Shown here one piece after another: positions 1 to 64,000 of a DNA stretch of 64,000 bases. The stretch is taken from positions 1 through 64,000 of the forward strand of contig DF237304.1 in assembly GCA_000708835.1 (NCBI GenBank), in the 5' to 3' direction. Origin of the DNA: Klebsormidium nitens. Its lineage: Eukaryota; Plantae; Klebsormidiophyceae. Both the position numbers and the translations under genes were made by a program. Every line of letters begins with the position of its first letter. Position 1 is the first letter of the stretch. The notes below the pieces were generated by a model. It was not told where the DNA came from. It saw nothing but the letters and a program-made list of their open reading frames with translations, and did no database searches.

Positions 1-135
1 TTTTACTTGCTGAGCGACAGAATGAGAAATTTTGTCGCGAAGACGCGGCTTTAAAGCCGCGTTTCGGGTTAGAGGTTCTCGTTAAGCAGAGAACCTCTGT
101 TTTCAACTAACTACGATCGTTGAAAACTATCAATT
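1..135. repeat. Split direct repeat, copy A2 (truncated by window edge)
   Basis: Identical to 6012..6146; identity stops after ...AACTATCAATT. Confidence 0.95.
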
Positions 136-349
136 CTCAGCTATTAACGAGAACGTTAATAGATGATCGCAGTGCGAAGCACTGCGAATGTGTGATGGGA
201 AGGGACAGAATAGGGTAGGCAAGATCGGCTCGTGCAAGGCTCACACAGAACACAGAAGCAGTGTGAGGTTAGTGGAGGGAAGGCACGAGCGGGTTAGGGG
301 GGGGGTTAAGAGCAACCCGAAATCGCGTACCTGACCTGGGGCAAAATGG

Positions 350-1416
350 TCAAAAGAAACAGGCTTCGGCTTCGAACGCGCGCAGCTGTGCAATCGGGAT
401 ATCCTCCTGGAGGCCCAGGTTGCGGGTTGTGGCGAGCCGCGACTGGAGGGTTTCCCGGACGTATAAGTCCTTCGCGCGGTCAGAGCGCCAACGGCCGTGG
501 CGTTTGAACAAGCGGTCAGGGACATCGCGCGCGGCCGCGCCGGTTGCGCCACCGCGACGACCGGAGTGAGTTCCGTACAGCTTAGGGTTGAGACCGAGAA
601 GGGACGCGGCCTCCTTGAACCAGCTAAGTACGGTGTCGTAGCAAGGGGGGTTCGCCTTGAGGCGCTGAGACGGAGGGCAAACTAGAGTGGTACGAATTAG
701 AGAACCCGGTCCAGAGGTTTTGTACTGGCCGACGGTAAGGAGGCGTTCGATCAGGGCGACTGGGCAGAATTGGCCCCCGAGGCGAGCAACGAAGATGGTC
801 TCGCCCTTGCGATACTGGTCTGTTTTACTGTCGGGAACGTACAGCTCGAGGTGCGTACAGGAAAATTTCAGATCCTGCCAGCGGATCGCAATCAGGTCGT
901 CAAACCGGAAGAAGGAAACGTAGCACAAAACTATTGCAGAGAGTTTCATGAGACTATAGAGCGTAGCGGTCGGACCGGCCCAGAGGCTGAACAGCTGACG
1001 GATTTGCGAGGCGAGAAAGGGCCGCTTCTGATTCTGGCCGGCGAGTTTAATGCGACGAGCTGCTTCCCGGGCCATGCAAACGATTGGGTGGTTGGTTGGA
1101 GAAGGGAGGCCCGAGAGCGTGTGATTGAAGAAAACGGCGCCTGAGAAAGTTTTCAACGGGGCGGGGGAATTGGCGGTGCGGAGGAGACGCATCATGTACA
1201 AGGCTACTGTGATCGGACTCGACGGAAGAGCGGACACCCCTTTCTCGCTACACCACTCCTTATAACGTCGCCAGGGGCCGGCGTATTGCTGAAACGTTCC
1301 CGGGGCGCGGCAAACTAGAGCGGCGTCGTGCAGGTCGACAGAAAGTTGGGCAAGCTCGCGATCGGTTGATGAAAGGCCAGCAGCGCCGAGGTCGTAACTT
1401 TCGAAGTTGAACCAAT
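350..1416 (-). CDS. Tyrosine recombinase of the retroelement (frame open to 1693; predicted coding start at splice acceptor 1417/1416)
   Basis: Catalytic R (FFRFDDL), K (DSKTDQ), HxxR (THSGRR), H (RHGRW) and Y (DLYV) are present, as is the N-terminal TFQQYAGPWRRYKEWC helix. The ORF-track start at 1693 is TTG, not ATG. Confidence 0.95.
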
Positions 1417-1481
1417 CTGCGTTACAAATCAAAAGCGGAAGTAAGAAAAAATAAAATGAGGAAAGAAGAAAGAAACTGACC

Positions 1482-3520
1482 TCATGTGGAAAAATCGCAG
1501 TCGAGGACGAAGACGTCTGAAATGGGAACTCCCTTCCCGAAGAACCGGTCGCGTGACGCGCGCCCGGGGACCAGGACCTCCCGACCGGCAGGAAAGTACA
1601 GCTGCCGGTGCACGAACGGCGCGAAGCCGCGGCCCTCCGCGACGCTCCCGGAAAGCAACGGCCACCACGGTGCTGAGCGCCAGCCCAGAACAACCAAAGT
1701 CATACGCGCGCGGCACGCGCGCGCGTGGCGGAGCGCGGGGGCCACCAGTGCGGGGGGCGGAAAACAGTAGTTCCGCTCGGGGGATCCCCAATCCTGGGTG
1801 AAGGTGTTCGCGGCCGCCGCGCCGGGACACCAGAAGAACGCGTCGAAGCGAGGGAGCTTCGCGTTGTGCTCACTCGCGAATCTGTCAACCGTGAACGGCC
1901 CAAACTGCCGGGCGACAAAATCAAAAGTCTCGGGCGAGAGGCCGAAGTCATCAAAGTCTCTGATCTTGCTCAGGTAGTCTGCGTGGACGTTCTGCTCGCG
2001 AGGGAGCCATTCCGGGCGGAGCTCGATTCGATGTTCTGCGCAAAACTTGAAGATCTGAACGCAGACAGCCTGCAGGTGTTCCTTCGCAGATCCGCCCTTA
2101 GAAAGAAGCGTGAAGACGTTGAGAGCGTCGCCACGCGCCAAAACGGAAGAATTGCAGAGAAACGGACGAAAAGCTTGGAGGAGACGGAGAAGGCCGGTTA
2201 ATTCCCGCCAAGTTGAAGAGGCGACGCCGTGCACTTCATGCTGTTCCCAGGCGCCGTGCGCCTCGTGGCGCCCCTTGCCAATTTCGAGATGACCACCCCA
2301 GCCGTGGCCCCCTGCGTCGTAGTGGATGACGCGCAAAATGGAATGACGTCGCCAGATATCACGAGTCTGATAGAGCGGGAGATTAGCTTGCCAGAACTGG
2401 AGATCAGCGACAGCTGCAGCGTCTAAGGGGACCTTACTGTACCACGAAGTGCGGGACGCGAGCGCGCGGTGGAGCGAGCGAGAAAACAAGCCGGAAATGG
2501 GACCTGTAACTAGCGAGAAGGAAGTGATGATGCCTGTGACGCGAGCAAGGAGCTTGGCAGGGACAGCGCGAGGCGAACGGAGACAAGCTTGGATGGCGGA
2601 GCTGAGCTTCTGCTTTTGAAGAGCGGTCAAACGAAATTGGCAGAACAGAGTGTCGACGACAAATCCGAGGAATTTGACGACGTGGCTGCGACTGAGCTGG
2701 CACTTCTCTAGCGACACGACTAAGCCGGCTGCTGCGAGATCCGCCAAAACGGACGCCTGGACGCGAGAGAACTCGGCCGCCGAGCGACAAGTAAAGAAGA
2801 AATCGTCTATGTAATGGACCAGCTTAAAGCCGCGCGCGCGCCAGGACTTTGTGAGTTGTCTCATGACCATAGTGAAGACGTGGCAGGCTGGAGCGAGACC
2901 AAAAGGCAGCTGAGTGAAAACGAAGTACTGGCCTTGCCACTCAAATCCCAAGTATTTCCAGTGGGGTTCGTAAATGTCGATGTGGTGATACCCCGCTTTC
3001 AGATCAATCGTGAAAAGGAAATCTTGAGGAAGGCAGAGTTCGGAGATGAGCCGGAGGGATTCGTATTTAAACTTGGGGACTTGAAGAAAGCCGTTGAGAA
3101 ACCGAAGATCTAAGATCAAGCGGAGTTTGTCTTCTGCCTTTGGCACGACGCCAAGGGGACTAACCAGAAAGGGGGGGCGGTCCACCGGTAGAACTGTGCC
3201 AGTAGCCTTGAGGGAGCGGACAGCTTCCGTGACGAAGTCGGCGTGCTCAAACGCTGAGGGATGGTTGCGTTGCCGATGAGGCTCCAAAGGAGGGGAAGAA
3301 GTCCAAGGGAGCTGATAACCTGAGAGAAGGATGCCTAGAACGAAGGTCGAAGTAACGAACGACTGCCAAAACTGGACATGGCGTCGAAGTCTATGACGCA
3401 GCCAGGGCTCCTGCTTGCTAGCAGAAGGTTTTGACGCAGCAGCCTTTCCCGGGTTCTTAAAACCCTCAAATTCGGCGGCCTCCGTGAGGTCGGCAAGCTT
3501 ATGAAGGGATTCATCGGTTG
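1482..3520 (-). CDS. Reverse transcriptase - RNase H - adenine-methyltransferase-like polyprotein (frame open to 3587; predicted start at splice acceptor 3521/3520)
   Basis: RT motifs IDLKAGYHH, QLPFGL, YIDD. RNase H motifs YDAG, SSTWREL, RGD, NVHADYLSK. DIRS-type MT motifs VDRFAS...NAKLPRF and YCFPPP. The ORF-track start at 3587 is TTG. Confidence 0.96.
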
Positions 3521-4794
3521 CTGCGACAAAACAGTAGAAGAACGAGGGATGAGAAACGGAGTAAGGGAAAATGTAAAGAAAAAACAAAAAACATAAAACC
3601 TGAACGTTAACGTGAACGTGAACGGTAAAGAGGAAAGAGAGAGAGAGAGAGGATAAAGAGGAGCGGAGGACAGGAAAAGGGGAAATCTGAAGATCTCGCT
3701 ATAATAACAAAATAATAAAGCGGAAAAAGGGAAGAGGCGAAGGGAGGAGTTAAGTTGGAAAACCTATGCTAACTGCTGACCCTAGCTGAAGATTCAGAAC
3801 GACGAAGCCTAGAAAGAACCTCCAAACGAACTAGACTGACGAGCGGACTTAAGCTAAATGAATACTCTAAGCGACGTTCCTGCAGGTGGATCAGCAGGGA
3901 AAAAACTGGACGTGGACCAAGAATGGTCCAGAATCTGAGCTTAGCATCGTGTCCCCCTGAGATTAGACTTACTACTAGAGAATCAACCAGAGAGAAAAAA
4001 CCTGGGAGTAGTGGATCTGATCAGAAGCTCTGCAAAGTTACAACCTTGTTGAATGGATCAGGATGGTTGTCATCCACCTTTGGGGTAGAAACCCCAAGCG
4101 TAAACTTCACTTCCTCCAAGAGTTGGAATATGAGAAGGAAAAAACTAGGAAGAAACTCTCGTGAACGTTAACGTTAACGTGAACGAAAAAGAAAGAAAGG
4201 AAATGAAAAAAGGGGAGTGTGGAAAGGAGAGGAAAAGGAAAATCAAATTGAGTAGAGATAGAAGTTGCTCAACAGAAACGGAGAGGTCGAACCTAATCAC
4301 ATAGGATCTGTGAATTATGCAACGGACAAACGAATAATAATGATAAAGGACAGAGAAGAAAAATTTTGGCTCAGAGAGCAACGAAAAGTGGATCTGAGTT
4401 TGAAAACTCCCGCTAGTCAGCTCATCATGGCCAAGCTCTGATGGAGAAAAAATCTACATTCAAGAATGCGGCTGAGTGATCGAAGACAAACAAGCATGCA
4501 CTGAGAACTGATTGATGAAATAAGCAAGATTACAAAGGTTGGAAGACATATGTAGACGAAATCTGTTTCCATGCTGAATGTGAATTGCGAAGAATGAAGA
4601 ACGAACTTCCGTTATAATAGATGTCCTGGAGGCTAACCCATAGGAACAAAGCAACCTTTATCACTCAAGTCCTGATGAATGTCTCAGTGGTAACAGTTCT
4701 GTGTGACTACACTTATCTGCTGCTAATCTGCAGGCTATCCATGATGCTAACCAACCTTCTTGAAACTTGCTTGCTACCAGCAACCTGGAAACTA

Positions 4795-5766
4795 TCAATA
4801 GTACCGTTTCCCTGCGTTGGCTGCTATGTTGGCTGTGAGAGGACAGTCAGCTGAGAGGTGACCGAACTGGCGACATGACCAACACTGAGAGTTCATGCCA
4901 CGAGCGCTGGTCTGCAGAGAAGAACCTGGAGCGCGAGGGATGGGAGCGAGGACAGGAGGAGGGAGGGGGGCTGGGGAAGGGGAGCGGTTCGAAGGAAAGT
5001 ATTGGCTCTGGTAGATAGGCGAAGGAACTGGATTGAGGAATGGCTGAGAGACTGGCGAAGGCATGATGAGAGGCGAAGGAGGAGGGACGAACCAACCAGG
5101 AGATGGAGAGGGGGAACGAGAGCGAAAAGAGAAATTGCGGTTGCTGGCTTGTTGGGAAGGGTTTGATTTCTGTTCCTTGGAAGGTTTGGATGCTTCCTCG
5201 CTAGCTTTCCGTTTCTCTGCTAGGGACTTCTTTGCGCGGTTAACCAAGGAGAGTTCTGCAGGATCCTTCGTAGCCTCTTCCCGAAGACGCAGCATCTCAT
5301 CCGCTACCTCCTGACCCTCAGACTCCCAATCTTCCAGATAAAGCATGCGTTCAGCAATAGCATGCTCACCTTCATCACACTGGTTCTTGAGAGCCGCGAT
5401 TTGCTCCTCAGAGAGATCAGCCAGCGGAGAGGAACCATCGAGATGACCGTCGAATGCAGACTTGGCTTGGGACAGTGCATGCTGAGCCTTCTCCAGAGGC
5501 TCCATGTGTCTCTTCACTTGAGGGTTGGTCACCTTGTCTGATCTCTTGGGGATGGACTTCGCTTGGAGCTGCGCTTGAAGGGATTGAATCTGCTCTGATT
5601 GCTTGGCCAGGGTCTCCCGCTGCTCATTCGTTGACTGTTTGATCTGATCTGAGAGCTGCTGCATGAAGGCCTGGCTGCGAAGCGAAGCTTCGCGCACCTC
5701 CTTGACAGCTTCTGCGGGGGAGTAGACCTCATCCTCACGGTCGATTTCGTTAGCACCACCTGCCAT
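4795..5766 (-). CDS. Gag-like protein, 323 aa, with coiled-coil N-terminus, Pro/Ser-rich region and C-terminal CCHC zinc knuckle
   Basis: True ATG at 5766; CWSCRQFGHLSADC = CX2CX4HX4C; lies upstream of RT. Confidence 0.88.
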   Translation of the reverse strand: MAGGANEIDREDEVYSPAEAVKEVREASLRSQAFMQQLSDQIKQSTNEQRETLAKQSEQIQSLQAQLQAKSIPKRSDKVTNPQVKRHMEPLEKAQHALSQAKSAFDGHLDGSSPLADLSEEQIAALKNQCDEGEHAIAERMLYLEDWESEGQEVADEMLRLREEATKDPAELSLVNRAKKSLAEKRKASEEASKPSKEQKSNPSQQASNRNFSFRSRSPSPSPGWFVPPPSPLIMPSPVSQPFLNPVPSPIYQSQYFPSNRSPSPAPLPPPVLAPIPRAPGSSLQTSARGMNSQCWSCRQFGHLSADCPLTANIAANAGKRYY

Positions 5767-6011
5767 GCTCGAAGGCTGAGAGGAAGCTCCTGGAAATTGA
5801 CGAAGCTTTACGCAAGAAGAACACTCAGGTTGAACACGAACTGCATGCTGGCTAAAGGCAACGCTCGTTGATTAAGAAGGCATGAAAAGGAACGGATCGA
5901 AGCAAAGGCATGTAGCTGGAATGCACTTGCTAAGAAGGAAGCTGGAAGGAAGAAGAAGACGAAGGCATTGTTGAGGGGAAGCAAGGAGGCGCCGTCCTCC
6001 TTGCGCTGTGA

Positions 6012-6146
6012 TTTTACTTGCTGAGCGACAGAATGAGAAATTTTGTCGCGAAGACGCGGCTTTAAAGCCGCGTTTCGGGTTAGAGGTTCTCGTTAAGCAG
6101 AGAACCTCTGTTTTCAACTAACTACGATCGTTGAAAACTATCAATT
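6012..6146. repeat. Split direct repeat, copy A1 (5' terminus of the element; may extend further left than can be verified)
   Basis: Identical to 1..135. Confidence 0.95.
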
Positions 6147-6325
6147 TCAAAATTTTCCCAGGCCTGTCTTGACATCAAACAGACCCTGGTTTTGCGGAAC
6201 CCTAAAAGCGAAGCCGTTAACCCTGAGTTAGTCCACCTGCACAGGGCGAGTCAACTTTGCTGCTGGCCTCCTCTTTCCAGCTGCACACGTGAAGAAGGGA
6301 GGCGCTCTTTGCACCTGGGACCACC

Positions 6326-9300
6326 ATGGAGTGCGCCCTGCTGACCAGGGGCGGGCTGGGGGGCAGCACGCTAGCTCTACAGACCCCCAGGGCTACGTTT
6401 GCAGATACACCGGCGCGCCTGCAACAGAAAAGCCTCCTCTTGCGCCAGCATTCCCTCTTGCAATCCGGTAGCAGAACCTCATTCTTGAAGGAAGCCTCTT
6501 CTTTCCATACGGCCAGGCAATGCCGGCCACTCCTGCGCCGCTCCTCTGTCCGCGGCGCAGTGTCTCTGGCCGCTCCTGAAGCTGGTGTCCCCCCCCCAAA
6601 ACAGGCATTGGAGCTTGGTGGGGAAATTCCGCTGACAGGGCTGCAGCCTGTCGTGAGAAACTTGTCGCAGCCTCTCAAGCTAGGGGTCTGCGCACTCTTG
6701 GTGCTGGGATTGGGAGGAGCAGGGGCTGCAGTCGCAGGGAAAAACTGGATTTTCGGAGCGATTGGTGGGGCGGGTGTCGGACTCGGTGCGGCGTTTGCAG
6801 TGGATAAAACGCATAAGAGCCTGGCAGCCATAGAACTGCACAATGCTCTGGTGAAGCACCCAAATGTACTGAAAGTGAATAAGGCGGACATCCACGCGAT
6901 AGCTGAGAGGTACGCCTTTCGTGTTCTGGCTCAAGCATGGGTCCAGCTTTAGACAAACAATTAGTCAAATGTACTGGCAGATAGGTGGGTTCCAGAAACA
7001 CGATCGTTGTATGCTGGCTAAGTAGCAAGGTTGGGTGACAACTCGAGCAGAACTGCTCAAAGTTCGTATGTGGCTTGACCATTGTGTGTGCTGCTGCTCG
7101 CTGGCTCCAATACTAGGGGTTCGGCAACCGCCCTCACACAAGCACCTTCCATCGCAGGTATGGCGTCTCAACAAGCGATGAGAATTTCACCAAGGAGTTG
7201 AAGGGTCTGTATGATGCGTAAGTGCCCCCACCATTTCCACCATTTTTCGTAAAGTCACGCAATGCTGGTTCCAGGCAGTCCTTGGTGACCATTACCAGTA
7301 GAAGGCGTTCATCAATGTTGGTCCGCATACGACCCGTTGCTGCTGCTTCCAGTGACTCGAAAGAAGGATTGCTTTTGTTGCTTTGACCACAGCATCTGTT
7401 GATGTGACAAGTGGCACCGCGTAGAAGCTGCTTTTACCATTCAATTCTCTTGTGAAGCTAGTGCCATTGAAAGTACGGTTTGTCAATTCTGTCATCGTGC
7501 TCCGGTTGCTAGGACGGCCATCAGTCTCTTCAATGGCCCACTTTGATGCCAGCGGTCTAGAAACGTTTCGCATTTTGCTTTTTAGAGTAGGTAGCCCTGG
7601 AAGCACGTTCTTCAAGTGTTAGTCGGTGTTCATTTTATTTGTAAGTACCATCAATTGATATTTGAGTTAAAGTCTGTTGATTCATTGGCTCTTCAAGCAT
7701 CCCAAGTCGCTTCATGCTTTGTAGGTACCTCACGAGCATTCTGCCCCCAGGCAATGAGAACCTAAAGGGAGATGAGGTGGAGAAAATCATCGCGTTTAAG
7801 GACGCGCTTGGGTTGGAGGATGCAGATGCGGCGCCCGTTCACATTGAGGTGACTAGCCTTTGCTCCAAGGAAGGGCCTTATTCCTGTTGTTTCCTGGTCA
7901 CTGAAGAGCTTGGGAGGTCCGGCGTCCCTCAACCTGCTGTCTGCAAGGGCCAAATGCCCATGTTTTCCTAGCACACAAAATCGCTACAAGAAACTGCATG
8001 TTGCCTCGTAAAGCTGGCCCTAACTCCACCACTACCCTACTCTGTAACAAGGGGGAGACATGAATGGAAGGAAGGACGACGCGGAGTCCGGTTCGCTTTT
8101 GAGGAACCCCCTCCGCTGGAAGCCTTCAGATTGATGGTTCAAGCTGTGCTTTCATGAATGTCAACAGTCGATCCCCTGGGGTCTTTAGCAGAGGGGGTCC
8201 GCTACGATTGGCTGGGTGTCCACGTTCTTTGGCAAATCGTTCAGACAGGTAAAGAAAGGAGCTGATGCCTTACTTTCGTCACGGTGCTCGCAGCTCGGGC
8301 GGCGCATCCACCGCTCACGTATGGAGACTGGAGACAGAGAACTAGCCACGGCTGAGAGGAGGGTGAGAAGACCACCAGCCTCTTGGAAGTTGGATCAATC
8401 CAACTGTTGGCTGTCTGGTCGAAATTGAGCAGAGTCTCACACAGCATTGCTATGGAAATTCAAAGAATCTGGAGTTGTCATTGTCTGATTGTTTGTTCTA
8501 GCTCGTTTAGATTTGAAATCACAGAGGCTCCCATGTGTTCCCCGATTCAGGCGCTCTTTGCTGGCCCCTTTATAGTGACATTGGCTCAACGTAGAGGTTG
8601 ACAGGCTTTGTCCAGCCCTGGTCTTCAGCTTGCCCAGTCGACCGACTTGCGGCAGCCCCGGACCCGGGGGCAGGTGAGGAGTAGCTTTTGGCATAGCTTA
8701 TGGAGAAGCGAATAGCCCTTGGACTGGTGATCGCAGCTGCCCAGCATACTTTCTATGTCGTGTGCAGGCCTTCCAAAAACTGGTGTTTGTCTCCCAACTC
8801 GTCTTTGGAGATGCCGCCGGGTTCTTACTGCCTTGGAAGCGCTCTTTTGAGGTGAACGACTCTCAGGTTGCAGTCGCCATCAGGGACAACGGCCTGCGCA
8901 TCTTTTCAGAGGAGCTCAAGTCGTTGACAGGTAAGGCATCTCTACTATCGTACAAATGTTTTTGGAAAATCATAGTGCTTCTCAGTCTCGAGGATTAGAG
9001 AAAACAAAATGAGCGTGGTCAGCTTCTCCAATATATAAGGAGGTCAAGTGTCGGTAACGAGCCCTTTGCTTGTTACAAGCAAGGCAGTTGCGGGTATTCC
9101 ATTGTGAGAGAGCAAGGATGGCCCTTGATGGTTCTAAAGCCATGCCCAGCCAGGCGATTGACTGCGCAGTGATTATGAGACAAAGAAAAGAGATCCTAAT
9201 GAACGGGTCTTCAAAACAAGGTATGTCAGGGCCATTGCGAATATAGAGGCGTTTAGAAACTCCGATTGCAAGCTCACGGGGCTGATGTCACATACCCAGG

Positions 9301-22200: not shown

Positions 22201-24418
22201 TACTGCTCAAAAACTGAGTGCTCTCTCTGCTGTGATAAATGGACGGCCCCCGGTGGTGTACTGCAATCACCGTATGTTGTCGTTTCATCACCAAAGAGAC
22301 AGCCGCGATTGACCGATTGCTGCGGCATGCGGCAGTTCTCTGCCATCGGATGAGCTTTTAAACAGCTATTGGCGGCTCTGCGTTGCAGGTTAGATGTGTC
22401 GGAAAACGGGCTCCCAGCTGTCGTACGATTGGCGAACGGAGACATGCGGAAAGCTCTGAACATCCTGCAAGTGAGAAGTCCGACTTTTCTCTGCCTTTCG
22501 AGGCCTTCGAACAAACGTCGTCATAGCGAATCCCTCTGCTTCGTTTGCCATTGGTATTTCTGCTAATGGAGCTTCGGTATGCCACATCTCTATGATTGTC
22601 CGTTTCGATGCACGACGTCACAGTCTAATTCAACTCTAAACGCAATCCAACGAAATGCAGATTCTGCCATAAAGAGGCAAACGAGTTCCTGTCCTGCAGG
22701 TCAACCGTTGCTGGATATGTAGATGCTAGAACGAGTATCCCTCTGTCCGCCTCCTTTGATTGTCCTTCGCTCTTTCTTTTTGAGTTCCGGTTCTTTTGCT
22801 TCCTGTTCCAGTTAGGTTCTGCTCACTTTCTCGGATTACCTTTGCTCACGCGTGCGCATGTTCTGGTAAGAGCAGTTGCGGTACTGCGTTTGGAAACGTT
22901 TGAGTCGATTAGAAGGCTACGAACTTTGAAAGCAAGTTTTGGCGCGAGCAATGACACCTGTTACGGCAGGCCAAATCTTTGGAGAATCCTCACGACGCTG
23001 CCTATCTGCACAGTTCGAAAAGGGCAGATGGAGAGCTTAGTCCTTGAATGTTTTCCAATACCCTTCCAAAGTTTGCGTTTCCACAAATACTCTGTCTGTC
23101 CTAGGGGCTTCCATGCCCTCCGATCCCAGACATCGTCTCCTTTATTGACCCCCTTCTAATCTTGTTATATCTTATAGATTTTATACCTCTTTTCTATGTT
23201 ATGTTTTCTCATATATCTTTTGTATATAATTTTAATTGTGCTTTCTGTGCAGTCGACGCACATGTCGTCGCCCGTGATCGACGAGAAGGCCGTGTACCTG
23301 TGCACGGGCAACCCGCTCCCGTCCGACATCGAAAAGATTGCGCACTGGCTGCTGAACGAGCCGTTCACCGTCGCGCACGACCGCATTGCCGAGATGAAGA
23401 CGCTCAAGGGGCTCGCGCTCGTGGACATCGTGCGCGAGTTGCAGCCGTGAGTTCCTAAAAAGCACTAGTTTTGAACCTTCAACCTTAAAATCCTATAGAT
23501 CTCGGTATCAGCGTCCAAGCTTCTGATGTTAAGCAATCTAATGCTGTCAGGGCTGGCGCTGATTGACATCGGGTGGGAGTTGCAGCCGTGGATTTTCAAG
23601 AATCACCTTTGTTTGAAAGTCTAAGATGGTGGATTCGGCGGCTTTTGAAATGTTGCGAGCCTAGGACGCTCGCGGTGAGATTTAGAGCTTCTTAATGTTC
23701 GACGAAAATGCTCGAGGGGCTGGCGCTCGCGGGCCTGTGCAGGATCAGCTGTCAGTGGTCCATAAGGCAGTTCAATGTCGGTGTCAGACGCTATCAAACT
23801 TTTGCTATGTTGGCGAACGAACGCGCTGACAGTGCTGACGCTGATGGATTTTATGCGGGTGCTGCAGCGCTTATTTGGGGAATTGTGAGAGTTCCATTTC
23901 CTGCGCTCTAACTATTTGGTTTTCAATCTACTTTCGGGAGCGACTTTGGATTGATTTCCAAGTTGGTCCATATCCAGACAGCTGCTATGCTGGAAGTCAG
24001 CATGCTTCCACCTCTCGTTTCAAGTTGGCTAAATATTGTCAGGATTCGTTTCTCGTGCAGATGGATTTTTCGCATCAGCATGCCGGCAAGTACAAGGATC
24101 ATGGTAGTGGATGCACTCTCAAATATCGAGTGAGCTTCTTTCCTCGCTTTTCTTCTCTTTGCCATCCAAACCAGCTCACAGTGCAACCCTACGTCTAGAT
24201 CAGACGCTTTTCCTTGTGCTTCGCTTACTTGCTTTGCTGTGTCGTGACGGCCTCCAGTTTGTCATTGACTGCGCTTGACAACGCGCATCACAAATTTTGG
24301 CTTCTGTTGTCGTCTCAGGTATCGATTGGCGTTTGGGACGAGCGAAAAGCTGCAGCTCGGTGCTTTAGTAGGTGCTTTTACGAAGGCGCGAGTACAATTG
24401 ATTGCTGCCGCCGAGTAG
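19268..24418 (+). CDS. RFC5: Replication factor C small subunit (human RFC5 / yeast and Arabidopsis RFC3 orthology group); exons 19268-19475, 19992-20208, 21202-21275, 21686-21845, 22389-22470, 23253-23446, 24061-24129, 24319-24418
   Basis: [77 protein letters not shown]. Confidence 0.95.
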
Positions 24419-25141
24419 TGGCAGCAAGCAGGTCTGCTGGGGAAGACGCCTAGCAATGCTGACGCCATGCATCTGTCGCTATTCTAAAAGTCTGTTCGTG
24501 TACATAGTGCCGAAGTGTCCTTGTCCTTCAAGCGTACAGTTTGAAGTCATTGTGCGACTTGAAAGTAAAATGAATCTTGGCATGCCGCGCATCTACACTT
24601 AAGTGGGAGCTGGCAGGGACGTATGCATGCATGGTAAGCTTGAACGGGAGTAAGTAAACAGCATGATGATGTTGTTACTCTAAAGTCTCGCTTTGTACTC
24701 CACGCGTATGACGAGGATTCCGTGAGAGCAATCTGTTCCATGCAAACTCTAATGCATTTCTCCGGATGAAAACATGACCAATGTCCTGATTGCCAAGACC
24801 ATTGGACGATGACCGTTTGCATAACAGCCGTTTCCCACTGGCACGTACAAACTGCAGCCGAACTTGACAGAGAGATGCATGTTAGTCAGAGCTTGAGCGA
24901 TCGCTAAGCTATGGATGCTCTAAGCCGCTACAAATTTGGCGTGGAGGAGGATAACGTAAGGAGCGTACTAGCCGCGCACCGGCTAGCTCGCGGCCGCTAT
25001 CCTGGCGCGGCCGCGCTTCCGACGACTGCACTCCGCGCGCGCGCGCGGGGCCCCCCGGGTACGCGGGGGCGCGCCGGCGCATGGTCCAGCGTCGACGTGA
25101 CTGTTCGGTACGAAAACGGTTAACGGTGACCTGATCGCCAG

Positions 25142-25170
25142 GGCGCGGCTGCGCCAGACTCGCTACTAAT
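25142..25170 (+). mobile_element. Possible Helitron-like 3' terminus
   Basis: GC hairpin GGCGC-ggct-GCGCC, then 10 nt, then CTAA|T (CTRR|T), at the end of a GC-rich palindrome-laden intergenic stretch (about 24950-25170). No 5' end identified. Confidence 0.3.
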
Positions 25171-25692
25171 ATAGCTAAAACTGCTGTCTTCTCAGCTTGA
25201 GCTGAAGAACAGTTCTATGGCCCTTCTCTGTTTTTCAGCTGTATCGTCGCTTTAATACATGTAGGTGAGCTATACATGTTTTGAACGCAATAAAGGTATG
25301 AGCAGTGGCCGCCACGGCTGGGTGCTGCTGTAAAGCAAGGCGGATTCTAGAGGTAGCCCCATTGGCTGCATGTTATCGTAGATACAGCCATTTATTTTTA
25401 CATTCAGGTGAGAGCTCATAAGACTTCTCTTGAAGCTAGGCTAAGTAGGAGAAGCGTGCGCGGCTCCTTCAAGTTCTGGCGCGCCCAACGTGTCTGGATA
25501 TTCTTGCTGCATGTAGCTGCCAAAATTTCTGTAGATTAGTATTACTGTTCTCAAAGCTTGATCAGTGTTTGCCCCCGCAGCCCCCGGAAAGAACGACAAA
25601 TGAGAGCTCTCAATCCACTTGTGCAACAACAAAAGCTACATTTCCCTTTTCCTTGGAGGTCAATGCTGTTCATGTACTGATGTATCTGAGCC

Positions 25693-28600
25693 ATGGCGCC
25701 TTCACCCCAAATTTTCGGTGCTCAGGATGCTAATTTACCGGCAGCAAGCCTCTTGAAGCAGCTAAGCACAAGCCCCACCCGGAAATCAATGCCCCTGGGT
25801 AAGCTAACTCCCCCAAATTCTGAACTCCAGTTGCTTGTATCCAGAGAGCTGACTTTACCTGTGCTTCATATGATAAAAACATTGTTTACAAGTATTGACA
25901 AGTATATTCAATCACCCCAATACCTTACCGTTATGGCAAAATTTTGGTTTATCTCATCAGAGTGCTAGCAAAGCCCCTGCACGTGCAAGCATCTTGTCTA
26001 GAGCTTGTTTGGAGCTACATACAGAGTTCCGTGCCACTTAAAATAGCTGTGACGAATCCTGGAGCACAAGAACCTGGTGTTGGAGAAGAAATCCAAATGC
26101 AACTGAATGACAACCTTCTCCTCCAATGCACTGGAAAGGAAGTAGACAGACAGCAACATGGAGGTGTGACCTAAAGTAGCTGCACTTATAGTGTCAAAGT
26201 CACACCACCATTTCAAGAGGGTACAAGTGTATGATCCACTTCAGTGGATTCTGGCAGATACTAGAGTCTGCACCGGTCACTAGAGTCAGGTATTACAAGG
26301 AAGTCGAAATTGCTGAGGACTCCTTTTTGAGGCGGTGCAGGAACACCACTTAATTTCTTTGGGAATTTCCTCTCTAGAAGTATAAGGGGTAATCTACCTC
26401 AGTGGATTTGTTGCTACAGGTCTTAGAAAGGCGATGGTAGAGTCCACAGCGCCCGCGGCTCAATCAGACTATACCAAGAGTCGAGTTCTTTGGAGGCAGG
26501 CATGAGAGATCATCCATATACATGCATAACTCCAGGATCTCTCTGTTTATTCAGGTTCAACAAGACCGGTGACAGACTTGACAGCCGCCACAACTTCAGA
26601 TTACGCCAAAATGGTCAACTTCTTCGAAGACAATAGAAGAATAAAGACCAACAATGACGTGCATAAACCAAACTCTTTGTTTATACAGGTTCAACAAGAT
26701 CGATGGCAGACTCGACAGCCCCCACTGCTCAGATCAACTATGGCAAGATCGTCGAGTTCTTTGAGGACACGCGATGGGACCAATTGCACGAGCGCCGACT
26801 GGCGTCCCTCGCATTTGTCTGCAATGCGAATCAGCAAGGGTTCAGGATCAAGGACCTCCCGGCAATCAGGTCAATCCTAGCGAGGACATTAAAGTTGGTT
26901 AAGGGCCAAGATGGAGCTCAGTATTTGCAAGCTGCCTGCACTCTTGTGAGGTGAGTCCGCTCATGGTGCTCACGGCTGTGCTGGTTGCTTGCAAGACAAC
27001 CCGGTTGTCACCACCTGGCTGCGACAGTTACGCTTGTTATGACTGGGCGTTTACAAGTCGTCAATTTGGAAGTGATCCAAAGGGGGTGTTTCTACCAGGT
27101 GCTTCCTGAGTTGGCGACTCTGTGTACTCCATCCACAAACTAGTCTGGAAACGTTTGGAGCAACACGATGCGTGAATTCATTCTGAAACAAAATTAAGAA
27201 ACCGTCGGGAAATCCCTTTCGCCATCTCACCACGTTTCTAAACATTCATAATCTTCGAACGGACGATCAATGAGTCGAATCATTCCTGCAGGCTGTGCGG
27301 CCTTCCTTTTCAGAAATACAAGTCCACCGACGATGTCGACAGCACCCCGCTTATCACCCCACTTCTGAGCACCCTCAGCGGCATCCTCGACTCCGACTCC
27401 TGCACAAGTCTCAAGATCGAAGCCGCTCAGTCGCTGATCCACATTGGCAGTGGGTACGGTCAGAGACATTTAGAGCCAGACCCCAACAGCGAAGACCCTG
27501 CACTTCGAAAGTCTCTATCTCTTTCTACCGGGAGAACGCCACTCGCGCAAACCGCCAAAAGCTACAGAGGATCCAAGCCGTTGACTTCCGTCAAGCAGCC
27601 GCTTTCTCCGACTCTGAAGGGAACGCTCAAGAATAGTCTGAACGGGGGAAGTCTGCTCAGTCGGAATCAGAGTCTGCTGGCAGAGAGCGGAGCCGTTGAA
27701 GCGGCAGTGAGAGGCTTTGAGCGCAGCGCACGAACGGGAAAAAAGGACAGCGCAGGCCTGATCGGAGAGGCTTTGTTGGAGATGTCGTTTTCAACGGAGA
27801 ACGCAGAGAGGATGCACGCAGGTAGGCCCGGCATTCTGGTCGAAGGACACCTCCAAAATTCGGCCGCTTGTCTGATGCATACTGCACTTTGTCTTGGTAT
27901 GATAGCTGTTGCGGATCATCGCTGGTTCAACCAGCACAAGACCATCACAATCTGTGAGTAGGCACTCTGGTTTGGAGCCTATGTAAGTTACGGTCATGTG
28001 TGGAGGTCTTGAATGTAGCCATAGGTGTCCGTTTACTCGGCACTTCAGGCGGCTACGGGCTCCAATCCTACTAATATACGGTAGATAAAGTAAAGACGCG
28101 AGGAAAAACGAAGCTCTTAAACGGCAGGGAAGCACGCCGCCTGCATGCCTTTCCATCTCCATAACCCAGAAACACCTCGATTTTAGACTTACAATCACTC
28201 TTCTTCGACAACGCAGCTGGCATCCTCGAGCCAATCTCGCATGTCCTCGAAACGGCTCCCTTCGGGGCCGAGATAATTCACACTTGCGTTGAGCTCCTGT
28301 GGAACGTCCTCGAGCGGTGTCCATCCGCCCGGGAGCACCGGACGCTTCCGGAACCGGAACCGGAACCGGTCCCGGACGCAACTAGAAGTGACGAAAATTC
28401 TGAAGAGGAAGACGAAGAGGACGAAGAAGAAGGGGAGGAAATGGGGGCAGGTGTGAGCGGACCGGAGAACACGGAAGCGGGATCGGAAACGTGCGGAGAC
28501 GGAGACGGAGACGGAAATGGGGAGAGTTGCTGGCAAGAAGGGGCGCGCGCGCTTGACTATGCAGAAGCGGGCGTGTCAGGAGGGCAAGGAGAGGGTTTCG

Positions 28601-31600
28601 AAGGCGGGGCGGAAAAGGGAGAGATAGAGGAAGAAAGCGGTTTCGAAGCGGCTCGCACTGAGGGAGGATCTGGGAGAGACACCGGTTCTGGCTTTCGGCA
28701 TTCGCAAGGAGATGCAGCGGCTTCGACGGACCCTTCCGAAGGAGAAATCGAGTCAGCAGAGCCTGCCGAAAGTCGACGAGAGGAGAATGGCTCTGAAATG
28801 CAAGATGAGGTTGTTCACCAGTTTGAAACAGACGAGGCCATTCTTGAAGTGGTCGAAAGTATCGTCGAAAACGACGAAGCGACAGCGCCTTCGTTTGAGG
28901 ACTCAAGAAGCGATCGACCAGCGTCCAACGGCGAAGCTTCGAGCAGCGGGAGTGGAGCGCAGGCGAACGGAACCGGAATAGCGGACTCCGGTAGAAATAC
29001 GCCCCGGGAGCCGTTTACCACCGACACACTTGTCACTAGCTTGGCTGGGCTGATGAGACGGTGCATCGATCGGGGGTACAAAAAGGGCGACAAGGAGCTG
29101 CTGAACGACCTGCTGATTGTCGCCGGGATTCTAGGCGGGGACGCGGCTAACTTGCCAAGTTTTGCGGAGAGTGGACTGTTGAAGCTTTTGATCGCCGTGA
29201 GCTGTACGCCGGAACTAGTAGGGGGCGGCGGGGCGGGAGGCATTCTGCAGGTAAGGAAAGGGTCAGATTTTGCAACGTAGTCTTCCGCGTTTTTGAGGAC
29301 GAGTGATAGAAGCGGAAAGGTTGAAGTCGTACGTCAAAAAAGGCGTTAAGGATTACTAAGCTGCCGGATGTTGGGAGTCTCATGGTCCCAATACTAGAAG
29401 AAACGTGTTTCTACAGATGCGCCGTTACGGGAGAGCTCAACCGATATCCAAACCTTAACCCATGCAGAGGCAAGGAACGCTTTGTACTGATACACGTGAT
29501 GTAAGCGACGCTTGGTACCTGGTAAAGCTCGAGTCCAAGCTCAACTCAGTTCGCAAACGCACTCCTTTCAATGGGCTGAACCAACTCCATAACCACTCGT
29601 AAACCACTCCTTCACCCACTCCTTAACCCCGCAGGTTTTGGACGCCGAAGCGCTCGAGTCCAAGAAGCTGGCGTGGCCTCTCGTGGCCGCTTGCGCCCAC
29701 GACGAAACCTGCCGGGTTAGCGTAATTCAGTCGGGCTTCGTGATAACCCTCCTCGGTTACCTGCATCCGGGGCAAGAGGGGCTGCCCAAATGGACGGCCA
29801 GCCAACTGCACGAGCTGCAGAAACCGGTGAGATGTGGACACGTGTCAGAAGGTGCTCCTAACATGTATGGCTGGATCTTCTTAGAAGTACATGCTTTTTT
29901 CCCTTAAGCGTTGAGATGAGAGAAGAGACTCGAGAGTGGAATCTGGATGGAAGGAAAGGATGAAGAAGTTTAGGGAATCAGGTGACGTGTCAGCAAATAA
30001 ATAAGCGCTTTGGCTTGGGGATGGAGAGGGTGGGTCTACCCCAAAACGGCAGAAACAGCCAGGACAAGTCACGAATATTGCACCACAGCAACGGCCTTTC
30101 ACCCACTTCTCGTCGATAATCCTTGCCCTAACCACCATGGAGCAGTCCCCCCGGCAAGAAGCGCTAACTTACCGCCGCTCCGCAGGGGTGCTCCTGCCTT
30201 TCCGCCCTAATTCCGCTGTTCCCTGAGCGAATAGCGGAATGCAAGGGACCAGAAGTGCTCCTTCAGTTCCTGGTGGCCGCGTCCGACGACGCGCTCAAGC
30301 AGCTGGCCGCGCGCGCACTCCTCGCCTGCTGTGCTGACGTGGCGATGAAGGCAAGCGTTCTGCAGCTGGGAGCCATTGGAGTCGCACTCGGTGAGAGCGT
30401 CATCCTTACTTCAAACTCATTAGCTCTTTGCTGCAACATCGTCGTCCTTTCCTTTTTGGCGGTGTTGATCGCGTCCAAGCAATTCTGCATTCGACACCTA
30501 ATCAGCTGGATCTCTTGAAAAAGCGAGCTTTTTATGCAGGCGCTAATTTATGCTCGCCACCCTTTCACTATTTTACCAATACGCACCAATACCTTATTAA
30601 TAGTCCTTACAATCCTCGGAAAACACGCATCTGCCCCTGCTGATTTCCGATTATGCAAAGCCCTCAATCCAAGCCCATGAGGTCCGATAACCGATTGCCT
30701 AAAACATATGAAGCACGATTCTGAAGTTCATCTTCACTCCGGCACAGACGCGTTCCGAAGCCGCGGCGCGCCGGCCTCGCTCCGCCAGACCGCGCTGCAG
30801 ATCGCGTCGTCTCTCTGTGAGGGGAACGAGGAGGCGCAGAGGGAGTTCCGGAAAGAAGGGGGCATCCAGGCCCTCCATGCAGAGCTGCTGTAAGCATCGC
30901 TCCACCGTATCAAATACTCGTTTGAGACGATATCGTCCATCCCGATTCCGGTGCATTTCCGCCTTCCAATCAGAGCCTCTAGGATAGTCGTATAACGATA
31001 TACAATGGTATAATGGTACTATACCCATCCCCTGCCAATCATTTGGCGTTTGAACGGCTCATCCTGGGACGTCAGAACCTCCACGCATCCCAATCCCGTG
31101 ACAGCGAGGTTTACTTTCGTACACTTCTCCGCTTCCTCTTGCCTGCCCTGCGAGCGCTTGTGTACTTACGACTTTGCTCCCGTCTGCCAGCCTTGAAGTT
31201 TGACCCCCAGAATTTGACAGAACAATGTTGGCAATGTTTTCCCAGCAGTCCCGCGTTTCGTCACGGATCAGATACTGGATGCGCGGTAAGATCGTTACAT
31301 CTACAGCCTAGCTAGTCTCCATGTCTTGAATTTGTTTCCTACAAGATGTGCCTTTCTTCTGCAGGCAACAGATTGCGTCGGGCGGCCAGTCCCCGCGGGC
31401 CCTCCTGGCGACCGTTCTCCAGTGCGTCTGGCGCTGTGTCGCTCTGAACCAGATTAAAAGTGTAAACCCAAGGTTAACACGCAACCCCAAAGCAACCCTA
31501 CCCGTCTCCCGGCCAATGACCTAAGTCAACATACGGGCTGATAGAACTGAGACTGCAATCCTGCAGGCACCACATTGCATCCGCGGGGAAATCTCCAGGG

Positions 31601-34600
31601 CCCTCCAGGCGACCGTTCTCGAGTGCGTTTGGCTCTGTGTCGCCCTCAATCAAATTACATTCCTGAACCAAAGCCGAACAGCAGTCCCAAATCAACTCTA
31701 CCGTCTCTAAAGGAACGATCTAGATCAACAGAGCCATAACTCAACATAGATCACTATCTTGTAGGCACCACATTGCGTCCGGTGGCCAATCGCCGGGAGC
31801 CCTCACGGCGACCGTTCTCGAGTGCGTCTGGCGCTGTGTCGCCCTCAACCGGAAGAATCTCGCCCGATTCCTGGTTCTCGAGGGGCTCGGTTTGCTGCTC
31901 CAGCTGCTAGAAAGCTCGCGCCCGGAGATCTGGCCCGGGCTTCTCTCGTGCCTCGCTGACGTCACGGAGAACCCAAAGGTGAGTGGCTCGCTGACGTCAC
32001 GATGGTTTTTCCTGGTTTCTGGTTCTCGAGGGGCTTGATTTGCTGCTTCAACTGCTGAAGGGCTCGCGCTCTGAAATCTGGCCCGGGGTCCTCTCGTGCC
32101 TCGCTGACGTCACGGAGAATTCGAAGGTGAGTGACTCTGTGACGTCACAATGGGGATTGCCTAGTTTCTGGTTCTTGAGGGGCTCGGTTTGCTGCCCAAG
32201 CTGCTCGAGGGCTCGCTCCCAGAGATCTGGCCCGGGCTTATCTCGTGCCTCGCTGACGTCACCGGGAATCCGAAAGTGAGCGCTCACTCATGTCATGCTG
32301 GACGGAGCGGGGGACTTTCTGAATGTTTCTCGGGGGGTCTATCGCTGTGATGTTCGTCTACAGCGGAGCCTGGTGGGGTAAGGGTTTAATTGTTTGGCAT
32401 AGGTCTGGGGCTCCGGTGGAAGAGCTTCTACACAGATGATTTCGAGTCTTTGAAGCCGGAGACATCGTTGCGAATTTCTTGTGTTTCAGGGCATGTGGAA
32501 TGCGAGCTTTACAGAGAGAAGCATGCTAGTAGGTTCTTCGCGACGCATCAACCGTATTCTAAGCTCAAGCCACCTGCTTCTAGCGCGACCATAAAGCCCC
32601 GCTTAAACATTCAGCCTGCGATAACCATTTTGCATGGTTGGAATTGTATATAACCATTGGTTTCTTTGAAATCCTGAACCATTTTTGAAACTCAGGCGCA
32701 TCCGTTCTTCCACGAGTGGAGGTCCCCGACAAGTGGCGAATGTGGCGCCCAGATCGTCATCAAGGTCTGGGACCAAGCGAATGGAGGTCAGTGAAAACCA
32801 ACGCCTTCTTTTTCTCGAAAGCGTTAAGACCAGGTATCTTTAGACAAGACGGCCCAGTTTCTTATGTCTTCCAACAGGCGGCGTCGCGGAGGCCATTTTC
32901 CTGTGGTTGAAGCGGCGAAATTGACAGATACGCAATATAACGACAATTTCGTGCTAAGATATTGATAAGGACCGGACTTGTGGGGTGTGAGACTATCAAA
33001 GTTGTCTGATCCACTGTAATGTCACCGACTATACTCACTCTATACTTGCACGTTTGGGCGAGTGAACAAAATAGAACAATTCGAAAAATTCAGCGACAAT
33101 GCAAGTGGAACCGGAACCATTGTTCGACTGCTTGCAGGTACAAGCTCCTCCGAGGAGCTCGCCGGAATATCTCCCGTAACATCTCTGAAGGTGCGTTGCT
33201 CAGCCGAAACCTTGTGCCCTGCAGCTTTTCGCGGTCTTAAATCCACAAACACAGCTCGCAAGTTAGTTACTCTGGTCACATTCAAGACCCGCATCGATCA
33301 AGATGAGATCGACAATAGGTTCGAAGCTTTGAATCTGGTCTTGTCTGTCGGGGGCTCTGTTGCAAGATGCGGTGCGCTGCTTTCTGAGCGCGCGAGGTGC
33401 TAACGAAGGCCGAAGAGCTTCCTCAGACCTTCTGACGTAGTGCAATAACGTCGCCTGTTCGAGCTGACGTACGCACGGTTTAGGTTCAATTGTCGAATCA
33501 GTGAAAAGACATGAAGAACCATGGAGGAGGCGTGTCATTCTGAAAGTTCACGGTCAGATTATTCCGGGCCTTTTTGCAGGATACAATCTACGGCCTCTTC
33601 GCCAACCTGGTCTTTTCGACGTTCCCTTATTTGAGCCACTCCGACAAAGCCAAGCTCGTTGCGGTGAGAGATTTAGCCTACTGTCTGTGTATCTTGTCTA
33701 TGTTCGACGTAAGTAAGAATCAAGGCTATCGTGATTTGAAGAGTCTTTGCGCCGTTTGGATCAATTGACTTGTTCGCCGGAGATAAGGATAAGGTTATCA
33801 TTATTTGGAGAAGGCTTTTTGCATCGATTGGATTGATCGATCTGTGTCGAGACAACGTCGAAACAACGCGGGCTCATGAGAAAATCGGATCAGGAATAAT
33901 CTTCACTCTAGATCTGGCAATTCATGTATCCCCACGCCAAAATGTTCTTGAATCTCAAGATCTTCGGCAGTCGATGCTCTGCTCTGCTCGACTAATCTGT
34001 AAGGGGCGAAGTGTGCTGTCTGATTAAGAGATGCCGAAAGGGCAGAGTAGATAACAACCAAGCAGCAAAGACGCCTATAGTTGATGCAGCTTTGCAAAAG
34101 ATACCCAGACTTTTCACTCACCCCTAGTTGGAACTCCTTTGCAGATCGAGCAGCACATCCAGTTCCAGGAGGGCCGCGCCTGGGCTGACATCGAGCGCGC
34201 GCTCGCGGCCGCGGGCGTCGTCCCCGTGGAGGACGACGCGGCCATGCTCGCGCGCAGGCGGGCCGCGGTGGACGCGGCCGCGCGGCGCGTCGCGGAGGAG
34301 CGCGCGCGCGCGGACCAGCTCGCCAGTCAGGTGAGATTGGCGGCCGCCCCTGAGGAGAAGCTTTGCCGCTGACGAGGGCTCGACCGAGAGATGCATCGCA
34401 GTAGTTCTGAATGTCCCTGCGCCTATGTGCCTACTGGCGGATCAGAATCCGCACCTTTGAGCTTTCTGTTTGTCAGAATGACCAAAATGCAGACAGGTGG
34501 GGACGTACGAGGAACGATTTTTTTCTGGATCTGCTAGAGATGTACTCCAAGGAGTGCACTCCATTGGGTCACATTTTTCCACTTTTGATTGCCTCGACGA

Positions 34601-35788
34601 CTTCTGTTGGTGCTCCATTGAGCCGTCGCATAGCCAGCGTAGCATTCTAGTCCAGTACAATACGCATTAAGAGAGTCATGCGCAGAGGAACGAGGAATTG
34701 ACTAGCGGTACTCTTTGAAGAACGCTGTTGATGTTCCTCTCGCCTCCTCGCCTCCGGAACTGTTTTCGTTCTACTTTCGATTCGAACGTGCATCATCGTA
34801 CCCCACAATTGGCTCTTTTCAGATTACATCCTTGTAACCTTGATCCTAGCGCGCTTACGTCAGCATGCCGTCACCTTCGCAGGAGGTTGCGGCCCGCGAG
34901 GCCGCCTTTTATGCGAGCCTGACGCGGCAGCGCGAGGAGGAGGCGGCCGCGCGGCGCAAGAAGGGGACGGGCACGATGACCATGCGCGAGCGACACGTGA
35001 GTGCGCGCGCGTCGCAGTTTACAGCGGTGCATTGATTCGCACACGCGGAGGTTTTGCGTACGTACTGTGTCCCTGCCATGGGCGATTCGAGGGCGTCTCG
35101 TCGGCGCAATTCCAAATGCTGAAACCACAACGCGGTTTGACTTCTGACGTTACAGTAGTCGCTGCCGTCTTCGCCGAGGGCACATGGTGTTGTTCGTGCA
35201 GTCGGAGAAGGCGACATTTGTGCTTGGTTCTTGATCTTGGGCCGTTTTCGAAAGGAAGCTCAACCTAATCCAAGAGTCTGGACTGACGTGGCTGCGGCAA
35301 CATTCTCTCCATTGCTCGTAGTGCATGCCTTCGTTAGACTCCGTTCAAATTTGTGCGAGACTCCTCTTGTACCTGGTTTGATGGCCGGAATGGCTACGAC
35401 CAAAAGGCCTTGGTCCCGGTTGTCTTCCAAGGGCCCGTACTATTCTCCTGAGTCAAAGTTGCATGCCTAGAGGCCACCACAGATTTTTCCGGAATATGTG
35501 ACGGTTGATCAATCTCCTATGGCAGCTGGCCAAGATTCAAAAGGAGCAGATGCTGGAGCGCTCCGTTCAGAGCACGGAGTTCGCCTTTCCGACCGCGGCG
35601 AGCGCTTCAAACGCTAACGGTGCGTCGGGACAAACTCATCTCAACTCAACTTTTCGTGTATCTTGTTTCATTTGAATCTACTCTTTGTCGACGGGTGTTC
35701 GTGACTCTACTTTCTAATCTCTTTACGAACGTGATTAGGCGAAGGCCGCCGATGTCAGGAACGAGGTCCAGACTTGGATGATGGTTGA
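25693..35788 (+). CDS. CFAP69: Cilia- and flagella-associated protein 69 homologue (ARM-repeat), multi-exon; first and last exons tentative
   Basis: Collinear blocks resembling animal CFAP69 from memory: ELLWNVLE, RGYKKGDKELLNDLLIV, WTASQLHELQ, LCEGNEEAQREFRKEGG, LECVWRCV...LADVTENPK, QHIQFQEGRAWADIE. Splice phases are consistent for exons 25693-25799, 26047-26161 and the exon from about 26690. Confidence 0.78.
31361..32282 (+). repeat. Four intronic partial copies around one CFAP69 exon: 5' half at 31361-31452 and 31561-31650; 3' half at 32018-32133 and 32164-32282
   Basis: Direct alignment by eye to the live exon at about 31766-31978. Confidence 0.9.
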
Positions 35789-37144
35789 ATCGTTTCTGTT
35801 TGTCAAGGCTGAAAGATTTCTATGCGTAGCGTTTAAATGGGGATCCGCACGAGGCTCGCCAGAGGCGTTTGAATCGCTCTCCTCTGAACAAAAAAACAGA
35901 GGAGTAGGACAAAGCGACCAGGTAAAGTGCCAAAATCCTTAGCAGCTGCGTGCTTGGTTCGTAGGATGGAAGATTGTCAATCTCGCCAAGTGATCGGCTT
36001 TTCAGCGTGATAGTACTGCAGAAAAAGTCGGATACACCCATTGCTGACTCGGATGCTTGCCACCTCGGCGGTTGAGCATTGCAGGAACGTCTGGCTTTTG
36101 CATCTTTCTCGTTCGTCCAGCAATTCGCTACCTGAAATCCGCTTAGATTCTGTGAGGACACTTCATCTAAGTTTATCCAACTGGCAGTGAGCTGGCAACG
36201 GCATGTTCCTTCATTTGAGCGCTTCCTGAGTGCTGCGCTAGTGTCTTACTCTATCTAGATGATTGTCCGGTTCATCAACACTACTGTATTCGGTTTCCCA
36301 TTCTGGGCCCAATCTATACTTTTCGGAGCGCAGATGCATTGACCATGAGAAGCCTATCAAAAAGTCTCTGCTCTTTGGCTGCAGAACAACCAGTGACGAA
36401 CGGTGACCCAGCAAACCCGTCCTAGGTCAGATGGATCAGACTGTAGGGAGGTGCCCGAATGAACCCACGAATGAAGTGAAAGCCGGTATTTCGGAAAGGC
36501 CGCTGATTGATCGAACAATCGTCACGGTGATTTGTACGTACATAAATCCAATGTGGCTCGAACGAAGTTGAGCTGAGACCACTTCCGTCCCCAACGGGAA
36601 TGATCGGCGTTTGCGACGTAAAGTGTCTGAGTCGCATGCTCATGCCATTCAAGTATATGCAAGCATTGTATGTTGCCAACTCGCTAGTAGAGCGATCTAG
36701 ACGAGCATGCACGTTGCTGACGCCCTCAAACTTTTCCGCGTGCTTCCGGAACACCGGGATACAAGGCGCGTCGAGTTCAAGTGTTTGAAGGACTATGCCG
36801 AGCTCTTGTTTTGAGGTGAGCATCTACATCTGCATATGTGTTTACACGGTACGAATAACATATACGTATAACATGTGGCTGATGAGACAGATTTAGCCAA
36901 CCCAGTGGGGTACTCCTCGTAAAACGGTGTCCTTTCGTGTCGCATTGCGATTGTGTGGCCCGTCCTTCTCAATCTGGTTGATGAGTCACGCCTCTTGAAC
37001 AGTTCGAAGGTCAGACCCTCCATGTGGTCCACTAATCCGATCAATCATGTGTACGTCCCTATACTGTTAATGGCGGAGCCTGGAGTACATCAGGCTTTGT
37101 CAAAACCATAACATGCGGCCTGACATATATCCATCCCGATTTGA

Positions 37145-40100
37145 ATGGCCGGGATAACCTTTTACAACTCTGAGCATCATTCTTTGTGGCAGCAACGTAG
37201 GATGCTGCTGCATACGGTAGTCGCACACAAGTCCGAGTCGCCGGCGGCAGGGCCGCGGACCCCACGGAACAACCTGGCGGAACGGCATGATCTGCGGGCG
37301 GAAGCGGAAGCCGCACACACGTGCTTGGCAGCTGGCTCCAGCTGGCAGGTTGTGCAGTCTCCTGACTCCTGCATCGGGGGTCACTGGTGAAGTCAGAAAT
37401 CCGGGCAGTGGAACTTGGGAGGGAAAATCCCTGTCCTTGCATATGAATCATGATTCAGGGGAAGGGAAATCCCTGTCCTTGATTCGAAGGCCCAGGGCGC
37501 AGTGTGAACTTTGAAGGCTATGTACGTGAAGGCTCTGAAACGCTGGTGTACTTTGCCCCCTGAAAGTTCTTCCCAATTTTAGATTTTGCCCTTCTCTTCT
37601 TGGGGGAGGGTTGAAAGGTTGCATGCAGCACTTCTGGAACATTGTTTGAGCAATCAAGGAGAGCTTGAACTGTTGGAAGCCCCTAATTGAGCTGCATCTG
37701 GTGGTGGTTGAGGTAGCTGAAAGCACGGACTTTGCTCTGCTGTTCAAAGTCCAGCAAGGTTGGCTATTGTGCATATCTCGGAAGGATATCCTAAGGGCTG
37801 ATAGGTTGCTGTTGGAATCACAATTTATCAAGTCAAATAAGGAGTTCCAACAATCACTGTTCGATAGAGAAACACCAGACAAATCTTGCGGACACCCCGG
37901 AAACGAGAGCCGTCAAAGCGTGGCTTGAACTAAGCTGCCAGATATTACGGCATAGCTCAGCACTACTCCCAGGTTTTCAAGCTGGTCGGACTTTTTCTGA
38001 GCTCTGCGGAGCGACATCCATAGTAGGAATGTTCACCTACTTCTTTACAGCGAGTGCGGATGGTTTGGGGCAGGGGCCAGTCACACCAGCGGCCATTTAC
38101 ACCAGCAACCGCTTCTGCCCGCACCAACCACACATTGCAGCCCTGTCCAGCTTGTCTGCTAGCGGATTGCAGTGCCGGTGCGGGCAGGTTTTCAAAGATG
38201 CGGGCGCGTTTGCTATTTTACCTCCGGGGGATCCCCTTATGGTAGATCAGGTGAGTCAGACTTTTGCAGTTTGCAGTTTGCTATCTGGTTTTTAAGCATT
38301 AGACTTGGACCACGGGGAAACGATCTTATTGGCCTCACTGCACGCTAGGTTTGTGTTTCTCAGGTGAAGCAGGGCCAAGTTGTTCCACAGAAATGCACAG
38401 ACTCTCACAACAAGCCCCCTCAGCAGGTTTTGTTGCAGCTCAAGGGTCACCCTCCTGGTTTTTGCTCACCTGTTCAGAAATCATGCGGGCGCCTGCCCGT
38501 CCTAAAGCAGATTGCTCTCAATCTCATACTGAGTATTCGTTTGGAAACATCAACCTTTTGATCATCATAAGCTCTTCCTTTGCTCTTTTTGGTAAAAGAC
38601 ATTAACTTTGAGTCCGCAATGAGAACCCCCGGGCCGCTTGGCGAGAACCCCGCGCAAATGGCACAAAGCAACGTGTCCTCACAATAAAGCTCACCATCTG
38701 CATGACACTTGACGTACTCCCCAGAAACTTTTCAAAATGTCAGGCGAAATAGACTGACATTTTGAAGCTTACTACAGTGCGCGCCACGTGACAGGTCCAT
38801 TCCTTCGCGCTGACAGCCAGTGATGGCGCCCGCACCTACGGCTTCTGCCGGCACATTGCTCCCTTTGGGGGAGACTTGAAAGGCCCTGTTCAGCCGACGG
38901 TCGCATGCATCCTGTCCAGCCACTACTGGCCCAGCGTATTCCAAGAAGTGCTCACAGTCTTGGAAGCGCTCCTCTCGACGCCGCTCGATTCAACCGCCCC
39001 CCAAACAGGGCCTTCTGAATGGCTGGCGCCCCACTCCCCGGCCAGTCAATTCTTGGAGGCCCTGTTGGAGACCCGGTTGCCGCCGCCGGGAGACCTTTTC
39101 TCAGTCCGCAGAGTCATCTCCAAACAGCAAGTGGACCATCCCCCTCCAGAACAGGGCCTCTCGCCCCTGCACCTTCTAGACGCGTCCCCGGTGAATGTGC
39201 TGGGTTTGGAGGGGGGGGGCATTGCCTGGGCCGACAGACTCAAATCGACCCCCCCTGACGAGAGTCCTTCCGGAGTCCTCGACGCCTTTGACGCTAACAA
39301 CCCCTTCGACCCCCCTTTGTACGACACCGATGTGTCCCCTCCCCAAACACGCCCCGACACCCCCGCACTATCGTCCCCCGACTCACAACCTCCCCCCCCG
39401 GATCAAGCCCCTGACGACCCTCCCGCCAGTCCAAGCAATGACAGTTCCTTCAGCAGTTTCTCTAGCTTGGGCTTTATTTCCCCCGAAGTGCCGCACTTAG
39501 AGGGAGCCACCAGCCCGCCACGTCGCGACGCGGCTGAAAACGGGGCCTCGGAGCCGAGTGTGAGCGGCAGGCTGGAGGGCTGGGAGCTGGTGTACAGTTT
39601 CGAGAGGCCATGGGACGTGGAGGGGGATCCCCTGGCGGACGCGTCGCTGGAGCCCCTCCTGAGGTTGGTCCCGCCGCAAGTGGTGAGCGACCCGTGATCC
39701 CGTTCCACTCGTGATTCCGTTCGACTCTTAATTCCGTTTTTCAGGATTGAGACTCCTTTCCTTTTGTGCGCTTACTCGCGTCCCTGCAGTCAGGCGCTTG
39801 TACGGAACGGCAGGTTTACGTATCGCCACTATATCTGATCCCGCCGGCTTATCTTTCCTTGCTGTTCCCATTGGAAGTAGTGAGTGTGGGACACCTGGGA
39901 GTCAAGTTCTGAGTATCATTGGTCGACTTTGCGACTGACTTGGTTCTACCGCCCCCCTCTTGTCGGCTGGCATTCCCATGCCAAGTCTTGGAGGTTTTTG
40001 GGTCTTGGCGTTCACCAACTCATGGCGCGATCGCATACTGGCAACCAGTAGTGGCTCTTTTCAGATGCATATACACTTTCAACCCTTTGTTGAAGTAACT

Positions 40101-42740
40101 CACGTTTGCTTCTGTCTATAATTCTTGGTCGTAACCCTCATCTAGCTGACTTCATCCTGGTGTCAAGAGAGGAGGTTGAATGTAGATGACGGCTCTGAAA
40201 GGGAGCCCGCCTGGTCGAAAACCCTCGTGTTACGCCTCCAACTCTTTGAATCTTCTAAAGTGTATATTCTCTTCAACGATGTTGCTTTCCGCTGGATTGG
40301 CCCTGGGTCATGTGTCCGCTTTCAAGCAACGCCTCTTTCTCTTCCAAGGTATGTAATTGATGATTCTTCTCGTGCTTCACGGGTTTTGACCATGTGAGGA
40401 ACCCCTCGAAACCGCTCCTATTCTCCGGAAGAACGTCCCGCTTGTTACGCTTGTTATGGTGAAAACCCGTTTCGCGTCAGAAGCATGCTCCGTAAATTCA
40501 AGCAGAAGGAATCGTAATTTCGACCAAACCCGTTCACAATGCAGAACGAGACATCCGAAACCAGTTTGACAAATCTTTCTGCTTTTGCGAGCGAACAATC
40601 TTGAGGCATTTCTTGTGTGTCTGACCAGTCCTTCTGTTTTTCCGCAGTTGGTGGCCCTTCTTGCGGCTCTCCTGCGCGAACGACGCATCGCTATCGTCGG
40701 ACCGAGCCCCGGTGACGTTAGCGGCGCCGTGTTCGCTCTCGCGGCCATTCTCCACCCCTTCCAATGGCAGCACATCTTTCTACCGGTAAGTAATCCGCCC
40801 GGTTTCAGAGCCTTTGAAAGCTTTTCTGAGTTGCTCAACGTTCTTCCTCGTGACTGCGGGCTTCAAGAAGGGAGCGGTTGACCGTGGGAGAGAACAGTGC
40901 AGTTTCGACCGCAACATTTCTTGCCATGTGCGCAGTGTAATTTGGAAGGGCACCTTGGTCTTTGCTTGGCAGAATCATTGCATCTGAGCTGAACAGGGGT
41001 CGCTACATCAGACCTGCTGGTGTGTGTCTCAATTGCAATCGGAACGAGCGTCTCTTTGTGCTTCTCTTTGGCCTCGGCACTTTGTACTTCGCTCGAGAAA
41101 GGGGTCGTCAGCTTCTAATGGTACATATTCATACTTCGATGATTTGGCTCTTTGCTGATCAAGCCTCCAACCTCTATTACCACGGTTCAACTGTCGCCCT
41201 GCCGTTTAAGACCCCGCTCGAGACGTTAGGAGGTCCATAAAGATGCAAGTCAAGTGCGCTGGCACATTTCAAGTGTTCTCGCAGGATTGTCGATGTTCGC
41301 TCGTTGTGGGCTTTCATACAAGCTGACTCGCGCGCAACAAGCACCCGTGTTGCGCAGGTGGCCAGCTGACCATCTATCGGGTCGCTCCTCTAGTTCCTGA
41401 CCACCTGTAAGATTCTCATTAGGGAACATAGTCACTCAAGGAGGCTCGAAGATTGGAGACTTACGAAGGTTTTCTATATGTGTGCCCTTCTTTTTGCAGA
41501 CCCTTCCGGAGGCGTTTCTGCATTACCTGTCGGCGCCAATGCCTTTCCTCGTTGGGGTACAGAGTGCCACGTGGCAGAAGCTGCAAGTAAGCGCGTAATC
41601 TTGCTACCTCCGCACCTGAACAGACAGGCATGTGTCATTCTTTGCGTTTTCGGACTGCCGTTGAGTGTTCTGCTTCGATCATACCAGAATTGATTCAGAA
41701 TGCCAAACCTTAACGGGGCGTCTCTTCGTCCTCAGGCCAGATGTTTCTGATCATTGAATCGAAACCGTGTCGGCTGAAGACTTGCACTTCTCAATGGCAC
41801 GTGGTTGACCCTGATTCTGTCTATCCCGCTTTTCTTTGCAGAGCGAGGACATTTCTTTGGGCGACATCGTGGTGCTCGACCTGGGCCTTGGGTCGCTCTT
41901 CTCCTCCTTCCCCGACCGCAAAGAACTTCCCAAAGATCCCGCCTCTAGTTTAGAGACCAACCTGCGGGCCGCCTATTCACACCTCTCCCCCCCCGCCGCA
42001 CGCGACGCATTCCTCCGCTTCTTCCTCTCCCTATTCGGCTGGTACCGACGCTTCGTCCGCTTCGACGGGGGGGGGCACGTGGCACGCCCGGATTCGCCGT
42101 TCGGGGGTCCGTCCGCCACGTGTCACCTGTGGTTCGACCACCGGACGTTCGTGGAGAGCGTCCGGGATAAGAAGACGGCCGCGTTTCTGAACGGCTTCCA
42201 GGGCTCGCAGATGTACGAGGCGTTCGTGAGGGAGGTCCTTGCGAGGGCTGCTCGGTGCGCTAGCGGAGAAGACCCGTTCTCGACTGAGGTGCGCCCGGGT
42301 TTCGTCATCGCTTCTGGTCGTCGCAAAGTCAGTCTGGATATCCATTTTATACCACTTTTGTACGGCTGTCCTTCACTTCCACAAAGAGGATCCTTTCCCA
42401 ACCGAGGTGAGGCTAGGTCTGCCATTTTCGGTCGTTGCAAAGTTAAAATGAATGTCCTCTTTGGCCGGGTTCCGTAGGGCTTTATTTTGCTTCCTCATAT
42501 GTAACCTTTTTTTACCACGGAAGTAAGCCTTGGTTATATCTTTCCTCTATTGCTCATCGATCACGTGTCTTGCTTTCCGAATTCGGGTATTGTTCTCTGT
42601 GGAGGCATCTCTGTTGTTCCTCTTGCCCGAGGGCGATTTTCGTCCTTTTACCATGTTCAGCGCCCCCAGCGCCCTCAAGAAGGCCCAAATGAATTTTAAA
42701 ATGAGGGGAGGGGCCAAGACGGGCATGCGTGACCGTATGA
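37145..42740 (+). CDS. DENN-domain protein (putative Rab GEF), multi-exon; core about 38797-42287, ends uncertain
   Basis: uDENN FALTASDGARTYGFCR; cDENN ALLRERRIAIV...AILHPFQWQHIFLP and YLSAPMPFLVGV; dDENN AFLRFFLSLFGWYRRF...FLNGFQGSQMYEAFV. Confidence 0.85.
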
Positions 42741-44508
42741 GTACGGGGCGTGTTAGATACTCTTGTGGCCATTCTGGTTGTGCGCTTGTTTATCTGCATT
42801 TTGCTTTCGGCCGTTACGAAAGTGCAAGCGATCGCGGTCGGACTACATCTGCTGCATCTCTCCCTTTCTCTTCGTCCCTCGCTCCTTCTTATTTTCTTTG
42901 TTGCTATATGCGCTCGAATGAAGAGGGCTCCCTCGGAGCAGGAAGCTTGTTTATTGAAGTCTTCTAGCTTTGAGCCATGCCGGCTCCGTTTCATCAACTT
43001 GTTTCTTGCATATTTGACTCGGGTTTCTGCCTCACTTTCTTTCCGGGTTCTTGAAATGAGCATTTCGAGCTATGAAGAGCTTACATTGAATCAAATTATT
43101 CTGTGTTGGTGGAAGGAGGCCAATGCTTCACACTATTCAAAGATTAACAGGGCGAGGCGAGGAACAGTTTGATCTACAAAAATTTTCCTTTTCAGTTCAT
43201 CTGCTCGTTTGTGTTGGAAACGGTTACGAGTCAAAATGCTTAAACCCGAAGTACTCACACGTCCTCAACGCTCATGCTCTCCAAACATGAAGTCTGACTT
43301 TTCGATCTGCATATGATTCGTGCAGGTTCGAAGACTCTATGATCAGAGTTCCTAAAGGTGGTCTGTGTAGGCTTCCTTCGTTGACGCATGGGGTTACATG
43401 AGGACGAGGCCTTTCAAACAGCGTATCTGCAATCCAATTCAACGGCTTGCTTGAGCATGGCTATGACCTAGACCCTTCAGAAGGACACTCCAGATTCGAG
43501 TCTGGCTTTATAATGCAAGTGTTGTGAGTTCCTGCCAGTTGCATGCACGGCAATATGCGCGCCCGCCAGCATAAATTTCGATTGTCATGGGCACTTGCAG
43601 CAAGCCAAGTAGCGTAATCGTGGCCTTTAGCTAGTCACTGTCGGGTTATTGCACCTACCTCAAATGTCATGCATGTCTAAGAATGGCAATTGGCATGACA
43701 CGGTTGTATATCGCACGGTAAGCTGCCATGTATTTGCTTGTACTTGAGTTGGGATCGGATCTAATCCATGCATGTTGAAATGAAAATAGCGCTCTTCTTG
43801 ACATATTTCAGACTCCTTACTGGCTGCAAGTTCATGTTGATCAGCTTCTCAGCTAGGCTCCTGCATCCCCTCGGTGAACTTCGGCAATCACACTCTTGAT
43901 CGAATGTTGCAAATGGATCATAACGAAATTGCACCATATGAATTCATCATATCATTTCATCATTTGCAATTAGTAGGGAGACAATTATACCGTTGAACGC
44001 GGTCAGAAGTGTTATAACATTCATAGGGGTATATATCCTGACTGATATGTCCAAAAGCCGGTGACAATGCAGAATTAACTGCTATATACGTGCTGACGTG
44101 CGCGCTAGTTTGTGAACAAGGCAACTCGAACAAATGTTCCTAACCGCACACAGCCGGCATAACTTTATGCACGCCTGCCAGGCGCTATCCATGCTGCAAA
44201 CTGGAGTGCCAACTTGAATGAGGTATCAAATGCATTGTGCTGAATTACGATTTTGTTGCACAGGGTCGGCCCGCGAATGCGAGAATGCAGAGATCCGGTA
44301 GTAGGTACCTAGGTCACGTAGTTGGGTACCGGGATCGACGAACCTTACGGAACCTGGTTTGGGCCTCTACGGTACTACCTAGGTAAGTACCCACCTGCCT
44401 AGGGTTCAATTTCCTGGAAGGTACCTACCGGCTAGTACCTTCTTAGAAGGCGCGAATCGGTCCAAGCAGGTACGTACCGGTAACACCACCTGGCAGGGGG
44501 GTACCTAC

Positions 44509-44793
44509 CCGTAGTGGCACGACCCTTTCACACCTCCTCGCTGCGAACAATTATTTTTTCGCTTTTATTTTTTCACACCAGCCCAGCGACCAATTTCAAA
44601 TTTTCACACCAAAGAGCAAACCCCAGGAAGTTAGCAGTACAAACCTTGTTTTTTTGCATGGAACCACAACCCTGCAACCCTAACCAGCTTTTCCTTGTTT
44701 CACTATTTCACACCGGCCTGTTCAGAATTATTTATTTTTTTCACACAAGCCCAGAATAATTATTTTTGGTGTGAAAGGGTCGTGCCACCACGG
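44509..44793. mobile_element. MITE-like non-autonomous DNA transposon, 285 bp
   Basis: 26-bp TIR CCGTAGTGGCACGACCCTTTCACACC (one mismatch) at 44509-44534 and 44768-44793; flanking TAC on both sides; internal repeated TTTCACAC motif. Confidence 0.75.
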
Positions 44794-45402
44794 TACCTTA
44801 GGACCGGGAGGTACGCACGTAGTACGCACTACCGTACCTAGAATGCACCTCGCGCGCGCAAAACGTGATGGTGTCAGCCGGTTCATCATCCAAATTCACG
44901 TGGGTCCTCGCTGGCGGCTGCCACAATGCACTGTACGACGTCGGGCATGACCAAATACATGCATATTCAAACAGCGCGGATACCACCTTTCCAAAAGCTC
45001 ACAGCAGGTTTGAGGTGGGATCCACGTGCTTCCAGGTGCGGGCCACGCTGATCATGTGATTCTCGTGAGAGTGGGGAGAACTTAGAAGAATCCAAATCCT
45101 GTGTGTGACTTCCGAGCCCACAATTGGTCTCGCACCACAGATCTCCACACACCAAACCGCTTGCGAAACAGATTCGTGGTGACTTCCCCTTCCCCAGCTT
45201 TAAGTTTGACCCAGCTTCGACCAGCATGCATGATTCAGATTCTCTAGCTAGCTGACGAGTCGGCAGGGCGCCGCAAGAAGGGAAGTGCTAAACTGGGGCG
45301 GGGTCCTCCTTGGGCGTCTGAGTGCAACCAGCTCCTCTGACCTTCTAGCCTGTTAGTGGAGTTTCAAAAGAATACCAGACAACGACCGTGGGAAGGAGGC
45401 AT

Positions 45403-48222
45403 ATGCAAGACAGGATGCAGTCGATGCAGTCCCCGCGTCTAGTTGCGGTGGGCCCCATCGGGCCCGACATGGCGAATGCAGCTCTGTTGCAGGGGCACTA
45501 TCCGTTCATGGGGTCCGCTCAGCAGATGCAGCAGGTGCAGCAGATCTTCCAGGGCCAGGGGATGCCCTATCCCCATGGGATGCAGATGAACGGCAAAGGT
45601 CATGGGGGGACTGGGACAAGGAGCGGCGTGTGTGCGTCCCGCCACATGGCCGCAGAGCAGAGGAGAAGAGCGCGTATCAATGAACGGTGAGGTGTTGGAG
45701 CATGTATCTCTCATCTTTCTTTGATTGTCTGAACCACGACATGGTGACTCTTTGGAGGGGCTTTTGACAGTCTTCATGTAAAGTTCTATCTGCCAGTCCC
45801 TGGCCCTCTTCAATTGGGGTAGCACGCACTGGCTGATTTGGTTCACTTCCCAGCTGAGGGGGGGACTCCTTTTCGTTGGCTTCCTTTGTGTTCTCTCTCA
45901 GTTCTCAAGTGCAAGGAGCTGCTTGTGGAGCTTTTTGCGGGAACCTTTATCAGTGTTGCGGTGGCATTCCCAATATTCCTCTGCTTCTGAGTTGGTGGAG
46001 CTGCCTCAAGCTCTCTGAAGGAGCTACAACACTCTGTGGCCTTCAACTTTGTTGAGTGGCCCTCCCTGTTGCAGACTGTTAGGCGCTGCTTTCATTGCTG
46101 TACTCAGATACAAGGTGTCAGTTTGCTACTGGTATCCAAGTTGCAAATGAGGACCTTGTGCCAGCTAGGAGCATGCATAATGTGTACTCGTTGGCTGGTG
46201 TGCTGGCTGGTTGGTCATAGAGCTGGTTGAAAGTAATAAGAAATGAAGGGGCTGTTTTGCTTGGCATGTCTGCCAACAAACAAAGCTCACGAGCAGAAAG
46301 TAGTATGTGCGTATTTAACACTAGCTGCGTGACATTTAAGCCAGCCTAACCCGAGCATTCTCCTGTATACGGTTGACATGTGCACTTTATCAGCTGGAAG
46401 CACACTAGCGTGCAGCCTAACCCTAATATTTCTCGGAATAAGCAATGGCTGAAGTATGTATGCTGGCCTTGGTACGGATAGTGTAGACACTCATGGTGTG
46501 AACATTCCCCTGTCTTTGCCAGGTTGGAGGCCCTACGAAGCCTGGTCCCCCACTCCGCCCGCGCCAACACCGCCGCCTTTTTGGAAGAGGTGTACGACTA
46601 CATCAGTGCACTGCACAAGCAGCTCGAGCGGCTCGGCGGGGGCCCTTTTGCGACTCCAGGGCCGTCCCCCCCCACTGCGATGCTCGACCCTCCCGCTTCC
46701 AAGATGGCGAATACTGGCGGGGCAACTCAGCTGACGGGAAACAAGCGCGAGCGCAGCGTCAGCGAGGAGAGCGACATGCAGGCCGGGCACCACGGCCTGG
46801 AGGAGATGACCGGGAACAAGAGCCAGTTTGCGCCATACCTGCAGGCAGCGCTCCTGCCGGGGTCGCTTCCGGGGTCGCCGCTCTTTGGGGCGTCCACCGC
46901 TCCCATGGTCATCCCAGAGATGTCTCTGCGCTCGATGATGACAGAGGGCCTGCGGCCTGTCGCGCCGGTGGCCCCAATGCAGCAGGTGATGGCGCCTATG
47001 CAGCAGCAAGCAATGGGGCAGCGGCCGATTGGGAACGGGTCGATGCACAATCTGCTGGAGAATGGGCTACAGAGGATGCCATCACCATTGGAGAATGGGC
47101 TGCAGAGGATGCCATCGCCAGTGGCGGAGGAGCAGGGACTGGGCCCCCAGGCGGACGACGGGAAGTTGGCAGTCGCGCCAGGGTCAGTTGCTAGCCTAGG
47201 TTGTCTCACGGCGCCACCATTTGCCGGTCAACGACTTTCTCATTGTTGACCGTGTGCAAAGCGCTGGCTTCTCTTGCTTGATTTCCTGTTGCGCTCGCCG
47301 CTTGTCTGTGGAGATGAAGAACTGTGTTTATAGGAGTCGGTGGGGTGATTGGAAAGTGCTGCCCTCATTGTCGAGGCACATTGAGTGTGTTGCTTTGAGC
47401 TGTTGCTTAGATGCAGATTTAGGCAGAGCCAGCTAATCTCATCTGGTTCATGTTATACATGTGATGCTCCTGCAAAACCCTCTTCTCGTCGCAGGCGTTT
47501 TTGAGGTTCAGCTCCTGATCATGATATCATAAAAGGAGTCGCTTTGCTTTGTAATCATCAAATGTTTAGTTTTGCTTCTATTTGCCACTGAATATATCAA
47601 CTGGCCACTGAATATTCTGATGCGTAACTGGCTCCCTCTGTGTCTTGCCAGGCCTTCTGAAGAGATTGCTCCGGAAGGAGAGCTTCTGGGGTCCCCCCAG
47701 CAAGAGCGTGAGCTGTCTGCGGAGGTGGAAGGTACAGAGGGAGCGGGGACGAGCCAAGAGGAGGCCGCGGCAGAGGGGGAGCTGGCAGCACCCAAGAAGC
47801 GCGCCAAGAAGTCGGGTCCCACCGTTGAGATGTGCGGAATGAAGGCCAGAAACGTGCAGGTATGAGAGTCACTTGCAAGCTTGTGGATGGGGTAAAAAGT
47901 GGTCTTGACAGCAACTGTGCTTCAGGCGCTTGTGCACTTGTCTCTTAGACGGAAATGGTCTTGCTTTTGGTGGTTCAAAATTTGCATGAGCATTCTGATG
48001 CAAGCTACCGCGAAACAGAGCCAGGAGTTTCAGGATTTGCCTTTGCTCCGGCAATGGACATCCCAGCCATGCTGCATGGCTTCAGCGGCCGTCAGTTTAA
48101 AGTAATCATTGATGCAGGCTGGAAGCTAATCTACATCGATGTTGTTCATGTCGTCTGTAAAGTTTGTCTCTCTATCTTTGCAGGGAGTGCATCGCCCCAT
48201 CCCCATGAAGCCTCAGGCTTAG
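45403..48222 (+). CDS. bHLH transcription factor, BIM-like; exons 45403-45686, 46523-47182, 47652-47860, 48184-48222 (last exon tentative)
   Basis: SRHMAAEQRRRARINER|LEALRSLVPHSARANTAAFLEEVYDYISAL is a bHLH with the H-E-R DNA-binding triad; phase-compatible splice sites. Confidence 0.85.
47053..47118 (+). repeat. 33-bp tandem duplication inside a bHLH exon (LENGLQRMPSP x2)
   Basis: Directly visible, in frame. Confidence 0.9.
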
Positions 48223-49230
48223 GTATCGAAAGGAGCACAAGTTCCAGATGGCACTATCCTTTTGTTGAAAGGACCAGCATGACATAGAGCAGGGACCTCG
48301 AATGAAGGTCTCTGGCTTTGGTTGTCCTCAGGCGATTTTCGGTACGCAGCTAGAGGGCACCAACACAATTTTGACCGTTTCTACAATGTCACATGGTTCA
48401 GGTGTGTGGAGCATAGAGGCAAAGTCTGCTCATGAGGAGTAACGAGCGATAGGTCTGTATCGAATCTCTGTAATCCTAGATAATGGATTAGTCTTTGGAG
48501 CCTTGTGATTTCTCTATGTTGAAGGTTTGAAGGAGAAAAGGCTTCCTCGGCGTGTGTATCAAAGCAATGAGTTGATTCTTCTCTGGACTTCAAAAGTAGG
48601 CCTAGATAAAGCGAGTGAACAGAGACCCGGCCTCAAGCCGTTTGTTCTACGGACAACCATACAATTGTTATGTTTTCTCATGATCACTGCTTTCATGATG
48701 CTGGAGACTATTAGTAGCGGGAGATAGATGGGATATTTGTTGCCAGGATCTGATTCCTGACGGCCCACAACAAAGCTCGCTAAATACCGGTCGCGATCTA
48801 TGTACAGCTTTCGCTATAAACTTGGGTATTTTCTGCATTTGCAATTCCCATCATCATTCGTGCTTCTCAATATATAACGGAGTGGCGATGATGATCATTG
48901 CAGCTCAAATTGCAAAACATACTTTGTACGGCCATGTATATGATGATGCACATGCCATCTACGATGCAACTTTTGAAAACGTAAAGCGCGTAGCTTACAG
49001 GCAAATTTGGAATGCCACATGATCATGCCGCCAAGATCTTCATGATCATACGGTAGCTTGCCGAAAGTGCCACAGAGGACTTGCTATAAGTTAGGAGGAC
49101 CACTGTCAGGCTTCATCAAACATATGCCTAATCAATACAATTAAACGGCGGGGCTCCGGGCCGGTGAGTGCAAGCCGGGCACCATTAGCTAAAAACTGAC
49201 ACTAGGTATGGCCCCCACTCGAATTGTCCC

Positions 49231-50930
49231 TTAATTCGGATGCCAGTAAATATGCAAAAACACACGCCATTGGCCTCTGATCTTCTTAAAGCCTTCGCTA
49301 GCCTGTTGTTGCAGGCTAAGAGTTTCGACTATGGATTTAACTGTTGACTCCTCGAACCATTGGCTCACCAGAGTATTGCCCAATGCATGAACAAGGTCAT
49401 GAAGGGTGATAGACATGCACAAATGACCATCCTCCACTCATACAAACAACCTGACGCTCAATGAACACGTTGGCACTTTGAGACAAGACTTCGCACTTGC
49501 ATGTGAGAGCATGTGAGCTTCAGCAAATATTGCTCGAAGAGTGGCATACACATTGCCTTCATCACCCAAAGTCAACTCGGATTACAGAACAAATCTGCCA
49601 ACGCAACTCGTTCTAGCAACACATTTTACAATCTAAATCTACTTCTAGACTACCCCCCATGATGTACAGCTACTGCTCAACTCAAATGTCTTGTTCTTAC
49701 AATATACATTATGCATTAAGGGCTCTCACCCGTTCAAGATGACGCCTTGCTCTTTCTCTCGCTCAAGCTGTCTGCCATTGCTAGACACTCTTCCATCTCG
49801 TCTATGTCCATCTGCATTGAGAGAAGGTTTCAGCATTGGATAAGTTTCATGAGAAGGGCAGCTCGTCAAAATTCCTTTCTCACCTTGTCAAACCACACTG
49901 CACATTGTCAGGTTAACAACAATGTTACTTGCCTTAGGTAAACGGACAGTCTTGCTGGCTCTTTTGAGAACAGATGTGACCTTTGACATCATACTGTCTT
50001 TGTACTTCAGTTGCACTCAGACATTTCTTGCTACAGTGACTTCATATATCATCTGCACCAGGATGCCGAAGCAGATCTGTACAACTGTAGCTTGTGAATG
50101 TGCATTCAGCTCAATCACTTCACCAGACAAAAAGCTGCAAAAAGAAAGGCAAATCGCATTTTCCATGCACTATAAGCGAGCCAGCATGCCAACAGTGTCG
50201 TTGATCTAGTAGGAAACCACAAGGAGATGGACTTTATTTGATTGCACTCAACGACACTATCCCAGCAGCTCAAGTAGAGTGACACCATCGATCAGGTCCG
50301 GGTCCCTCAAAATCTGGTTAAAGGTCTGAAGATTAAGTGAAGTTCAACAAGTCTTGCTGCAACCGAGCCTGGGGCTAGGTTAGGTCAAGATTAATCACTC
50401 AATCTGATTGCCCCATTTGCACGTTGAAGGAGCAGGAGGAGCGCTTCAGAGCTCATACTGGCACACATGATTGCCCAAAACAATCAATGGCTGGCCAATG
50501 GAGTTGTCAGTAGTACATTTTTCCTCGACTTACTGTTCCAATGGCGTCCAAGCACAGGCTGATTGCTCCAACAGCCTCTGGATCATCTCCGTCGCCAGCA
50601 GGGACCAATCTTTGCTCTTCCGCCGGCTGGCTGTTCCGGTCTTCTTCTCTCTCGCTTTTGCCTGGCCCAATTGCTGGCGTCGTGTCCCTCCTAACACTTG
50701 TGGGTGTGCTCACGTCAGCACCAAGTTGTGCCCTTGAGCCAGTGCATCCAACACGTCTGCTTTCCAGCTTCCTCCTAACAGAGCCCTCTCTTAGGAGAAA
50801 GCAAGAGAGAGCTACAAATTGCGAGCTCCCAGCAAGCAGGGATGAATGTGGTGCCATCCGACAGGCAGAATGTGACGCAAAGCACGCCGCACTGGCGGAT
50901 TGCGAAAGAGAGACCGACGAGAGTGCCATT
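49231..50930 (-). pseudogene. Decayed, unidentified coding-like segment (host pseudogene or TE remnant)
   Basis: Protein-like frames with splice-like borders interrupted by in-frame TAG/TGA, e.g. TFNQILRDPDLIDGVTLLELLG*CR*VQSNK and YEVTVARNV*VQLKYKDS. Confidence 0.3.
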
Positions 50931-51856
50931 GCTCCGAAATGATGTGCAGGCTGTGCGGAGCGGAGGTCAGCAGGGGGACACCTTCGTGCTCAGTGCCCAA
51001 TGCGTCAGACCTTATTGGAGCTCGAATTTTTTATTGGCCCTCATCTCTTGCCTTGCAATGCTTCACAACTCCTTGCTCATTTCCTCCATGCTCATCACCA
51101 TTCTTGTCTACCATTCTAGCTCAGCTCGCCTCTACTACGGTACCCCCTTGTTTGCTGCATTGTCAACAGGATCCTTGATATCCACTTCCGACGGCTTGGA
51201 TCGCCTGACATTCTATCCACGTGAGAAACGTGTTAAGATGGTGCAATCGTAGCCGTTGGATCCACCTGGCCCCCCAAGATATTTCCATTCTTGCTCGGGG
51301 TCCAGGTGCCTATAAAGTAAGTAGAGAGGATTTAGGAGATGTGTACTTAATCTTTAATTCTTTGTCTTGTATTAACAAAACAGCATTCAATAATTCCAGA
51401 ACTTGGTATAAGTGCCTTCTTGAGAGCGCGTATATTGAATTCTGTAACTAGTTCGGGTGATAAATTCAATCAGGGGCCAGCTGCGGCCAAAGCATGCCAT
51501 GTGATGGCACGGGCCGCCTGAGCGCGGCCGCGGCCTGCCGGCCCGACGCGCGCGGCCGAAGCAAATTGCATGCCGCAAATTCATGGGCCGAAATGTGAAG
51601 AACGTTTGTCGCCTAAACTTGAGACAGTCGGAGAGGCAAAGCTCAGAGCTGTGCTTTCAGAAGAGCCGGCAGTGGTAAGTTGTAATAGCGGCGTACTACA
51701 ATGACATGCAGCTGAGCAAATGCGAGAATGCGCGCACATTCATTTATCAAAGGAGAATGTTCCACTCTCAACGTCGGCAAATAGCAGCTTGAAATCGCGT
51801 TGAATTGAAGCTTTTGATCTGGAATTTTAATCAAGTCTTTTCATCAGTCCACCAGC

Positions 51857-54800
51857 ATGCAAGCAGCAGTGCGATGGGTTGGCTCGGCGCCTGCCATTGC
51901 ATTTCAGCATCCCGTTGTCAGCAATGGAAAGTCATTGGAAACGGGAAATAGAGCTAGATTTTGCAGTTTGAAGTCAAGAGGCCAGTTTGGAAATAAGGTT
52001 CCTGGTCTATCAGGGCATCGGATGGCCGTTAAAGGTCGCAGATCGTCATTGCCTCTGTCGGGGCAGGTCAGAGCAACCAGTGACATGACATCAGTGAAAA
52101 CCGGTGAGAATGCGGTTCTGCTCAATCTGCAATGCAGTGCATTGCTTATTTCGCGCTTGCTAAGATCGGATTGGTGATGTCATGCCACAAGAAGAGTAAG
52201 ACAAATCCTCCTAAAAGGTCAGCTTTGGATGCATTGCTTTTATGAGCTTGCAAAAAGCTGATCAGTGGCGTTATGCCACGGGAGCAGTATAACAAAGTCC
52301 TGTGACAAGGTCAGCAAGTGCAGCGCTGACTTGATACAGCTTCTTCCGCTTCTTTTGCGGGAGCCGTTAGATTTTAATTGCTGGTCGACTAAAAGCTCAA
52401 AAGGTTCGGTCAGCCGAGCCGCATTAGGGTTAGCACAATGAGTTGGAGGAACAAAATGTTTTGCGGAGGAGAAAAGGTCCTATGCTTTGAGGTGGACATT
52501 TCTTGATCTTGGCCCTTCTGTGCACTTCTCACTCTCTGGTGTTCTTGTCAGCACCGATGGTCATTGCTGGTTCATCTATTGCATCGGTCGATCGATAGTG
52601 GATGAGGTCAAATGAAGTTGTTCTAGTACTAGACGAAGGTACAGATCATGGACCTTATCAATAGACTATCGGTGCTTCCTTGATAGAGTCTGTCTCAATC
52701 GCATGTCTGTCAATATAGCAAAGCGGTGAGATGTTCCTCTGCATTGACAGCTTGCTTCATTCTTCTGCAGAAGCCCAGCCTGTCACCTTCTATGATATCC
52801 TGGGGGTGTCCAGGGAAGCAAGCACTGACGATGTGAGGCCCCATGTCTTTTTTTTCAAATCGTTGCATCTGCTCTGTCTTTGAACCGTCTATCTGCATTG
52901 CTGGCTTCTCCCAGGAGTAACTTCGTATCCAGCACTGAATGTCCAAACGGCAAGGCAAGGGCTGGCAAGGAGAAGCCTTGGACCATCGAAGGTCGTAGAA
53001 GCTAGCTTAGGACCAGTCATTGACTGTAACTGCAAAGGAGCAGCTCCCCCACACAGCTCTTCCAGTCTTGGATGAAGAAAACGCCTGAAACAATATCTAC
53101 CAGCTCTTTTTGATTAGAAGGTTCTCTGTCAAGAAGGTATTTCTCCCCTTGTCCACTCTTTGAGAGAAACTGCCGATGAAGAACCATGCCTTTGATAGCC
53201 TTTGTAGGGACTTGAGTTGTCTGCTTGGCTTGGTCGACACCCCACTTTGAAGACATCCAGACCTAAACCAGGGCTTCATAGTCGCTGGTTACTTGGCATT
53301 CCATGATATCCTTTCGAAAAGCATTTTCTCATTTTGACAACCGATTGCTCCATCAAGCTACCTCCTTTGCTTGACCTGCCAGATGGACAGCGTTCTGGTT
53401 ATGATCCGGGAACTTTTCGTGTCTAATTATAATATGCAGGCACCGTCAGGCTCATATCCGAACCAGTGTCTTGCGCATGTTTTAAGGTCGTAAGGTCGAT
53501 CTAGTAGTTTGATTCGTTTCTCCTGTCCCTCCTTAAAGATCCACTTGGCTTACAAGGCGAGGAAGAAGCAGATCAACGAAAAAGTGGGGTCCGATGCGAA
53601 AGAGCCTCTGGAGGCCCTTGAGGTGAGTCTTTTGGACACGAAACGCAAGTGATCAGGGCGAATATAGACCGTTATGACCACTTCCAAGGTCAACCTTAGA
53701 TGCTTGGGGAGCCGATCCGCGTGCAGGTTGCAAGCATAAGTCAAAATGGGCTGAAGCCTGATGCTACATGGTCTCAATTGACTTTCGAGCTGGTCAGATC
53801 GGATGGGTCCCTCCTTGATTGATTGGTTCAAAGAGTTCAAGAGCTAGCAACAGGTAGCGACCTGTACAAAAGATCGTTCATCTGGTCCAGGTTGCGTATG
53901 ACGAGCTGAAGGATCCACCTTTCCGGACTATCGGAAGCAGCCGTATCTGGCCGCATCCTGAACCCCCGGGTATTCATAGGTCCTAAAAGAACACACATCC
54001 GGAATACGACTTTCAACATCTATCTCAGAAATAATGGTGTCCTCCAGGTTGTTCCCGACTTGCTGCGGGTACCGAAGAGCTGCCGGCTAGTGGCTTCGGG
54101 CCGGCGAAAGGTACCGCTGGTGTGGCCAAGAATCTTGATCTTAAGAGGCAACATTCTCAGATCCATGTATTCTCAATCTCGACATCCCGAGAGTGTGATG
54201 ATTAAGTGGTGTCCTCCAGGCGGCCCCTAACGAGTTGCGGGAACCAGAGCGTCGCCGGATCCACGACTTCGGGCTGGCGATCAGTACCGCTGCTTTGGCC
54301 GCCAAGTGACATATAGAGAACCAACACTCCAGCCTCATGTATTCTCAAACCTGCCACTTCAAGAAAAGTGATGAATACGTGGTGTCCTCCAGGCTGCTTA
54401 TGACGAGTTGCGGGAACCGGAGAGCCGCCTGATCTACGACGTCGAGCTGGCGAAAGCTCGTGTGGCCACAAATCGAAATCTCAAGGTCCAATACTCCCGG
54501 ATATTTTGGAATCTCAAACCTGGTCTCTTGAGAGAATGCCGATTAAGTTGTGTCCTCCAGGCTGCTTATGACGAGTTGCGGGAACCGGAGAGCCGCCGCT
54601 TCTACGACTTCGGGCTGGCGAATCAGGCTGTCGGGGATGCGCCGTTTGTGTGGCCGTACGAGGTGGACATGACGCAGCGCCTTGCCGCAGAGACGGAGCA
54701 GAAGTTCAAGGAGGAGGCCGATCCCACTCTCTTCTCGGTGGGTGCATTTCTGTGTACTTTTCCTTCCTTTCTCCTTTGCCTTTCCTTGGACTTTTTCCGA

Positions 54801-56219
54801 TGCTTCTTTCGAATCAACTGAGATGTTGTGAAGTTTGCAGTTGGCACATGTGGTCGAGCTGTGGTGACCATAGCAAAACGGTCAGGCAGCCGGCGATCGT
54901 TTCATTCTTTCGAATGGATGGGTCTCGCGAAGGCTTTGGAGTATCCGTTTTGAACTTGAGGCTTCCAAGGCAGATGAAAAAAGCCCGATCTAGTGCAGCA
55001 AAGACGGAGGTTTACGCATCTGTGATATACGACTGCGGATCTGTGCTCTTTGTCAGATTGTGCTCACGTGCAATCAGAAGGCGGCAAGCGCCTCCTTGTT
55101 CCGAGCGGAGGCTTTCACGTTGCCTTCGGAATTCTCAGTTCATGAAATCCATTTGGGTGTTCAAGTCCGATAGAAGGCTCGAGTTGAATCTCAAAATCTG
55201 GAGAGGCAGGTAACGTCTCGTGGCGTCACTTTGGGTTTTCCTTTGGTCACGTGGTCCTTTATGATAGTAAGATGTCGCTAGACGGTTCTGGAGTCAAGCG
55301 GTTGGAGGCGGAGCGAAAAGTCGGGGAGATGGCCGACGTTCGCAAGGTCCAGGTGGGTATTCTCCGCACCAGTAATTTGTTTCACGTTCTCGGATTTTGG
55401 ACACTGTAAGCGTTCGCGGTGATCAGCTGCGTGATGGCAAGCTGCAGAAGCTTAAAGAAGAGCAACGAGTTGGCTCACGTTGCGCAAGCGATCTCTGCAC
55501 ACGTCCAGCCTTTGATCCCTGATTGGTAAGATTGAAGGTGAAGAGCCGTAGGCAGTTGCGGGTCAGTTCGACTCGAGCCGAGGGCTGATTGAGCAGATTG
55601 TGGTCCTGTAAGCCATATCGTTCGGAGGGATGAAGTTTGGGACAAGGAAGCTGGAGAGTTGACAGGTAGAATGATTGGTCACTATTGTTTGCGGAGAAGA
55701 CTGTTGATGCAGTCAGAGTCCTCTGCTCGGGCTTTGGACGAAGTTCCCGTCCAAAACTGGTTCTTTATGCATGAAGCCGAAGTGGTCAGGGACGGCTGAG
55801 CACGTTCATATTTGATCAGAAGCCCGCTCTTTCACAATCCTTAAATCGACATCCCTCTGATCCCCTTGTTGCTGAGGAAGACAGGTGCTCGACTCTCCTT
55901 TGAACCATGCTTGGACTGATCGCAACTGAAGTGCATGAGAGTGGGCTTCAACCTGCCCCAAAAAGTGCGCTATCCACCTGACCAGTTTCTGTCCACAAAT
56001 CTGGAAGCGCATCTAATGGTCGCCCCCTTGTTGCAGGGTTTCGACAACGACGGCCTGTCAGACGACGAGCAATACGACTTGACGTCCGATCTGCTGATCA
56101 TAGGGGTCCTACTGTCCTTGATAATCAGCGCTGCGCTGAAATTGGGCAATGTTGGCTTGAATTCGTTCCAATCGATGGGTGAAACGGCTGTAGAAATGTG
56201 GGAAAAGCTAGGACCTTAG
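51857..56219 (+). CDS. Chloroplast J-like protein, NdhU/CRRL- or NdhT/CRRJ-like; exons include 51857-52103, about 53558-53622, 54561-54737, about 55282-55331, 56036-56219 (middle of model uncertain)
   Basis: Transit-peptide-like first exon; J-domain helix IV AAYDELREPESRRFYD; FVWPYEVD motif (NdhU has VWPFEVD); C-terminal hydrophobic segment. Confidence 0.55.
53885..54470 (+). repeat. Four tandem units of about 170 bp, each carrying the acceptor and 5' part of the J-like exon at 54561
   Basis: The TGTCCTCCAG|GCTGCTTATGACGAGTTGCGGGAACC motif recurs near 54390, 54215 and 54045, and more diverged near 53890. Confidence 0.88.
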
Positions 56220-56888
56220 TGCGGTAAAAAGGTTGGGACCGACCATTCCGTATTGGCGTCTTACCAAGGTTTGAAGCAATGACAGCGTGTAAAGCATGTA
56301 CTTTGTATGTGACTGCAAAGCAAGCTGACTTGGGGTACTAGGACAATTCAATTGTTGGCAACAATCCGGCTCTGCCATTCGTATCATTGTTCAAGGGCCA
56401 TCACTTCACTATACCATCCGAAGGAAAGTCTGCTGATGGTTTACCAAATTCGCTTCTGGGTCATGCCGCGCTATGTAATCAGACTGCGAAAACACCAGTC
56501 GAGCATGGTTGATCGCCCCTTTGTGGCGCAAAGGGGGACCCGGGGCCATTGAAACTTACTAAGTTTCAGTACCGCACGAGTTGTTTCGGTGTTGACGGGC
56601 CACCTAGGTACTGGCCGGGTGTTCCAAATGAAGAGAACTTAAGTTGACACATATGTGCAACCGTCATTGGTCAGTGGGCACTGCGGGCCCGGGCCGGCAG
56701 CGCTGTCATGACATGCATGGCATCGCCTCAATGATCGTGGTATACGGTATCAATATTGAACTCAATCTTTGTACTTAACTCAACTTTGCCATCGGATTCG
56801 ATCCAATTCGATCATGATTGACGAGTCTGCTGCCGACGTTTCGAGTTGCGATAATGATATATATGCATCATTCTCATATAATGTTATA

Positions 56889-57647
56889 CACAAGCTACCT
56901 ATGGTGGGTCCCGGCCGAGTCGACTTCGACTCAAACCGCGACGAAAATGTGGGACCCGGTATCAAATTTCGTCAGTAGTACCGGCGGTTCACGTTACGAC
57001 GACTCGGACTTCCGTAACATGTACCCAACGAGTACTTTCAAAATCTTGCTCGGCCGTAACCGAGTGTCATAATGGTGTAACAGAGTGTTTTGATTTACAC
57101 TTTGACAGAAGCATAAAAATGCCACACTATGAGGAGGCTTATGCAGCTTATAGAAACCTTTGACAAGCAAAAAAAAATGTTGAAAGGGCGTCATTAGAGG
57201 TCCTTTGAAGCTCCAACATCATGTTTTGTTCAGGACAAATCTCAAGAAACAGCATAGGAGGCGCAAAGTGGGCCGCCATTGTTGATTTTTGCAGAGCGCC
57301 TTTCCTTACACTGCTCTATCAAATTCCTGCACTCTCCTTTCAGTCTGGGTACCGCGGTACTCCTGCGTGGTTCAAGTCGGAAGTTCCGACCAAGACCATA
57401 AATTTCATAATCGATGTACGCGCAGACTCGAGCGGTACCGTACCTCCGCATAGTACGCACTTGACCGTTGATCGACGTGTCAGAAAAAGTTCAATTCATG
57501 AACTCAGACCTGATTCTCAAGTACTGCCGAGTACGGTCGTCAGTGCCGCGTACACAATTCGTCGCGACACGTAACACCGGTGTAAGAAATTTGAGACCGG
57601 ACCGTCGCGCGGTCGATACCGTCGAGACCCACCATAGGTAGCTTGTG
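56889..57647. mobile_element. MITE-like element, 759 bp, Tc1/mariner-type TA target duplication
   Basis: Perfect inverted repeat TACACAAGCTACCTATGGTGGGTC (56887-56910) / GACCCACCATAGGTAGCTTGTGTA (57626-57649), i.e. 22-bp TIR flanked by TA. Interior is non-coding. Confidence 0.8.
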
Positions 57648-58043
57648 TAATCTGATGGTGTGGGCCCGAATTGAATTTATTCTAGCCACTCACGTTGTGT
57701 TCTCGATCCGGCCATGCAATCAAGTTCCAATTGAATGTGCCATTGGAGCGCGCTTTAAGCCAAGCGCCAACTTGGTTTGCAGTGACCATCTGAAGGGCTA
57801 ACCATTCAATTAGATCATCATTCGTCTGGCAACTCCTCGTGAAGTGTTTGGCACGGACACCGCACTTAGAAGTAGGCGGTGAAGTCTCAATCTTCATTTA
57901 GATCTATGCAGCCTAGCTCCCCGGACTTGGTGCGGAATATACGAGTCAGCCCGTGAATACATACTAGCTAAGCATGCCAGTGATACAATCTGGACAACAA
58001 CGCTGAGTTCAAGTTGATTACGTTTCCATCATTGTCAATAGCT

Positions 58044-61000
58044 TCACTCCTTCGTGATGATGGCGTCCCTTCCAGGCCCGACCCCTATCCACTTCACCTC
58101 GACTCCTACAATCTCTTCTATTCTCAGTACGTATGCTTGCGCATTCTTTGGTAGTTGTGACCACTTCCTCATCCCCGAAATGTCCTCCTCCCAACCTGGC
58201 AGTACCTCGTAGTCGACCTGCAGCGAGGGGGAGACCATATTGTGAGACAAATCAGAAGAAGCTCCCTGGGCAGCCTGCACCAGTTGACGGCCTGATCTTT
58301 TCCAGCCCTCGATTTCCGACTTGAGCCAGGAATAAGCTCACGATGCTGAACAACCAAATGAGACACTAGCAAGTATGCGGGGGCTGCTGCCATACGAGTG
58401 GAGTCAAGCCGCCAGAATGCATAAGAAACCTTCGCAACAAATGTACGCACAATCCGGCCTCGGCAAACCTTCGCTCACGGTAGTTGACCCAAATCGATGA
58501 GCCCGGAAAGGGACCCACTGGCTGCAACGACTGTTGACATTTACAGGCGCAGTGAACGACGTACTTGCTTCTCCTGGTTGCATCCGGACGACCATTTGAC
58601 GTTTCATTTCCAAAAGCCCAATTGCCTCTTGCTTAAAGTGGGCGTAGGCCATGCATGGACACCCCTAGGCCATCTACGGTGGTAAGGCCCCAGATTGTTC
58701 GAACTTGCAATCTGGTCCGTTAAAAAAAGACTCAGATGCACGGAGTGTGCATTTCCGGACCTTTGAAATCGGACGCCCACTTTAACCAGATAAACACAGT
58801 TCCCATGTATCAGACGCCCCACGGCAGACAAATGGTTCAACCTCAAATGCAAAGAACAAGGACTTGTTCGTTCTTTGTAAAATGCCACCCACTTTGCATG
58901 ACTCATGTTGCCTCAATCCATTAAGATTGGCCACAATTGTCTTTCCTCCTCTGTCTTAACGATATCCGTACCTCGGCTGCAACCTCACCTTGATCTGTTC
59001 CCGACGCCGGGAACGCTGCCATCAGCTCCCCCGTTCAAACTGGCCGGTTAATAAACCATCAACCCATTCAATCCTTTCAAACGTGCTTTGAACCGGGCCC
59101 AATCTCACCTTCCAAAAACTCCTCTTATAGGGTCTTAATATTCTTGGGTCTTAGGGTTCAAGGGCTTATGTCGTCGGGTTGATATTCACCTTGATCTGTT
59201 CCAACCAACTTCTATTTCAAAGGGTTTAGGGTTTCAATATTGTAGGGGCTTAGGGTTTATGCGGGATTGATCCTCACCTTGATCTGTTCCAGCAGCTCCA
59301 GATCCGCCGGAAACGCCGGAACCACCTCTCCATCTGGCGCCCGATAGCCCACCCCGAGCTTGATCTCTGAGAAACCCGACAGCACATCTAGCTTGGTCAG
59401 GTTAATGTGCGTGAACCCGTTAATGTCGCACGCGAACCGGAGGGCGACCATGTCCAGCCAGCCGCACCGCCGCGGTCGCCCCGTCGTGGTCCCAAACTCG
59501 AACCCGTTCGCCCGGAGCCGGTCCCCGGTCTCGTCGTGCAGCTCGGTCGGGTACGGACCGGCACCGACCCGCGTCGTGTACGCTTTTGCCTGGAGTGTGA
59601 AATTGGGTTAGGATCAGATTCGTGGATCTTAGTTTGGCTCGAGTCAGTTTCAATCATTCGACATCAGAGCTGCTATGTTGCAGGCAAGCATAAGAGACGG
59701 CTTGAGAACGAGAGGACTCCAGGAATCGAGTTGTCTACCATGCATCCGCAGCTTCTTGTGAGAGGCGTTACAAAAAGCTGCGGAGATGAAAGTGGGAGCG
59801 GTCTCCTGCTCCATACTTTCAGAAATCGCGCATAAAACGTTCCTTGAGAATCGTCCTCAAGAATGGAACCCTGTTTGCTCTTCTGCCTGCCAGTGTGCTC
59901 AACCAAAGCGACTGTTTCACAGCAACGAACGGGCTTCCTGAGGACATGCGCAAAGGCCCTCCGACCATTTTCACTTTTCTCCCCAAATGTTCACAAAGGG
60001 ATCGTTCCACAACTTCTATGGGGGCATCCTCACCACACCAATGACAGCCCCCAGCTTCTGCGGCGCGAGGCCGAGCCCGACGATAACGCCCCCGATCGAC
60101 GGGTTGGATGACGTCACGAACGGGTACGTCCCAAAGTCGACGTCCAGCAGCGTGGCCTGGCCGCCCTCGATCAGGATCTTCTTCTTCTCCGCATGCGCCT
60201 TGTTCACGTAGTATACCTATGGGGATTAGAGGGGGCCGTATAAGGGGCTTCCAGCCGAATGTTTATTGTGTATACAGGATTCCCGATGCTAGAAGGGAAG
60301 GAAGGAGATGCCTTCAAATGCCTCATACTCTAGATGCCGAGTCCCTGCCTACTTGCGGCTTGAAAACCGAAAACCGGAAAAGTCTGGTGAAGGTGGTATG
60401 TTTAAGAAGACTTGAAGGAGTATGGAAGACGGCAGTACGTGATTGACTTTGGGCCTGTCAGAGGCTTGTTTTCAGTTTCAAACCTCTTCCGCGACCCCTT
60501 ATTGACAAGTGCAAGAGGCCTAAACCGACCCTACGAGGGGTTCCCCGTTGTGAGTTGCAGCCAGGTCGCACATCCCAGACATTCTGTGCATTGCACGGAA
60601 TCTGACAGGTTTGATAAGAGGCCGCACCGTCAAACTGGCCTAGAACAACCTTCCGACAAAAGGATCCCCGGCTTGAAGCCGCATGTAGCTCGCACATTCT
60701 TAGTGTTTGGTGCCCTACATGATCAAGTGCGAATCTGGTTGCACAAGCACCTCACGAAGGGTTCGCACAAAGGGAAGACCCCAACATAGAAGTAGAGCGG
60801 CCTGCTCTACAAACTCAGCTATCTAAGTCTCCTACAAAAACGGACCATATCATCGACAAAGAAAGAACCTGACGCTCGCTGATGTGATATGTATTAACGA
60901 CCCACGGCTGGGCAGTGAAACATTACGGGCGCCCGCGCCGATCTATCAACATCATCATGGAGCTTCCAATCCGCGCACGCAGAATCTACCACGCGCGACA

Positions 61001-63238
61001 ACGCATGTAATCGTGCCACTTTGAAGAGCGGGTTGAAACGTTCTTCTCTCAACAACTTGGTGCAGTCCCTAAAAAATCGAGTCGAGTCGCCGGTCAAATC
61101 GGGCCTGCAAAGCCCCTCTTAGACCACAACATGCGACCGTCGACCACAGATTTGGTCGCATCACTACAACAGCGGCTCGAGAGGCCTCCTCAATAACTTG
61201 TTGCCATCCATTGCCATCCATTCGAGCTTCATTGAAACCGCCAAAGCGACAATCAAAAGAAAAGACCCACGGCCGGAAGTAGCCCATAAAACTAGCCTGA
61301 TCTTTCTCATCCAAAAAAGGTGCACAGCCGACACCGAGAGGGCCTGCGACTGGCCGCTGCCTCACCGTGTCTGTGATGTATGGTTCCAACCGCTTCCCCA
61401 GCTCGACATACCGTGCAGCCTCCGCCGAAAGAATCTCCTCCGTATAGTTCAACCCAGGAAAGCGCGCCTTTGCGTCCTCGTACATAACCTGCCAGCGGTA
61501 TGCGTAACCACGTCAGCACAAACAAATTGATACCTTTGTAACTGACGGTTAGCTTGATGTGAGCTAAAAATCGAAGAAAAAGACTCGGTAAAACCGAAAA
61601 GCCCTCTACAGGGAAAGGTGTACAACCGGCACGATGTCGAATCGTAGATACAACGGCATGCCAAAGGATATTTTGAACGCTGCAGTGCTTCACCTTGAAT
61701 GGAATCGGAACTTACAAACCTAGTCATGATAACAAACGGCTGTTGAGCCGAGCGACCTGCCAGAAATTCGGTCCCCCACTCATGTCTTCCAATGCTTGCT
61801 AACATCGTTATGTAGCGTTTTCCTTTCCGTCTGGTCGGTTGCAGATCATCGTTTAACAAAGTAGCAAGACGGGCTTGGATAGGGAATCTGTACACCCCAC
61901 AAAGGTTAGTCCTTCTCACGTCCCATCCAGCTGTTCCCCTTCGCTTCTTGTTCCTCTTCGTCATCCCTTCTTCTTGTCCGTCTTCTCCGGTGTTTGCAAC
62001 CTCATCTCTCATACATCCCGTGCACTCACCCTGAGCTTCTCTTTGAACGTCTCGGGCCGCCGCAGCTCCCCGACGCGAATCCCATTGCGCACGACTTTGC
62101 TCGCGTACGCGGGCCCGATGCCGCGCTTGGTCGTCCCAATCTTGCCGCCTGCCAACTCCTCCTCGCGCAGCCCGTCAATCTCGCGGTGCAGGTCGAACAG
62201 CAGGTGCGCCCTGCGAGAACGAAAAGCTGACGTCATCCTGGGAAGCTGATGTTATATATTTGTATCGAAGTAGCAATAGCAGAGGTGAAGAAAATCTCAA
62301 ATACGTTTCTGCTGAGTTGAGGTGTTCACTTGCTGACTGCCCAAGAAACTTCCACCTCGCGCGGTGCAGGTCGAAGAGCAGGTGCGCCCTGCATGGATGG
62401 AAAGCTGACTTTATCATTTGGTGATGCTGATGTCATCTCTACTTTTGACATAGTAGCAGGGGTAGCGGAACCTGCCGCACTGCCCCAAACTCGTCCACCT
62501 CGCGGTGCAGGTCGAAGAGCAGGTGCGCCCTACGGGACGAAAAGCTGACGTCATCGTTCGAAGCTGACATCAGCTGCTTGTTGAGTAGGAATGGAAGTGA
62601 CGAAATCTTGCCAACTTCTGACGACTTTTTGGGAGTTTACCTGTGGATCGCCCCGAGAAGCGTTTACCTCGCTGTGCAGGTCGAACAGCAGCAGGTGCGG
62701 CCCGCAGAAAAGAAATGCTGACGTCATGCCCCGTGAGGCTAGAATAGGAGAGACGACGGCCGCGTTTTTGTAGTGCTTACACACTTCCACTGCAATCTGT
62801 TGAAAGCCCCGAAAGCCCTGCGACGGCCAGAACAACATGGGCAAGCCTCTGGAGTGGACTAGGGCTGGCGCCAAGTACACTTACTTGAACTCCAATCCGG
62901 CATTAGGGACCTACAATGACATCTGATCTTCAAATCAAAACTCGAAAAAGATCTGGTCAAAACCGACCAAGACAAACGGCAGCGATCTGTCGCATAAAGA
63001 CTGAGGTGCTGAAAATGGAATCCCAGATTCACCTGTCAGAGACCAGGACCCGCCCCTCGGTGTTGACGCCCTGCGACTGCAGCTTGTCCAGCTCGTCGAA
63101 GAAGCTCGGAAGGTGCACCACGACGCCGTTTCCAACCAGGCACGTGGCCTTCGGATTGAGCACCCCGGACGGCACGCCGTGCAGTGCAAACTTCTGGCCC
63201 TTCTCGTTGTAGATCGTGTGGCCCGCGTTGGCTCCACC
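58044..63238 (-). CDS. purA: Adenylosuccinate synthetase, 5'-partial; exons 63238-63033, 62210-62030, 61488-61366, 60216-60034, 59589-59278, 58217-58044
   Basis: [88 protein letters not shown]. The N-terminal QWGDEGKGK exon is not in the window. Confidence 0.97.
58981..59213 (-). repeat. Intronic copies of a purA exon 3' end plus donor (58981-59035, 59099-59125, 59177-59213)
   Basis: The plus-strand motif TCACCTTGATCTGTTCC is repeated from the live junction at 59278; the middle copy is more degenerate. Confidence 0.85.
62351..62730 (-). repeat. Three intronic copies of the purA acceptor plus exon start ([10 protein letters not shown])
   Basis: GCGGTGCAGGTCGAA(C/G)AGCAGGTGCG recurs at 62351-62393, 62492-62555 and 62661-62730. 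Confidence 0.9.
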
Positions 63239-64000
63239 CTGGAAGGAGCGAATGTTTCATCTCAATTGACATACCCAAAGCTGGTGGTAAGACAAGGTTG
63301 GAGACAATGCGTCAGGCCCTTATTGCTGTGATTCGTGTGGCCTGCGTTGGAAAAAAAAAAAGATTTCGGTTTGAAAGCAGACACTTTGAAAAGAAGGAAG
63401 CACGTCGTTGTCAACTGGTTGAAGTAGCAGGGCAAGACAAATCTCGTCACTTTTGAGAACAATGTGGATTTTCAAGTCGGTGGATGCTTTGTCAAGTACA
63501 AAAGAGAAATTTGATCTCCCTCAACAATAGGTCTGGCAGTTGGTACAACGAAAGACTAACCCAACCGCCACGATTCAAAAAATTCAGACCGAGTTTCCCA
63601 CGGGACAAGGGCCCTATGGACAAACGAAGGATGCAATCAATATACATAAAGGTTAGAACGTCACAGAAGCACTAAGGTTAGTCCAGGACCCAATGATGCT
63701 CTCTAGAACTAGGTCCTTTTATGCAGAAACATATGCATTGGCTCAAAGTTCCCCTGCAATTGCATACCATTGGACAACATGCAATTGACTTTCATGGCTT
63801 GAAAGCGGGTAGGTGCCCCATAATCGGAATCGTGTAATTACATGCGAACTTGACTAACTCCTTCATGCCGGAAATCTTCTTTCCAAAGTCCGCTCTTGGC
63901 CCTCTTTCAAGGCAAACCACTGAAGTTGGAGTCATGCAGCAAGTACTACTCAGTCATTACAATCACAATCGAGCAGGAAAAAGCTAGTCAACGCAAGCCG

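Follow-up and report, generated by a model that had tools for sequence, protein, structure and literature searches.

How are two enzymes translated from reading frames that have no start codon? This question is raised by a retrotransposon on the minus strand of a 64,000-nt stretch of the Klebsormidium nitens genome (hereafter the window, to which all coordinates refer). Its gag gene, which has an ATG, is followed by a 1.27-kb non-coding spacer, an ATG-less frame encoding reverse transcriptase (RT), RNase H and a methyltransferase, a 64-nt gap, and an ATG-less frame encoding a recombinase (YR). We consider it probable (roughly 0.6), from the arrangement and conservation of its sequence, that this is a PAT-like element that obtains the products of its three genes by alternative splicing of a single transcript.

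Results

An intact PAT-like element of the DIRS order

The element is an intact, PAT-like tyrosine-recombinase retrotransposon of the DIRS order. It combines a Ty3-like RT/RNase H with a tyrosine recombinase, not a DDE integrase. The RVT_1 match is clear (3e-19, Pfam), and matches to RVT_3 and Phage_integrase were detected, both under the Pfam cut-offs. The recombinase translation has an HxxR...Y catalytic stretch (HSGRR...DLY), and its homologues in protein databases carry the names Tyr recombinase or integrase. A methyltransferase domain, which separates PAT-like and DIRS1-like elements from Ngaro and VIPER, lies downstream of RNase H; the Dam match (2e-05) scores 24.8 bits against a Pfam cut-off of 28.1, and many homologues of the RT exon carry the same domain in precomputed annotation. 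When the RT exon was searched against protein databases, a K. nitens protein matched it at 100%.

The repeats in the window are as follows.

1..135, minus strand: repeat A2, truncated by the window start; 100% identical to 6012-6146
136..248, minus strand: internal repeat B1 of the split direct repeats; window positions 134-242 are homologous to repeat B2 of the relative L003
5970..6146, minus strand: repeat A1, 5' terminal, of the split direct repeats; 6012-6146 are 100% identical to 1-135, and the extent to ~5970 is drawn from L003, whose homologous A repeat measures 180 nt

A1 and A2 are direct repeats, and comparison of the repeats within the window revealed no inverted repeats in this copy. 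The full layout, A1...B1-A2-(~550 nt)-B2, is present in the relatives L003 and L005 and is taken from them, B2 of this copy being left of the window. Gag, RT/RNase H/methyltransferase and tyrosine recombinase follow one another, and the split direct repeats A1...B1-A2...B2 are arranged, as in the PAT-like elements PAT, kangaroo and TOC3, a group that occurs in green-algal hosts (PMC3266345). The copy is young, recently inserted and intact; its youth follows from the 100% identity of its terminal repeats. Putative RNA contigs show 0 differences from it.

Proposed expression of the three genes

We propose that unspliced RNA would double as genome and full-length Gag mRNA, and that whole Gag would come from this RNA only. 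A donor inside gag, suboptimally used, would be joined to an acceptor at 3521, giving an N-terminal Gag segment (GagN) fused to RT/RNase H/methyltransferase and ending at the TGA of the RT frame. Skipping of the 2040-nt RT exon, with 5370 joined to 1416, would give GagN-recombinase. The short intron 1480-1417 would also be real and would be spliced out of the RT mRNA, with no RT-recombinase fusion in this copy. We infer the use of these sites in vivo, and the pairing of donors with acceptors, from the sequence. By extension, the helical GagN shared by the enzymes may bring them into Gag assemblies.

Two of the observations behind this scheme were made in an initial annotation of the locus and are borne out here. 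Gag has the sole ATG start; the RT frame (678 residues) has its first Met at residue 217 (FTMVMRQ), and the YR frame (354 residues) at residue 74 (ALYMM). On the minus strand, a donor follows 132 codons plus 1 nt of gag and acceptors lie at 3521 and 1417, all three in phase 1.

A conserved candidate donor inside gag

The gag region contains the following features (a slash marks the splice site in all motifs given).

4795..5766, minus strand: gag ORF, 323 aa (ORF list; Pfam zf-CCHC; structure model)
5370..5766, minus strand: coding part of proposed exon 1 (GagN), 132 codons + 1 nt = 397 nt (sequence)
5364..5373, minus strand: proposed 5' splice site GAAG/GTGAGC, last exon base 5370, phase 1 (conservation in relatives)

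The gag ATG is at 5766 and the stop at 4797-4795. A structure model and Pfam together describe Gag as a helical N-terminal half, a disordered Pro/Ser-rich linker and a CCHC zinc knuckle (~4840-4887). No domain border coincides with the proposed donor, which lies within a predicted helix.

Gag of this copy has 17 phase-1 GT dinucleotides, and chance alone would therefore supply a GT in a compatible phase. The candidate donor is, however, beyond chance in the quality of its consensus and in its conservation among relatives. We compared 13 copies, this one and twelve further copies from three diverged lineages; they are phylogenetically related, and hence the conservation counts given here and below are not independent. 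AAG/GT, in phase 1 and with GGT as a Gly codon, is kept in 11/11 gag genes, down to 33% amino acid identity. In each copy compared, the coding length of exon 1 is a multiple of 3 plus 1. The codon before the donor Gly ends in AA in all 11 copies; in the codon usage of these genes, GGT accounts for just 50% and GAA/CAA for 36-38%. Over the eight intact gag ORFs, the GT of the donor is the sole GT conserved in one column. In family 1, the codon is kept in only 18% of the gag columns with identical residues, and the sole run of four identical codons is at the donor. G133 is among six invariant residues of Gag. Together, these comparisons indicate that the candidate donor inside gag is under nucleotide-level constraint.

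Is the internal donor the one from which Pol is made? The introns could be real with Pol joined instead to a longer or full-length Gag, through a donor at 4926, a donor near the gag stop or a small exon in the spacer; AAG/GT would then serve the recombinase mRNA only, or nothing. One public gene model, P0001, does join 4926 to 3520. We rejected its donor, CCAG/GT, as a conserved donor because three relatives have no GT at that position, and the annotated gene models are mutually at odds between copies. Two intact copies, L001 and L002, have a phase-1 donor G/GTTAC two codons ahead of the gag stop, and these copies may make full-length Gag-Pol as a further isoform. L003, in contrast, has no near-terminal gag donor, and this copy has no phase-1 GT from the zinc knuckle to the gag stop; its near-terminal GT is in phase 2, runs into a stop and was discarded as unusable. 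In a sister lineage (family 2), an in-frame mini-exon lies between gag and RT (L005-L007), but in family-1 spacers we found no mini-exon with an ATG, no mini-exon motif and no conserved block. Given the near-terminal donors of L001 and L002 and the mini-exon route of the sister lineage, Pol could also be reached by routes other than the internal donor. As an account that replaces splicing from the internal donor to the RT exon, joining to a longer Gag is unlikely.

The spacer and the proposed RT exon

3521..4794, minus strand: non-coding spacer from the gag stop to the RT acceptor (composition; stops; unalignable between copies)
3521..3580, minus strand: RT pyrimidine tract and 3' splice site ...GTCGCAG/, AG ending at 3521, phase 1 (conservation in relatives)
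1481..3520, minus strand: proposed exon 2, with RT (~2658-3143), RNase H (~1965-2237) and a Dam-like methyltransferase (~1659-1928) (Pfam RVT_1, RVT_3 and Dam; homologues)

The proposed intron 1 (3521-5369) includes the spacer, which has a GC content of 0.42, is 63% pyrimidine and contains 14-22 stops per frame. In relatives, the spacer is 211-1405 nt long. Since it is non-coding and has stops in all frames, readthrough or frameshifting from gag is impossible; with all frames closed and no ATG in the RT frame, translation of Pol would require a spliced form.

The RT exon starts at 3520, where G+CA would encode Ala, followed by TDESLHKL. It was initially thought that the RT frame begins right after the acceptor. 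The frame is in fact open from 3698, with AGs at 3695, 3687, 3600 and 3521, but only the AG at 3521 is conserved, and the placement of the acceptor stands. GCAG is found 2 nt ahead of the first conserved RT codon, in phase 1, in 11/11 copies, and pairwise identity across the acceptor passes from 0.40 to 1.0 to 0.77. The sister lineage also has branch-point-like CTAAC/CTGAC motifs. The RT exon, 3520-1481, is 2040 nt long, a multiple of 3, and has its TGA stop at 1484-1482.

The proposed short intron and recombinase exon

1475..1484, minus strand: RT stop TGA, then 5' splice site G/GTCAGT (GT donor in relatives)
1417..1480, minus strand: short intron of 64 nt that separates the RT exon from the recombinase exon (phase-1 acceptor in 12/12 copies)
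350..1416, minus strand: proposed exon 3, tyrosine recombinase, 354 aa + stop, catalytic domain ~452-955 (Pfam Phage_integrase below cut-off)

The recombinase acceptor is GTAACGCAG/, with its AG ending at 1417 in phase 1; across the joint, G+AT would encode Asp, followed by WFNF. The GCAG of this acceptor lies exactly at the onset of conservation, in phase 1, in 12/12 copies. Recombinase homologues (51-72% identity) have no Met before the conserved N-terminus, except for two Logan products that putatively begin with M near it. A GT donor is present 0-2 nt from the RT end in 12/12 copies, amid sequence that is otherwise unalignable, and the short intron of relatives is 58-80 nt long, rich in pyrimidine and likewise unalignable.

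The initial annotation suggested that the 64-nt intron keeps RT and YR in frame. This is true of the copy in the window: the RT exon is a multiple of 3, and hence the two share a frame once the 64 nt are removed. It does not extend to a fusion, since the TGA is upstream of the RT-end donor and is retained after splicing, nor does the frame relation extend to all relatives, in which the RT-end donor is in phase 1, 0 or 2 by copy, with a stop ahead of it in some copies only.

These phases bear on whether the recombinase could be made from the RT mRNA, by removal of the 64-nt intron and then readthrough of the TGA, frameshifting or reinitiation. Removal of the short intron brings RT and YR into one frame both here and in L004, with only a stop between them, and in three copies of the sister lineage (L007, L008 and L011) it gives an in-frame RT-YR fusion free of stops. 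However, the RT-end donor of family 1 is in phase 0 in four copies and in phase 2 in one, the intact L001 and L002 among them, and fusion as a general solution was rejected for this family because the phase varies. The stop context after splicing would be UGA-GAU or UAA-GAU, and neither is known to be leaky. The only relation kept in all copies is that of a phase-1 gag donor with a phase-1 YR acceptor. Production of the recombinase from the RT mRNA is thus improbable. An RT-recombinase fusion is not the conserved solution, given the variable phase of the RT-end donor; a predicted match in phase between GagN and the recombinase is, with the gag donor and the YR acceptor fitting in all copies. 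The 3' splice site at 1417 would then serve the gag donor as well as the RT-end donor.

RNA and protein evidence

In putative RNA contigs from four runs in two studies, we saw no splice joints. Contigs of those runs cross 5370 unspliced, one continues past 3521 for 28 nt of intron sequence, and another sits within the spacer. These contigs are of low depth, with minor forms dropped, and the runs are guessed to be RNA; hence, they are uninformative on minor isoforms. Large protein database searches with the RT, YR and GagN exons, each queried separately, found no junction-spanning protein, the matches being unspliced ORFs or ab initio gene models only. A scan of metagenome contigs revealed only distant relatives (31-39% identity) and no more close copies.

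All contigs seen being unspliced, we considered whether functional splicing might be absent altogether, with the enzymes made from non-AUG or internal starts or supplied in trans, and with the splice-like motifs being by-products of coding or composition. There are in-frame near-cognate codons upstream of both enzymes, TTG at 3587 and ATT at 3572 for RT, and TTG at 1432 and ATT at 1429 for YR, but they sit in unconserved pyrimidine tracts. In contrast, GCAG and its phase are invariant next to upstream sequence that is unalignable, the gag donor does not vary at its synonymous sites, and the GT at the RT end is retained in every copy where its neighbours are not. We regard the absence of splicing as very improbable, the least probable of the alternatives considered here.

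The splicing into three isoforms put forward in the initial annotation is therefore upheld as to its sites, with the gag donor (11/11), the RT acceptor (11/11) and the YR acceptor (12/12) conserved and their phases kept when copies are aligned, but no joint was seen in RNA contigs or protein databases. The comparison argues strongly that the introns are real and that GagN-RT is made by splicing, and moderately that GagN-recombinase arises by exon skipping.

Discussion

Because spliced RNA can be copied back into DNA, introns are expected to disappear from retrotransposons. Ogre, some Penelope-like elements and copia-type gag mRNAs, which retain functional introns, are the few informative exceptions. 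Described PAT-like elements are regarded as lacking introns and as having ORFs that are separate or overlap, and in the freely readable literature we found no description of natural spliceosomal introns, or of start-less pol or YR genes, in DIRS/PAT-like elements. Distant metagenomic relatives differ as well: either an ATG of their own is present, or pol comes directly after an in-frame gag stop. Family 2 of K. nitens resembles this family in its start-less pol, its phase-1 RT acceptor and its conserved AAG/GT in gag. However, in family 2 a mini-exon of the 64-nt class, which this family lacks, connects the end of gag with pol, and this copy, unlike family 2, offers no donor near the gag stop that could be used. 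The shared donor inside gag, together with a GagN-recombinase isoform, is a new reading.

How does the proposed scheme compare with known uses of splicing by retroelements? Ogre, a plant Ty3/gypsy element, has an intron between gag-pro and RT/INT that is spliced out for translation of the polymerase and kept in genomic RNA (cited in PMC3735527). The K. nitens element would be alike in that a retrotransposon polymerase needs removal of a spliceosomal intron, which stays in the genomic RNA. Ogre, on the other hand, belongs to the LTR elements, carries a DDE integrase and has a single intron, whose splicing restores one long ORF, and it has neither a gag-internal donor nor a second enzyme isoform.

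In avian leukosis virus, the donor lies within gag and Env begins with Gag residues, and the pol mRNA of foamy virus is spliced. Retroviruses use unspliced RNA as genome and gag mRNA, and join one 5' donor to several acceptors (PMC5035971). They are unrelated lineages, and the fusion proposed here is of 132 Gag residues to enzymes, including the polymerase and a tyrosine recombinase. In Ty1/Copia and BARE elements, the Gag:Pol ratio is set by alternative splicing of the transcript (PMC5580714, PMC3735527); these elements splice pol out to leave a gag-only RNA, whereas here the C-terminal half of gag would be removed to yield enzymes.

We tentatively suggest, with slightly less than even confidence, that a retrovirus-style programme evolved independently in the DIRS/PAT-like lineage, in which a GagN exon is joined either to a 2-kb cassette exon for RT/RNase H/methyltransferase or, when that exon is skipped, to a recombinase exon. 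The common Gag tag could recruit both enzymes into Gag particles, and the Gag:Pol:recombinase ratio would follow from splice efficiency, not from frameshifting or readthrough.

A whole tyrosine-recombinase lineage appears to rely on the spliceosome of its host for all of its enzymes, the recombinase included. If this is true, splicing would be a third means, beside frameshifting and readthrough, of setting Gag:Pol in a little-studied order of retrotransposons, and would represent convergence with the env and pol mRNAs of retroviruses. It would also account for the mutually inconsistent chimeric models in the public annotation of K. nitens, and would give annotators of streptophyte algae a practical rule for such elements.

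Organization of the element and copies compared

A single retroelement occupies positions 1–6146 of the window, on the minus strand, with the following features:

6146–6012, minus strand: terminal repeat, 100% identical to 135–1, the latter cut by the window edge
5766–4795, minus strand: gag, 323 aa, with its own ATG and a CCHC zinc knuckle
1274 nt, minus strand: spacer from gag to the reverse transcriptase (RT) frame
3520–1482, minus strand: frame with RT, RNase H-like domain and Dam-like methyltransferase (Pfam)
64 nt, minus strand: gap from RT to recombinase
1416–350, minus strand: tyrosine-recombinase (YR) frame (Pfam)

The three intact frames and identical repeats mark this as a young copy. 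Its RT protein is 100% identical to an annotated Klebsormidium nitens protein (GCA_000708835.1). Relatives have split direct repeats arranged A1...B1-A2-(about 550 nt)-B2; by this layout and the methyltransferase, the element belongs to the PAT-like group within the DIRS order under the published definition (PMC3266345).

We compared the window copy with twelve additional fetched copies. Family 1 consists of L001–L004 (K. nitens) and L009 and L010 (JGI samples), with 66–76% nucleotide identity to the window copy. Family 2, a sister lineage, consists of L005–L008 and L011, with about 56% amino acid identity in RT. In the distant copy L092, gag identity is just 33%.

Conservation of the proposed splice sites

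The first Met comes late in both the RT frame (residue 217) and the recombinase frame (residue 74). The initial annotation proposed that both frames are reached by splicing from one donor within gag, and re-reading of the sequence found all of its coordinates correct. The exon upstream of the donor, GAAG/GTGAGC (slash, splice site), runs 397 nt from the start codon to 5370 and ends in phase 1. The RT acceptor, a pyrimidine tract followed by GTCGCAG/, ends at 3521, and the recombinase acceptor, GTAACGCAG/, ends at 1417, both likewise in phase 1. RT ends with TGA (1484–1482), followed by a second donor, G/GTCAGT, and an interval of 64 nt (1480–1417).

The window gag contains 17 phase-1 GTs, so the phase match by itself is not significant. 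The donor and its phase are kept in 11/11 gag genes: [G/C]AA GGT at the homologous Gly gives AAG/GT in phase 1. In these genes, GGT accounts for only 50% of Gly codons and A-ending codons for 36–38% of Glu/Gln codons. Among eight intact gag ORFs, the donor GT is the sole GT kept in one alignment column. The same codon is kept in only 27 of the 147 identical-residue columns of family 1 gag, and four such columns stand in a row at the donor alone (D-E-G-E). Six Gag residues are invariant, G133 among them.

A publicly annotated donor at the window locus, CCAG/GT (exon end 4926), was rejected as the conserved donor, its GT being absent in three relatives. Public models of different copies place the joints differently and are mutually inconsistent. 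Nine public K. nitens proteins (P0001, P0002, P0003, P0005, P0006, P0010, P0013, P0028 and P0046) are chimeric, conflicting models of these elements, with varied ad hoc donors, pyrimidine tracts read through and RT fused to the middle of the recombinase, and resemble artefacts of ab initio prediction.

The RT acceptor is kept in 11/11 copies, GCAG lying exactly 2 nt ahead of the first conserved codon. Mean pairwise identity in family 1 is 0.40 at −30 to −5, 1.0 in GCAG and 0.77 over the next 30 nt, and Blast homology among copies begins at 3524–3530 and stops at the gag stop. Across copies the spacer is 211–1405 nt long, pyrimidine-rich (GC 0.42–0.48), unconserved and closed in all frames, which makes gag readthrough or frameshifting into pol impossible. 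The recombinase acceptor keeps its position and phase 1 in all 12 copies, with an identity step of 0.39, 0.93 and 0.80.

An ACGT-rich, partly palindromic motif with repeated GAACGTTAACGT-like units also occurs twice in the window spacer (3597–3636 and 4158–4197), and L003 has a similar GTTACGTTAACG stretch immediately upstream of its RT acceptor. This motif could serve in protein binding or regulation within the intron.

A good GT donor lies 0–2 nt from the RT end in 12/12 copies, in variable phase, and each phase class includes copies with all ORFs intact.

Phase of the RT-end donor
Phase 1, preceded by a stop: window copy, L004
Phase 1, no stop: L007, L008, L011
Phase 0: L001, L002, L009, L010
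Phase 2: L003, L005, L006

Removal of the 64-nt interval was said to keep RT and YR in frame. It does unite the two frames in the window copy, but the TGA upstream of the second donor remains between them, and the relation is not conserved among copies. Given this variable phase, the match of the gag donor with the RT and recombinase acceptors, all in phase 1 as the splicing model predicts, is the only frame relation common to all copies.

In three family 2 copies, the short predicted intron after RT is in phase 1 and no stop precedes it (L007, 3799–3839; L008, 5479–5523; L011, 3359–3397). Judged from sequence, splicing there would yield an in-frame RT-recombinase polyprotein, unlike the solution in the window copy. 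Two recombinase homologues from Logan (P0132 and P0135; 51–53% identity) start with M at the conserved AGLP motif itself; a recombinase start codon may have been gained in some relatives, or the M may be the ORF caller's non-ATG start.

Possible alternative gag-pol routes in relatives

L005–L007 have a phase-0 donor, AAT/GTCTAG, two codons upstream of the gag stop; it is in frame with a mini-exon that starts ...CCAG/GTCATGAC, ends in phase 1 and is followed by the shared RT acceptor.

Mini-exon between gag and RT (ATG-bearing; starts ...CAG/G[TC][CT]ATGAC; phase-1 end)
L005: 4078–4143
L006: 1574–1637
L007: 1400–1439

Neither such a mini-exon nor any conserved spacer block was found in family 1, window copy included. 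Two intact family 1 copies have a phase-1 G/GTTAC two codons before the gag stop (L001, about 1335–1343; L002, about 5964–5972), from which joining to the shared RT acceptor may yield full-length Gag-Pol as a further isoform in these copies. In the window copy and L003 this donor is either missing or in another phase; we rejected a near-stop donor in the window copy, where the only GT near the gag stop is in phase 2 and would lead into a stop.

Distant metagenome relatives (31–39% identity) have either their own ATG or pol directly behind an in-frame gag stop, so the long spacer and splice dependence are features of this algal lineage. The in-frame stop arrangement, seen in L016, L017, L032–L038 and L046 (metagenome contigs, distant PAT/DIRS-like, GC about 0.42), suggests that these relatives make Gag-Pol by reading through the stop codon.

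RNA and protein evidence

Logan contigs came from four runs in two studies under the same organism label, their RNA status being a guess. Over gag they show 0 differences to the window copy, and position 5370 is crossed unspliced in all four runs. One contig extends 28 nt upstream of 3521 and another lies within the spacer (3719–3934). The predicted junctions 5370^3520, 5370^1416 and 1481^1416 did not appear in these contigs, in which depths are 2–7, minor paths are dropped, RT is sparsely covered and the recombinase uncovered. At such depths and with such losses, the contigs indicate that unspliced RNA (or DNA) exists, not that spliced RNA is absent. Database searches with each exon as a separate query found no junction-spanning protein.

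Gag is better covered than RT or YR in all four putative RNA runs, and a 901-nt contig (4571–5471, 0 differences) stops at 4571 against an Illumina adapter, 224 nt beyond the gag stop. The pattern is a hint of gag-only RNA with its end in the spacer; alternatively, it may be a low-depth artefact. Another contig, at depth about 190–370 (up to 4151 nt), matches 5976–6200 near-perfectly and continues past 6200, with only short, diverged gag pieces on its other side. A strongly expressed transcript of a neighbour that enters repeat A1 could explain this contig, as could a related element or a chimera of the assembly.

A candidate splicing programme

What would such splicing produce? The universal phase-1 relation also fits a cassette-exon view, with GagN (the first 132 codons + 1 nt of gag) as exon 1, RT (2040 nt here) as exon 2 and YR as exon 3. 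Inclusion of exon 2 would give GagN-RT, and its skipping GagN-YR. Sequence comparison strongly supports real introns and a donor inside gag, and moderately supports a GagN-YR isoform made through exon skipping. To this extent the splice-controlled programme of the initial annotation is partly supported, on comparative grounds; the shared RT-YR frame that it noted is not conserved.

In the Gag structure model (pLDDT 68), helices at 17–71, 82–110, 120–150, 152–165 and 174–193 are followed by a disordered stretch (199–290) and the zinc knuckle, and the donor position falls within helix 120–150. On this model, GagN would retain both long N-terminal helices, which we infer could tether the enzymes to Gag assemblies.

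By analogy, retroviral subgenomic splicing works similarly to the proposed strategy; ALV env begins with Gag codons through such splicing. The Ogre intron offers a further likeness. In contrast, copia/BARE gag-only splicing is the inverse (PMC5580714, PMC3735527). The K. nitens retroelement annotation of De Mendoza et al. uses models that lack introns (PMC5890265). In the openly readable literature searched, no account of DIRS/PAT-like elements mentioned natural introns or pol/YR genes lacking a start codon. What the present analysis would add is the shared gag-internal donor and the putative recombinase isoform.
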